This document shows positions 1 to 56,439 of a DNA stretch of 56,439 bases, piece after piece. A program made the position numbers and the translations under genes. This stretch comes from an uncultured virus (IMG/VR IMGVR_UViG_3300037225_000630) (lineage: Duplodnaviria; Heunggongvirae; Uroviricota; Caudoviricetes): IMG/VR virus record IMGVR_UViG_3300037225_000630, one strand, 5' to 3'. The stretch's first letter is position 1. Each line of letters starts with the position of its first letter. Under the pieces are notes generated by a model. The model worked only from the letters and a program-made list of their open reading frames with translations, made no database searches and was not told the origin of the DNA.

Positions 1-390
1 CGCATTCTCTACTGACATCCCCGTTCTCACACAAATTCCTACTGTCATAATTCCTGTTCTACCATGCCCACCCCAGCAATGTACTAGCACATTATTATTT
101 TTTATATAACCACATACTGTTTCTACAGCTTGATTAAATTTACTTATATCAGCAGGAACCTCAAAGTCTGGTATGGGATAGGATAATACTTTGGTTCCAT
201 AGGAAGAATAAACTTTGAATAAAGAAACAGTATCTCCATATAATCTTTTTAATTCTTCTTCCCCTAATAATACTATTGCTAATTTAATCTCATTTTCTTC
301 CATTTCCATTCCTAGCATTTCTGCCATATCTAGATTATTCGGAGCTGATGTCATAAATACTTTCACGTTATTTAATGTAAAATAGTCCAT
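1..390 (-). CDS. Dual-specificity/tyrosine protein phosphatase (CX5R), runs off the window edge
   Basis: Not in the ORF track. Manual translation from ATG at 390 (SD GAGGTG) gives MDYFTLNNVKVFMTSAPNN...YPIPDFEVP...VLVHCWGGHGRTG, the PTP/DSP active-site loop. Confidence 0.88.
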   Translation of the reverse strand, partial: MDYFTLNNVKVFMTSAPNNLDMAEMLGMEMEENEIKLAIVLLGEEELKRLYGDTVSLFKVYSSYGTKVLSYPIPDFEVPADISKFNQAVETVCGYIKNNNVLVHCWGGHGRTGIMTVGICVRTGMSVENA

Positions 391-416
391 ATTACACCTC
401 ATATAATTAGTCTAAT

Positions 417-453
417 AAAAAGAAGGACCGGGGGTCTTACCTTCCCCCGGCCC
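417..453 (-). terminator. Rho-independent terminator
   Basis: Minus strand GGGCCGGGGG-loop-CCCCCGGTCC followed by TTCTTTTT. Confidence 0.75.
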
Positions 454-513
454 GATTAATAGTTTTCAAGACTATTGTAAGTGCTGCTAGTATCCTTTCG
501 GGCCGAAGTCACC

Positions 514-638
514 CAATGATTTTTACTAAAAACGCCGAGTCTGCCACCGACTCTCCTCTCCCACAATAAGCTCTTTAATAAAGCTTACAGTGGGAAAGAT
601 TGGATTCGAACCAATGCCTACGTTAAATTATATCATTG
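514..638 (-). ncRNA. Circularly permuted tRNA-like RNA (YrlA/Y-RNA-like architecture)
   Basis: Order on the minus strand: CAAUGAU..AACGU, AGGC, T-arm AUUGG-UUCGAAU-CCAAU, acceptor CUUUCCC closed by a hairpin back to GGGAGAG, D-arm GAGUC-GGUGGCA-GACUC, GCGUU..AUCAUUG. Confidence 0.7.
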
Positions 639-767
639 TCGCCAATGCCTCTGTCACGATATAGACTTTAAGAAAACTGCCAAGCAATAAACTGATGGAA
701 TTACGTAGACTCTACTTGGGCGGCCCTAACGGGTATGCCCATTTACTGATACTACTACTAGCTCTTA

Positions 768-853
768 AGGAGTTACCCCCCAGAGCAATACTTATGCTAT
801 TGCGAAATATCCTCATGGATTAGCACAAATACTGCCATGGTGGAAGTAACTCC
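768..853 (-). ncRNA. Structured RNA domain (multi-stem junction) just 3' of the 250-aa gene
   Basis: 13-bp closing helix GGAGUUACUUCCA/UGGGGGUAACUCC enclosing CAUGG/CCAUG and GCAAUA/UAUUGC stems. Confidence 0.55.
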
Positions 854-860
854 AATTTAT

Positions 861-1613
861 TTAACTGTTGATATAGGCGAATATTTTATCACCTAACTTG
901 ACGTTTATTACCTGTGCCTGATTAGCAGCTTGACGAGCCTGTTTTACAGCTTGAATCAGAGTGTCAATCTTTGACAAAAGGTTTGACTTCTCTATAGGCT
1001 GTAGCCTACCTGACGTATAGGTAGTTTCGTACTTACCTACCTGGACCTCGTTCTGTACCATCTCAGTCTGTGCAGGGAACTTATCCGTTGCAGCTACTTT
1101 GGTGATAACCTCAAGCTTTTTGATAGAACGGAACTTAGTATCTACAGGAGCCACATAGATAGCTCTAGCCTGTGTAGAATCCTTAGTCCATGAACGAGCA
1201 GGGTCTACCGTTGGAATGTCCTTGTAGACTTCTCTAATCCTGACAAGATACTTCTCTAACGCAATCAGAGAAGTAGCAGAAAGGGTACCAAAGTCAGTAC
1301 CATCATCAAGCATGAGAGGGGCTTTAGCAGTACCAGAAGCATTCGTCTCTTCCTTGCTGATACTGGCATCAATGGCCTTGATAACCGCACCCTGAGCATA
1401 CTCTATCTTCTCTGCTACTGTGGTTACAATTTCTTTACTCTCTGGAGGAATTTGTTCCCCAGCAGCATCGAAAGAAATGTAATTCTTCAGTACACCATCG
1501 AACAAATCCTGCTTTTTAGTGAAGGTGTTTTTGCACTCCACATCCAAAATGTTCCTTGACTGCTGTACTAAATCTTGCTCCACGGCCAATAACTGATGTA
1601 ACATATTCCCCAT
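861..1613 (-). CDS. Conserved hypothetical protein of an actinobacterial/phage family (recalled as DUF7873-like, unverified)
   Basis: Motifs LHQLLAVE, GEQIPPES, LIALEKYL, IPTVDP..SW, ATDKFPAQ, SGRL, AVKQARQAAN, GDKIFAYI. Start placed at ATG 1613 behind SD AGGAG. Confidence 0.75.
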   Translation of the reverse strand: MGNMLHQLLAVEQDLVQQSRNILDVECKNTFTKKQDLFDGVLKNYISFDAAGEQIPPESKEIVTTVAEKIEYAQGAVIKAIDASISKEETNASGTAKAPLMLDDGTDFGTLSATSLIALEKYLVRIREVYKDIPTVDPARSWTKDSTQARAIYVAPVDTKFRSIKKLEVITKVAATDKFPAQTEMVQNEVQVGKYETTYTSGRLQPIEKSNLLSKIDTLIQAVKQARQAANQAQVINVKLGDKIFAYINS

Positions 1614-1660
1614 TTCTCTACTCCTACTATCCTCCATGCTTTGATAACATGGATTCCTTA

Positions 1661-1733
1661 CAGGAACGGTTGGTTTTGTTCCAACACCTACTCCGGGTTT
1701 AGCCTTTGTAGTTCTCCACTAAACTACGTCCCT
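1661..1733 (-). ncRNA. Degenerate tRNA-like cloverleaf (73 nt)
   Basis: Acceptor AGGGACG/CGUUCCU, D-arm UAGUUUAGUGGAGAAC, T-stem GUUGG/CCAAC with non-canonical loop AACAAAA, disrupted anticodon arm. Confidence 0.5.
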
Positions 1734-1981
1734 AAAAAAAGAAGGGGATTAAAACCCGCTAAGGTTTTTCACCACTATGAAACAAACCACCATTACTTGT
1801 TTGTCTCTGCCCTCATCTAGCATACTTTTTCGTCTAATTCCTGGTTTATAAGAACTATTGGGCATTCATCAGGAAGCTATCCTGATTAGTCTAGCGCTAC
1901 CCATGGCAGGTTTTGCCCTTGCACCTCATCTTTTTTACAGGACACCATCGACTACTTTTCTGCTACTCCCGGTCCCTTCTT
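1734..1981 (-). ncRNA. Putative ~250-nt structured ncRNA
   Basis: Begins ~7 nt after a -10 box. 5' AAGAAGGG pairs with 3' CCCUUCUU before a U run; internal hairpins such as AUCAGGA/UCCUGAU; no ORF. Confidence 0.55.
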
Positions 1982-1987
1982 ACTAAT

Positions 1988-2016
1988 ACTATACTGCTCT
2001 TTTCCTAAAAAGTCAA
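1988..2016 (-). promoter_or_regulatory. Sigma70-type promoter
   Basis: TTGACT-17 nt-TATAGT. Confidence 0.75.
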
Positions 2017-2146
2017 TAGGGTCATCTTCAGTAGGTGCTCACTTCATTTCTAATTATGACAACCCTTAATATTGATACTCCCATGCACCGTCTGTTAGGT
2101 TTATCTCAACCTATCCTGAGTAGCTACACCATAGGATAGGATTTAC

Positions 2147-2219
2147 TAGTCCCGGACGGATTTGAACCGACGATCCTCAGCGTGAAAGGCTGATGGCTTA
2201 GCCGCTCGCCTACGGGACC
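2147..2219 (-). tRNA. tRNA-Glu(TTC)
   Basis: Full cloverleaf GGTCCCG..., anticodon arm TCAGC-CTTTCAC-GCTGA, T-loop TTCAAAT; CCA not encoded. Confidence 0.93.
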
Positions 2220-2224
2220 TTGAA

Positions 2225-2295
2225 TAGTTCCTAGCAGAATTGAACTGCTGCTTTAAGATTGAGAATCTTACGAACTTCCTCTATTCTAAGGAACC
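2225..2295 (-). tRNA. tRNA-Glu(CTC)
   Basis: GGTTCCT.../AGGAACT, anticodon arm TAAGA-TTCTCAA-TCTTA, T-arm GCAG-TTCAATT-CTGC. Confidence 0.88.
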
Positions 2296-2670
2296 AAAAA
2301 TAAGGTGGTTCTCGTACACCTTCTACCTCTGTTGCTGTCATTCAAGGTAGTTACGTGATACTCCCCGATTTTATAGTTCCTTCCTCCTAGCGAGCATCTA
2401 GGCAGTCCCACGTATCACGATGGAGGTTATACTATTGTATCCTATTGCTAGGCTTTTGGGCTAACACTCTAACCCTCAGATGGCTTTGATGTATCCATCA
2501 TCGTCTACTTTTCAACTGCTCTCCTGTTTATAGCAGACTAAGAATTTTGATGAACAAGCTCTATTTTATACTTTTTCAAGGCAGCTACCAAGCTACTCTC
2601 GCTACCTCTAACCCTCTGTTTATATATAATATTGTGGTTTATAACGAGCTTCAGGTATTGCTCTTGCCAC
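2296..2670 (-). ncRNA. Putative structured ncRNA between tRNAs
   Basis: No ORF. Helices CGTGATAC/GTATCACG (2354-61/2412-19), CCTAG/CTAGG, CTACCT/AGGTAG, and a terminal hairpin AAGGTG/CACCTT followed by a U run. Confidence 0.4.
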
Positions 2671-2673
2671 TAT

Positions 2674-2746
2674 TAGCTTCCCTGAGACTCGAACTCAAAC
2701 TTTATAGTTTTTGAAACTATTGCCTCTGCCTTTGGGCTAGGAAGCC
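2674..2746 (-). tRNA. tRNA-Leu(CAA), short variable loop
   Basis: GGCTTCC.../GGAAGCT, anticodon arm ATAGT-TTCAAAA-ACTAT, T-loop TTCGAGT. Confidence 0.85.
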
Positions 2747-2800
2747 AAATTGATTTTAGTTCCAAACATCTCTTATAATTTCCTCTCAGTCTTATTTGTC

Positions 2801-2914
2801 TGCCATCAGAGGGAGTCGAACCCTCAATCCATTAAAGGCGGGGGATTAACCAAGATTCTCTAGAGGAAAACCCTCGTTAAGTCCCCAGTGTATTTCCATT
2901 TCCACCACGATGGC
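2801..2914 (-). tRNA. tRNA-Leu(TAA) with a 29-nt insertion in the anticodon loop
   Basis: GCCATCG/TGATGGC acceptor, Leu-type D-arm and variable arm, GGGGA-CTTAA[29 nt, 2848-2876]AA-TCCCC. Confidence 0.82.
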
Positions 2915-3000
2915 CTGAAGGACATTATGTGGTTCTTTGTTGGACTGAGGGAACCTCACTAGCTTGTCCAGAACTAGCTACGAAGACCTCAAAAATAAAA

Positions 3001-3180
3001 ATCTATTAGGTATGTTACTACACCAAAGGGAAGTTGCGCCCAGTCGTTGTCGTTCCCCGACTCGATGCTGGTTGCGCCCATATCCAGTCATCTGGTCCCT
3101 TTCCCGTTACAGGATGCTAACCAGAGCCTACTGTCCCACTTATTAAAGCTGGCCACTTCCAAGCCCACTGCCTAATAGAT
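3001..3180 (-). ncRNA. Putative 180-nt structured ncRNA
   Basis: Perfect 10-bp terminal helix ATCTATTAGG/CCTAATAGAT followed by a U-rich tail; GC-rich internal stems. Confidence 0.6.
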
Positions 3181-3381
3181 TTACAATCCAATCTTTGCCA
3201 ATTCCTCCTGATTACAGTCCGTCATGAACTTTCTGCCTAATCTCCGCAAAGACTTAGGAGCAAGCTCTAGCCCACCAGACTTCCTACGAAGCCCCGAAGG
3301 ATTTTCCGCCGAGATGGACCTGCCGGAATTCTTTCCTACTCCCTTCACTCGGCACGAGCGATTCTTAACCTCATTCGCCAT
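3181..3381 (-). CDS. Small basic hypothetical protein
   Basis: ORF with SD AAGGAG and its own upstream promoter. Confidence 0.55.
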   Translation of the reverse strand: MANEVKNRSCRVKGVGKNSGRSISAENPSGLRRKSGGLELAPKSLRRLGRKFMTDCNQEELAKIGL

Positions 3382-3402
3382 TCATGTCTCCTTCAACAAG
3401 TG

Positions 3403-3431
3403 ATAATAGGAACATAACATGTTCCTGTCAA
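3403..3431 (-). promoter_or_regulatory. Sigma70-type promoter
   Basis: TTGACA-17 nt-TATTAT. Confidence 0.7.
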
Positions 3432-3435
3432 ATAG

Positions 3436-3795
3436 TCAAGTTCTTTTTCTGGTTAAAAGTGAATATTCCATTATCTTATATGCAGTATTTTTATTAAATA
3501 AAATTTGATATCTACCATAAACAATATCTTTAGCCTCATAAATAGTAAGAATAAACCCCATAGTATGAAGAAGTTTTCTATCCCTCAAATTGAACCAAGA
3601 ACGAAATTGATTCAAATCTTTGAATCCACATCTCTCTTCTTCATCCATTCGTCGATTTATATCTTCATCTTCTATTGGACAAGGATGGTTATTGTCAGTA
3701 TGACGCTTAGAAACATATTTCATAATACTAGGGTAATACTCATTCCGATATGGCCCAATATGTGCTTTATTTTCAACCCTATACACAAGCGCCAT
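3436..3795 (-). CDS. Hypothetical phage protein
   Basis: ORF with SD AAGGAG; YRVE..GPY..P.P..D..GF..L..WF pattern typical of phage early proteins. Confidence 0.75.
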   Translation of the reverse strand: MALVYRVENKAHIGPYRNEYYPSIMKYVSKRHTDNNHPCPIEDEDINRRMDEEERCGFKDLNQFRSWFNLRDRKLLHTMGFILTIYEAKDIVYGRYQILFNKNTAYKIMEYSLLTRKRT

Positions 3796-3901
3796 TTTAG
3801 GCTCCTTAGAATTAAGATTTGAATAAGATACAATATAATCTAAAGAATGTCAAGAATTACTATAGATATCCTAACTTTTTTCTTTGCTTTTTATTTACCC
3901 A

Positions 3902-4369
3902 TCAATACAAGTTATTATACTTGGATTTCATCTCTTCAGCAGGAAGTTTTTTGTCAATTTTAATTTCATCTATTCTCTTTTCTAACCCTGCTTCATTATA
4001 GAAGCCATAGGGATATAACTTCTCTGCTATATCATTTAAGGTTATATTCCCTTCACCAAGGGTTTCTAGAATATCAATAAGCATAACTACCACTGCTCCT
4101 ACTCTATCAGGAAATACCCCAAAAGAGAGAAAAGCAGGAATAGTAAATTTCATATCATAACCAAAAATTTCAATTCTATTTTGTATCACCTGAAAAGGAA
4201 ATAAAGCTTGCATATCCTCAGAATTCTCTGCTCGTTCTGTCATGTCTGATAGAATCTCTGTAGCAGTTTTGAAATTCTTATCCTGCATTTCTAGCATCGT
4301 AATTCCTAAAAGAGATTTTGCCATGTCTTCCGACATTGGTTCTGATTGACCTTCTGGTATAATACCCAT
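3902..4369 (-). CDS. Hypothetical protein
   Basis: ORF with SD AAGGAG before ATG 4369. Confidence 0.75.
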   Translation of the reverse strand: MGIIPEGQSEPMSEDMAKSLLGITMLEMQDKNFKTATEILSDMTERAENSEDMQALFPFQVIQNRIEIFGYDMKFTIPAFLSFGVFPDRVGAVVVMLIDILETLGEGNITLNDIAEKLYPYGFYNEAGLEKRIDEIKIDKKLPAEEMKSKYNNLY

Positions 4370-4585
4370 ATTCACTCCTTATAATAAAACTACCATCACT
4401 TCGGTATGAGCGAAGAATCACAACTTTATAAGAATTGATGGGAGACCCTCCCTCCTGATGGCATGTACCCTATCCTATCCCGTTACCCTAATTTAGGGCT
4501 GCTATGAACCTCGATAGGTAGGTACTGAAGGTATTCCTTCAGGTTTTAGCACATAGGGCGAATAAAACATAAAACGAACCATCAT

Positions 4586-4627
4586 AAAATAAAAGGCCAG
4601 GGTGGCTTTCGCATCAATCTCCTGGCC
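4586..4627 (-). terminator. Rho-independent terminator-like hairpin
   Basis: GGCCAGG...CCTGGCC followed by TTTTATTTT. Confidence 0.55.
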
Positions 4628-4924
4628 TGAACGTTCATACTTTTACATCCTCCCATTACAGGAGGTAATAAGTCATTTTGGTACCCTCCATAATTATAAA
4701 AGGTAATGGTGCTTGAAGTGTATACTCTTCCTATTGACATTACCCTATCTATCTAAACATCAACACACTCAAACAAGTTTTAACAATAACCTACCCACTA
4801 TAATGATAGTTGGAGTAGGGTTCTTACTTACCCGGCGGCATCGTCTTATCCTCCTTGACTTTTGTTAAGTTCACTTAATTGTTATAGCCACATGATAGTT
4901 TTTAAGGCTTTACTATCAACCTAT

Positions 4925-4996
4925 TAGCAGGAGTGGGACTCGAACCCACACCATCGACCTTATGAGGGTAGCAACCAACCATTGGTTTATCCTGCA
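4925..4996 (-). tRNA. tRNA-Met(CAT), partly initiator-like
   Basis: Cloverleaf with loop CTCATAA, T-arm GTGGG-TTCGAGT-CCCAC, U1:U72 mismatch. Confidence 0.82.
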
Positions 4997-4999
4997 ACG

Positions 5000-5719
5000 T
5001 TATTTTCTTCCCCTCCTCCAATTATTAGGTATTAGAGATTCTTTATATACAAATTTACTTTCAATACCATTTGTAATCCACATTTTTTGTGAATTAAGTT
5101 TTTCTAAAGATATTAGTAATCCTCTTTTCCACCCTTCAGGTATGGGTTTATTACTTTCTATTTGTTTAGATTCCTTACCATTGTTAACCCACATTGTTCC
5201 ATAATTTACTGCTGCTTCCCCTCTTCTGTATTCTCTATTATAGGATATAGCTCTTCCCTTTTTCCAGCCTTCAGGAATATCATTAATTCTACTAACTGAT
5301 TTGTTTTCTATTCCATTAGTAATCCACATTGTTCCATACCTACTATTTTTAGTACCTTGCTGATGCTTTCTTCTTCTTAATGTTTCCCTTTTCTTACTTC
5401 GGGCTTGGTCTGTTCTCGACAATTCTGTAAGCTGAGTTGAACCGCCTCTTCCTCCCGGTACAATATTATAGGTTTCTTCTTTCTGTATGAACACCTTATT
5501 TACAATAAGGGCTTCTTCTTTATACATCTCTTCCTCAGAATCAAAGAACTTTAGAATGGTTCTCTCAAAATTCTTTTTTCCTAAAACTGTCATGTCTCCT
5601 AAAAGTTTTGTACCTGAACCCATATAGTCATCATCAAGATTATAGGTTCTATGCACCCCCACATAAATTTTCCCATTTATTAGACATTTTATTTGATAAA
5701 GGTAGTATTTCTGTTTCAT
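5000..5719 (-). CDS. GIY-YIG homing endonuclease (Seg-like) with MWITNG repeats
   Basis: YYLYQIKCLINGKIYVGVH..YMGSG..E..YN catalytic domain; three MW(I/V)(T/N)NG...IPxxWxxG repeats. Confidence 0.88.
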   Translation of the reverse strand: MKQKYYLYQIKCLINGKIYVGVHRTYNLDDDYMGSGTKLLGDMTVLGKKNFERTILKFFDSEEEMYKEEALIVNKVFIQKEETYNIVPGGRGGSTQLTELSRTDQARSKKRETLRRRKHQQGTKNSRYGTMWITNGIENKSVSRINDIPEGWKKGRAISYNREYRRGEAAVNYGTMWVNNGKESKQIESNKPIPEGWKRGLLISLEKLNSQKMWITNGIESKFVYKESLIPNNWRRGRK

Positions 5720-5751
5720 ATACAATTAGTGTGTTGATGGTTCAGAAAGTA

Positions 5752-5827
5752 CAGAGGGAGAAGGATTCGATACCTTCAACACAGAAACCTTAATAGATTT
5801 CCTGCTCTAACCTTAAGCTATCCCTCT
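5752..5827 (-). tRNA. Atypical/pseudo tRNA (possible ATT anticodon)
   Basis: Acceptor AGAGGGA/TCCCTCT, D-arm GCTT/GAGC, 8-nt T-loop TATCGAAT, enlarged anticodon arm. Confidence 0.5.
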
Positions 5828-5836
5828 AAAATAGAA

Positions 5837-6465
5837 ATACTAGGGTTTGGGTATTCACCTGACAAGCATGGCTATTCCCCCTTTTGACCTAAAGCCTAAG
5901 CTCCACCCTAAGGGATTACTTCATGTTGGCATCTACATACACGATAGGACTGGAAGTATCTATGGAGTATGATGCCTCAGAAGAACATATGAATTTTCCC
6001 TTATGACTTGAATCACCAGTCATAAGATTTACAGGTATTCATTACACCTAATTTGGTGGGCTTATGATTTACCAGCCCGAAAGCTACCCACCACGAGGTT
6101 TTAACTGTATTGCCCGACAGACACCCCTCTGGGTTTAGCGGAGTGTGAACTTTAATTCACACTGACCGTCCTAACTGGAACTCCTCTATAACTCCATGGG
6201 TTTCCCACTTCTCTGCTATAGAATCTACGTAACCTCGTTAGGACTAATCACATTCAATGCCTTTCTTTTACGTTACTCGTAGGCTCAACGTGCTATTTCC
6301 CCTCCACTACCCTACTGTATCGGATAGTATCACTGGGGGTGGCTGCAATCCCACTATAAAAAGGATGGCTGTATCATTGTCGAAGACTGGTGCATACCTT
6401 ACAGCTAGGTTCCAAACACTACGTATCTGGACTTTTCCTGCATCCTTATTCCCCATCCCTAGTAT
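5837..6465 (-). ncRNA. Large (~630 nt) highly structured ncRNA
   Basis: Terminal helix ATACTAGGG/CCCTAGTAT, many internal helices, no minus-strand ORF, own promoter, adjacent to a tRNA-like element. Confidence 0.72.
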
Positions 6466-6513
6466 GTCAAAGACTTTATGAAGTTAGGCTTATGCTCTCA
6501 ACCTCATACTCAC

Positions 6514-6542
6514 ACTATACTACTTCTTTTTCAGTTTGTCAA
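6514..6542 (-). promoter_or_regulatory. Sigma70-type promoter of the RNA operon
   Basis: TTGACA-17 nt-TATAGT. Confidence 0.8.
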
Positions 6543-6558
6543 CACCTAAAAAATATTT

Positions 6559-6863
6559 TCATCCAGCATGAAAGGAAGCACAAATGACTCCCTTTTCTAT
6601 AGTAGGTAAAGCCACACCAATAAATTCTACTTTAACTTGATCAGGATTATCCACCCACCCACGTTCAGGCGCTTCCCCCCACTCAGAAGTATTTGCTATA
6701 GGCCATCCTCTAAAAAATCTATAATGAGAATTAGGGTGAATCAAAGCAGCATCTTCAGAGGAATCTGCTGCTACTATTGCATCAGAATAAGTATCAAACC
6801 CGCTTTGTACAGTCTGTGAAATCCTATACAGATTTATTTCTTTTCTCCTTCTTAGATTCATAT
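6559..6863 (-). CDS. Conserved hypothetical phage protein (start uncertain)
   Basis: LYRISQ..GFDTYSDAIVAA...GVICASFHAG, a pattern recognised from small phage proteins. Confidence 0.7.
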
Positions 6864-7052
6864 GCCTTTTTTGCTTTATTACAAAGCTCACAAAGCTCTG
6901 CTTTATAACACAGCAAATTCTTATTACACTCCGCAGGTAATTTCCAGGTTTTCATACTCTTAACCTACTACAGTTTGATTAAACTGTCAAGCATTTTTTG
7001 CTAATTGTTTTCCATATTCTCTCCATGCTGTTATAGCTTTAGTCTGTTCTGG

Positions 7053-7148
7053 GCTATAATACTCCTTATTACATTCAGTACAACGACTTACCAGTTTTGT
7101 TATTGTCTGCTCTACAATCTTATGACAATATGGACACTCAGCTCTCAT
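7053..7148 (-). CDS. 31-aa zinc-ribbon peptide
   Basis: SD AGGGGG then MRAECPYCHKIVEQTITKLVSRCTECNKELL (two CxxC). Confidence 0.55.
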
Positions 7149-7159
7149 ATTACCCCCCT

Positions 7160-7203
7160 AAAAAATAACCCTGTCGAAGGCAATGAAGCTGATTCAACAG
7201 GGA
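7160..7203 (-). terminator. Rho-independent terminator
   Basis: CCCTGTTGAA...TTCGACAGGG followed by TTATTTTTT. Confidence 0.6.
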
Positions 7204-7228
7204 GCAAATACAGATATAATAATTAGTG

Positions 7229-7519
7229 CTAGTATGACAGCATCATATTGAGCTGTTCGAACTTACCCCTCAAACTCTCAAACTTATCTTCCTGAATTTC
7301 TACTTGAGAAGCATTAGAGAGTGCTTTCCATACTGTGAAGATTTCTTCATTAGTCAACTTCACCTCTTTTTTCTCAAGCTTGGCTTGAAGATTCATCTTC
7401 TCTGTGAGAGAATACTCCTGGGGGCATGAAAGATAAAATCCATCAAGAATATCCTCCAGTAAATCCAGTTCCTCATCCTCTAGTAACAACTTAGTTTCAA
7501 CCATTTTAGTTTCCTTCAC
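7229..7519 (-). CDS. Hypothetical protein
   Basis: ORF in a tightly packed operon. Confidence 0.7.
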   Translation of the reverse strand: MKETKMVETKLLLEDEELDLLEDILDGFYLSCPQEYSLTEKMNLQAKLEKKEVKLTNEEIFTVWKALSNASQVEIQEDKFESLRGKFEQLNMMLSY

Positions 7520-7883
7520 TTGAGCTTAGCTCCACTACGGGGGCATTCTTAACCATACTCTCTTCTTGCATTTCTGTCAATACCCTCTCTGCTACTTTTT
7601 CTGAATCCACATAAGCATCAACAGTACCATCACCATTGTCCATAATAAGTGCATTCTCTTCTGTAGGTTTCTTCTCCTGTTCCTTCTTCATTGCCTCCTC
7701 ATATTTCATCATAGCATTGATATAGGGTCGTAAATTAGCTAAACAGGAGCCACATACAATAGCCTCCTTCTCTTCATCCGTCTTTGGGTTCTTATACAAT
7801 CGAGGATAAGAATAAGCATGACAATAGGGGCATTGAATCATATCACCACCTACAGTGGTTCTAGTTGTGTTTTTTTTACTCAT
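7506..7883 (-). CDS. Hypothetical zinc-finger protein
   Basis: CPYC...CGSC, acidic tail. Confidence 0.7.
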   Translation of the reverse strand: MSKKNTTRTTVGGDMIQCPYCHAYSYPRLYKNPKTDEEKEAIVCGSCLANLRPYINAMMKYEEAMKKEQEKKPTEENALIMDNGDGTVDAYVDSEKVAERVLTEMQEESMVKNAPVVELSSSEGN

Positions 7884-7886
7884 AAT

Positions 7887-8426
7887 TTACTCCCACTTTC
7901 CTTCATCACCAGCCTCAGCAGCTAAATCCAGTTTCTCTTGTCGCCTTATTGCTTCTAAGTCTATATTAGCAGTATTACCACCATATTCTTTAGTTTCATC
8001 AGTATTAGGGTCGGTATAAATAGATCTAACAGAAGGGGCCTGTTCTCCCTTGGTTATTGACATTGTTTTACTAACAGGGATAGGGGCCATTTTAACATCA
8101 CCTTGAATATAAGATTTAATATTATTGATATGAGCTTCAACCTGATCAGGAGACTGCCAACCACCTTCACCTAATATTACTCTCCCTTCATCATTATACA
8201 CAGTATATCCATAGATACCACTTTCATCTTTACCTGCTTTCACTTTACCAGATTCAAATAAACGTTTTAGTATATTTACATTTTCAAATACTTCTTGGGG
8301 GGAGGCAAACCTAAAGTCCTCCAATAGAATGCGCTGAACAGTGTCAAACTTATTTTCACTATCAGTAAGATTAACTATTCTAAATCCCCATTTACGTGTT
8401 TGCTGATGCTGGGATACTACTACCAT
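7887..8426 (-). CDS. Hypothetical protein with two YegP/DUF1508-like repeats
   Basis: KWGFRIV..RILL..F.S..E....I and YGYTV..GRVILG..W.S......I.NIK. Confidence 0.5.
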   Translation of the reverse strand: MVVVSQHQQTRKWGFRIVNLTDSENKFDTVQRILLEDFRFASPQEVFENVNILKRLFESGKVKAGKDESGIYGYTVYNDEGRVILGEGGWQSPDQVEAHINNIKSYIQGDVKMAPIPVSKTMSITKGEQAPSVRSIYTDPNTDETKEYGGNTANIDLEAIRRQEKLDLAAEAGDEGKWE

Positions 8427-8786
8427 TTACTCTACCTTCTTACCACAATTAGTGCCATCAATAAAAGTATGGCAATCCAACAACGTCTTATATGTCAGGC
8501 AACTTATTCCTCCGTCCCAAATAACATAAACCCCATTATGGTCTTGAGAAGCAATAAGAAGCTTATGCTCTGGTTTTGATAGTATAATCTCCCCCACCAG
8601 AGTATCTTCATAAGTAAAAGGAACATATTCATCCTTTGGCTTTATTCTATAGTTATACTCAGGATTAAAAGAAGGTGAATCTATATACATATAACTCCCT
8701 CCATCTTTATTCTTTACTTGTACCTCTTTACCCTCAGCATATGCCTTAATGATAGGCCATAACTCTTTAGCCTGTTCTTTATTCAT
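8427..8786 (-). CDS. Conserved hypothetical phage protein
   Basis: LWPIIKAYAEGKEVQ...YRIKP pattern. Confidence 0.75.
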   Translation of the reverse strand: MNKEQAKELWPIIKAYAEGKEVQVKNKDGGSYMYIDSPSFNPEYNYRIKPKDEYVPFTYEDTLVGEIILSKPEHKLLIASQDHNGVYVIWDGGISCLTYKTLLDCHTFIDGTNCGKKVE

Positions 8787-9099
8787 TTGTAACCTCCCAT
8801 GCTTCTATAAGTTTCACTACTTCTGTAGCATACTTTTTTCTACCTTCTATTGTATGACAACATACCCACTCTATATAAGGACCATCAATACAATTATACA
8901 ATGGGCAATTAATTTCATTCCCTACTAAAGGATAATGAACTTTACATTTAGGGAACACTTCGCATAAAGCACAATAATACATAGTATCTAATTTATCAAG
9001 CATTTCTTTAGGAACTTGAGTTTTATCTTCTAGTTCTGGGTTATCTTTTAAGTATCTCCACATCTCTAATGCTATTTCTTTAGCTTCAGTCTTCGTCAT
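8779..9099 (-). CDS. Cys-rich hypothetical protein
   Basis: CALC..C..CPL; translationally coupled. Confidence 0.72.
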   Translation of the reverse strand: MTKTEAKEIALEMWRYLKDNPELEDKTQVPKEMLDKLDTMYYCALCEVFPKCKVHYPLVGNEINCPLYNCIDGPYIEWVCCHTIEGRKKYATEVVKLIEAWEVTNE

Positions 9100-9536
9100 G
9101 ATTCCTCCTTATGTATATGCTCATCACAGGATACATAATACCAACCATGATTTACTCTAGATTTACCTTGTTTTCCACATACCTCACAAGTATGAGTAGA
9201 AGCATTCTCTGCCATACTAATAGCACCAGAAATATAATCATCATCATAATTCGTATAAAATCTTAATGTACCAAATTTCTCTTTTACTTGGGTAGCCTGA
9301 CACTCAACATGAGGTATTTCTTTATTTTCTTTTTTGTTGACATAATCAATATTACTATTTACATTCTGTATATGATTTTTTATTACTTCACATAAATCAT
9401 GAATAATTTGATACCAGCCACCTTGACATTCGAATCCCCAGCACATACAGGTTTCCTGCATGTCCATATTACGTTGAATAAATATTTCTGGAAAATCAGC
9501 ACATAGTTTAGCATCCAGTTCGCTGTTCATGGGCAT
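9096..9536 (-). CDS. Conserved hypothetical phage protein
   Basis: GFECxxGW...QVKEKFGTLRFY...CEVCG motif. Confidence 0.8.
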   Translation of the reverse strand: MPMNSELDAKLCADFPEIFIQRNMDMQETCMCWGFECQGGWYQIIHDLCEVIKNHIQNVNSNIDYVNKKENKEIPHVECQATQVKEKFGTLRFYTNYDDDYISGAISMAENASTHTCEVCGKQGKSRVNHGWYYVSCDEHIHKEES

Positions 9537-9652
9537 CGCTCCTTTCTAATAAGGTTTCTAAGGCTCTATCAATATCCTCAATAGTATACTTTTCATACTT
9601 TTGATATTTATTACGCCAATAGCATACATCACATTTCATTATGATATCACAA

Positions 9653-9862
9653 TTACAATTTCGTTTCACCAAATTTTCCTAATTTTTGCTCTTTAGCACA
9701 ATCTAAACATATACCCCTAGACCGATGGATATCACTAGGAATAGAAGCATAACCAGATTTATACCACTCATGCCCACCCATCATCTGCCCACATGTAGGA
9801 CATGGTAGCCAGAAGTACCCACCTAGAGTAGCAATAAGATGATTTATTAACCTAAATTTCAT
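9653..9862 (-). CDS. Small zinc-finger protein
   Basis: GGYFWLPCPTCG..GHEW..CLDC. Confidence 0.7.
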   Translation of the reverse strand: MKFRLINHLIATLGGYFWLPCPTCGQMMGGHEWYKSGYASIPSDIHRSRGICLDCAKEQKLGKFGETKL

Positions 9863-10215
9863 TTTACTTTCTCCAAATATATCATTTGTAATCCATCAGT
9901 CTCATAAGGAATAAGTATTATTCTATCTCCCTTTTCCTGATATATATATTCTATATTTTCTATATATAGAAATTTAGTTGCATTTCCTTTCTGTGTCAAT
10001 ATAAAAGGATATTCTATAATAGTCAAATATATATCATTCATCATAGCCACAGTAGATTTAGCAAATAGAACAAAAGAATATGGTGAATGAGATGGGGGCA
10101 TTACTCTATATAGTCCCTGAACTATATCAGTGCTAACTGGATTAAATACATCCTTCTGAGCACTAATAAGAACTGTATTTAGACAGAGAAGCAACATGAG
10201 TATAATCTTCTTCAT
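9859..10215 (-). CDS. Secreted/periplasmic hypothetical protein
   Basis: N-terminal signal peptide MKKIILMLLLCLNTVLISA. Confidence 0.7.
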   Translation of the reverse strand: MKKIILMLLLCLNTVLISAQKDVFNPVSTDIVQGLYRVMPPSHSPYSFVLFAKSTVAMMNDIYLTIIEYPFILTQKGNATKFLYIENIEYIYQEKGDRIILIPYETDGLQMIYLEKVK

Positions 10216-10765
10216 CTATAGCCTCCAGCTTCTTACAATAAGATAATACTTGCTCTACTCGTTTGTCAATAGGTCCAGATATGTATTCAAACTTATCATG
10301 AGCAAAATCAGGTAGGAGTCTTGTTAATATTTCTGTTATTTCTTGTCGTTGTTTTTCATCTACAATTCTTACCCCATCTGTCTCAATAGGGAATTCAGAA
10401 TTGATAACAAAAACAATATCAATATATTTCATAAATTCATGAGACATATCAAACATAAAGTTAATAGCACCACGAGACATATTACTATTATGTCGTTTTT
10501 GATGATAAAAATAATAGGAAAGATTATCTATCACTGTTCTATCAAAAAAAGCATTCTTATACTGATTAACATGATAGAGTTGTAATGCTAATGTAGTCAA
10601 TTGTATATCAGTATTAGCAGTATCAAATCCTATATCATATTTTTGTTTCAAGTATCGAGTAGGAGAATCAAATACATGATAATCCTTGAAATAAGGAGCT
10701 TTTATTAATTCCTGTATAAGTGTAGTTTTACCTACAGATTGCGCTCCTGTTATCCCTATCTTCAT
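10163..10765 (-). CDS. P-loop nucleotide kinase (AAA_28/NadR-like)
   Basis: KIGITGAQSVGKTTL, DRTVIDNLSY, DGVR. Confidence 0.82.
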   Translation of the reverse strand: MKIGITGAQSVGKTTLIQELIKAPYFKDYHVFDSPTRYLKQKYDIGFDTANTDIQLTTLALQLYHVNQYKNAFFDRTVIDNLSYYFYHQKRHNSNMSRGAINFMFDMSHEFMKYIDIVFVINSEFPIETDGVRIVDEKQRQEITEILTRLLPDFAHDKFEYISGPIDKRVEQVLSYCKKLEAIDEEDYTHVASLSKYSSY

Positions 10766-11328
10766 TTACCCTCCATTTCCTTTATGAGCGCATTAAACTT
10801 CTTGTCAATACCGGCATCGGTATCTACTAAGGAGATTTCCTTTATCAACTTACAACCCCAATATCCCTGTCCCTCTGGTTTATCAGGCTGATAACGAGTA
10901 TCACTTCTTTTTTTCTGAAAACCTTCATATATTTCCAATACATTTGTATCCAAATTGATAATATATGCATATTCACAGAATAATGAATCTTTCATAAACT
11001 CTTGATTATCAATCATAAGCCCAACTTTAGAATGGGCTAACAAATCACCCTGAATATCACGTAATACACAATACCAATCTTCAGGAGATTTTGAATTTAC
11101 ATTTTTATTATAGTATTCAGCACACTTTAGAAATTGCTCTGTAGTGGGCTTATCATTACTATTAACCATAGTAATAACAGCAAAATCATTATTTATATCT
11201 TGTATAGACCTATTCTTTATATATTTTATTATATCTTTGCCTAAATATTCTAGATCAGAATCAAAATGATTGTAAGTTATTTTTGAAACCCCATCTTTGT
11301 AAAACCCATATGCTCCTCTGGTACCCAT
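10762..11328 (-). CDS. Conserved hypothetical phage protein
   Basis: MGTRG..YNHFDS..LG...DSLFCEYAYIINLD; strong SD and promoter. Confidence 0.8.
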   Translation of the reverse strand: MGTRGAYGFYKDGVSKITYNHFDSDLEYLGKDIIKYIKNRSIQDINNDFAVITMVNSNDKPTTEQFLKCAEYYNKNVNSKSPEDWYCVLRDIQGDLLAHSKVGLMIDNQEFMKDSLFCEYAYIINLDTNVLEIYEGFQKKRSDTRYQPDKPEGQGYWGCKLIKEISLVDTDAGIDKKFNALIKEMEGK

Positions 11329-11345
11329 AGTATCCTCCTTATTGA

Positions 11346-11374
11346 ACTATACTATTAATTCAAATTAAAGTCAA
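11346..11374 (-). promoter_or_regulatory. Sigma70-type promoter
   Basis: TTGACT-17 nt-TATAGT. Confidence 0.72.
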
Positions 11375-11811
11375 GATAGTAATTCAGGGTTATCGTGGAT
11401 GTTGCCAATAATCTCACAAAATTTTGCTTTAGCTTGCGTAATCTGTCCACCAAGTTCACCATATTCATAATCAGCATAATGTTGTCTATATCGTATATGC
11501 CCTTTATATCCAGTATCATACATATATGTATATTTCCGTAAAGATTTAAGAATATCCCCTTCATAAATTTCTTTTTTATTCTTATCATACAGCCCTATAA
11601 ACTGTCCTAATGTATTTATATCAATAGTGAAAGCAACATCATTCTGCACAATACAATGATGAGGCTTAACATCAATTCCAGATAAAAAATACATTCCTGA
11701 TTCTATTTTTTCTCCAGAATTCTCATCAGTCAAAGGAGTAATAAAATATTGTCCATATACCCATTGATAATCTCTGCCTAATACTTTAGCTCTAAACTTT
11801 ATTTCCCACAT
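11371..11811 (-). CDS. YopX family protein
   Basis: EIKFRAK..GQFIGLYDKNKKEIYEGDIL..IIGNIHDNPELL. Confidence 0.88.
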   Translation of the reverse strand: MWEIKFRAKVLGRDYQWVYGQYFITPLTDENSGEKIESGMYFLSGIDVKPHHCIVQNDVAFTIDINTLGQFIGLYDKNKKEIYEGDILKSLRKYTYMYDTGYKGHIRYRQHYADYEYGELGGQITQAKAKFCEIIGNIHDNPELLS

Positions 11812-12196
11812 CTTCTGCCTCCAATAATTCCGGATTTTCGTGGATGTTGCCAACGACTTCTATTGGTAGTTGTTGAACATCAACTCCAAGAATCCAATCA
11901 TTTCCAAACCAAAAAACACCATAATCCCATACTATTGAGCTTTTTACAGTATATCCCTCATTGTTTAGGAATCCTAATATATCCCCCTCATAAATATCCT
12001 GCCCTTTTTTATCCTTGAGTCCGGTGTACTGCTCGACAATTATATTATTTATATCAAGCAGGCCATGCATTTCATTTAACCAATTACCTGTAATTATTAT
12101 TTCTCCATATATAGAGCATCCCTCGTTATGCATTTCATATCCATGTAACCATTTCTTGTCTATATCATGCCATGCTCTAAACTTTATTTCACGCAT
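11792..12196 (-). CDS. YopX family protein
   Basis: MREIKFRAW..QYTGLKDKKGQDIYEGDIL..VVGNIHENPELL. Confidence 0.9.
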   Translation of the reverse strand: MREIKFRAWHDIDKKWLHGYEMHNEGCSIYGEIIITGNWLNEMHGLLDINNIIVEQYTGLKDKKGQDIYEGDILGFLNNEGYTVKSSIVWDYGVFWFGNDWILGVDVQQLPIEVVGNIHENPELLEAEDVGNKV

Positions 12197-12572
12197 GATT
12201 TTTCTCCTCTTCTACTCCTTCTATATTTTCATAAATAATAGCTAAATGATGTAGTATCTGTTGTAAACTTCTAGTTTCATGAGGATACAAAAGCATACTC
12301 TTAAATATTTCATGGGCAATATAATTCATAGAATCGAGCAATTCTTCTTTAGCATGTTCTAACGTAGGGGAGTTCATGGAATTAACAAAGGAAGATTGAA
12401 AAGACAATTCACCATATTTTTTTAATCCTGCATCTCTTTTTTTCTTCAGTACCTCCCCTAAGTTCTCTATTTCATACTCGGAAAAGGCATAACAAAAAAT
12501 ATCATTTATTATTTTTTCATAATAAGTATTATAATCTTGAGGTAATACTGCCATTACTTCTTTATAATCCAT
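12189..12572 (-). CDS. All-alpha NTP-pyrophosphatase-like protein
   Basis: R..G.KKYG...LEHAKEELLDSMNY (EExxD motif). Confidence 0.55.
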   Translation of the reverse strand: MDYKEVMAVLPQDYNTYYEKIINDIFCYAFSEYEIENLGEVLKKKRDAGLKKYGELSFQSSFVNSMNSPTLEHAKEELLDSMNYIAHEIFKSMLLYPHETRSLQQILHHLAIIYENIEGVEEEKNHA

Positions 12573-12575
12573 AAT

Positions 12576-13040
12576 TCAACCTCCATAAGGTGTTCCAATC
12601 AATTTTTCCATAACCCTATTTAATGCTACCTGAGCCTCTTCTTCTGTAATAGGACGATACTTATAATCTTCCATTTCCATAAACATCCCTATATCCTTTA
12701 AATGTAATTCTATAGAACTCTCGTTCTCATTCTCATAGAAAGTGAGAACTCTATATTGACCATAACCCCAACCCCCTTCACTAACAATATAATCTTTTAT
12801 TATATCATATTGATCCCAAGTATCATCAGAGCTATAACTATTACTATACTTATAGCACTTGCCTATATTAGCTTTTCTCTTCTTATCTAAAAATACTCTT
12901 TCCAATACTTCTTCCGCCTTATTTATTAATTCTCTCTCTTTTCCTAGCGAAGACTCATGTTCTTTGATATACTTCTCCAATGATGTTTTAGAGAGTTTCT
13001 GTATGTTTGTAGGTGTAGTAGGTAAATCATTCGCTTTCAT
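12576..13040 (-). CDS. Hypothetical protein
   Basis: ORF with SD AGGAG. Confidence 0.72.
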   Translation of the reverse strand: MKANDLPTTPTNIQKLSKTSLEKYIKEHESSLGKERELINKAEEVLERVFLDKKRKANIGKCYKYSNSYSSDDTWDQYDIIKDYIVSEGGWGYGQYRVLTFYENENESSIELHLKDIGMFMEMEDYKYRPITEEEAQVALNRVMEKLIGTPYGG

Positions 13041-13048
13041 ATTTACTC

Positions 13049-13564
13049 CTAAGGATATACAATCCTATTTACGGCTGCTGTATGCTCCAATAAATCACCA
13101 TACTCATGAGGAATTGCCCCCCACATTAATGTAGCTAACGTAGTACCATCTTCAATCAATGCTTTATACTCCACGTTTAGAATACCACAGAAAGGATTGA
13201 AATTTAATGTCAGATGCATACCAGCATCAATTAGCCGATATTGCTGAAGATAATGAAATACAGGCTCCTGCCACTTGAAAGGAAGAGCATCGGTGAACTC
13301 TACTTTATACGCTCCTGGTTCTAAATTATACATATATTCACCTGAAGGTAGCTGAACTTTATTTACTGCTCCTAATATATTGTTATTAGGCATTGCCTTT
13401 ACAAAGATTAAGGATTGCCCTCCCATCCGAATATATCGCTGTGCTTTCAAATCAAACCCTGTATACTCTAACACTTTCTTCTCCTTTTTTATTGCCATCT
13501 TCATTAAAGCAGCATTATATTTAATTCTCTCTTCTTTAGTAAATTCACGAAAATAACTACTCAT
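13049..13564 (-). CDS. Divergent dUTPase/dCTP deaminase-like protein
   Basis: GFDL...LEPGAYKVEF resembles the trimeric dUTPase fold, but the RSS motif is absent. Confidence 0.45.
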   Translation of the reverse strand: MSSYFREFTKEERIKYNAALMKMAIKKEKKVLEYTGFDLKAQRYIRMGGQSLIFVKAMPNNNILGAVNKVQLPSGEYMYNLEPGAYKVEFTDALPFKWQEPVFHYLQQYRLIDAGMHLTLNFNPFCGILNVEYKALIEDGTTLATLMWGAIPHEYGDLLEHTAAVNRIVYP

Positions 13565-13571
13565 TTTCCTT

Positions 13572-13934
13572 TTATTCCTCTAGTTTTTTTTGCGCTGCTG
13601 CTCTTATCTTCTTTTCCGATATCTGCCAAATTATATCTCCCTTACCATCATGAGCATCACCTACAAGTCTAATGAATAAATTAGATGGTGTCAAGAGGGG
13701 TGTGAACTTGGCTACTTTAGCTCCCGACACATAATCATCACCTTCATAGTCTATATGTAGGGTACCAATAAAAGGAATATGAATATCTTCTCCTGCAAGT
13801 AAAGATTCAATCTGACGTAAAAATGCTGATTCCAATACATTCCTAACTGTTAATAGTTTATAGGTTGATATGGCTGAAATCTCATTCATAAGTGAGGTTT
13901 CATATTCATTTATTTTTAGGTTATTATTGCTCAT
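13572..13934 (-). CDS. HU/IHF-like DNA-binding protein
   Basis: LMNEISA..VRNVLES..LLAGEDIHIPFIGTL..FTP.LTPS matches the HU/IHF pattern. Confidence 0.6.
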   Translation of the reverse strand: MSNNNLKINEYETSLMNEISAISTYKLLTVRNVLESAFLRQIESLLAGEDIHIPFIGTLHIDYEGDDYVSGAKVAKFTPLLTPSNLFIRLVGDAHDGKGDIIWQISEKKIRAAAQKKLEE

Positions 13935-15301
13935 TATTTTTCTCCTTGATATAATTGTCCCATTGCTTTCTTCATCTCCTTTATAGATGCTATTTTATAG
14001 AAACTAGTAGGAGGTCGGAACTGTACCATAGTACTATGAGTAAGAAAATCTGTAATCTTAACAGCATGGAATAAAGGTAATTCTACCTTTGCCGCTACAT
14101 CTTCTCGATTTAACATTTTACCCTTCTCGTCGAAGAGATTATCAATAAAAGCATCAATCAACTTATCCCTATCAATAACCTTACGAATTAAAGGAGGTAC
14201 TACTTCAGGGGGAGGCTCTATTACACCTACAGGAAATCCCTCTGAAACTTCATGAAATTCTTTCTTAGGTTCAGGTGGATTCAATTTAATAAACTCGTTT
14301 ACTTCTTCTTGCATACCCTCAAATTCAGGTTTTATATATACAGCCCCCTCCTTCTCCTTATCAAAAGCCTCTTTTATTTCCCCTGGCTTTAACTTCCTGT
14401 ATTCTTTTTCTTGTATGCCCTGTTCAAGCTTAGTTGTAATAGATTTTTCTTCTTCATCTTCTTTATCCATAGTGTTAAAATGTGGAGAGGTAATGAACAG
14501 ACCTACCTCAATCATAATGGCGAGCAAATAGAGTAATATAAACATAACAGTTCTATCAGACATACCTAAAGAGTCTCCCATCAACTGATACATTGTGCGA
14601 CCTTTGGTGCTATTAATTTTTATGTCCCCTAATCTCAGGTTCTGTAAAGTCTCATTATTTGTTTGTTTCAAGTCTAATTGCTTTTGTATATCATCATTGT
14701 TCTTGTCTATTCTTTTTTGATAAGCATCATATTTCTTTTGAAAATCTGTATCATTTTGTGAGTCCAATAGTCCTTGATTTTTAGCATAGTCAATATTCAG
14801 TTTTTTATCTTGGAGTATTCTATCATCTATAGCCTTCAATTTCTCAGTGTAAATATTTTGGGAATCAGTAGTCACTACTGATATTTTGGCTTGGGTAGTT
14901 AAATATACTGATTGTGCTATGTAACCATACGAGGCAGATATAGATAGGAAAGCAGCAAAAAGATAAATAATAAATCGAGTTTTACCTTGTCGTCTATGCC
15001 TTAAATAAGATTCAACAGTTTTAAGGAGTTTACCATCCTTTATTTTTTTTAAGTTTTGTGACTTGAACATACCCTTGATAAATTCATCAATATATCTAGC
15101 TTTTAATTGATCAGCTTGCCAGAATGATGTGTTATACCAAGTTAAGCATAGTATCTTGACAGCTTCAATAACTCCTGCTACAATAAGCATTATGAGAAAA
15201 GATAATAAATCATGAGATAATCCAGTGTATAAAATTATTCCTAATCCAGTAGAAACTATTGCTAACCCGAAGAATGCAATATATTGTAAAGTTTTGAGCA
15301 A
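13934..15301 (-). CDS. Membrane protein with coiled-coil region
   Basis: About four hydrophobic helices flanking a coiled-coil; TTG start with SD GAGG. Confidence 0.8.
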   Translation of the reverse strand: MLKTLQYIAFFGLAIVSTGLGIILYTGLSHDLLSFLIMLIVAGVIEAVKILCLTWYNTSFWQADQLKARYIDEFIKGMFKSQNLKKIKDGKLLKTVESYLRHRRQGKTRFIIYLFAAFLSISASYGYIAQSVYLTTQAKISVVTTDSQNIYTEKLKAIDDRILQDKKLNIDYAKNQGLLDSQNDTDFQKKYDAYQKRIDKNNDDIQKQLDLKQTNNETLQNLRLGDIKINSTKGRTMYQLMGDSLGMSDRTVMFILLYLLAIMIEVGLFITSPHFNTMDKEDEEEKSITTKLEQGIQEKEYRKLKPGEIKEAFDKEKEGAVYIKPEFEGMQEEVNEFIKLNPPEPKKEFHEVSEGFPVGVIEPPPEVVPPLIRKVIDRDKLIDAFIDNLFDEKGKMLNREDVAAKVELPLFHAVKITDFLTHSTMVQFRPPTSFYKIASIKEMKKAMGQLYQGEK

Positions 15302-15319
15302 AATTTACCTCTTCATTAT

Positions 15320-15348
15320 AGTATACTCTCTAAATTTAAAAATGTCAA
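15320..15348 (-). promoter_or_regulatory. Sigma70-type promoter
   Basis: TTGACA-17 nt-TATACT. Confidence 0.75.
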
Positions 15349-15467
15349 CAGGGGTACCCCTAATATTATTCTTATTATATTTATTGTATTATATTAGTAA
15401 TGTTAGCCTGGATTTCGAAGAATCAATAGCGTAGTATTTATAGAATTATATATAGTGAAAATTATAT

Positions 15468-16334
15468 GTGGGTATTGACTTTTATCACGAAGAAGGATAT
15501 ACTCTACATGTGAAGATAAAACGAGTAACAACAAATAGAACTATTACAGAAGAAGAATTCTTGCGGCTAAAGAAGATAAAGCCATTTTCTACCTTTAGAC
15601 AAGATAGCAAAGGTATTAATTTTGGTATGATATTTGGTATGTCTTTCAAGAAGTTTAGCTCTTCTACCCTGGAAACATCATGGTCCTATGAGCGAGTACA
15701 GGAGTTTGTAAAAGAGAGACACCTAGAAGATATAGTCAAGGAGATGCAGGAAAAATATTCAAATATTGATAGTAAGCTTTGGTCATATTATGCTGTAGCC
15801 AAATTCATTAGAGATAATTTTTTTGATACATATAAAGGTTTAATGAAACGAATAAAGAGAAATGAGGAGTTGGGGAAGACAGTCGGCTATATTCGTTCTT
15901 TCCATGGAGGAATTCGTAGAGTACCTTTATTATCTTTGGCAACGAATCCAGATACAGGTAGGTATAGGCGAGATGAAAATTTGAAAGAAGCCTCAGGGCT
16001 TGTAAATATTTGTGCTAATAGCACTATACAAACTGATGAATCAGCAGTAGTAGCAATAGCAGCATTAAAATGGAATTCTGGAGATAATGAGTGTAAAGCC
16101 TCTGTTGAAACTATTGGTTTTGTACATGATTCTCTGGATGCATATGTGGATAAAGATAGAATACTAGAAGTAATACCTAAATTAAAAGAAGTATTTGAGA
16201 TAGAGGAAAAGTGGCAGCAGGGGGTTAAATTTTTAATTGATATACAAATAGTAGATTTAGAAAATAAGGATCATTACTATAAAAAAGGAGTAGACTTTGA
16301 AAAGTTTTTGGAGGAGTATTCTGATACTAAATAA
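15468..16334 (+). CDS. Family A DNA polymerase, C-terminal fragment only
   Basis: Motif B RQDSKGINFGMIFG, GYIRSFHGGIRR, NSTIQ and motif C FVHDS are present; motif A and the exonuclease are absent. Confidence 0.85.
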   Translation: MGIDFYHEEGYTLHVKIKRVTTNRTITEEEFLRLKKIKPFSTFRQDSKGINFGMIFGMSFKKFSSSTLETSWSYERVQEFVKERHLEDIVKEMQEKYSNIDSKLWSYYAVAKFIRDNFFDTYKGLMKRIKRNEELGKTVGYIRSFHGGIRRVPLLSLATNPDTGRYRRDENLKEASGLVNICANSTIQTDESAVVAIAALKWNSGDNECKASVETIGFVHDSLDAYVDKDRILEVIPKLKEVFEIEEKWQQGVKFLIDIQIVDLENKDHYYKKGVDFEKFLEEYSDTK

Positions 16335-16364
16335 AAATGTATGGAATAATATATTGAGGAATTA

Positions 16365-18191
16365 ATGCCAGTAAAATTAAATGTAGTAAATAATACTATA
16401 CACGCAACAATAAAAGGTGATGACTTCGCTAAACTCGTTGCCTTCTTCCACAAAGAGGGTTGCACCTATAATAAAAAAGGGCATTATTATATCATTCCAG
16501 TAAATAGATATGAAGATATCTATGAGGGCTTGACTGAGATTGCACGTTTAGATATTGATATTAATACAGAAAATGAATTATCTTTATTACCAACTAAGGT
16601 TGGAACTCAAATACAAAAATATAGAATACCCTTTTCTTTAGAGGATATTAAACTACCCCCAATTAAAGGTAAAGAGCCTTATGAGAACTATCAGTATGAG
16701 GATATACAAAAATTGATGTCTACTAATAGACATCTACTATTCAATGAGATGGGAACAGGCAAATCCTATGAACTATTCACAGCAGCAGATTTATATTCTA
16801 AATTAAAAGGATTAAAAAAGATAGTTATATTAACCTCAAATTCAGGCACCTATAATCTTTATATTGATTTACAGAAGTTTAGTCATTTCACCCAAGAGCA
16901 GATAGAGATAGGGGGAGTAAAGAATCGTAAACCCTTTGATAATGACTCCAATGTAATAATAATGAGTTATCGTTCTTTCCTTTTGGTATCTGATGAATAT
17001 CAAGGTAATAAAAGTAAAATATATAAAAAGTGTCCTATACCGATAGAGCAATGGTTGAATGAGGATAGAGGAATGCTTATATTAGATGAGTCTCATCAGT
17101 GTTCTAATCCTCAAGCTCGCCAATCCAAAGTGGTAGATTTAATAGCTCCTTATTTCTATTATGTTTATTGTGCTACTGGAACTCCAGCCGAAAGAGAGTG
17201 GAAGTATTATTCTCAGCTAAAGCTTATGGACACTGCATTAGTAAAGAATAAGTCCTTTACAAATTGGGCTCAGGAATATTTTGTAGTTGGAGATAAATAT
17301 TCTAAATATAACGTTAAGGATATTAGGAAGGATAAAGCAGAAGAATTACAGATACTTGTAAAAAATCATTGTACTCGCAGGTTTGCTTCTGATGTATTAT
17401 TATTACCTGAAAATTATATTAGACCTTATTATGTTGAATTCAGCGATGAGCATAAAAACTTATATCAAGCTGTAGTAATGGAAACACTACAGAAAATAAA
17501 GGATACAGCGGGGGCTTTAGATGCACGTTCGGTGATTAGCTCCTTTCAAGTAGCAATGTTGGCAATAGATATGCCACAATTACTATTACGTTCAGAATTT
17601 TCCCCTGAAGTAATTAAGCTGATTGACTCATTCAAATTTGAGAACCATAGTAAAATGGAAGCATTACTAGATTTAATAGAAAAACATAAAAAAAGTAAAA
17701 TAATAATATGGACTTCGCATCCTTTAGTAGCGTCTGCTTTAGAGACTATATTGAAAAAGCAATTTCAGGTATTAGTATTGAATGGGGAATCTAAGCTTCC
17801 TCGCAAGACTACTCGTGACGAGTATAAGAAGCAGATAATTGACAAGTTTGAGAATGAGGGGTATACTATTCTCATTGCTGGCGAACAGGTATTGAATACA
17901 TCCGTATCTATAGTGAAGGCTAACGTGCAGATTTACTTTGATACTGATTTCAATTTCACTACTAAAAGCCAATCTGGATATAGAATTTATAGAATAGGAC
18001 AACAACAAAACTGCTATACTTATGATTTAGTTATAGGAAAGTCTTTAGATGTAGTTAGATATAAAAATCTACAAGATAAAGATTTTATTAACAGGAATTT
18101 CTTGAATGAGAAGTATCTTGACTTGAAGCAAGTGCAATTGATATACAATATGGAGGTAGATTATGAGGAAATATGTATTGATAATCAATAG
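16365..18191 (+). CDS. SNF2-like superfamily 2 helicase
   Basis: YQ..NEMGTGKS, ILDESH, ATGTP, QSGYRIYRIGQ. Confidence 0.9.
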   Translation: MPVKLNVVNNTIHATIKGDDFAKLVAFFHKEGCTYNKKGHYYIIPVNRYEDIYEGLTEIARLDIDINTENELSLLPTKVGTQIQKYRIPFSLEDIKLPPIKGKEPYENYQYEDIQKLMSTNRHLLFNEMGTGKSYELFTAADLYSKLKGLKKIVILTSNSGTYNLYIDLQKFSHFTQEQIEIGGVKNRKPFDNDSNVIIMSYRSFLLVSDEYQGNKSKIYKKCPIPIEQWLNEDRGMLILDESHQCSNPQARQSKVVDLIAPYFYYVYCATGTPAEREWKYYSQLKLMDTALVKNKSFTNWAQEYFVVGDKYSKYNVKDIRKDKAEELQILVKNHCTRRFASDVLLLPENYIRPYYVEFSDEHKNLYQAVVMETLQKIKDTAGALDARSVISSFQVAMLAIDMPQLLLRSEFSPEVIKLIDSFKFENHSKMEALLDLIEKHKKSKIIIWTSHPLVASALETILKKQFQVLVLNGESKLPRKTTRDEYKKQIIDKFENEGYTILIAGEQVLNTSVSIVKANVQIYFDTDFNFTTKSQSGYRIYRIGQQQNCYTYDLVIGKSLDVVRYKNLQDKDFINRNFLNEKYLDLKQVQLIYNMEVDYEEICIDNQ

Positions 18192-18381
18192 TGAGAATGA
18201 AGCATGGTGTAATAACGTAATACAGTTTGAAGCTATGAATATGATTGAAGCTAAAATACTAGCAAGGAAAGCAATTGAAAAAGAAAAGGAATACGTGGAA
18301 AAAAAGAATATGGTGGATGCTTCAGAGGAACTTGACTTCTATGGTTCCATTTATGAATATATAGATGAGGGGCGTATATGA
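18163..18381 (+). CDS. Hypothetical protein
   Basis: SD GGAGG, coupled ORF. Confidence 0.65.
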   Translation: MRKYVLIINSENEAWCNNVIQFEAMNMIEAKILARKAIEKEKEYVEKKNMVDASEELDFYGSIYEYIDEGRI

Positions 18382-18608
18382 AGTGTATGGACTTCTCATG
18401 TGCTTTAAAAGTATTGAAATTAGGAAAATCAATTCAAAGGGAGTCTCATCAAGACGTTTTTTATTACCTCAAAAATAATAGTATTTATATCCATTTAGTA
18501 GAAGATAAGATAGATATACATATAGAAGATTATAAAGCCCTTCTAAATTCTCAAGACATTCTTGCCACTGACTGGACTGTGGTAGTTGACAATCCTCCTC
18601 TAATATAG
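18378..18608 (+). CDS. DUF2829 / Thoeris anti-defense 2 (Tad2)-like protein
   Basis: MDFSCALKVLKLGKSIQR...SQDILATDW. Confidence 0.7.
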   Translation: MKCMDFSCALKVLKLGKSIQRESHQDVFYYLKNNSIYIHLVEDKIDIHIEDYKALLNSQDILATDWTVVVDNPPLI

Positions 18609-18614
18609 TATAGT
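18586..18614 (+). promoter_or_regulatory. Sigma70-type promoter
   Basis: TTGACA-17 nt-TATAGT. Confidence 0.72.
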
Positions 18615-18630
18615 TGAAAAGAGGCTATAT

Positions 18631-19422
18631 ATGAATGAACTTCCTCTGATACGATATGTACAATGCAATAAGTGTAAATCAAAGTCTGGTCCTATGGAAC
18701 AACCAGGATTTTACTATGTAGATAATGGAGCATATGTAGCAGTGCAAGAATGTGATTGTCATAAGGAATGGATAAAACAAAGTAAATTACTTATTCAAGC
18801 TAATAAGAATAATATATGGATAGATGAGAACTCTCTTAAATATAATTTAGTGAGTTCTTATATAGGCACTAAAAGTTATAAAGAAATAATTAAAATTCTA
18901 AACTTTCTACAGGAGTATGATACAGACATTTTACTCCATAATATATGTATGTATATATATGGCATTGACCAGACTCAAAAAACTACAGTAGCACAAGCAG
19001 TAGGGCTACACTTTTTTCGTAAGGGATATAGTGCTCTTTATACTCCAATGAAAGAGTTCTCTTCGATGGTATGTAAGCCCTTTCCTAGAGATGAAGAGGC
19101 AGAAAAGATTTCTGAATATATGAAAAGAGCCCAGGCTACTCTTTTGATAATAGATGATGCCTTTGATAAGAATGCTTCTCCCGTTTATGATAGTGGCACT
19201 CAGTCCCCTTATATCGAGGCTTTCCTACGAGAGAGGATTGACAATAAGGGAAAAGGCGTGCTATTCGTATCTAGGGTGAAACCAGAGGAGATTAAAAAAA
19301 ATGGGTATTCAGATTCTTTACAATCCTTTGTAGTGAACCATACGTCTAAAAAAAAGACAACATTAAAGTTTGAAGATGTTATAGATGATGTAGAGATACA
19401 TAATATCTTTAAGGATAAATAA
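18631..19422 (+). CDS. DnaC/IstB-like helicase loader
   Basis: CNKC..CDC zinc site, degenerate Walker A GIDQTQKT, Walker B LLIIDD; directly upstream of DnaB. Confidence 0.72.
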   Translation: MNELPLIRYVQCNKCKSKSGPMEQPGFYYVDNGAYVAVQECDCHKEWIKQSKLLIQANKNNIWIDENSLKYNLVSSYIGTKSYKEIIKILNFLQEYDTDILLHNICMYIYGIDQTQKTTVAQAVGLHFFRKGYSALYTPMKEFSSMVCKPFPRDEEAEKISEYMKRAQATLLIIDDAFDKNASPVYDSGTQSPYIEAFLRERIDNKGKGVLFVSRVKPEEIKKNGYSDSLQSFVVNHTSKKKTTLKFEDVIDDVEIHNIFKDK

Positions 19423-20822
19423 TGGAAGAACGAACTAACGAAAATTTTGTGCTAATGGCACAAATGCAAGTATTGAAAATATTAATTGAAAACCCCGATG
19501 TTAGTATAAAGGATATCACTTCTGATTCTTTCCATAATCCTAAATTCAAAGCATATTATACTGCTTTACAAAATTTAAGAGAAACAGGAGAGGAAGTGAA
19601 TGAAACCTCATTATTTAGAGAAGCCAATAGACTAGAAAATAATGTTGATATTGCTACTAATAAAAATCTTTTTTCTTTACAGGTAGATATATCCAACCTT
19701 GCCGGTGCTCTTGATTCCTTGAAGGATTCAATAGCAAAGCATAAGATAAATAAAACCATAGAAAAGATACAAGAACTTACAACTTCACATGATCCTTTAG
19801 ATACATTGAAAGTATCTTCATTAGAGTACTCAATTCAAGAAACCTTAGCCACTGCTTATAAACAAGTTGTAAGTAAAGATTTTGAAATGCTCCTTGATAA
19901 TTATACTGATGAACTACGGGAAAGAAAAAAAGGTTTACACTTTCCTTTCTGTGAAAATTTCTTGGATCAAAATCTAACTAAAAAAGCAGCTCCTGGACAG
20001 ATTATATTAATTGCTGGTGCTACTGGGACAGGTAAATCAATATATGGATTATATGAAATGTCTAACCTAGTGGATTCTAATGTTCCATGTCTTTACTTTT
20101 CTCCTGAAATGGATGAAATTAGTACTATGGATAGGTGGATGGCAATGAGAAGTAATATACCCATTGATCAATGGTATTCAACTGGACCCACAATGGATTC
20201 ATTGATTGAGATAGTACAGAAAGAAAAAGAAAAACTAAAGGATAAGGCATTTAAATTCATTGATGAACCAGATATTACATTAGATCAAATAAGGCATCAT
20301 ATACGAGAATTTAAACTTACTTATAAAGTACAATATCTTATTGTATTTGTAGATTTGATAACGCAAGTGAGAGAGTTTATGGATATGGCAGGAAATAAAA
20401 ATTCATCTTTACCTACCATCATGGAGAAAGCAATAAATAAAACGAATGCTATTGCCAAAAAGGAGAATGTATGTATTATTGCCATAACCCAGATGAATAG
20501 AGAAGCAGATTCGGCTAAAGTTTTAACTGTTCAAGACCTGAAGAAATTACGTCCTACTAGAAATAATATTAAAAATTCTTCTGCTTTAGCTGAACGTTCT
20601 AGAACGGTATTAGCAGTTTTCAGAGCTAAATATTATGCTGATCAACTCCTGGCTGGTGATGCTGATGCTGCTATTCTTCCCGATGTTTTAGAAGTACAGA
20701 TAATAAAGCAAAATATGGGCAGAGTTGGTGCTACAGGTAGGTATAATTTTAATGGTCCTACTTTTAGACTTAATGAATTAATAGGGGGAGGGGATATACT
20801 CGATGAAGCAAATAATGAATGA
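19422..20822 (+). CDS. dnaB: Replicative DNA helicase, DnaB family
   Basis: IAGATGTGKS, FSPEM, VFVDLI, TQMNRE, IIKQNMG. Confidence 0.9.
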   Translation: MEERTNENFVLMAQMQVLKILIENPDVSIKDITSDSFHNPKFKAYYTALQNLRETGEEVNETSLFREANRLENNVDIATNKNLFSLQVDISNLAGALDSLKDSIAKHKINKTIEKIQELTTSHDPLDTLKVSSLEYSIQETLATAYKQVVSKDFEMLLDNYTDELRERKKGLHFPFCENFLDQNLTKKAAPGQIILIAGATGTGKSIYGLYEMSNLVDSNVPCLYFSPEMDEISTMDRWMAMRSNIPIDQWYSTGPTMDSLIEIVQKEKEKLKDKAFKFIDEPDITLDQIRHHIREFKLTYKVQYLIVFVDLITQVREFMDMAGNKNSSLPTIMEKAINKTNAIAKKENVCIIAITQMNREADSAKVLTVQDLKKLRPTRNNIKNSSALAERSRTVLAVFRAKYYADQLLAGDADAAILPDVLEVQIIKQNMGRVGATGRYNFNGPTFRLNELIGGGDILDEANNE

Positions 20823-20991
20823 TGATGCTTTTCATAAGGGGCATCTAAAAAAATGTGTTATATGCGGAAGAATATGCGACTCTTTATCTACAAATACTAA
20901 TGATTTTCCTTTTTCTATCTCTTTTTTAGATGGTACAAAAAAATGGTTTCATGTTGGATGCTTTACTAAAGATATTAGGGAAAAGGACTAA
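20803..20991 (+). CDS. Small zinc-binding protein
   Basis: CVICG...WFHVGC. Confidence 0.6.
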   Translation: MKQIMNDDAFHKGHLKKCVICGRICDSLSTNTNDFPFSISFLDGTKKWFHVGCFTKDIREKD

Positions 20992-21011
20992 TTGAGAAAG
21001 GAGTATATCTC

Positions 21012-21167
21012 ATGGAGGATAAAATAAAAGAATTGGCTAGTCAGATACTAAACATTAGTCGAAATTACATCTTAGGTGAAGTATCTGCTGAGGTATTTGT
21101 TGCTAATGTAAATACTATAAACTTTTCACTCCATGAAGAGTTAAAAAAGAAAAAGGAACCTAAATGA
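21012..21167 (+). CDS. Small hypothetical protein (51 aa)
   Basis: SD AAAGGAG; MEDKIKELASQIL...; stop overlaps the next start. Confidence 0.6.
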   Translation: MEDKIKELASQILNISRNYILGEVSAEVFVANVNTINFSLHEELKKKKEPK

Positions 21168-21559
21168 ATGTAAATGAATATTTTGATTTTAAACATTCAC
21201 TCAAAGTAAATGAGGATGCTACAGAGACTCATTCTCTTGTAGATACTACAGGAATAGTAGATAATGAAGCTAAGCTTGAAAAAGCTGTAAAAAGTTTTTT
21301 AGCTTTTTTACTTCATGCTGGGTTTGATGCTGAAAATGTATATAATTCTGTATTAGAATCAACTAAAATAATTACTGGTCACCCCGATATGGAGGATTTC
21401 GCTTTAGAGTCTGCTATTGAAGAACAAATGAATAATAAAGAAGATTTTAATAACTTTATAGAGCATATGCAAAAAACGGAGGATTTAGAGTTTTTGAGAG
21501 AAATATATAGAAGTTGGATTACAACTCATACAAAACTAAAGGTAGAAGAATCTGATTGA
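21164..21559 (+). CDS. Hypothetical protein
   Basis: Coupled ORF. Confidence 0.72.
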   Translation: MNVNEYFDFKHSLKVNEDATETHSLVDTTGIVDNEAKLEKAVKSFLAFLLHAGFDAENVYNSVLESTKIITGHPDMEDFALESAIEEQMNNKEDFNNFIEHMQKTEDLEFLREIYRSWITTHTKLKVEESD

Positions 21560-21584
21560 CAGGACTAATTTATAATGGTATATT
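21556..21584 (+). promoter_or_regulatory. Sigma70-type promoter overlapping an ACTAATT motif
   Basis: TTGACA-17 nt-TATATT. Confidence 0.6.
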
Positions 21585-21614
21585 CAATACTATCATTAGT
21601 ATGGGAGTTTAATC

Positions 21615-22262
21615 GTGATAAAACAGATTGTCCTGGGGTTGTTTATTCTTTGTACCCTCGCACCTGCAATCCCCTTCACGTACTATATACCTAATAGACT
21701 TTATACTGTAGAGCTTCCAGCAAAAAAAATAATAATAAAATATCCAATACCTCCACCATGGTTTAATAAAGAACTTTTATCCTATATATCAAAAGAGTGT
21801 GAGAAATATAATGTTCCTGTCGTGCTCGTACATAAACTTATAGAACAAGAAAGTCAATGGCATTCAAATTCTCCTTCCCCTAATTATGATAAGCATCATA
21901 GAATACTCTCTATTGATTATGGGCTTATGCAAATAAATTCAGATAATATTGAACGTTTTTCCCATAATTATAAAGAGCCATGGAGATCAGAAAAATCATA
22001 TAATCCTATACACAATTCATGGGATAATGTCCACCTTGGTATTTGTTATTTACGAGACTTATATACTCAATTTGGTAATTGGAAAAATGCTGTAGCAGCC
22101 TATAATGGCGGTACTAGAAGGGTTATAAATAATACACTTAAAAAGAGCACCCAAGAATATGTAAATATCGTCTGTCCAGTAAATGACTGGTGGTTAACTC
22201 TACCGACTAATTATGTATGTCTAGCTGGCAATCAAGACTCTCTGCAACAGAAAACAGAATAG
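21615..22262 (+). CDS. Lytic transglycosylase (SLT domain) with N-terminal hydrophobic segment
   Basis: IEQESQW, GLMQIN, AVAAYNGG. Confidence 0.9.
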   Translation: MIKQIVLGLFILCTLAPAIPFTYYIPNRLYTVELPAKKIIIKYPIPPPWFNKELLSYISKECEKYNVPVVLVHKLIEQESQWHSNSPSPNYDKHHRILSIDYGLMQINSDNIERFSHNYKEPWRSEKSYNPIHNSWDNVHLGICYLRDLYTQFGNWKNAVAAYNGGTRRVINNTLKKSTQEYVNIVCPVNDWWLTLPTNYVCLAGNQDSLQQKTE

Positions 22263-22759
22263 CGCAAACATTGGTGGATAACTCAATCATATTGAGTGGT
22301 TTTGCCACTGATGTTATCATTATAGATGAAACCTTGAATGAAGTTCAAGATACTACAGCATTGAATGTAGAAGAAATAGGTGTGGTTAATATTATATTTC
22401 CCTCATTTCAAGATGTACCTATGAGGCGCTTCATTCAATCTGATGGCACTTATATCTCTGCTAATGCTGGTAAAGATAGTAAAGAAGATAAAGAACCATT
22501 TGTATGCTATTCACCTATTGGAACCAATTTAGGAACAATAATACCACAAGGCTCAATATTATTAAAATTTTTTGAAAACCCCATAGGAGCCCAGCCATGG
22601 GTGCTACCATTGAAAGTTTCAGATATTTTAGGGACTTTTGGGGCAAGAACTATTATATGGCAAAAGTTGAATATAGTATATTATGATACTCCTGTAAATA
22701 CTGCTTTATATAATTATTTACTACAATTGGCTCAACGAAGGTCCTTGCTTAACTGGTAG
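22217..22759 (+). CDS. Hypothetical, possibly virion neck/head-closure protein
   Basis: ORF preceded by ACTAATT; function inferred only. Confidence 0.6.
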   Translation: MSSWQSRLSATENRIAQTLVDNSIILSGFATDVIIIDETLNEVQDTTALNVEEIGVVNIIFPSFQDVPMRRFIQSDGTYISANAGKDSKEDKEPFVCYSPIGTNLGTIIPQGSILLKFFENPIGAQPWVLPLKVSDILGTFGARTIIWQKLNIVYYDTPVNTALYNYLLQLAQRRSLLNW

Positions 22760-22808
22760 GAAGAGAGCCTGAAGAGAAAGGACTAATTTAATATATAAGG
22801 ACGTTAGA

Positions 22809-25694
22809 ATGGCTAAACGTAATGTAAACGAAGATGCGCAACAACCAGGAATGGTAGATACGCTTACTAATCAGGTAAAATCTAATCCAGAACAAACTGT
22901 TCAGGCCACCTGGGATAATGCTATTTCTAACTTAAAACCTCAGTCGGCAGAGGATTATGATAACCTCGTTCAACAAGTGCAACAGAGTTTAGGCTTAAGT
23001 GGACAGAATCCGTCAGCTAAAGGGCTATCTCAAGTATCGGCTAACGGAATTCAAGCTCAAGGTAACCCATTACCACAATCTACTTTAGATAATGTCCCTA
23101 CTCAACCTATAACACCAACTCAAACTATGGGAGCATCTACACCCCCACAGTCTGTACAGGCTCCACAGCCCACCCAGGCTCCATCCTATCCTAACTATGG
23201 TGCTAAGATGGGGAATCCAATGAAACAGTCCTACAGAAGCAGGAATAAGCCTTTTAGAGAGGATTTGGATAGAGCAAAGTCTTCAACTAAAGGGGAAGAC
23301 CAAGAATATACTGGTATGACAAAACTAGAACAGGCTCAAGCCATAATAAAGGACTTGAAAAAGAAAAAGGCTACTGATGCTAATATCCTATTCAGTCTTG
23401 TCAATCGTTTATTTATTGATGTAGAGACAGCACAGAAAATATTAGATAAAGAGATAAAGAAGGATGAATTCCCAGATAAGATAGACGCTATTACTGATAT
23501 GCCACAAGATGGTATAATGAGAGATATACCTATAAATGATATATTTTTAAAAGAAAATGAAGAACCCTATAAAAAAGGAGATAGAGTAGTATTAATAAGG
23601 CTTCCCTTTGATTCTGGGGTTATGGAAAAGTATATTATGAATAAACAGCTTCCTGGAACTGTATTATCTTCTTACAACGATATGGGACATATTCTTTATG
23701 ATGTAAGATTTGATAATGGTTCTACCTTTGAGTGTCATGGAATGGATATAAAGGGGATTAACCCTCCTATGAACCCCAAAGATTGGAAACACAGTAATGT
23801 TTATACAGAAGGGAGAATTATATGTCCTAAATGTGGTGCTACTGGAAATAATATAATGACTGAACCTTATGGTAAATGTGAATGTAAGGAGTGTGGTGAT
23901 AAATTTCCAGTAAATGGTAGTGAAGAGGATAATCTAAATGAGGATTCAATCTATAACCATTCTCATATTACTACTAATAATAATTATGATTATGGCTCAT
24001 ACGATTTTTATCAAATTCGTGATCCTTATGAATTTGAACTGAACTCAACACAGCTCGTGGCTAGAGCTATGATAGTAGACCAGAGATATACCTATGAGAT
24101 GCGATTCCAAGTGATGAAAGAGACTGATGCTCGTTTCCCTCAGGCTTGGAAATTCTTGTTGTTCCATGACATTAGACATGTATTGAAAATCTCTGTAAAT
24201 CTATTGAATGCTAATACGAATTATATGAAATTATCTCCTGATAGTGCTCCTATTTTTAATGAAACTCGGATAGCTAAAATAGCAGCATTAGCTTTTAAAT
24301 CTTATATTAAATTATGGGGTAAGCAACACTTCCAAATTATAGTTATAGAAACAGAAAATCCAATGAGGCTTATATTTAATACACTATTAGCCAAAGAACT
24401 TGCTAAAATAACTGGTATAAAGATAGATCAGGATTTAGCATTAGAGATGACAGGAAAACCATTAGAGCATACTAATGTTCCTGGTAAACCTAAACTCTAT
24501 ATAGTATTGACCAATGCTGCTGGTGGTAAAATAAAAGAATCTATAGAAGAAGCTCAAAACTTTACTCCTCCTATAGATAGTTCTTTCACTAAAGATATTG
24601 AAGGCCCTGATGATATTAGTGAACGAGAATATGAAGAAAAAGTAAATGCATATTGGACACCAATTTTAAATCTATTATTCCAAGTAAAGCAACTTGGCTC
24701 TGATAAATTCAAAGCTTCTAATGGATATTCCGTTCTCATGTATAAATGTGGTACATATAAAGAACATTTTATGATTAAGAAGGCCCTTGCTAAACCTATA
24801 CTTGATATGAAAGCCATGATAAATGGAAATAATATAAGAAATATTTGTACATCTACTGAATTCTTTGTTAATGAGAAGTATATAGATATAATAAAAGATA
24901 TCTGTATGGAGATAAAGATAGCATTAAAACAGAAAAAAGATTCAAAGCAGCAGTCTTTAGATCAAAAACAAGCATATTTATCCTTAAGCCCACAATTAGA
25001 GTCTCAAAGGATAAAGGAATCTTTAGATGAAAATCAATCTTATGAAGAAGGAATATTTACTAAAGAACTTCAATTTCCTAAAAAGGGTATAGAAATAAAT
25101 TATACTAGTTTCAGTTCAGCAGAGGAGATAACACAAAAATTTGGTAAGCTATTTGATAGAACTCAAGAATTATTTGACGAAATAAACTCTATACCCTTTT
25201 ATCATAAGGTTAAAAGATCAAAACTATTTTCTATGGAGGGTTTTCCTATAGATGAACATTTTAGCATTAGATATAGTAACTCAGGTACACTTATTGCTTA
25301 TAATAAGATTATTATAGCTGAAACACCTGATTTTAATAATGAAGCTTATTATAAGAGTGAATTCTTCTATTATGATAATTATAGTACCCAACTAAAAGAA
25401 TTCTACTCTATAGCCCAAGCTGTAATAGAAGAAATCAAAAATGCAAAATTGCATAAGAAGGATTTAAGTTTAGGTACGGGGGAAGTATCGGAGCTTTCTT
25501 TTGATGAGGCACAAGTAGACGAGGATACAGAATCCTCAGCCTTCATGCCCCCAGCGCCAGAGAATGTAGAAGGGCTTGTAACCAATCCCAATACTCCTCA
25601 TGGTAAAAAAGTACCTTTTGGAGGAAAAACTGGGCAAGAGCTTCGACAAGATTCTATTGATAGTCTAAGAAAAATGGGAGTACCTGGATATTAA
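22809..25694 (+). CDS. Large multi-module protein, probable internal head protein
   Basis: Q/P-rich N-terminus, zinc ribbon CPKC..CKEC, recurring hydrophobic-X-E linkers. Confidence 0.65.
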   Translation: MAKRNVNEDAQQPGMVDTLTNQVKSNPEQTVQATWDNAISNLKPQSAEDYDNLVQQVQQSLGLSGQNPSAKGLSQVSANGIQAQGNPLPQSTLDNVPTQPITPTQTMGASTPPQSVQAPQPTQAPSYPNYGAKMGNPMKQSYRSRNKPFREDLDRAKSSTKGEDQEYTGMTKLEQAQAIIKDLKKKKATDANILFSLVNRLFIDVETAQKILDKEIKKDEFPDKIDAITDMPQDGIMRDIPINDIFLKENEEPYKKGDRVVLIRLPFDSGVMEKYIMNKQLPGTVLSSYNDMGHILYDVRFDNGSTFECHGMDIKGINPPMNPKDWKHSNVYTEGRIICPKCGATGNNIMTEPYGKCECKECGDKFPVNGSEEDNLNEDSIYNHSHITTNNNYDYGSYDFYQIRDPYEFELNSTQLVARAMIVDQRYTYEMRFQVMKETDARFPQAWKFLLFHDIRHVLKISVNLLNANTNYMKLSPDSAPIFNETRIAKIAALAFKSYIKLWGKQHFQIIVIETENPMRLIFNTLLAKELAKITGIKIDQDLALEMTGKPLEHTNVPGKPKLYIVLTNAAGGKIKESIEEAQNFTPPIDSSFTKDIEGPDDISEREYEEKVNAYWTPILNLLFQVKQLGSDKFKASNGYSVLMYKCGTYKEHFMIKKALAKPILDMKAMINGNNIRNICTSTEFFVNEKYIDIIKDICMEIKIALKQKKDSKQQSLDQKQAYLSLSPQLESQRIKESLDENQSYEEGIFTKELQFPKKGIEINYTSFSSAEEITQKFGKLFDRTQELFDEINSIPFYHKVKRSKLFSMEGFPIDEHFSIRYSNSGTLIAYNKIIIAETPDFNNEAYYKSEFFYYDNYSTQLKEFYSIAQAVIEEIKNAKLHKKDLSLGTGEVSELSFDEAQVDEDTESSAFMPPAPENVEGLVTNPNTPHGKKVPFGGKTGQELRQDSIDSLRKMGVPGY

Positions 25695-25723
25695 AATTAA
25701 TAGAAGAGCAACAATATAAGCAC

Positions 25724-25752
25724 TTGACTTTTTCTTCATAGTATGCTATATT
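25724..25752 (+). promoter_or_regulatory. Sigma70-type promoter
   Basis: TTGACT-17 nt-TATATT. Confidence 0.65.
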
Positions 25753-25770
25753 TTATCCAGAGGTAACCAG

Positions 25771-26052
25771 ATGAATAAACGAGTCTCAGTCAAAGAACTA
25801 GAAAATGGGGATGTCTTTGATTTAGTGTTTGAGGATGTATCCACAGGTACTGTGTATACTATCAATGATAATAATAAAGATGTAGCAGTATTAATGCCAT
25901 ATGATACTAAAGTTACAGTAGAGATAGAATTAAGTGATAGTATCTTTAATGGATTAGCTTTAATGGCACATGAGAAAGATATTACTTTTAATCAACTAGT
26001 GACAGAAATATTAATGGAATATATCCAAAAGGAGGATATTAAATGCAAGTAA
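25771..26052 (+). CDS. Antitoxin-like DNA-binding protein (Phd-like N-terminus, RHH-like C-terminus)
   Basis: VSVKEL..V..G.VYTI...VAVLMPY and IELSDSIFNGLALMAHEKDITFNQLV. Confidence 0.55.
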   Translation: MNKRVSVKELENGDVFDLVFEDVSTGTVYTINDNNKDVAVLMPYDTKVTVEIELSDSIFNGLALMAHEKDITFNQLVTEILMEYIQKEDIKCK

Positions 26053-26216
26053 TGAAGAATTGTAAAAGAATGATTAGAGCTACATTAGCAAAATTTGAGG
26101 AGGACACTCAAAAATATTCTTATGAAATATCTTCTATAAAAGCGGATATAGAAAATGTCAAGCCTAAAGTAAAGAGAGTAAGAGAGGAAAGACAGAACTA
26201 TAGAGATGATTATTAA
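26052..26216 (+). CDS. Small hypothetical protein (54 aa)
   Basis: TAATG coupling to the upstream gene. Confidence 0.5.
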   Translation: MKNCKRMIRATLAKFEEDTQKYSYEISSIKADIENVKPKVKRVREERQNYRDDY

Positions 26217-26222
26217 TTTGTA

Positions 26223-26654
26223 TTAAATAATTTTATATAACCTTAATGAATCTACTATTGTTTCAGGAGCTTTTGCAGTAAGGCTATACGGTGTAATAGG
26301 ATCATAAAAAATAGAGTTTTTATCATTACCTTGAACAAAATGGTGAAAACCATTACTTGGTCTAAAAAGACAAAGTATTCTATAGACAGTGGAATCTAAA
26401 GGTATTGAAGGTGGAAAGTGCCCATCAATATATTGTAAAGGAATTTCCATTAATTGGCATAGTCCATTAGGGTCTACAATATTATATCCTGAATCTAAAA
26501 TATTCTTATTAAAAGCATCATACCAAGTTGAATTTAATAAATCTATAGAGGTAGGTAATCCAATTAAGTCTCTATAATGAAATAAGCATGAAAAATAACA
26601 TCCTACCTCATGACAAGTTTCTACTACTCCTGGTAAATTTTGGTATACTGGCAT
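26223..26654 (-). CDS. Papain-like Cys peptidase (C39-like/DUF261-like)
   Basis: Q...GCYFSCL...HHFV...YDP Cys-His-Asp triad pattern. Confidence 0.65.
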   Translation of the reverse strand: MPVYQNLPGVVETCHEVGCYFSCLFHYRDLIGLPTSIDLLNSTWYDAFNKNILDSGYNIVDPNGLCQLMEIPLQYIDGHFPPSIPLDSTVYRILCLFRPSNGFHHFVQGNDKNSIFYDPITPYSLTAKAPETIVDSLRLYKII

Positions 26655-26663
26655 TTTATCTCC

Positions 26664-27629
26664 TTATTGACATTTAGCCTTAGCAATTTTTTCTTCTATT
26701 TGCTTATCTACTTCTCCATCTAATGTATTTATTGCTTTTACAAGCTCATGGGTAACTAAAGAGAACACTGTGTCCATAACATCTAATATCATAATTAGTT
26801 TTAGTTGCCATGTACGATAGAAAGAGGAATACAATACACTTTTAATTTTGTTTGCTAACAAATCAACATGAGGCTGAGTAAACTGTCGGTATTTTTCAAC
26901 AAAACAACGAGGTATGCCTATAATACATATATTATTGAATATGAGTTCCTTTTTATATGCTTCTTCACAATACTCATCTATAGCTTCATAGAGCTTATCT
27001 GGTATTGAGAATAAAAAATTTATTTTTTCTTCCTCATTCTTGATAGCTTCGAGAGCAGTAATAAAGTCCTTAAAAACAGAATATAAAATAGGTGACCTAC
27101 ACTCTTGAATAAAGATTTTACTAATATATATTTTTCGTTTATATTCATCATTATCAATATCAGGGAAGTCTATGCTTCGTTCTATACTAGACTTTAGATT
27201 AGTAAACATTGTATGTTGATTAAAGGGTATTAAATTTTTCTTCCTATCTTCTTCTACTTTAATTCTTATTCCAAGTTGAATTCTCATATCTTGTAATTCA
27301 TTTTTAATTTGACATAATTCTGTTCGTAACTCTGCAATCTCAACTTCTTGTTCCCTATTTCTAGCTTCAAAAAAATTGATTAGTTTATGTTCCATAGGGG
27401 ATAAAACCTCTTTTTGTAATGCTACTGTTGCTTCTTCTTCTGAAGATACACCTAATTTTAGTCCCTCTGCTGTTAATGTTGCTGTGGGAATAGAATGATT
27501 CTTTTTAAGAGCCTCTACTAATTTGACAATAATGACTGCTACTATAGCTAAAGATCCTAATAATATTCCTATGGTAAGAATTTGATCTAAAGGTGTTTTA
27601 GATATCCAAGATAATAAAAATTCTCCCAT
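26664..27629 (-). CDS. Membrane-anchored coiled-coil protein (holin-like position)
   Basis: Single N-terminal transmembrane helix, directly upstream of the peptidase. Confidence 0.6.
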   Translation of the reverse strand: MGEFLLSWISKTPLDQILTIGILLGSLAIVAVIIVKLVEALKKNHSIPTATLTAEGLKLGVSSEEEATVALQKEVLSPMEHKLINFFEARNREQEVEIAELRTELCQIKNELQDMRIQLGIRIKVEEDRKKNLIPFNQHTMFTNLKSSIERSIDFPDIDNDEYKRKIYISKIFIQECRSPILYSVFKDFITALEAIKNEEEKINFLFSIPDKLYEAIDEYCEEAYKKELIFNNICIIGIPRCFVEKYRQFTQPHVDLLANKIKSVLYSSFYRTWQLKLIMILDVMDTVFSLVTHELVKAINTLDGEVDKQIEEKIAKAKCQ

Positions 27630-27653
27630 TTTTTACATTCCTTATCTAATTAG

Positions 27654-29876
27654 TTAGCAAATATGAAGAGAGCTGAGAGGGGAGGTAGTAATTGAAATAT
27701 AGTAGGGACCCCACTGCTTACCATTATTATCTAGGTAGTAATACTCATATATCCCTGATTCTGCTACTTTAATACAAGTAGGAAGATTAAATGTCAACAG
27801 GAGTTTACCTTGAATACCCCATTGTAGTATTCCACCAAATTCCAAACATATCATAATAGGGAGGGAGTCAACCCTTAGGAATTTTATAGAAGTGAAGTCA
27901 TTGAATGTTACATAATCATATTGTGTGTATCCTGCAAAGACAGATAGAGGAAGTGTTATATTTGTTCCATTACTATCAGTAATGCTTAGAGTAACTCCTT
28001 GCTGGTCTTTATAGAGGGAGGAACCAAATGATCCTACGGACCCAGCAGTATAGTTAGATTCCTCTACTTTAGTGTTTCCGGAATAAACTGTAACTTTAGC
28101 ATCTGTATTGGCAGTAAATGTTCCTGGATTTGTATTAGTAATAATAGGATTTACATTACTTATACTATCTGATACATGAAATGTTTTACTATAATTAAAA
28201 GAAGAGAGTAAACCATCAAAAATAGTAATAGTGATGTTATATAAGAGCGTCCCAAAAGGAGGTACAAGTAGATCAGGAGGAGATAGAATAATATTAAATT
28301 TGCTACTATTGACTATTGCTACATCTCCTGCAAGAATATTTGTCTCTGTTTGCTGTGATATAATTTTTCCTGAGCTATCGGTGAGCTGATAGGTATAATA
28401 AAATGGATGTATACTAGTGGCATTCGGAGAAGTTACACTAAGATTAATACTTTGACCAAAGGAAAAGACTGTTGTATCAAAAGCAGGCGCTATATTATAA
28501 TTGAAATTCAAATTAAACTCTGATAAAAGAGAGTTGTATTCAGCAGAGGTTGCTGCCCAGGCAGCAGCAAAAAGAGAGTTCCACGAGTCTATATTCACTC
28601 CTGTAGATGCCCCAAAGAATAGTAATGCGCTCAGTTGAGTAAGATTAAGGGTGGCTGCTATAGGTGAAGTAGCTAAACTAGATTGTAGCGCTTGCTGTAT
28701 ATATTGTACTCCACCATAACCCTTAGGAATAACAAAGGTATATATTCCTGTATATTCCAATGCTGCTACAATTGAGGTAGTGACATTATATATTTGTAGG
28801 AGTACTGTCTGTAAGGAGGTTATTTTCTTTATAAGTGCATTTACCATCTCTTGTATGGCATTTTCTTGGGTTGCCATCTCATCTTGTACACGTTTAATAA
28901 GTTTTTGGAGCATTGTGATAAGGTCTTGTAATACACTAAAATTATTTACGTTTAATCCTACCCAATGATATCCTTTTATATTCGAATTCTCAATGAGACT
29001 ATCTAGAGCAGATAGCTTTTCTGATGTATTGCCGGTTTGAAGAGTATTATTAGTTTCAGCTATACCCGCCCAATCTGTTGAGAATTTGCTTAAATCCTTA
29101 GAGTCAATAAGAGAAGCGCTCTGTCCTTGAGAGGCGGTATCATTACCAAAGTTAGCAAAGGTTTTGAATAGATTATTTTTAGCCTCTGTAAGTTCATTAA
29201 AATTAAAGAACTGGCCTAAAAGAGTAAGCAATGACATAAAAGCTGAAGGGCTGGCAGTGGTAATAAGAAACCCAAACCCAGTGGCTTGAGTGTTCACTGA
29301 CCATGTGGGCTTATGTTTATCATTAGTATTACTAAAAGAAGCAAAAAATTCATTAAATGCTTGCTGGGGGGTGAGGGAAGGAATCGCTTGAAAGAATGAA
29401 CTTTTTTTCCCTGTAGTGGTTTTAGTAGCAGTTGGCCCTGGGATAGATTTACCTGAGTTTTTCCCTCCAACAGGTAATACTGTTGTACTTATTGATTTAA
29501 AAACAGTAAAGTTATTCTTATCAACAAGGGGCTCTAGCATATCTATAGTGTTTTTTGGGTTTCCATCGCTTCCTAGTACATTCCAAGGGTGAATAACAAT
29601 ATAGCTGCCCCCTATAGACAATGCATCTTCAAATACCGTTATAATAGCGGAAGCATAATTTTTAATAAACACAGCCAAAAGATCATAAGGAGAGACTAAA
29701 AATTGTCCTACTTCAGTCAATATTTCTTTTACTATTTGAATAGCATTATTGAGTTCAGTAATAAATGTCTTAAATTGAGAAAGAGCATTATTTATGGATT
29801 GAGGTATTATTTGACCAAAGTTAGCATTAGTGGTCCATTCTGCTTTATTGTTGCTTATAGTGCTGTTTGAGGGCAT
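27654..29876 (-). CDS. Virion structural protein (baseplate/tail-associated)
   Basis: Helical N-half, S/T-rich beta C-half, located in the tail module. Confidence 0.6.
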   Translation of the reverse strand: MPSNSTISNNKAEWTTNANFGQIIPQSINNALSQFKTFITELNNAIQIVKEILTEVGQFLVSPYDLLAVFIKNYASAIITVFEDALSIGGSYIVIHPWNVLGSDGNPKNTIDMLEPLVDKNNFTVFKSISTTVLPVGGKNSGKSIPGPTATKTTTGKKSSFFQAIPSLTPQQAFNEFFASFSNTNDKHKPTWSVNTQATGFGFLITTASPSAFMSLLTLLGQFFNFNELTEAKNNLFKTFANFGNDTASQGQSASLIDSKDLSKFSTDWAGIAETNNTLQTGNTSEKLSALDSLIENSNIKGYHWVGLNVNNFSVLQDLITMLQKLIKRVQDEMATQENAIQEMVNALIKKITSLQTVLLQIYNVTTSIVAALEYTGIYTFVIPKGYGGVQYIQQALQSSLATSPIAATLNLTQLSALLFFGASTGVNIDSWNSLFAAAWAATSAEYNSLLSEFNLNFNYNIAPAFDTTVFSFGQSINLSVTSPNATSIHPFYYTYQLTDSSGKIISQQTETNILAGDVAIVNSSKFNIILSPPDLLVPPFGTLLYNITITIFDGLLSSFNYSKTFHVSDSISNVNPIITNTNPGTFTANTDAKVTVYSGNTKVEESNYTAGSVGSFGSSLYKDQQGVTLSITDSNGTNITLPLSVFAGYTQYDYVTFNDFTSIKFLRVDSLPIMICLEFGGILQWGIQGKLLLTFNLPTCIKVAESGIYEYYYLDNNGKQWGPYYISITTSPLSSLHIC

Positions 29877-30006
29877 TCTTTAGGTTCTCCGCATCTTTTA
29901 CTATCCCTTCTATTTCTTTTTGTGCTACAAGATTTATAGACGACAAAAATATATCTATTTGGGATAGTATTTGATCATTAGACTTTTCTATTTTAAAATC
30001 ATCCAT
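29845..30006 (-). CDS. Small coiled-coil protein (53 aa)
   Basis: MDDFKIEKSNDQILSQIDIFLSSINLVAQKEIEGI... fills the intergenic gap. Confidence 0.55.
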   Translation of the reverse strand: MDDFKIEKSNDQILSQIDIFLSSINLVAQKEIEGIVKDAENLKNALKQHYKQQ

Positions 30007-30009
30007 ACT

Positions 30010-31149
30010 CTATCCTAAAATCTCTTTTATAAAACATAACCATTGGTTCTTTAGTGTTTCTAAATTATGGTTTGATCTAAAGGAACTGAGAATGGCATTA
30101 CTTTCTTTTTCTCTTATATTGTTTTCAATACTCTCTATAGCTTTTTCAGCAGAATAAGCAGATACTCCTATTTCATCCTTAAAATTTTCTAAATTGTTTT
30201 CATGAACAAAAGAGGGGATACCACAGGATAAGTACATATACACTTTGGAGGGGTCAGCAGATTTATACTCTTTTGGTGCTATACCACACCCTACAGATTC
30301 AGGGCTGAAAGTATCATACAGACTATAGGTGTTTCTTATTACATCGCACTTAGGGAGCCCCAAGTCATGTCCACAGTGTAAGTATAATTTAATATTTTTA
30401 CTCTCTCTATTATCTAACATCTCAATAAGCGGGTATACTTCTCTTAAGTGCTCCTTTGACCTAAACCACCCAGCGGAAGCACTTAGTACTATATATTTCT
30501 CTTTACCCCACTCTATCTTAGAATTTCCTTCTGGTATATAAATATTAATACGCTTTGATTTTATTGTGTTTTCTATAAAAGAAAAACTCCTTAAAGAAGC
30601 AGTAATAGAGTAATCGAAATAAGATAATATTTCTACCATATCCTTGTTTATCATCTCTATAGTAGTATTAATTATATCTGTAGATATTTTATTCTCTAGG
30701 TACTCCCTCAAAGTTTCAGGCCAATACTCATGACATATCCATATTTTCTTACAATTATATTCCATTTTATCTAAGGCATAAGAGGATATTACTATATCTG
30801 GCTTGTATTCATCTAATTTTTTACATAAGTCATTATTTGAGTATAGTTCTAAAAAAGGTTTTAAGGGGTTTTCTATTTTATCCTTGGATATCATTTTACT
30901 TACCTCATCAATAGCAAGGATTGAGTGAGTATAGTTTGGTATATCTTGTTGATACCCTATGAAAAGAGGAAATGTTACTTTCATGGAAAAATTTACTAAA
31001 GTTTTATTTTCAAGAAAAACTTTTAATTCGAAATGCCCTTCATTGCTTAACTGTTGTAAAGGGTAAGAATACCCAAAGTCATATCTTTGCCCCCCTCTTA
31101 AAATGGGGATGTAATTAGAATGTTGTGGCACATACGCTATTTTAATCAT
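30010..31149 (-). CDS. GT-B fold glycosyltransferase-like protein
   Basis: KPDIVIS, WICHE, PSKVYMYLSCGIP resemble the GT4-type C-terminal motif. Confidence 0.6.
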   Translation of the reverse strand: MIKIAYVPQHSNYIPILRGGQRYDFGYSYPLQQLSNEGHFELKVFLENKTLVNFSMKVTFPLFIGYQQDIPNYTHSILAIDEVSKMISKDKIENPLKPFLELYSNNDLCKKLDEYKPDIVISSYALDKMEYNCKKIWICHEYWPETLREYLENKISTDIINTTIEMINKDMVEILSYFDYSITASLRSFSFIENTIKSKRINIYIPEGNSKIEWGKEKYIVLSASAGWFRSKEHLREVYPLIEMLDNRESKNIKLYLHCGHDLGLPKCDVIRNTYSLYDTFSPESVGCGIAPKEYKSADPSKVYMYLSCGIPSFVHENNLENFKDEIGVSAYSAEKAIESIENNIREKESNAILSSFRSNHNLETLKNQWLCFIKEILG

Positions 31150-31151
31150 TT

Positions 31152-31826
31152 CTATTTCCGAGTCTTTTGATAAAGCCTATTATTTGAAAGCCATGTCCCT
31201 TCATAAAGATGTTCTGCATAGCAATTAGGATTGCTATCCTTTTTAAAAGTAAATACAGTAGAATTTTCTACTCTAATTAAACCATCTTTAGTATCTAATG
31301 TTTTAGACTTTCCATCAAGAACACATTTGTATCTTTGTTTGAAAACTCTTTCTAAAATGGAGGAGTAATTAGCAAGAAAAAAGGTATCAAAAGATTTTTT
31401 CTTGAATTCCTCTACAGTAAACATACATCTGCTCCAATTATTTTCATACCATTCCCTTACCTTTAATATATAAGGATGGTGGGGTTCCGCCCCTATAAGC
31501 CCTACACTAAAATTAAATCCATTATGCCCAATAAAAAATGAATAAGGTAAAAAATCAGACAAATCTCTATGAATTATTATATCAGTATCTAACCAAATTC
31601 CACCTTCTTCAGCTAATATATCTATTCTTAATGAATCTGATGCAGGACCGTATCGTTTAGCATCATACATCCTTCTAGATGCTTCATATTTGTCTATATC
31701 TAAATTTGATTCACCCCACTCTTTAAACTCAAAATCTGAAAGAATCTTCTTCCAAGAACTTATCCTATCTATGGGTTTTTTAGCAACGTCGCCGAACCAA
31801 AGATAGTGTATGATTTTTGGAATCAT
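31152..31826 (-). CDS. Glycosyltransferase family 32 (DXD)
   Basis: MIPKIIHYLWFG, SDSLRIDILAEEGGIWLDTD. Confidence 0.9.
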   Translation of the reverse strand: MIPKIIHYLWFGDVAKKPIDRISSWKKILSDFEFKEWGESNLDIDKYEASRRMYDAKRYGPASDSLRIDILAEEGGIWLDTDIIIHRDLSDFLPYSFFIGHNGFNFSVGLIGAEPHHPYILKVREWYENNWSRCMFTVEEFKKKSFDTFFLANYSSILERVFKQRYKCVLDGKSKTLDTKDGLIRVENSTVFTFKKDSNPNCYAEHLYEGTWLSNNRLYQKTRK

Positions 31827-31831
31827 AAATA

Positions 31832-32095
31832 TTAGGATTCCCCTTCATTTTCCCAAGGTTTTTCACCAGTATTTATTCTTTTAATATAAGACAATGCTTT
31901 CGAATGAGACATTCCTTCCATTCTTAGCTGTGTTAATAATGACCTCTCTTGCCATACACTGTTAATATGATTTTGGTGTGTCTGATAAGCAGTAGTTTGC
32001 TTATATAGGGTTTCAATTTGAGGTATAACTACCATTAGTTGGTTTATCTTGCTTTGTAAGTCCGCTACTTGAGCAGCTAAGGTTTCTAAGTCCAT
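31832..32095 (-). CDS. Hypothetical coiled-coil protein
   Basis: SD AAAGGAG, ACTAATT upstream. Confidence 0.7.
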   Translation of the reverse strand: MDLETLAAQVADLQSKINQLMVVIPQIETLYKQTTAYQTHQNHINSVWQERSLLTQLRMEGMSHSKALSYIKRINTGEKPWENEGES

Positions 32096-32117
32096 ATATT
32101 CTCCTTTATAATTAGTA

Positions 32118-32906
32118 TTATTCTAAAACCTTTAAAAAATAAGGGTCTTTATCCCATTCTTCTATGGCTATTTCAAAACTTTTGGATATAGCTGGGGAGG
32201 GGGGTAAGGGTATACATTTTATATGGCAATATTTACACATTTTTTTCTTTTGGTTCAGTAGTTCTTCAGGAGTAGGAAAATGATCCAGCCCTTCTCCTAA
32301 TTTGAATATTCTAGAGATGGCTATAGCCATAGAACATATATAAATCCCATAAGGGGAAATATTATATCCACAATTATCTTGTACCCAACAGTAATCAATA
32401 TTTATATCATCTTTATAATCTATTAATCCCCGTAAGTTCGGGTGATGCCTGGATTCTACAACTTTTTGATTATAAAATTTTGATCTAACAATACAAAAAT
32501 CTTTATTAGATTTTGCTACACTATAAGGATTAATCATTGTTATAGATCGTGAATTGTCATAGGTGTTATATCTTTTTCTTATTTCTTCTAGTATGGAATT
32601 TACCCTTTCTCCTACTCCATTTGAAACAATATTCATAGGGAAAGATAGTTTAGGTCTTAGTATTTTTACTAATAAATCCAAAACTTCAAAAATTTGAGGG
32701 TGCAGTGTAGGCTCCCCTCCAAGAATGTTTATCCTTGATACAGAAGAAATATGGGGTAAAACTGCAACAATATACTTTTCTAACTGGGATACAGACATAA
32801 AATCATTTTTATTAAATTTAGTACCGCATAATCTATTACAATACTTACAAGATAAATTACACTCATAAGTAATATCAATATCAAAATTAACCATTACAAT
32901 AGCCAA
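32118..32906 (-). CDS. Radical SAM enzyme with C-terminal Cys cluster (twitch/SPASM-like)
   Basis: CNLSCKYC, GGEPTLHP, VSNG, CWVQDNCG..GIYICS..CKYC. Confidence 0.9.
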   Translation of the reverse strand: MAIVMVNFDIDITYECNLSCKYCNRLCGTKFNKNDFMSVSQLEKYIVAVLPHISSVSRINILGGEPTLHPQIFEVLDLLVKILRPKLSFPMNIVSNGVGERVNSILEEIRKRYNTYDNSRSITMINPYSVAKSNKDFCIVRSKFYNQKVVESRHHPNLRGLIDYKDDINIDYCWVQDNCGYNISPYGIYICSMAIAISRIFKLGEGLDHFPTPEELLNQKKKMCKYCHIKCIPLPPSPAISKSFEIAIEEWDKDPYFLKVLE

Positions 32907-33796
32907 CTTTGAACCAACTTGGCAAGATAAGGAGTTTCATAAATATCTTCCATAACCTTTTGATTCTGGGCTAAATCAATTAAATACCAATTTTTATATT
33001 CTGTTTCAAACTTTACATCTATTAGTTTTCTTATTGTATTAAGTTCCTCCAAAGGAACATCCTCTCCATTTAAATCTAGATATTTTCCCATAGAAAAATA
33101 GGGGGTGTCCTTATCTAAAAGTATATCTAGGGATTCGCTAACATAGCATCTAACGGGGTCAAAAGAATTTTTGAGTGTTATCATTTTCTGATTCTTGCCC
33201 ATAGCTGCCTGTGGCTCTGTTGTCCATTTTTTAAGTAAACTAAGATAGAAGAATAAAGAGTGTAATTCAGAAAGAGGCTTATCCTCAAAAGAGGAATAAT
33301 CTATTTTTAGATCAATATAATTGAGTACAGGATGCTTAATACAAAGTTTTATCATATCCTTATATACTTGAGCATAGTTATCTGATGTAATTATATATTC
33401 TGTCCAAAACAAAGTATTATTATAAATATAATTATTTTCTTTTTCTTTTATATTTTGTAATGTACTATTATCTGAAGATAAATATATAGTAGTATCCGTT
33501 ATAAGTTCTTCAATATCTTCTAATAAATTAGAGGAAAACTGTATATTTATTTTATTTTTAATAATATCCGTTTCTCTAATAATTTTTAATAACATCTGTA
33601 ACTCATTACGGTTGCTAACAGGAATCTTATACTCTTTTTGATTTATTGTAAACAGACTTTTCTCTAAAAACTTATAAAAAGACAAGAAATTGGAAAAGGT
33701 TATCTGGCTAAAATGAGAAAATATTTCCCGAGGATTGAATAAATCTTTAATAAAATATTTTCGATTATATGCAAAATTATTGTTACTATATATCAT
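32894..33796 (-). CDS. Hypothetical protein, possibly a degenerate radical SAM paralogue
   Basis: No CxxxCxxC; YIITSDNYAQVYKDMIKL..YIDLKID and CYVSESLDI resemble the C-terminal half of the rSAM barrel. Confidence 0.55.
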   Translation of the reverse strand: MIYSNNNFAYNRKYFIKDLFNPREIFSHFSQITFSNFLSFYKFLEKSLFTINQKEYKIPVSNRNELQMLLKIIRETDIIKNKINIQFSSNLLEDIEELITDTTIYLSSDNSTLQNIKEKENNYIYNNTLFWTEYIITSDNYAQVYKDMIKLCIKHPVLNYIDLKIDYSSFEDKPLSELHSLFFYLSLLKKWTTEPQAAMGKNQKMITLKNSFDPVRCYVSESLDILLDKDTPYFSMGKYLDLNGEDVPLEELNTIRKLIDVKFETEYKNWYLIDLAQNQKVMEDIYETPYLAKLVQSWLL

Positions 33797-34592
33797 TTTT
33801 TGTTTCCTCTAACAAGTTAGTAAAATAAGAAATAAGCCCATTATTTTTCTCAGATTGAGCTATGGATATCAATTGACTTATTTCCATATCACGGTGTATA
33901 TGGGATATATTATTATCATAGGTGATAGTATTTAGGTTGGGTAATTCTCCCTCTCCAGGCTTATCGTTCTCTCTTATATGATATCTAAACAAATATTCAG
34001 GGCAAATAGCAATAGCATTGTTCTCCATAAATTTTCGTAAAAAGTAGTGTTCGGGGCTAATGCTCTCTGGTGGGTACTCTTTACATACATCTAAAGCATA
34101 GTTATCATAAGTAAATTGTCCTGGATTTCTATAATTTTTATCATTATAAGGAACTATACTAAAAGTATCTAATTTTTGTCTCCACCTAAAGGTTTCAATA
34201 ATAGAAGTATCTATAATCTTCTCTTTTATAGTCATCTGTAAGCAAGAAATTCCATGGGTATTTGCAGTAGTATATGCCCTTACTATCTTTTCTAATCTAT
34301 CAGACACATATTCATCATCATCGTCAAGAATAGAAAATAGATCACACTTATGGTCCTTGGCTACTTCTAATGCTTGGTTTAACATCATTCCTAAATTATT
34401 TTCTTTACTTTTTAATATAGTTCTTCTAGGATTATAGGGCATCGTGCATAAGGAGTAATCTTGATCATAATTATTACTACTTGATATTACAATATGGATA
34501 TATTTAGTATATGCCTGTTTATCTATACTCCGTAAGCATCGTGGTAATAATAATGGCCTATTATGAGTACGTGTTACTATAGCTATTTTCAT
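33786..34592 (-). CDS. Glycosyltransferase family 2
   Basis: IAIVTRTHNRPLLLPRCLRSIDKQ, LNQAL, ILDDDD. Confidence 0.88.
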   Translation of the reverse strand: MKIAIVTRTHNRPLLLPRCLRSIDKQAYTKYIHIVISSSNNYDQDYSLCTMPYNPRRTILKSKENNLGMMLNQALEVAKDHKCDLFSILDDDDEYVSDRLEKIVRAYTTANTHGISCLQMTIKEKIIDTSIIETFRWRQKLDTFSIVPYNDKNYRNPGQFTYDNYALDVCKEYPPESISPEHYFLRKFMENNAIAICPEYLFRYHIRENDKPGEGELPNLNTITYDNNISHIHRDMEISQLISIAQSEKNNGLISYFTNLLEETKNDI

Positions 34593-35230
34593 TAGTTATA
34601 CTCACATACACATTGATTATTACAACTGCAAGTATTTTGAGCACTACACACATAGTCACAAGTACAAGTAACATGGGTACACCCATTATAGTTACAACAA
34701 TTAGTCCCATGGCACACGCACTGATCCCCATGCCCGATATCATAAGTATAACATGTACAGGAATACCCATTTGCGCATTTTACATTGCACGCACAAGCAT
34801 GTGCTGTACATGAGTATGAACTACACGTAGAATAATTAGAGGTTACTACATTACATGCACATTGATTATATAAACTATTAATATCATTTACAATAGCATT
34901 CATTGTAGAAGCTTGCAGAGTTACACCAGAATTAAAATTACCACTAGCAGCAGTTAAACTAAGATTTGTACCTATATTAGAATGAACTAAAGTTCCATAC
35001 CCATTAGGATTGATTAATCCAGGCCATGTGTGAGTAGAATTTAATGTATTCTCTTGTGTAATTATTCCTTGGGGTAGGCTTCCATATATTTTAGTATACT
35101 GAGAAGGCGCTCCCACCGCAGAACCTGCGCTTCTCGAAGTGATTAATGAGTTTATAGCAACAATAATAGCACTAATATCTGAATCAGTAACTATATTAGT
35201 CTGTGTTACTGGATTTGCAATAGTTGGCAT
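34592..35230 (-). CDS. Fibre-like protein with a Cys-rich C-terminus (putative rSAM substrate)
   Basis: 21 Cys in residues 124-209, none before; seven CxC motifs. Confidence 0.85.
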   Translation of the reverse strand: MPTIANPVTQTNIVTDSDISAIIVAINSLITSRSAGSAVGAPSQYTKIYGSLPQGIITQENTLNSTHTWPGLINPNGYGTLVHSNIGTNLSLTAASGNFNSGVTLQASTMNAIVNDINSLYNQCACNVVTSNYSTCSSYSCTAHACACNVKCANGYSCTCYTYDIGHGDQCVCHGTNCCNYNGCTHVTCTCDYVCSAQNTCSCNNQCVCEYN

Positions 35231-35242
35231 TACTTTCTCCTA

Positions 35243-36349
35243 TTAAATATGGGCATACTCAAATAAAGCATCTACAAACCTACCATACTCTGCTATAAGT
35301 ACATTATATTTACAGGATTGGTAATAGGGGGTTCCTGATGTCTGCACATTAGTAGAAGGACACCAATTTTGCTGATAGTATTTATTATTACTATTATTAT
35401 AATCGAGTATATTCTGCGTACTGGAATACATCTTCTTATTTTTCCCCATATTAAGAAAGGCATTAAAGAACTTAGGCCCTCTTTCAAAAAAATTATAGTT
35501 GCTTTTATCTGCTATCATTGCTAGTCTATGACAAGGAAACAATTCTCCCTCTAGATTATATGCATACATAAAATGTCCAGCGGTACAAACCGCTCCTTTT
35601 CTTTTATACCAATTATTAGCTAAAGTAATCTTTTGTTGCTGATTTAGTTCTGGCAATAAAAAAATTTTATTAAATATTTCCTCTTGTTCTCGTAAAAATA
35701 TGTCTATATCATCATCAGTATAATTCTCCTCAAATATTATTTGGAATGTATTCTCCCCTAGCATTCCAATACTTTTATCTAAATCACCCTTTGCTTCTAA
35801 TTTACAGATTTCCCACCAAAAATCAAATAACTTTGAAAGATTAGAAAAATTATTTCTTCCTATAGCACCATGGCAACTCCAAGGAATATCATTAGCAATA
35901 CAGCACTTTATGTTTCTTATCACTGTACTGTATGTACCTTTTCCTTTATGGTCCACCCTACATAAATCATTTATTTCCTCAGGTCCATCTATACTTATCT
36001 GTAACTTTAGGTTTAGTCTTTTGATGATATTTATATTCTTTATTATTAGGGTTCCATTTGTTATTAGTTGAGCATCTTTAGTAAAGGAATTTAGTAAATC
36101 AACTTTTATATCTTCATTTATATCAAGTTTCTGAATAGACGTATAGAGGTAGTCAAACTCGTCTAAAGCAAGTAAGGGCTCACCACCAAATACCATTAAT
36201 CCTGTAGAGGGTAAATTTAACAGAAACTCGTCAATCATTCCTTTACTTATAGTTTTTTGTGGCTTGTCTTTTTCAAAGCAATAAGAGCAATTCATATTGC
36301 ATTTTGAGGTTATTAGTAACTCTGTAATAGGAACGGGTATAAAATCCAT
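35243..36349 (-). CDS. Radical SAM/SPASM peptide-maturase-like enzyme
   Basis: CNMNCSYC, FGGEPLL, ITNGTL, ISIDG, CTAG..GELFPCH..WCP..C. Confidence 0.92.
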   Translation of the reverse strand: MDFIPVPITELLITSKCNMNCSYCFEKDKPQKTISKGMIDEFLLNLPSTGLMVFGGEPLLALDEFDYLYTSIQKLDINEDIKVDLLNSFTKDAQLITNGTLIIKNINIIKRLNLKLQISIDGPEEINDLCRVDHKGKGTYSTVIRNIKCCIANDIPWSCHGAIGRNNFSNLSKLFDFWWEICKLEAKGDLDKSIGMLGENTFQIIFEENYTDDDIDIFLREQEEIFNKIFLLPELNQQQKITLANNWYKRKGAVCTAGHFMYAYNLEGELFPCHRLAMIADKSNYNFFERGPKFFNAFLNMGKNKKMYSSTQNILDYNNSNNKYYQQNWCPSTNVQTSGTPYYQSCKYNVLIAEYGRFVDALFEYAHI

Positions 36350-36357
36350 AATTCTCC

Positions 36358-37401
36358 TTACGATATTCTTATCGCTGAATAAGTCATAGTGCTGCTGGCC
36401 ATCCCACCATATTGAACATAGCTACCTGATGCTCTAACAGTACCATCACCACCATTTATTTGTATTACTGTTACCGTTGCTGTGCAGTTTACATAATAGT
36501 ACATATCATATCTATTTACACCAGCAGACGACACAGCAATTATAAATCCAGATTGCCCTGCTGTAGGGGCAAACCAGTTTACCCAAGTAACAGAAGTAAT
36601 TCCAGTCACTTGATAAGTATAAAAAGAACCTGTAGCTGAGATGTTGCCTGTATCATCAAGTGTGGCTATTACAGCACTGTACGCACTGTTGATAACCTCC
36701 AATCCGCCTATGTAGTTTACTCGTAAAAACTTATTACCATTTGTCACACCTGTTAAAGTATTACCAATTGCTATATTCGGGGAAACCCCAGGGCCACCAT
36801 ATACGCCGCCCATGCCAAGATACCCGTATTGAGTTGTTACATACAGGGATGATGTTGATGGAGTATACGTCAAATACGCAGATGATTTCAACGACTGATT
36901 TGCTGTAGCAGCGCCAAAATAAGGATAATATGTAGTACCAGAAACATCAGCAGTAATAGTTGCAGTAGTAGCATTTACAGAAGTCAAACCACTCCCATTA
37001 CCATAATAGCTACCACCAACAAAGTTTGTTGCTGATAAAGTTCCAGTAGAGGGAACATATGATAAATTAGTAGAGGATTTCAACGATTGATTTGCGGTAG
37101 CACCACCAAAATAAGGATAATACGTAGTAGCAGAAACATCAGCAGTAATAGTTGCAGTAGTAGCATTTACAGAAGTCAAACCACTCCCATTACCATAATA
37201 GCTACCACCACAATAAATATTATTAGTAACCGATAATGTATCTGAAGGGTAGGTAGAAGGAAAATAACTTTGTATATAGTTAAGGAGACTATTACATACG
37301 AGAGTCCAGTATTGTTGTGCTGACGAAGAGGATGTAGTATTTTTAGATAAATTATTGGCTATAATAGTGCCTAATAATGATCCGGTTAAATCTAATGCCA
37401 T
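36358..37401 (-). CDS. Tail fibre-like protein
   Basis: G/S/T-rich, YYGNGSGLT and LSYVPSTGTLSATNF fibre motifs, internal duplication; true start MALDL at 37401. Confidence 0.8.
   Translation of the reverse strand: MALDLTGSLLGTIIANNLSKNTTSSSSAQQYWTLVCNSLLNYIQSYFPSTYPSDTLSVTNNIYCGGSYYGNGSGLTSVNATTATITADVSATTYYPYFGGATANQSLKSSTNLSYVPSTGTLSATNFVGGSYYGNGSGLTSVNATTATITADVSGTTYYPYFGAATANQSLKSSAYLTYTPSTSSLYVTTQYGYLGMGGVYGGPGVSPNIAIGNTLTGVTNGNKFLRVNYIGGLEVINSAYSAVIATLDDTGNISATGSFYTYQVTGITSVTWVNWFAPTAGQSGFIIAVSSAGVNRYDMYYYVNCTATVTVIQINGGDGTVRASGSYVQYGGMASSTMTYSAIRIS
36884..37210. repeat. Direct repeat within the fibre gene (192-nt period)
   Basis: 36884-37018 and 37076-37210; the 80-bp cores 36939-37018 and 37131-37210 are identical. 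Confidence 0.9.
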
Positions 37402-37409
37402 AGTATACC

Positions 37410-38483
37410 TTATAATGCCATAGATTCTTCCAATGTTGCTACAGCAGTACCTGCCCCCACTCCAGGGGTGAGAGATGCCATAAAACCAATAGGAGAAGTT
37501 CCGGGAGGAACCCCTGTAGCAAATCCCTGTAAAGGGTTTGTAGGGAGAATAATGGTATCGCATTTGGATAAATCTAATACAAGGGTTTCCAGGGCTATTG
37601 AAGTTGGAGATGCAATAGTCAGAGGCCCACTACAGGCTAATGTTATTACTCCTGCTTGAACTGCTATAGTATAACTCCCTGCTAATACTTGTTGTGCGTC
37701 TGTGCCTAACATAACTGTTCTATGACAACTACCAACCACTGTTTCATTATATGTCTTTCCTACAATAGAATCAAAATCCCCTGATGTATGTATAGATAAA
37801 GGTGAAGCTCCCGTAACCAAGGACATTCCTCCACCCGAATTCAGGGTAATCATACCTGAAGCATCTATTCGTTTTGAAGATAAATTTTCAGTACTGCCAT
37901 TAGCATCTAAAGAATGGTCACCATTAATGTATTGTGTAACGGATTTTCCTCCCATATATACATCCCCTACTGAGGATACAGTGAGAGTAAAATTACCGTT
38001 GGTACAATAGATAGAACCGTCAGAGCCATAAAGGTAGACTATATTTGTATTATATATTTGTCCTGCGGTTCCAGTAGAAACATTACTGAATGTAATATAA
38101 GTATCTGATAGCTTTTGAATAGAAATTTCATTTATGGCACTTTGCTCCATATCAGCATTAAGTTCTGCATTATTTATTAATGCTATAAATGAGGTTATAT
38201 CCTCTCCTGCGGGTGGTTGTGCTGGCCCTAAAATAAACCCAACATGGTAATCATCATCACAAACTAACCATACCGGGTCCCCAGGCTGATAACAGATATC
38301 ATTATTTTTAAAGAAATTTGGATAACGAGGAAGTAAGTAGTTACCATTAACATCCTTGTCATTAATATCATTCATATCAGGTAGAACCTTAACTTGAAAA
38401 TAGTTAGGCCCATAGGTAGGTTGGGCTTTATCAAGTAAATGCCTGCTATCTACAACAACACCGAGTTTTAATAAATAATCCAT
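37410..38483 (-). CDS. Baseplate spike protein (gp5/VgrG-like)
   Basis: N-terminal OB-like LGVVVD..QVKVLP..PGDPVW followed by short beta-repeat region. Confidence 0.7.
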   Translation of the reverse strand: MDYLLKLGVVVDSRHLLDKAQPTYGPNYFQVKVLPDMNDINDKDVNGNYLLPRYPNFFKNNDICYQPGDPVWLVCDDDYHVGFILGPAQPPAGEDITSFIALINNAELNADMEQSAINEISIQKLSDTYITFSNVSTGTAGQIYNTNIVYLYGSDGSIYCTNGNFTLTVSSVGDVYMGGKSVTQYINGDHSLDANGSTENLSSKRIDASGMITLNSGGGMSLVTGASPLSIHTSGDFDSIVGKTYNETVVGSCHRTVMLGTDAQQVLAGSYTIAVQAGVITLACSGPLTIASPTSIALETLVLDLSKCDTIILPTNPLQGFATGVPPGTSPIGFMASLTPGVGAGTAVATLEESMAL

Positions 38484-38680
38484 TATTCTACCTTGAATGT
38501 AGCATTACGAGGAATTACATGATTATTGTAGTAGATAGACTCCTGTAATACATTAGGTTCATGAGGAGCACTACTATTCATAGCGCCTCCTCCTGGGGGC
38601 ATTGGGGCACCTACAGGAGAGTTGAAATTAGTATCTTCATTTGAATCTGATAAATAGTCTTCGCTTTTAACTGCTTCCAT
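38483..38680 (-). CDS. Small hypothetical protein
   Basis: Coupled to the spike gene; ACTAATT upstream. Confidence 0.5.
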   Translation of the reverse strand: MEAVKSEDYLSDSNEDTNFNSPVGAPMPPGGGAMNSSAPHEPNVLQESIYYNNHVIPRNATFKVE

Positions 38681-38717
38681 GCTAACCCCACTATACAATT
38701 AGTGGAATTAGCATATT

Positions 38718-38921
38718 TTAATATCTGTTTGTTATTACGCTTAATACCTGTCTATAGGCTTCCTCGGCAGCCTCTTTTGAATCATAAATAGGACTTTTTA
38801 TTACTCCTCCAGGAGTTAATACCTGAAAATAATATCCATCCTCGATATGAGAGGTTTTCCCCTCCATATTCCCTACACCTATGATTGCTGAATCATGAAT
38901 ATACCATTCCCCTAACGTCAT
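38718..38921 (-). CDS. Hypothetical protein
   Basis: ATGA coupling. Confidence 0.65.
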   Translation of the reverse strand: MTLGEWYIHDSAIIGVGNMEGKTSHIEDGYYFQVLTPGGVIKSPIYDSKEAAEEAYRQVLSVITNRY

Positions 38922-39385
38922 TGCTGCATCCCCGCTTCAGCTCTGATATTAGAGCTAAGAGTAGATAGTATAAACTGGTGAGATTTCCACATATCAATCA
39001 GCCCAGATAGAAAATCCACTTTACTTTCTTTTTCTAAATATGTATTACGCTGTGCTTGGTATTCATCAGGATTTAGAGAAATAACTATATGTTCGATTTC
39101 TTTGGTAGATGCCCACTTCTGTGCTGTAAGCTCTGGCTTGTTTACCTCGCCTCGAACAGCAACATATTTCGCTGAATACCATGCATTATACCTTTCTTTC
39201 TCTCTCTGTAAGTCTATACGAGCTATATTATACATAGAAAGTAAAGATATATACACTTGAGAATAACCTTTAAGTGCGTGCTCTAGTTCAATAAAACTAA
39301 TTTCTTTATCAGTTCCAAGGCGAGTTGCTTCTTTCATAGAAGCAATTTGCTCTTGAACAAATTGGAGAAAAGTGTCTGATTCCAT
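38918..39385 (-). CDS. UvsY-like recombination mediator
   Basis: Long helical protein with the Y..K...E.KVDFL......W....L pattern, near recA. Confidence 0.5.
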   Translation of the reverse strand: MESDTFLQFVQEQIASMKEATRLGTDKEISFIELEHALKGYSQVYISLLSMYNIARIDLQREKERYNAWYSAKYVAVRGEVNKPELTAQKWASTKEIEHIVISLNPDEYQAQRNTYLEKESKVDFLSGLIDMWKSHQFILSTLSSNIRAEAGMQQ

Positions 39386-39413
39386 TGTATACCTCTAAGA
39401 GAAATATACTACA

Positions 39414-39683
39414 TTAAGTTGTAACTGTCAAGGTAGTACCAGAACTTACAGATATATTTGCTAAATTAGTTGTGGCAGTACACCAAGGGCTCCTGAAATA
39501 AGTAGGATAAAGCGGAATATATGGATATGCAGGTTGAGGATAAATAGGATAAGGAATATAAGTAGGATTTTTACTATCAAATAATTCTTTAAGCTTAAAA
39601 TATAACTCCTTAGCTGCATCTTTATCCAGTATTATTTTTGTCCCATCAATGTCAAGTCCAATAGTCTCAATTTCTACACTCAT
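39414..39683 (-). CDS. Hypothetical protein with PY-rich tail
   Basis: SD AAGGAG; AKELYFKLKELF..PYPIYP. Confidence 0.7.
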   Translation of the reverse strand: MSVEIETIGLDIDGTKIILDKDAAKELYFKLKELFDSKNPTYIPYPIYPQPAYPYIPLYPTYFRSPWCTATTNLANISVSSGTTLTVTT

Positions 39684-39694
39684 TCTAACTCCTT

Positions 39695-40171
39695 TTATAG
39701 CCCCGGCTTATACGCATCAAAAATAGTTTTAGTAATACTCAACTGAAAATCTAATGCGTTTATCTTATCATTTAGTGTAAGTAGGCTTTTACCTACTTCC
39801 TCAATATTTGTAGCATTGATTATTATACTACCATATTCCTTTCGTAGAGAATTTATATCCTCTTCTAATAACATCATACCCTCAAAAAATTTTATAAGAT
39901 GCTCTCTACCCACCTGTATTGTTGCTTTCATGTTTCGTTCCTTTATTGTTTCTGTTATAATTTTTTCTAAATATATATTATATTCAGGAGACTCAGCAAA
40001 TGAACCTGGGCTTGCTTGGGTAAGAATAGTGATGGGTTGAGATAAAGTTTCAGCCATCATTTTATCTTTAGCTATTTGAGGAATCTGGGGAGTGTATACT
40101 CCTACTAACGCCTTTCCTTGAGCATAAGTGATAAGCTGATTTATTTTATTTATAACTAAATCATCTTCCAT
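39695..40171 (-). CDS. Hypothetical protein
   Basis: Coupled to recA. Confidence 0.72.
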   Translation of the reverse strand: MEDDLVINKINQLITYAQGKALVGVYTPQIPQIAKDKMMAETLSQPITILTQASPGSFAESPEYNIYLEKIITETIKERNMKATIQVGREHLIKFFEGMMLLEEDINSLRKEYGSIIINATNIEEVGKSLLTLNDKINALDFQLSITKTIFDAYKPGL

Positions 40172-41265
40172 TAATCCTCCTCAGGGATTTCCTCATCGTC
40201 TTCCTCTTCAGCAGTTTCTCCTTCATCCAACACATTATAAGTAGAGAAAAGTCCATTTACTTGTTTTTTAGCTTCCTCAAACTTTTCTGGTTGTTCATAG
40301 AGTAAAGGCAATATCTTATCCACCCCTTGAACTTTGAGTCCATACTCATCAGAATAATACCAGCCACCCTTCTTCTCTATTAACCCTAACTGAATCATGA
40401 ATTCTATATATTCAAAATCGGAATTAAAACCAGAAGCATAATACAAGTCTAAAGAGGCTGAACGCTTAGGGTATCCTATCTTAGATTTTGTATTCTTTAT
40501 AGTTATTTTATTACCTATAACCTCTTTGCCATTTAGTATATCTTCACCTTTAGATAATCTAGCTCGCCACGATGCGTAGAATCGTGGTGCATATCCGCAA
40601 CCGGAAGGCGCATCTTTAGACTGATGCCCAAAAGCACCAATACGTGCTCTCATTTGAGTTAGCATTATCATTGGAGTATCAAATCTAAACATATATGGAT
40701 TCAGTTTTTTCATACCATCTCCAAACATTTTAGCAGCACCACCAAAAGAAGCCTTACCCGCATCATCCTCCATTGCTGCTTTTGTTGCTATTGTAGAGGT
40801 AGAATCAAATATGATTAATCCTATTTCTCCTGTTTTAGTCAAATCTTCCATAATAGTGAATGCCTCTTCACCATTAAGAGGATGAATCAAAATGAATTTA
40901 TCATCATTAGTATCTAGCCCTACATTTTCTGCATACTTTCTATCAAAGGTGTGCTCTGAATCTACATATAAAACTATTCTTTGTCCTTCCTTATCAGTTC
41001 TTTTCTGTATCTGTCCACCAATATAAGAACTGAATATGGATTTTCCACTACTTTCACTACCATATAGTTCTATGGACCTATTCAAAGGATACCCACCACC
41101 AAAAATATAGTTTGCTTTAGGGGAATTTAATATCACCCTATGAATAGTCCCCGCCTCCTCTATAGAAGGTAAAGATTTTCCATATGTTACTCGTAAATCA
41201 GTAATAGTTTTAAGAATTTGTGATGTCTGCTTTTCTTCTTCAGTCTGTTCTTTGCGTTTAGCCAT
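40171..41265 (-). CDS. recA: RecA/UvsX recombinase
   Basis: GGGYP..IELYGSESSGKS, YVDSEH, IIFDS, TQMRARIG, FYAS.R, KGGWY. Confidence 0.93.
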   Translation of the reverse strand: MAKRKEQTEEEKQTSQILKTITDLRVTYGKSLPSIEEAGTIHRVILNSPKANYIFGGGYPLNRSIELYGSESSGKSIFSSYIGGQIQKRTDKEGQRIVLYVDSEHTFDRKYAENVGLDTNDDKFILIHPLNGEEAFTIMEDLTKTGEIGLIIFDSTSTIATKAAMEDDAGKASFGGAAKMFGDGMKKLNPYMFRFDTPMIMLTQMRARIGAFGHQSKDAPSGCGYAPRFYASWRARLSKGEDILNGKEVIGNKITIKNTKSKIGYPKRSASLDLYYASGFNSDFEYIEFMIQLGLIEKKGGWYYSDEYGLKVQGVDKILPLLYEQPEKFEEAKKQVNGLFSTYNVLDEGETAEEEDDEEIPEED

Positions 41266-42023
41266 TATTTCTCCTCATACTTCTCTCCTTCTATATCAAA
41301 CTCATTATAAATGAGTCTATCTAAAAATGCTAGTTCTGGTGTCTTTCTATCATAGGTAATAAAATTATATATAGTTTTAGGCTGATCAAGATACATAAAG
41401 TCATGTAATATAGTATAATTAAATAATTTTTTATTATACTTTACTCTCCAATAATTACGTAATTCCCCATAAAGGGCTGTATTCCATTCAAAGCCCCCTT
41501 TAGCTTTCATATAGTCCTGCCATACATACATAAACCATAATAATTGCTTTGGGATATTACCACCACGTTCTTGAGTTAGTTTCCAGGAGAATATTAGAGC
41601 TGAATTCAATTCCTTGTAAAACTTATCTTGCTGAATTTTCTTCTCTTCCCTAGACACTATATATTTCTTAGGAACAGGGGTTTCCATTATAATGAGAATA
41701 TTTTCAGTATGAATTTTAAAATATCGTTTAGGGGGAGACCCTGATATTCGTACTGAAAGTAAATGTTTACTTTCTAGCCCTTTTATTGCCGAGCGCTGGT
41801 AATATTCACTAATACCACATAGTTTTTCTAAGTCGTCTATTGTTTGAAAAAAATAACCATCAGAGGTGAGTAATTTACAATCATAAAAATATTTATAGAA
41901 TGATAAAAATTTAGATAAAATAATAGCCTCATAGGCATTTCCTCCTAATCCTCGTAACATTCTATCATTTATCAATGTATATGCAGATGAACTTAAATTA
42001 GATACAATATCTTCATTAGTCAT
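41265..42023 (-). CDS. Winged-helix replication initiator-like protein
   Basis: EAIILS..DGYFFQTIDDLEKLCGISEYYQRSAIKGL..GSPPKRYFKI. Confidence 0.65.
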   Translation of the reverse strand: MTNEDIVSNLSSSAYTLINDRMLRGLGGNAYEAIILSKFLSFYKYFYDCKLLTSDGYFFQTIDDLEKLCGISEYYQRSAIKGLESKHLLSVRISGSPPKRYFKIHTENILIIMETPVPKKYIVSREEKKIQQDKFYKELNSALIFSWKLTQERGGNIPKQLLWFMYVWQDYMKAKGGFEWNTALYGELRNYWRVKYNKKLFNYTILHDFMYLDQPKTIYNFITYDRKTPELAFLDRLIYNEFDIEGEKYEEK

Positions 42024-43053
42024 TAAACCTCCTCACAACTTTTTTCTCTTCCATTGGATGACTTAGTATAAATTGAGTAAACTTACTTATGATATAGGAT
42101 TTTCTCAAGAAGGGCTGGGAAGAAATATCATCAAAAACCTGTAATAGATCATTGTATCTAGAATTAGGATAAACAGCATAAGTAGTTTTAGATAGCATAT
42201 TATAAGTATAGTCAAAAATACTTATAAAGTCAACCTCTTCAAAAGCATTAAAGAATTTAGTGTCTCCATTTACTAATAATTCAATAAGATTAAATGTTTG
42301 TCGTTCATCTATTATCCCTACATTCTGTTGTATTAACTCTAACGTCCAATATTCCCCTATTAGACATTTATCTAATGCCTGTACTGCTGCTCGTAAAGAG
42401 CCTTCCGAAGATTCCGCAATTGCCTTCAGTCCCTCTACCTTGAAAGAATTAGGAATAGTATCAGATTCCCATAGATTCTTTTTTTCTAATATAGACTTTA
42501 ACGCATACATTATATTTATTACAGTAAATCTTTGTAGATTAAAGACTTGGCATCTACTCTGAATTTCCATAGGTAATCCAGTACTAACCATAGATAGCAG
42601 AATAAAATATACATTATCTTTAGGCTTCTCTAGCACTTTTAATAAGGCTGATTTTGCTTTTGCTGATAGTTGATCTGATTCCTCAATAATAATAATAGTA
42701 TTATTATCATACATAGGAGATATATTTATGGCTGATGTTATATCAATCACATCGTCTTTTCCTGATTGAGAGCCATCAAGCCTATGTGTATCTCTATGAA
42801 AATCTTCACTTTTAATAGACTTACATGATGGGCATTCACCACAAGGATTTCCTTCAATATCCGGGGATTGACAATTTATAGCCATGGCTATAATTTGTGC
42901 TATAGTTGTTTTGCCTGTGCCTGTAGGCCCTTTTAGTAACATAGCCTGTGGCCAGTGGTGTGTAGATTGCTGATGTAGAAGTTCTTTAATAACATTATTC
43001 TGACCAAAGACATCTTTCAAAAGCCGAGGACGTTGAGATATTGATAGTTGCAT
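42016..43053 (-). CDS. dnaX: Clamp loader, DNA polymerase III gamma/tau-like
   Basis: RP..DVFGQ, GPTGTGKTT, C..PCGECPSC, LLKVLEKP, IQSRC, GSLRAA. Confidence 0.9.
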   Translation of the reverse strand: MQLSISQRPRLLKDVFGQNNVIKELLHQQSTHHWPQAMLLKGPTGTGKTTIAQIIAMAINCQSPDIEGNPCGECPSCKSIKSEDFHRDTHRLDGSQSGKDDVIDITSAINISPMYDNNTIIIIEESDQLSAKAKSALLKVLEKPKDNVYFILLSMVSTGLPMEIQSRCQVFNLQRFTVINIMYALKSILEKKNLWESDTIPNSFKVEGLKAIAESSEGSLRAAVQALDKCLIGEYWTLELIQQNVGIIDERQTFNLIELLVNGDTKFFNAFEEVDFISIFDYTYNMLSKTTYAVYPNSRYNDLLQVFDDISSQPFLRKSYIISKFTQFILSHPMEEKKVVRRFND

Positions 43054-43099
43054 TGGAGCCTCTAGAGAGGAGAATACAACAAAAAAAAGGAAAAGTCAA

Positions 43100-44431
43100 C
43101 TAGTCCGTAGGAGCAGTAAATAGTAGGGATACAGTGTCAGGGTCAGTATAACTTAAACATGAAGTTTCTAGGGTAAGCTCTGTTCTACATACAATACCTT
43201 GAAATACATGAGTTACTTCTGAAATAATATAGTCTTTTTGGGTAAACAGGGAAGAGCTAGTTTGATCTTTTGTTAATAAATTCAGATTACACAATCGCCC
43301 TGCTTTAACAAATAAATTTGGCATACAAATTAAAGTAAATTTATGGGCATCTCGAAGGTCTTTATTATACTCATTGAACTTCATAGACTGTATATCATCA
43401 AAATCATGCATAGTATCATCAATGTATAGTTTAGTTATAGCACCCATACCTTTATTTTTATTTACATAGCTGAAGCTATTAGCCTTATCATATCCTAATA
43501 TAGGTAGCATAGGCGTATCATAATAAGATTTTATATATGTTTTTTGCCTACCGAAATAAGCTAAAGCTGGAGATAAAACATCCCATAGGTTTTGTTTATT
43601 CCCTTTATTTATTTTTAATATATTACTATTAGGAAATATCATTAATTTTATTAAATTTGGGTCCGCCATCCAGTCTGCATATGCTGAAAATTGGGGATCA
43701 GAATAATCAATAGCTATATAAGTATCAAGCCCGGCCATATCGCTAAAACAGCATATATCAAAGACATTATCTATATTAGTAAACATAAAAGAAGAACTAT
43801 TACCAATACCTCTATAGTATTTTCGCAATCGAATATCTATAAAATCTCCTTGTTTCATCATAGTACGGTAACGATTAGCAGGGGGGTCTGCTGAAGAAGA
43901 GGATACTCTATTTCCTAGAGCACTGATGTTCGTTCCTCCTATTCTTAAATCTGATAGAGCACTACTACCATATAAATTATCATTTGTAAATATCTGTGAA
44001 ACAATGGAAGGTATGTTACCATAATAAGTATGGGAATCTAAATATTGTTGAAAATACCAAGGAGAGATTAAGGTAAGACTAAACTGATTACCTAATGTAG
44101 TAGCAGATAATCCTGCTCCCGATTGTATTGATAATACACATAGGGTTAGTTCAACGGAGTCATTTGACATGGCAGGGAAAAAGGTAAATTTAATAGGACT
44201 ACCAATAGTAATATTATTTTGAGATACAATATCTAACAAGTCAGAAGAAGCTGTAAACCCCCATTCTGCCATTAAATAGGTGTTATAGGCACTTACTTGT
44301 AGTATCAATTTATTTGTAGCAGTATCTATATTGCTTAAAGTAGTGAGGTCGCCAGAGGATAATAATAATTGTGCTATCCAAGGAATTTGAGACTGTATAG
44401 CCCCTGTACTACCACTATATTCATCAGGCAT
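43100..44431 (-). CDS. Baseplate hub protein (gp27-like)
   Basis: Position in the module and C-terminal YIISEVTHVF...TELTL pattern. Confidence 0.6.
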   Translation of the reverse strand: MPDEYSGSTGAIQSQIPWIAQLLLSSGDLTTLSNIDTATNKLILQVSAYNTYLMAEWGFTASSDLLDIVSQNNITIGSPIKFTFFPAMSNDSVELTLCVLSIQSGAGLSATTLGNQFSLTLISPWYFQQYLDSHTYYGNIPSIVSQIFTNDNLYGSSALSDLRIGGTNISALGNRVSSSSADPPANRYRTMMKQGDFIDIRLRKYYRGIGNSSSFMFTNIDNVFDICCFSDMAGLDTYIAIDYSDPQFSAYADWMADPNLIKLMIFPNSNILKINKGNKQNLWDVLSPALAYFGRQKTYIKSYYDTPMLPILGYDKANSFSYVNKNKGMGAITKLYIDDTMHDFDDIQSMKFNEYNKDLRDAHKFTLICMPNLFVKAGRLCNLNLLTKDQTSSSLFTQKDYIISEVTHVFQGIVCRTELTLETSCLSYTDPDTVSLLFTAPTD

Positions 44432-44748
44432 TATACTTTTCCTTGTGAGGCTATGAAAGAATTAAGATCGCTTAACACTGGGAACTTAATTTGTGTTTCT
44501 TCATAAAGCAAAGATACATGAAAAACATTACATACATTAAATACTATATCATCGTTATTCGCAGAACCATAGTATGCTTGACAAAATATATAAGGTTTTT
44601 GTTGTAATTGTGAATTAGGAACAACAATATAGGGAGGATTAGCATAAGTAAAATCTCCAAAGTTAACAGATAATGTATCAGGATAATTCTGAGAGTCTAC
44701 AGAATCACTCGTAACCCCTGCATTCATTAAATCATAGCGAGACTGCAT
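44431..44748 (-). CDS. LysM-like baseplate wedge protein (gp53/tail X-like)
   Basis: KPYIFCQAYYGS..IVFNVCNV..LYEETQIKFP. Confidence 0.65.
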   Translation of the reverse strand: MQSRYDLMNAGVTSDSVDSQNYPDTLSVNFGDFTYANPPYIVVPNSQLQQKPYIFCQAYYGSANNDDIVFNVCNVFHVSLLYEETQIKFPVLSDLNSFIASQGKV

Positions 44749-45587
44749 TATTTACTCCTATATAAATTTGTAAAATCAGAGCTTGTAAGTATATCCTGAG
44801 TTTTAAAAGTTAAATTTAAATCTCCCGAGATAGGGTAGGAAGAACTTTCAAGGGTGCTTGAGAATGCATAAGATGCTTGAGTACAATTTAAATTTGTATA
44901 CCCCATATACCTATTAAATCTAGTTCCGTTACCCCCTGATGCCCACCCAAACTCTACTTTCCACATCCCTCCACCAAAAAGAATATTAGAAGCAGTAGTT
45001 CCTATCTTTACTGCTACTCCGTTTTGATTTTTAGACTGAGCAGCTGTAGCGTCCTGCCCTATAGTCTGTAAGCTCTTCCCAACAGTTCCTGATGCTAGTC
45101 CCATTCCCACAAGACTCCCTGCAAAAAGAGCAAAGCAATCTATAGCATTTGGACCTGGAGCAGTTAAAATAGGACCTATATCATAAGGCACAGTACATGA
45201 CATTATATTCATAATAGGAACAAATACTTCTGATTTAGCATCCCAAGCATTATTCATCCCCCTGAAGAATTTTAATTTTATAGAAAACGTAGCAGGTTCC
45301 TCTCCTGCCCATGCTTGAGAATAGTATAGCTTAGTAAATATTTTAATACCAAACATATCAGATAAAAATTCAACACCCTTGAGAACTTTTCCTGCTGTGG
45401 TGCTTACTGTTTCTGTTAAGTTTTCTACCATTTCTCCTAATGCTTCGTAAGCCTCTTTAATAGGCATTCTATATTGTTGCTCTACAGATATACCATTTTC
45501 TCCCTCATAAGGGACATACCACTCCACCGCCTTCCCTGAAGGGGAGCTTGATTTAGATAGATGTATATAACTTCCACTTAAATTCAT
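44748..45587 (-). CDS. Tail tube initiator-like protein (gp48/54-like)
   Basis: Position between tape measure and LysM genes; YPISGDLNLTFKT. Confidence 0.5.
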   Translation of the reverse strand: MNLSGSYIHLSKSSSPSGKAVEWYVPYEGENGISVEQQYRMPIKEAYEALGEMVENLTETVSTTAGKVLKGVEFLSDMFGIKIFTKLYYSQAWAGEEPATFSIKLKFFRGMNNAWDAKSEVFVPIMNIMSCTVPYDIGPILTAPGPNAIDCFALFAGSLVGMGLASGTVGKSLQTIGQDATAAQSKNQNGVAVKIGTTASNILFGGGMWKVEFGWASGGNGTRFNRYMGYTNLNCTQASYAFSSTLESSSYPISGDLNLTFKTQDILTSSDFTNLYRSK

Positions 45588-45589
45588 AA

Positions 45590-47380
45590 TTATACCTTTG
45601 CTGGTTCAGGGGGGGCTATTTTATTTGCTTGAACTGTAGCCTTACTTGAACCTGCTGCTTTAGAATTTTTTAAAATATCATTACCCATATTTGTAGCTTT
45701 TAACATTTCTCGTAGGAGTTCATTCTGCTCTTCTAAAATAGATGTTGTACTCTTATCTGATGTGCTCATAGCAACATTTGCTAAACTATCTATAAACATA
45801 TTTAATTTATTAGTATGACTTCTATCTATTACGCTCTCTCCATCTTGTAAAGTAGCATTAACTTCACCTCCACTATGAAATTTATGAATCGCATTATCCT
45901 GTAATACTTGATCAAAAAATGAGGATTCAAAACCTAATTTACTATAAAGTTTACGCCCTGATTCACTGTTTTTAATTTTTTGCCATAAATTAGTTTTTTG
46001 GCTATCATCATCAAACATAAATTTTGCAGAAGGGGACATACTTGCATTAGATGAATACCAATAATTTCCTTGAGCATCCATCATCCAATAATTACCTGCT
46101 TGCTCGGGATTACCTACTCTTCTTTCATCTTCTTTTCTTTTAGCTTCTTTTGCTTTTAGGATTTCTTGATAAGTATTAATTTCAGACTTACTACCTGTTC
46201 CCATAATTGAGTTAGCATTTGATCCACTTATATCTACATCAGCAGCATTACCTGTAGCTATTGCTTTTTGTGCATTAGCCGTTTCAGACATACCAGAACC
46301 AGGGGTAGTAGTTATTCCCTTAGCTTTTAATGCTGCGATTTGCTCAGGAGTAAGACTTGCTAACGTAGCATCTCTTTCGTGTTGTCTTTTTTTTGTATCA
46401 GAAACAGCAGCACTTATTAGTAATGCTAGCCCAGCTACGCCAGCAATAATACCTAATGCAGGAAGGGCTACAGCTAATATTCCTGGGAGGGCAGCGCCTA
46501 TTGCAGTAGCAATTCCTGCACCGGCTAATAATCCTTCTATTCCTCCTCCCCCTCCCCCAGATTTCCAAGATGCATCTACCTGTGCTTTCCTTTGTATCTC
46601 TAGCATTTCTTTCAAATCGTGATGTAATAGTAATGGCGGGCCTGAAATTAAAAAAGGTAAGTGTGCTACTTCACCAGCAGAAACTTCTTCCTTGCCCTGC
46701 CCATAGGCTTCTAGGTGGAGACCTCCACCACCACCTCTACCACCATTAATTCTATCCATTTTCTTTTGGTAGCGACCTTTTCCTTTTTGAGGAGTAATTC
46801 CAGGGAGCCCACCACCACCACCAGAGGATTCATCTCCTCCACCATTCCCACCTACATTTTCTCCAAAATACCCCTTATCATAATATCCCACAAGGTTTCT
46901 ATGCCCAATACTATATGCATGATTTATATTTTCTGCGTTTTCATGGGCTCTTTCTTGCTTAGGCTTAAAGTTTCCACCCAATATTTTTGAGTATATCTCT
47001 TCCCCTAGTTTTCCTAAAAAGCCACTATCAACATTTTTTTGTAAGTCTTTTTTTTGTTGTCTATCTAAAGCAGCATTACCCTTTTTTATTATAGGACTTT
47101 CTGCTATGGCTTTCATATACTTTAGCATAGCTTGGAAATCTGTACCAAACTTTTCATCAAGTTTATCTTTAGTTTCCTGTCGTTTGAAATAGTCTTCTTG
47201 TAGTTTAAACATATTCTTAGCCGCATCTGGTTTCCCTCCTACAGCTAAAAACATATTTTGCATTATACCTGTATTCGTCTCCATTCTTTTATTGAGTTGA
47301 AGTATGGATTTATTTACTTCCTTTAAAAGGTCTTCAGTGGGGTTTTTTACTTTTGTAATACCACTCGGTATATCACTCAT
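45590..47380 (-). CDS. Tape measure protein
   Basis: Helical, Gly-rich linkers, hydrophobic AAL/GL segment, FHSGGEV.A.LQDGESVI; follows the chaperone genes. Confidence 0.7.
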   Translation of the reverse strand: MSDIPSGITKVKNPTEDLLKEVNKSILQLNKRMETNTGIMQNMFLAVGGKPDAAKNMFKLQEDYFKRQETKDKLDEKFGTDFQAMLKYMKAIAESPIIKKGNAALDRQQKKDLQKNVDSGFLGKLGEEIYSKILGGNFKPKQERAHENAENINHAYSIGHRNLVGYYDKGYFGENVGGNGGGDESSGGGGGLPGITPQKGKGRYQKKMDRINGGRGGGGGLHLEAYGQGKEEVSAGEVAHLPFLISGPPLLLHHDLKEMLEIQRKAQVDASWKSGGGGGGIEGLLAGAGIATAIGAALPGILAVALPALGIIAGVAGLALLISAAVSDTKKRQHERDATLASLTPEQIAALKAKGITTTPGSGMSETANAQKAIATGNAADVDISGSNANSIMGTGSKSEINTYQEILKAKEAKRKEDERRVGNPEQAGNYWMMDAQGNYWYSSNASMSPSAKFMFDDDSQKTNLWQKIKNSESGRKLYSKLGFESSFFDQVLQDNAIHKFHSGGEVNATLQDGESVIDRSHTNKLNMFIDSLANVAMSTSDKSTTSILEEQNELLREMLKATNMGNDILKNSKAAGSSKATVQANKIAPPEPAKV

Positions 47381-47384
47381 TATT

Positions 47385-47588
47385 TTATCCTATAGACATA
47401 GTATTTCTATGTCGGGAGTTATACTCCTCTTTTAGAGTATTATTTAGAAGATTCCATTGGAACATAAAAATATGAAATGGTAATTTCATAAGTGACTCTA
47501 TTGAATTAGCCGTTCTACTCGTCATAAGATAAATCATATCCATCAGGTTCTCTCGACTGTATGGCTTGAATAATATCATATGGTCGAA
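47385..47588 (-). CDS. Tail chaperone extension (+1 frame, gpGT-like)
   Basis: Open +1 frame overlapping the upstream gene from the TTT-CGA site; SIESLMKLP pattern. Confidence 0.6.
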   Translation of the reverse strand, partial: FDHMILFKPYSRENLMDMIYLMTSRTANSIESLMKLPFHIFMFQWNLLNNTLKEEYNSRHRNTMSIG

Positions 47589-48573
47589 AAGAATACCTCC
47601 TAGTACAGTTCTCACCTGTAATGGGATTTTTTACATGGATTTCAGGATCAATACCAAATTTCAAAGAATTATAATGCTTATTTATTTTAGCAGATATATT
47701 CACATCGAATTCTGGGCGTTTTAGAATTTGTACCTTCTCACTCAAAGGTAATCCAGATACATCCTCACCATTAAACTCCAATAAGTAAAGAGCTAACGTA
47801 GCATCAGCCAAATAGATATTCTTTTGTAGTTCGGCATTTTGCCACTCTAGATATTCCATTGTATCAAGATTAGGCAAAGTAGAAAGGTCTCTGTCTTGAT
47901 CAATATAAGTAGAGTACGTCTCTGATAACCTCTGTATCTTTGAATACTTCTTGTCGGATTCTTGAAATTTGTTCTGAACCTCTTTTCTTATAATGAGAAC
48001 ATCTCCATACTTTGGATAAGATATAAACTTTGCTTTTAGTAGAACCTTCCCTTCTTTATCTTTTTTAGTTATTGTAACAGTTTCCTTTACATTTTCATTT
48101 AGGCTATTTATAGTAACACAGGTTCGCAAATCTAAATCTATTCGTGGTATCCATAGCCCCTTCTGGAGTTGCTCTATTTTTTTTATATCTCCCTTTTCTT
48201 CTAGCCATGTAATATCACTTTCATTCCATGGAAATCGGACTTCAAAAAGTACGGGAGTAAAATAGTTGGCATATATTTGTACCAAAAGTTCAATAATAGT
48301 TTTTTCGGGCCAACTAGCAACGTCAACATCACCATACATAAGGGAATTCAAGACGGCTATAACTCTTTCAGGTAGAATATTCTCAGCAAGCATAGAAAGT
48401 GTTAAAATATCTTCAGTATTAAAATTTCTACAATAGACTACTTTAGGTACACCTAGTCTTCCATTTGTAGAAAGTTCAATAGGTAGATAAGAGAGGGGAA
48501 CAGAAGTTACTGGAATAGGAGATATTGGAGTTTTTAGAGTTTCCCTATCTAAATCTACTAAAGTTGGTTTCAT
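47515..48573 (-). CDS. Tail/baseplate assembly chaperone (gp26-like)
   Basis: PIELSTNG..RNFNTEDILTL, YPKYGD, KFGID..NPITG; true start MKPTL with SD GAGGAG. Confidence 0.65.
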   Translation of the reverse strand: MKPTLVDLDRETLKTPISPIPVTSVPLSYLPIELSTNGRLGVPKVVYCRNFNTEDILTLSMLAENILPERVIAVLNSLMYGDVDVASWPEKTIIELLVQIYANYFTPVLFEVRFPWNESDITWLEEKGDIKKIEQLQKGLWIPRIDLDLRTCVTINSLNENVKETVTITKKDKEGKVLLKAKFISYPKYGDVLIIRKEVQNKFQESDKKYSKIQRLSETYSTYIDQDRDLSTLPNLDTMEYLEWQNAELQKNIYLADATLALYLLEFNGEDVSGLPLSEKVQILKRPEFDVNISAKINKHYNSLKFGIDPEIHVKNPITGENCTRRYSFRPYDIIQAIQSREPDGYDLSYDE

Positions 48574-48614
48574 TTTGTCTCCTCTATAATTAGTAGAATT
48601 TTGCTTTTTTCTGC

Positions 48615-48643
48615 TTGACATTATGTATAGTGAATATTATACT
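48615..48643 (+). promoter_or_regulatory. Sigma70-type promoter
   Basis: TTGACA-17 nt-TATACT. Confidence 0.78.
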
Positions 48644-48661
48644 TATAGTAAGAGGAATGAT

Positions 48662-48985
48662 ATGGTAGTTCTAATCTTTATTGTATTACTTATTGGTATC
48701 TTTGTTTTCGCCAAGCTGAGGGATAGGAAGGACAGTACTGATACTATGTTCCCTCCTCAAGGTAAGGAATATACAAAAAGATTAGAAACGTATATGAAAA
48801 CAACCCGTTCCGCACTCTTACTCTATGACCAGTCAAATCATAGCCCTGAAATAGCTATGCTAACTTTGGAGGCGATGAGAAGAAATCTTATTGATGTAGC
48901 TCAAATCATGATGCAGCCCACAGAGGAAGAGCGGGATACTGCTATTGCTACTTTAATAAAACTTGGGTACCATAAAGGAGCGTAA
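48662..48985 (+). CDS. Membrane-anchored protein (paralogue 1)
   Basis: N-terminal TM helix; L..YM..TR.A...YD.S.H.P..A...LE.MR shared with the next gene. Confidence 0.75.
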   Translation: MVVLIFIVLLIGIFVFAKLRDRKDSTDTMFPPQGKEYTKRLETYMKTTRSALLLYDQSNHSPEIAMLTLEAMRRNLIDVAQIMMQPTEEERDTAIATLIKLGYHKGA

Positions 48986-48986
48986 T

Positions 48987-49364
48987 ATGATCACTTTAGG
49001 AACTGCTATCCCTGTCGTTTTGGTGTGGTTTGTTATTTTTTCACCCGCATGGATAATGCTTATCTGCAAAGGATGGCATTATCTCCGTATGGCTCAAACA
49101 ATGAAAAATCCAATTATATTGGATCATTTCCAGCTTCAAGAACAAAATAAAAAACTCAGAGAGTACATGGAACTTACTAGAAAAGCAGTGATGGAGTATG
49201 ACTCCTCTAAGCACGACCCTACTATGGCAGTAATGGCTCTGGAAACTATGCGACAACTCTTGAAGGAACGTAGTGTAGAGGTAGTGCCTACATACCAAGA
49301 AAAGAGTATGCTTAAAGAAATCATTATGAATCTTCAGAAGTATAAAGCAGCTAAAGGGATATAA
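48987..49364 (+). CDS. Membrane-anchored protein (paralogue 2)
   Basis: N-terminal TM helix; same shared motif. Confidence 0.75.
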   Translation: MITLGTAIPVVLVWFVIFSPAWIMLICKGWHYLRMAQTMKNPIILDHFQLQEQNKKLREYMELTRKAVMEYDSSKHDPTMAVMALETMRQLLKERSVEVVPTYQEKSMLKEIIMNLQKYKAAKGI

Positions 49365-49365
49365 T

Positions 49366-49596
49366 ATGCAAGCAAAAATTGGTGAACGAGTAGGTGCAAT
49401 TCTATCAGGAAATGATACAGAAGCAAGATTCTTTGGGTATGGAATTAGAATAGAAGATGAGATACCTAATGGTGCTGGAGGCTTGGGTGAGTTACTTGTA
49501 GAAATGCAGATAACTAACCCTACTATTCTTCTCGATTCTGGTGAGAAGGTATACGGTTGTGAGTGTTGGTGGGGTAAAGAAAGGGTATCGATTTAA
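49366..49596 (+). CDS. Conserved hypothetical phage protein
   Basis: GERVGAI..FGYG..NP.I.LDSG..VYGCECWWG. Confidence 0.7.
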   Translation: MQAKIGERVGAILSGNDTEARFFGYGIRIEDEIPNGAGGLGELLVEMQITNPTILLDSGEKVYGCECWWGKERVSI

Positions 49597-49610
49597 TCGA
49601 TACCCTTTTT
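49580..49610. terminator. Bidirectional terminator between convergent genes
   Basis: AAAGGGTATCGAT-TTA-ATCGATACCCTTT. Confidence 0.75.
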
Positions 49611-49612
49611 TA

Positions 49613-51238
49613 TTATCTTGATAAATGCAACTCTACATACGAGTTAGATAAAACATTAGATACAGATACTCTAACATAATTTGAAGGTGCTGTTAATGTA
49701 ATAGCGTTAGTAAGCCCATTTACTGTAGTCAAAGAGAGTGAGGAACCATAGACTAATGCTCCTGTCTGTTGCTCAATTGGAGTACCATCAGAGGTAGATA
49801 CTGTATAGGTTACATTGCTTGATTCTGTCCATAAAGTAATAGGAGTTCTGCCACCGATCCAAATATCATCCAAGTTTGTTACTAAGGAGCCAGCATTCAC
49901 TACCACAGCCTGATTAGAACCAGGGGTGGTCTGAGTAGCAGTATTGGAACCAGGAGTAGTAACATATGCATAAGCAGGGGTAGACACACCAGTAATCGTT
50001 CCCATTGAAACTGCTACACCAGCAATTGTAGCAGGGACTGTTCCTGTTAAAGTTACAATAGCGTTTGTCCTTGATGTAGTCCATGCCTCGCCTGAAGTTG
50101 TACCAGAAGCATAAGAAGTGGCTGCTACTTTTGTGGCTACTGTAGCAGGACTATCACCTAAAGATACTGTGGTAGCTTTACCATCTACAGTTATTGTAGT
50201 TCCAACAGCTACAACAGAACCTACAAATACTATATTTTGAACAGGTAGAATATCAGCATTACAAGTAACACCAGTTATTGAACCCATTGAAATTACTACA
50301 GGGGATATAAGCTTTGCTGTAGTTCCTGTCAATGTTACCGTAGTTAGAGTACCACCACCATTGGTTGGTGTCCATGTCTCACCAGAAGTACCACCAGTTA
50401 GAGAAGTAGCTACAACCGCATTGGCTACCTGTAATGGGGTATTACCGCCAGATACAGTTACAGAAATACCATCAACAGTGACAGTAGTTCCACCAGCTAC
50501 AGTAGTACCAGCGAAAGTAATAGTTTGGACAGGTAATACAAAGTTACTACATGTTACACCTGTAGTGGTTCCCATTGATACTATAATTCCTGCTACGGGT
50601 CCTGGAATCGTTCCAGTAAAAGTACACGTAGGCCCTGAAGCTAGTACAGTCCAGCCCTCACCAGAAGTGGTTGCTGAAGATACAAAGGAAGTGGCAGCTA
50701 CAGCAGCAGCAGCTTGTATAGGAGTAAAGCCGTTAGAGACAGTTACGTTTACGCCATCTACAACTATGGTAGTACCACCACCAGCAGTGGTACCTCCGAA
50801 GGTGATAGTCTGCACAGGATAATTTGAGTTAGGGCACGCAACACCCTGAACAAAGCTCATATCATAGAAAAGTATATTAGTTGCTGTTCCTAAAGCAATA
50901 GTAGGCTTTGAGATAGGCCCATAGGTAGTTGACTGAAGCTTCACAATAAAAGGATTGAATGAGTCAATACCTACATTAAATCCGGTAACTCCAAAAGATT
51001 TTATTTTTAATGCTACAGCCTGTGGAGATAAAACATCATTAGCATTCAATGTTATCGTAGTTCCTGCTATTATTATTGTCCCTGCTACAGGTATATCAGT
51101 AGGAGTAGTAGAAGTATAAGATGTTATTGGAATTACAGATGTAGAGTACTGTGTTGTAAATCGAATAGAAAACTGGTATACAGCTTGTGTACCATACTGT
51201 ATGCTAAAGTTTCTTCCCATATTCTGAATTAAAGCCAT
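49613..51238 (-). CDS. Virion surface protein with tandem ~100-aa beta-rich repeats
   Basis: Three PVQ.I.F.G...GTT..VDG..V..G.TP..A..VAATS..SGE.WT repeats; ACTAATT upstream. Confidence 0.75.
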   Translation of the reverse strand: MALIQNMGRNFSIQYGTQAVYQFSIRFTTQYSTSVIPITSYTSTTPTDIPVAGTIIIAGTTITLNANDVLSPQAVALKIKSFGVTGFNVGIDSFNPFIVKLQSTTYGPISKPTIALGTATNILFYDMSFVQGVACPNSNYPVQTITFGGTTAGGGTTIVVDGVNVTVSNGFTPIQAAAAVAATSFVSSATTSGEGWTVLASGPTCTFTGTIPGPVAGIIVSMGTTTGVTCSNFVLPVQTITFAGTTVAGGTTVTVDGISVTVSGGNTPLQVANAVVATSLTGGTSGETWTPTNGGGTLTTVTLTGTTAKLISPVVISMGSITGVTCNADILPVQNIVFVGSVVAVGTTITVDGKATTVSLGDSPATVATKVAATSYASGTTSGEAWTTSRTNAIVTLTGTVPATIAGVAVSMGTITGVSTPAYAYVTTPGSNTATQTTPGSNQAVVVNAGSLVTNLDDIWIGGRTPITLWTESSNVTYTVSTSDGTPIEQQTGALVYGSSLSLTTVNGLTNAITLTAPSNYVRVSVSNVLSNSYVELHLSR

Positions 51239-51289
51239 TATTATTCCTCTTTTCTAATTAGTTGCTATTTTAATAAAAACATCCTTATT

Positions 51290-53071
51290 CTAGGGGATAA
51301 GTTCATATACCATATTCCCACAATCCCAAATTCTATCATATCCATTTATTTGCATATTTTCCCATTCAGTTAGAGTGAAGTCAAATGATTCTAATTTTTT
51401 CTTGAGTTTATGTTTTTGAAACTGTACTCGTGAGCTACGATTAGTATAGTTTTTAGTATAATAATAATTAGGTAAAGAATCTTTAAGTTTTGTAAACCCT
51501 ACAGCTTCATACCCCTTACCATTAAATAATCTTTTATCGCAATAAGACACAATTGAACCTATATACCTTTTTCTGAAATATGATAGGAGTTTTGAGAGTC
51601 CCCCAATAACCTGACAGTCTGCTTTGGTTACATATCGTAATAGTTCCCATTCGGAATTTCTTCTATATCTTGCTTTTATAAAGGAAGCTAATGATATTAA
51701 TTCTTCCTTATTGTATAAACCTAAAACAATAAAAGATGGGTAATACCCTTGGATGTGATATGAGTCTAAAAAGACTCTTTCTATATTACTATCCACTATT
51801 TTTATTTTTAATTTACGAGCATGATACTTATTAGTAATGATACCAAGCTTACTTTTTAATAATGCCAATACTATATTTTTTTTCTGTATCCATTCATCTT
51901 CAAATATTTGTATAAGTTCTATACCTTTATCAGCACATAAATTAAGTTTATTAAGATGATAATTTTTATTTTTTCTTCCTGCTATTTCAGAATGCCAGTA
52001 TAGGCCATTAAACTCTATAGCAAGTTTCTTATCTGGTAAATATATATCAAGTTCTAACGGAGGTATTATACTTCTATCCGAACTTATAATATTTTTTATT
52101 CCCCACTGTTCCAAATAAGATTTTATCTCTATTTCAGAAGAGGATACTGAAGTCATTAAAGGATAACATTTTATACATCTGGGGATACGACCATCTTGCA
52201 AATGATACTCAAACTCATTGCCACACTCAACACATTTCCAAGTATAGGTGTATTCTGTTCCTTTGTAATTATTATAAGTAAAAAGAGGAATTACTTTACT
52301 ATCAGTTCTTTCACCAGATAGTATTTTTTCATAAAGCTTTTTAAATCTTTTCTCTATCTCTTTATTAATTATCTCTTTATTTTGTAATGCATGTTCTGTT
52401 CCATATACTTGTATCATTGTATTTTTAAACTTTTCAAAAAGTTCTTTATTCTGAAAAGCAAACTCTACTCCATACTTTTCTATCATTGTTTTTTTAGATT
52501 TATATGCTGTATTACCATGTAAGGGTGAAGAAGACCCATATCTCTCCATATTTGTTTTATTTGTCTTTTCCCTTATATCCTTATTTTTTTGTGGATTATC
52601 AACACCATAATTCTTCATCATTGTTTTTATTGACTTCTCTCTAAAATCTTTACGTTCAAAAGAACTTTTAGCCCCATAACGCTCTAAATTTGTTTTTTGA
52701 ACTTTACTTTGTATTTCTTTATTCTGTAAAGGAGCAACGCATCCATATTTTAGAAGGTTTGTATCTTTTCTTTTCTGTATAACCTCAGGGTCCCTTTTTG
52801 CGCAATCAGCACTACAATATTTAGAATATTCCCTATGACCCTGTACCCATATAACTTCTTTTCCACAAGAACACTTTAGGGGTTCTGTAAGGTTTCTATC
52901 AATAAGCCATATTCGTTGTAAAAATGTATAGTTACCCTTTATCAAAGATTTTAATCCATCAATATATTCTTTATATTTCAAAGACCTTACTTTGTTAGAA
53001 TCAATGATTCCTTTTTTATTTCTTAATACTGTATTTAACCAAATAATGAGTTCTTCTTTTGATAGTTCCAT
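51290..53071 (-). CDS. Hef-like homing endonuclease
   Basis: KTN..(K/R)YG repeats, ELDIYLPDKKLAIEFNGLYWH nuclease motif, IVSYCD..RIWDCG C-terminal domain. Confidence 0.85.
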   Translation of the reverse strand: MELSKEELIIWLNTVLRNKKGIIDSNKVRSLKYKEYIDGLKSLIKGNYTFLQRIWLIDRNLTEPLKCSCGKEVIWVQGHREYSKYCSADCAKRDPEVIQKRKDTNLLKYGCVAPLQNKEIQSKVQKTNLERYGAKSSFERKDFREKSIKTMMKNYGVDNPQKNKDIREKTNKTNMERYGSSSPLHGNTAYKSKKTMIEKYGVEFAFQNKELFEKFKNTMIQVYGTEHALQNKEIINKEIEKRFKKLYEKILSGERTDSKVIPLFTYNNYKGTEYTYTWKCVECGNEFEYHLQDGRIPRCIKCYPLMTSVSSSEIEIKSYLEQWGIKNIISSDRSIIPPLELDIYLPDKKLAIEFNGLYWHSEIAGRKNKNYHLNKLNLCADKGIELIQIFEDEWIQKKNIVLALLKSKLGIITNKYHARKLKIKIVDSNIERVFLDSYHIQGYYPSFIVLGLYNKEELISLASFIKARYRRNSEWELLRYVTKADCQVIGGLSKLLSYFRKRYIGSIVSYCDKRLFNGKGYEAVGFTKLKDSLPNYYYTKNYTNRSSRVQFQKHKLKKKLESFDFTLTEWENMQINGYDRIWDCGNMVYELIP

Positions 53072-53092
53072 TTCGGATACTTCCCTATAATT

Positions 53093-53121
53093 AGTATAAG
53101 GGTTTTTTCATGTTTTGTCAA
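53093..53121 (-). promoter_or_regulatory. Sigma70-type promoter overlapping ACTAATT
   Basis: TTGACA-17 nt-TATACT. Confidence 0.7.
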
Positions 53122-53125
53122 TAGC

Positions 53126-53155
53126 AATAAAAAACCCTATCCGAAGATAGGGTTT
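53126..53155 (-). terminator. Rho-independent terminator
   Basis: AAACCCTATC-TTCG-GATAGGGTTT followed by TTTATT. Confidence 0.8.
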
Positions 53156-53174
53156 AGTTCAAACAATACTAAGA

Positions 53175-54140
53175 TTACAGGGATTTTTTTAGCCCTTTTT
53201 TTGTTATCCTCATAAATATTCTAGATAGTTTATTTATTATCTCTTCATCACTTTTTCTATCATCTATAGAGAGATAAATATAATCTTTCATGGCTTGATA
53301 CTTTATTTCTTGCTCCCTCAACTGGGACTTTTTTGTTCGTTTACTATCATTCTCATAATGAGTCCTATCCTCCCATTCTATTATTACTTTGAGTTTGAAG
53401 TTAATATAATCTAAAAAATAACCATATTGGGGTATTCTATATTCACCCCCGCCAGATTCAGCAAAAAAAGAATCTTTAGATGAAATAAACCCAAATTTTT
53501 TATCTAATTGTTCAAATATGCTACAAGCCCGAGAAGAATAATTAGGAAAACAATTACCATTATTTTTTATCACTCTTTCTATAGTATACTCTCTTATTTT
53601 CTGTCTTACTTCAGGTATTCTTGATGGGTTATCAACTCCATACTTATTATAAAGACTGCTTTTAATTTTATTTTGAATGCTAATATCCTGAGTAGTATAG
53701 TTAACCCCATACTTTTCTTGGTTGGTTTTTCTTATTTTATTCATTCTTAATGGATCATTATGAACATGTACCATAACACACTTTTTGCTACAAATATGCC
53801 GCCCTGACCATCTCTTATCTGTATCATGTCTATTCCTATATAAAGTATTACCACAAACTATACATGTTTTTGTTTCTTCCATCCTGGATTGAAATAAAGA
53901 TTCTTGTCTTTGATGCCCTAGAGTAACAGCACAACTTCTGGAGCAGCACTCTTTTTTACTACTTTTCTTTTTAACAGTGAAAATAGTATCACATACCAGA
54001 CAAATACGTTCTTGACCCTCCTCTTTCCTTATCTTACTTATATACTTGTTTCTACATTCATAGGAACAAGTCTTGCTTTGATCCTTCTTAAGAAGTTTAC
54101 CACAAATATCACAGCATCTTTCCATATCCTTATTCTCCAT
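53175..54140 (-). CDS. Putative homing endonuclease (Zn-finger repeats plus PD-(D/E)xK-like domain)
   Basis: Three CxxC..CSxxC units, KTNQEKYG repeats, GEY..YFLDY..IIEWED..H. Confidence 0.8.
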   Translation of the reverse strand: MENKDMERCCDICGKLLKKDQSKTCSYECRNKYISKIRKEEGQERICLVCDTIFTVKKKSSKKECCSRSCAVTLGHQRQESLFQSRMEETKTCIVCGNTLYRNRHDTDKRWSGRHICSKKCVMVHVHNDPLRMNKIRKTNQEKYGVNYTTQDISIQNKIKSSLYNKYGVDNPSRIPEVRQKIREYTIERVIKNNGNCFPNYSSRACSIFEQLDKKFGFISSKDSFFAESGGGEYRIPQYGYFLDYINFKLKVIIEWEDRTHYENDSKRTKKSQLREQEIKYQAMKDYIYLSIDDRKSDEEIINKLSRIFMRITKKGLKKSL

Positions 54141-54174
54141 ATGTATAGTTAGTATGTAGAAGAGGAATAAGTAT

Positions 54175-54205
54175 AAAAAGAGAGAGAGTTTCCTCTCTCT
54201 CTTTT
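54175..54205 (-). terminator. Terminator after the major capsid gene
   Basis: AAAAGAGAGAGAG-GAAA-CTCTCTCTCTTTT. Confidence 0.8.
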
Positions 54206-54230
54206 ATATTTGTTCAATTCAGATTAAGGA

Positions 54231-55733
54231 TTAGAGCCCTCTTATGTTAGTAATCTGTATTAATCCAAAATATCCAGGATTTAATATTACGTAGTCACCA
54301 AAAGAAGCTAGTCCAGCTTCCTTATAGAAGTTCTTCCTCTGTAGAGCACCAGTTGAGAAGAATGGAACTAGAGTACCAAAAGCTACAGAAACGTCAGCCT
54401 CGTTATTCTCGTTCTTCCACACACACATCAGTGTATTTTCAGGTAATATTGCTTTAGGTACCTTGAATACTGGAATACCGTACAACTCGCCAACCTGATA
54501 TCCACCAATACGGGGCTGTTGACCCTTTGTGGTAAATCCAGCATTAAGACGAAGGTAAGTAACAGCAGCAGGACCACCAACAAGACGAGATACACCACCA
54601 CGGTTTAATGCGTTGTACATAACGTCACCGACTCTCTCAATTGCTTGGGAAATAGTCTGTGCAGTATGGATATAGCTGTCTTGTGTACCAGCACCAGCCT
54701 CAGCATCGAAAACGATAGGAGCATAACCGTTCGTAGTAGCAGATGCATAAGCAACCTTTACTGCGAAGAAGTCTAGTGATTTCTTGATTTCCTGTCCAGC
54801 AGCATCCATGATGACTTCTTCTGTGCTAACACCGACTGTGGAGTCTAATACTAGCTCAGAAAGTGTTGTCCATGTTACACCAAGCGTCATAGGACGAACT
54901 TGGAACTGGTAGGAAAGCATTGTCAACTCAACTTCGCCTAAGTAGGTTCCAGTTAAGTCCTTCTCTGAGTTATACCTACCAATAGCGTTAGCTATTGCAG
55001 TACCACCAGAGGCTACAGCGATAGTATATACCGTTGATGTAGTATCAATAGCTATAGAAGTAATACCAGAAGTTGAAGCTATTACCCAGTTAGCTGTAGC
55101 TCCACCAGGCTTATTCTCATATGCTAATACGTTGCCGTTCACATCATAGAGAATTGTATAACCAGGAATGAAGCCTTGTGTAAACTCACTAGCCTGGAAG
55201 GTAAGAGTGAAGTTTGAGCCTACGGAACCAGAGATTGATGGGCAGTTTGCCATCTCAGTTGGGAACCTTGATTGCTTTGACTCATATGTTACGTTAGGGT
55301 TAAAATTCAAACCAGCACCAGCAAATGAATCATCACGATTGATGTTAGTATTTGCTGTATATATAGGCTTGATATACTTGATTGAATCCTTAGCTGTCTC
55401 CATAGCAAACTCAGTAAAGAGTTTATCACGAATTGAGTTTGGATAAGCAAGCCTTACCAAACGAATCATGTTCTCAGGAGTAGCAGCGAAAGCTGAGCTG
55501 TATGTAGCCTCAGATAATCGTGCCATTGCTCTAGCCTGATTCTCCAAAAGAATAGCTAAGTTTCGAGCCTTCCGCTCGTTCATTGTTTTAAGGCCGGGTC
55601 CAATCTCTGGAACTCTCGACCATTTCTCTACATATCTATCAGCACGATTAGTCTTCTCATTCAAAGCCTCAATAGTGGCCTCATCATAAGTAGTTTTACG
55701 TACTGATTCTCTCATTGCACTTCTCATACCCAT
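54231..55733 (-). CDS. Major capsid protein (T4 gp23-like)
   Basis: EKW..LAILLENQ, LVRLAYPN, L..TWT.L.E, EIKK.LD, VGEL.GIPVF, strong codon bias. Confidence 0.9.
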   Translation of the reverse strand: MGMRSAMRESVRKTTYDEATIEALNEKTNRADRYVEKWSRVPEIGPGLKTMNERKARNLAILLENQARAMARLSEATYSSAFAATPENMIRLVRLAYPNSIRDKLFTEFAMETAKDSIKYIKPIYTANTNINRDDSFAGAGLNFNPNVTYESKQSRFPTEMANCPSISGSVGSNFTLTFQASEFTQGFIPGYTILYDVNGNVLAYENKPGGATANWVIASTSGITSIAIDTTSTVYTIAVASGGTAIANAIGRYNSEKDLTGTYLGEVELTMLSYQFQVRPMTLGVTWTTLSELVLDSTVGVSTEEVIMDAAGQEIKKSLDFFAVKVAYASATTNGYAPIVFDAEAGAGTQDSYIHTAQTISQAIERVGDVMYNALNRGGVSRLVGGPAAVTYLRLNAGFTTKGQQPRIGGYQVGELYGIPVFKVPKAILPENTLMCVWKNENNEADVSVAFGTLVPFFSTGALQRKNFYKEAGLASFGDYVILNPGYFGLIQITNIRGL

Positions 55734-55919
55734 AAAATTCTCCCTTTTAATAAAAACACGAGTACATAACAGTTAGGGGAATAAATTGTAGATTTAATCA
55801 ACGTAAAACTATTTTAGTTTTAGATATATCCATATTGGGATACATTTCTGGAGCATATTAACTCCAATTAAAATCAAACCCTAAACTCTAATTATTTAGT
55901 AATGTAATTCCTAATATGT

Positions 55920-56204
55920 TTATCTACCTGGATCAAACTCTGCCATATCTCTTCTAGCCCAATCTGAATCTCTCCAATCAGGGATTCCTTTATATCTATC
56001 TAAAACAGGGCCATCACCATAAGCTAAAAGTTGATTAGCCTTTTTAACTACGTCTTCATCCTCAGCCCTTCTACCACAATAGTCAGCTTTAAATTTTTGT
56101 AATGCTTCTTCATCATTATTTAGGTATTAAAGTAAGTCCTCAATGGAAGTAAATCCATCTGTACTCATTTCTATGAGCTTAATTGTCTTTAGTATCTGTT
56201 TCAT
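55920..56204 (-). pseudogene. Interrupted ORF upstream of the capsid gene
   Basis: ATG 56204, in-frame TAA at codon 26 (56127-56129), then 68 further sense codons. Confidence 0.5.
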
Positions 56205-56439
56205 TATTTTCCCCAAGAAGCTCCTGGCTTCCTATTAGCAAACATAGCACCTCTTTGTGCATCGGCTTTCTTCTTGCTTACAATACCATGTTTCTTACTA
56301 CCATTCTTTTTCTTACCGATGTTCTCATATCCCCCCTTTACTTTTTTAGTCTTTTCACCAATCTGGGTATTCTTACCTCTCTTTACATCATCTTCAGCAG
56401 CCTCAGGAGAGTTGTCAGTATCTTTCTCCTCATTACGAT
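56204..56439 (-). CDS. Basic hypothetical protein, 3' end only
   Basis: Open frame ...KHGIVSKKKADAQRGAMFANRKPGASWGK*, TAATG coupled to the next ORF. Confidence 0.65.
   Translation of the reverse strand, partial: RNEEKDTDNSPEAAEDDVKRGKNTQIGEKTKKVKGGYENIGKKKNGSKKHGIVSKKKADAQRGAMFANRKPGASWGK

Follow-up and report, generated by a model that had tools for sequence, protein, structure and literature searches.

Passages of PMC4201824 describe the YrlA Y RNA as a T stem-loop, an acceptor closed by a loop and a D stem-loop, in that order, with a covarying Levitt pair. According to the same passages, RNase P cuts the YrlA RNA of M. smegmatis, whose acceptor has 7 bp, and this RNA acquires CCA. tRNA-like 3' processing elements are also carried by mammalian lncRNAs (10.1101/312249, in part). 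The RNA analysed here, which lies 3' of a DUF7873 gene in a viral genome, is Y-RNA-like in its design yet falls outside YrlA by motif, TROVE neighbour, Rfam match and length. A literature search over titles and the openings of abstracts showed no paper on the DUF7873-RNA pair, most subscription papers lying outside its reach. The passages of PMC10690425, PMC5737381 and PMC7824862 that were available do not describe the pair, and their supplements could list the RNA as an anonymous candidate.

The window, meaning the whole stretch of 56,439 nucleotides that was analysed, is approximately half of a 109.5-kb virus record with an estimated completeness of 62%. The record holds 19 tRNA genes, and RtcB, Pth2, NADAR and a weak RNA-ligase match were observed elsewhere in it. 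The DUF7873 gene and its RNA are on the minus strand, within the tRNA region of the record. The features discussed below are the following:

861-1613, minus strand: DUF7873 gene, 250 aa from ATG 1613 (258 aa with ATG 1637, the first in the ORF 1637-861)
769-853, minus strand: long irregular hairpin immediately 3' of the stop codon, different among relatives and outside the conserved core
682-764, minus strand: first domain, with the short helix P1 (764-761/685-682), hexamer tracts (760-745 and 696-686) and a variable arm (740-717)
487-664, minus strand: head-bearing long arm, with helix P2b (638-632/520-514) and the equivalent of an anticodon stem (624-620/535-531)
537-615, minus strand: circularly permuted tRNA head, with T arm (615-599), acceptor (598-592/562-556) and D arm (553-537)
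459-475, minus strand: detached anticodon-type stem-loop, 5 bp with the 7-nt loop CUUGAAA
415-453, minus strand: terminal hairpin and terminator-like 3' end, 10 bp with a conserved GG-N-Y-A/GGUA type loop, then a U tract
1661-1733, minus strand: degenerate tRNA-like element with T loop AACAAAA and an irregular anticodon arm

The ORF product matched DUF7873 (PF25283) with an E value of 4e-67 and 226.8 bits against a cut-off of 27, covering positions 3-242 of the 244 in the profile. The start of the relatives aligned with ATG 1613, giving 250 aa, and the conserved 250-aa protein claimed in an earlier note on this DNA was thereby confirmed. Sequence searches of PDB, ESM Atlas, PHROGs, PADLOC and NCBIfam with the window protein gave no match beyond DUF7873. 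The predicted model (pLDDT 87, pTM 0.74) showed long helices and a long two-stranded β-hairpin (residues 155-198 of the 247-aa model). Fold searches of this model against PDB and BFVD gave no clear match; the top scores were a Z of 7.9 to a designed helical bundle and, as the best viral entry, A0A7M1RW91 with an E value of 0.016. An oligomer prediction with four DUF7873 copies scored 0.16, below the mark of 0.42, and was taken as evidence neither for nor against an oligomer. Among 142 DUF7873 sequences, ten Lys/Arg and ten aromatic columns were conserved at 80% or more, and the overall charge of the protein was not basic (median pI 6.6; 6.0 for the window protein).

The downstream RNA is approximately 350 nt long (766-420, minus strand). 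No same-strand ORF of at least 40 aa was found in the downstream region 415-860, and the GC content of the RNA core was 44%, compared with 34.5% for the record, in agreement with the ORF-free, GC-enriched RNA reported earlier. This region folded better than its shuffles (z −7.1), and 0 of 100 shuffles were as good. The terminator end described before was also recovered, as a 10-bp hairpin and U tract at 453-415; a terminator scan gave no call there because the loop has 9 nt. The 13-bp-closed junction that had been placed at 768-853, on the other hand, is actually one long irregular hairpin (769-853) that varies among close relatives, and it is possibly a processing or stabilising element. The variable arm of the first domain is the site at which two-headed relatives carry their second tRNA head. 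The internal loop of the long arm holds one hexamer (530-525), and a candidate basal helix of this arm (664-658/494-487) was recognised by eye only.

A covariance model built from 24 other loci, with the window excluded, found the head at 498-656 with 32 bits and an E value of 1e-5, and this was the sole match of the head model at E ≤0.001 in the record. The permuted tRNA mimic of the earlier note, here 615-537, was thus found again by a model that had not used the window. The window copy is atypical. CCA is not fully encoded after the discriminator (A591, then C590), the linker is in a long hairpin (589-563), the D arm is divergent and the tracts are weak, with AGU every 6 nt and the U of U-N-A-R in some units only. 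Its Levitt pair is G-C, and its 8-14 contact is altered. The detached stem-loop at 459-475 matched the anticodon arm of the phage's own tRNA-Trp (G000:C1:43849-43870) at 20 of 22 nt with an E value of 0.011, the anticodon being different. Contigs from four peat metatranscriptome libraries covered 594-789 and 594-767 in two studies and 250-554 and 254-524 in two others, and the predicted excised linker (555-593) was covered by none of them. This gap fits a two-piece RNA, but it was not counted because the contigs show neither ends nor strand and DNA may contaminate them.

Relatives of DUF7873 numbered 112 among 641 candidates, and further sources were 75 phage records, 31 metagenome loci, and viral and genome stretches, of which 80 each were kept from 357 and at least 594, respectively. 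With exact duplicates and loci offering less than 450 nt of downstream sequence removed, the head pattern (T arm, 7-bp acceptor, D arm) was observed within 600 nt after the stop codon in 150 of 183 related loci, and 44 of these 150 carried two heads. When the metagenome loci were left out, the count was 129 of 159. The controls were low, with 1 of 159 on the antisense strand and 3 of 154 upstream, and the density was 173 heads in 95 kb downstream vs 21 in 1.95 Mb elsewhere. Many of the misses were failures of the pattern (variant T loop, long acceptor-loop insertion) or RNAs displaced by 0.6-2.5 kb or to the upstream side. The earlier note had staked its proposal on a conserved structured RNA downstream of homologous genes; when the homologues were compared, a conserved, covarying RNA was present.

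The T, acceptor and D stems had served to select the modules; the Levitt pair and the anticodon-stem helix are the independent tests. Structure counts were made on 130 modules with mutual identity below 80%. The Levitt pair was present in 125 of the 130 (G-C 67, A-U 58), and the anticodon-stem helix was paired at all five positions in 82; when the partners were shuffled, this happened in 8%, and in 15% at most. CCA was encoded after the discriminator in 75 modules and C74 in at least 116; the discriminator was A in 43, U in 41, G in 30 and C in 16, and the acceptor pairs varied freely. Among 24 phage RNAs, 20 of 21 pairs changed on both sides, and slid controls collapsed. Helix P2b reached at least 7 bp in 66% vs 24% (n = 108), and compensatory versions of 638-632/520-514 were read by eye in L173, L174 and L175. 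The family RNA is thus a tRNA whose anticodon loop has been opened and that is borne on a rod. The acceptor-closing loop takes insertions of 147-238 nt in L031, L072, L026 and L090, and in L031 an apparent whole ORF follows the acceptor 3' strand; such insertions are as expected if the acceptor-closing loop is cut out.

All four stems of a tRNA are present, the opening is at the anticodon loop, and U is enriched at positions equal to 33-34, as in a permuted tRNA gene, from which a working tRNA would arise by splicing at the anticodon loop and opening of the acceptor. In permuted tRNA genes a 7-nt anticodon loop, with one fixed anticodon, is restored from the two ends, but in the DUF7873 RNA positions 32-38 vary, and neither a conserved 7-nt loop nor an anticodon is rebuilt. 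The long conserved flanking helices and the tracts also argue against such a gene, and no nuclease or ligase is linked. We regard this origin of a working tRNA as very improbable.

The RNA also resembles YrlA. Both RNAs have a head made of a T arm, a closed acceptor and a D arm without an anticodon loop, and both show the covarying Levitt pair (PMC4201824; 10.1101/312249, both in part). In both, a second module proposed to bind protein is at the anticodon end, and both occur in bacteria and phages; the 7-bp acceptor with CCA potential recalls the M. smegmatis YrlA in particular. The head model also picked up YrlA-type RNAs, and TROVE genes were present in three of the five genomes tested, so an ordinary YrlA Y RNA serving a Ro60 encoded elsewhere, with DUF7873 as a bystander or side partner, was considered. 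Compared with the YrlA of these passages, however, the RNA has DUF7873 as its partner instead of a TROVE protein, is 250-450 nt long rather than about 80-150, and has freely varying T, D and acceptor stems. It also carries 6-nt periodic tracts, often two heads, a detached anticodon stem-loop and a conserved terminal loop, which YrlA as described there does not.

YrlA RNAs are bound by Ro60 in vivo and carry pseudouridine and dihydrouridine at tRNA positions. In the DUF7873 RNA, the Ro60 motif GNCGAAN0-1G was observed in 6 of 130 modules in the 45 nt that precede the T arm, anywhere in 22 of 130, and not in the window. A TROVE gene within approximately 4 kb of DUF7873 was found in only 2 of 201 loci (L196 and L063); the search covered 2.5 kb on both sides in 145 of the 201 and about 4 kb in 121. 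As controls, five of seven YrlA-type loci were positive, two of them overlapping. One of the seven TROVE seeds behind the search was a wrong frame, and the controls were scored nonetheless. No TROVE gene was found in the window's own record at its 62% completeness. The Rfam YrlA model gave no match at E values up to 10 in 380-2140, and none at or above its gathering score in 16 related loci. The TROVE-linked RNAs that were examined had no hexamer runs, and several had a UACUUC loop. An ordinary YrlA RNA is thus an improbable account of the DUF7873 RNA. Separately, L210 and L219 (G004) carry YrlA-type heads without hexamer runs in a genome in which no TROVE gene was found.

With two-piece tmRNA the DUF7873 RNA shares the order of T arm, acceptor 3' strand with CCA, spacer and acceptor 5' strand, and probably also maturation by RNase P and CCA addition, which is predicted for the DUF7873 RNA. 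An aminoacylated two-piece tRNA-like RNA could enter ribosomes with DUF7873 as an SmpB-like partner, leading to rescue or stalling. This would suit the 7-bp acceptor, the CCA encoded in 75 of 130, the intact elbow, the gene order, the weak partial Rfam matches and the elongated protein. Unlike two-piece tmRNA, the DUF7873 RNA has a full D arm and an anticodon stem, and it lacks alanine identity and a tag frame. G3-U70 was observed in 8 of 130 heads and the discriminator takes all four bases, so that no identity is fixed. No tag-like frame with an Ala-rich end was found within 120 nt after the D arm in any of 108 RNAs. The Rfam tmRNA scores were 18.7 of 84 and 15.6 of 47 bits, far under the cut-offs, and ARAGORN called no tmRNA in the window. 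Many second heads are also without CCA. Entry into ribosomes is accordingly an unlikely function of the RNA. The Rfam matches to cow-rumen-3 and snR42 were far below their cut-offs and were rejected.

The tracts are periodic. In 107 5' arms, U-N-A-R recurred at lag 6 in 227 pairs, whereas dinucleotide shuffles gave 44 (z 25), and echoes were observed at lags 12 and 18. After the D arm there were 65 such lag-6 pairs vs 13 in shuffles. Runs of at least three hexamers were present in 74 of 107 RNAs vs 10.6 expected. TRAP and Hfq rings bind short purine-rich units at fixed spacing in single-stranded RNA, one unit per oligomer subunit. The tracts of the DUF7873 RNA are likewise short, purine-rich and regularly spaced, which would suit a putative oligomer with one subunit per unit; no sequence or fold relation of TRAP or Hfq to DUF7873 was found. 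Two coding-related explanations of the tracts were rejected. Codons for an alternating peptide are excluded by tract frames that differ in 65 of 77 loci, and a Leu anticodon by positions that are not fixed.

A detached anticodon-type stem-loop was present 30-130 nt past the D arm in 30 of 86 single-head RNAs vs 1.5 in shuffles; it was found in 6 of the 5' control stretches and in 1 of 22 two-headed RNAs. Some of these stem-loops belong to a longer tRNA-like piece, and the loop of the window is the commonest type. Of 75 terminal hairpins, 59 had the loop GG-N-Y-A or GGUA, vs 2 of 34 control hairpins.

The question of whether the RNA acts in cis or in trans was addressed with five genomes that have no RNA beside the gene. 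Four of them hold eight RNA copies elsewhere (L215, L227, L228, L231, L233, L236, L239 and L244), at least four of these with runs of three hexamers, and the scanned neighbours of these unlinked copies were not DUF7873. In one such genome, a further DUF7873 gene is accompanied by an RNA of its own. In G007 no RNA was found among the 150 of 1851 candidates that were scored. Unlinked copies in four genomes favour an RNA that acts in trans. A separate promoter for the RNA showed no excess over shuffles (4 vs 2.3 of 25; 16 vs 16.5 of 84). The earlier note had taken the protein and a co-transcribed RNA to be one functional unit. Linkage supports the unit well, but co-transcription is not obligatory because unlinked RNA copies exist.

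A cis-acting 3' element of the DUF7873 message, with RNase P sites and repeats for self-control of the mRNA, would account for an RNA directly after the stop codon in most loci and for the lack of a promoter excess between gene and RNA. The lncRNA elements of 10.1101/312249 (in part) are a known example of tRNA-like 3' processing. Against a cis element are the unlinked copies, a copy upstream of the gene (L125) and copies 0.6-2.5 kb off behind insertions (L078, L108, L141 and L179). The elaborate arm, the second head and the terminal loop are also more than a cleavage signal requires. We therefore judge self-control in cis to be unlikely.

The same retention of the RNA when displaced or unlinked, sometimes in several copies, could be expected of a toxin-antitoxin pair. 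In a type III-like form, a toxic DUF7873 would be held by the RNA repeats until tRNA-directed processing or decay frees it. Type III antitoxin RNAs consist of long pseudoknot repeats that neutralise a toxic RNase. The two-part cassette without another partner, the patchy spread (3 of 151 genomes) and conserved His, Glu, Asp and Arg in DUF7873 agree with this reading. However, PADLOC, NCBIfam and PHROGs gave no match, some genes stand alone on their contig stretch, and the RNA is 3' of the gene with 6-nt units, unlike type III antitoxins. A toxin-antitoxin function is unlikely as well.

Two further structures of the earlier note were only partly supported. The helix 748-754/488-494 is the thermodynamic favourite in the window (pair probability approximately 0.8), but it is not conserved, being broken in L173, and analogous helices occurred in 23% vs 27% by chance (84 RNAs). 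In the family fold, which a crude constrained fold places 16 kcal/mol above the minimum-energy fold in the window, 748-754 is part of the repeat tract within the short helix P1. P1 itself was found in 64% vs 28% and could be anchored in just 36 of 108 loci.

The second structure is the upstream cloverleaf (1661-1733), by which the gene had been said to be bracketed by tRNA-like structures. It is real in the window, with 35.5 bits vs the Rfam tRNA cut-off of 29 in a local search, and it was absent from the whole-window scan and from ARAGORN. Its odd T loop is kept in the close relatives L172 and L173, at approximately 750 and 200 nt from the gene, and its anticodon arm differs again in L172. 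A functional tRNA was rejected for this element, which is without a canonical T loop and without a 7-nt anticodon loop on a 5-bp stem. It is not a trait of the family, however. A tRNA-like call in the 330 nt upstream was obtained in 28 of 184 loci, mostly for ordinary tRNAs, and L193 among the 28 is a slicing artefact. The upstream cloverleaf is clade-specific and probably not part of the DUF7873 system.

DUF7873 was observed in phages, Actinomycetota, Bacteroidota, Chloroflexota, Planctomycetota and others, and the system is also chromosomal in Streptomyces, Nocardia and others. A wide distribution in Actinobacteria and phages, as the earlier note had it, holds for presence in both groups and extends to further phyla, but the occurrence is patchy, with 3 of 151 Actinomycetota genomes sampled. 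A co-occurrence attempt in 150 Actinomycetota genomes was unspecific, the head model being positive in 72 of 150; this number includes two unpublished genomes, G208 and G308, on which no claim is based. Of the 30 top head-model loci in Actinomycetota, 28 were inspected; tandem tRNAs made up nearly all of them, with two YrlA-type loci and no DUF7873-type RNA. A scan of viral contigs with the single RNA sequence and a blastn search against phage records gave no matches.

No recurring neighbour of the DUF7873 gene was found except the RNA and an antisense shadow frame, and no repair or defence gene recurred beside it among the family loci. tRNA calls were near 42 of 72 viral DUF7873 loci and absent near the other 30. 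In 9 of 11 annotated phage records no CDS was annotated for at least 430 nt after the gene, and the other two had short CDSs there; one phage record annotates part of the downstream RNA as 'tRNA-Sup'. The next gene in the window (1-402, minus strand) is dual-specificity/tyrosine phosphatase-like (Tc-R-P, PTP-SAK) and is not a recurring neighbour of DUF7873. Domains of this kind often accompany RNA-repair genes.

From the sequence comparisons, DUF7873 and the RNA are probably partners. If the partnership is granted, a role as bait or tether is slightly favoured. Our proposal as a whole, which falls a little short of an even chance, is a Y-RNA-like ribonucleoprotein, made of DUF7873 and the downstream RNA, whose tRNA mimics would serve as bait or tether in conflicts over tRNA damage. 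Sequence comparison supports three parts of the RNA, namely a tether domain whose single-stranded U-N-A-R tracts have a 6-nt period, a long arm, and one or two heads, each with a complete elbow and a 7-bp acceptor. Several DUF7873 chains would sit on the tracts, at approximately one chain for each hexamer, and would protect the RNA. As in M. smegmatis YrlA, RNase P would cleave on the 5' side of the acceptor 5' strand, and trimming or extension would bring the opposite end to CCA; the RNA would then consist of two pieces and have a mature tRNA-like end. For the window this predicts 562 as the 5' end and CCA following 591. The particle could then offer this end, often together with the detached anticodon loop, to enzymes that act on tRNA. 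Candidate targets are tRNA-cutting toxins and sensors, or else enzymes of processing and repair. In this phage, the likeliest purpose would be to keep translation going while the host attacks tRNA. The varying acceptor identity and anticodons argue for recognition of shape, against decoding. The tRNA genes, RtcB and Pth2 of the record and the tRNA calls near 42 of 72 viral loci agree with the proposal. The near-neutral protein, the 30 viral loci without a tRNA call, the atypical window copy and the rarity of the detached loop in two-headed RNAs count against it. RNA repair or counter-defence, as suggested in the earlier note, may be the role of the unit. No repair gene recurs beside the DUF7873 gene, and counter-defence makes less sense where the system is carried on chromosomes, as in Streptomyces and Nocardia.

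A broader and rather doubtful form of the bait or tether proposal is that a hexamer-counting protein oligomer, unrelated to Ro60, displays disassembled tRNA, as one or two CCA-ended heads and a separate anticodon loop, for use as decoys or sensors against tRNA-attacking enzymes in phages and bacteria, with DUF6847 maybe as a second branch. At two chromosomal loci, L247 and L248, DUF6847/DIP1984 genes (PDB 3kdq) are followed by RNA with a T arm and CACA-type repeats (1927-2200, plus strand, in L247). Like DUF7873, DUF6847 is a small helical DUF protein with repeat RNA 3' of its gene, of 151 aa compared with 250 aa. The hhalign probability between the two was 0.6% with a shallow profile, and fold searches gave no clear match. 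No T arm was found downstream of DUF6847 in the five viral loci with downstream sequence. DUF6847 and its T-arm RNA are possibly a parallel protein-RNA system.

The analysis gives DUF7873, a named DUF family, a candidate RNA partner, a predicted binding code (U-N-A-R per 6 nt) and predicted cut sites. These predictions can be addressed in cultured systems, namely Streptomyces, Gordonia, Rhizobium, Arthrobacter and Ralstonia phages. Use of a YrlA-type permuted head with a second, unrelated protein would bear on what the head is for, and DUF7873-type RNA may account for some of the unannotated gaps and false tRNA calls in phage tRNA clusters.

Several other elements of the window and its record were observed. 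Short contigs over approximately 1815-1972 were present in three of the four RNA libraries, within 1815-1985 (minus strand), for which no Rfam match above cut-off was found. The element lies behind a promoter-like site at 2016-1988. L172 and L173 both retain the sequence of this site and the first 30 nt, and the remainder is kept in L172 only. The 1815-1985 element is possibly a separate small RNA. At 2801-2914 (minus strand) there is a tRNA whose anticodon loop contains a 32-nt insertion, and at 5751-5828 (minus strand), beside a GIY-YIG gene (5000-5725), ARAGORN called a tRNA with anticodon AUU, a call that Rfam did not list. Both are possibly intron-split tRNAs. Elsewhere in the record, at G000:C1:38908-38978, ARAGORN called a tRNA with anticodon CUA, yet TAG ends 18 of 80 long ORFs; this element would be a suppressor or a pseudo-tRNA.
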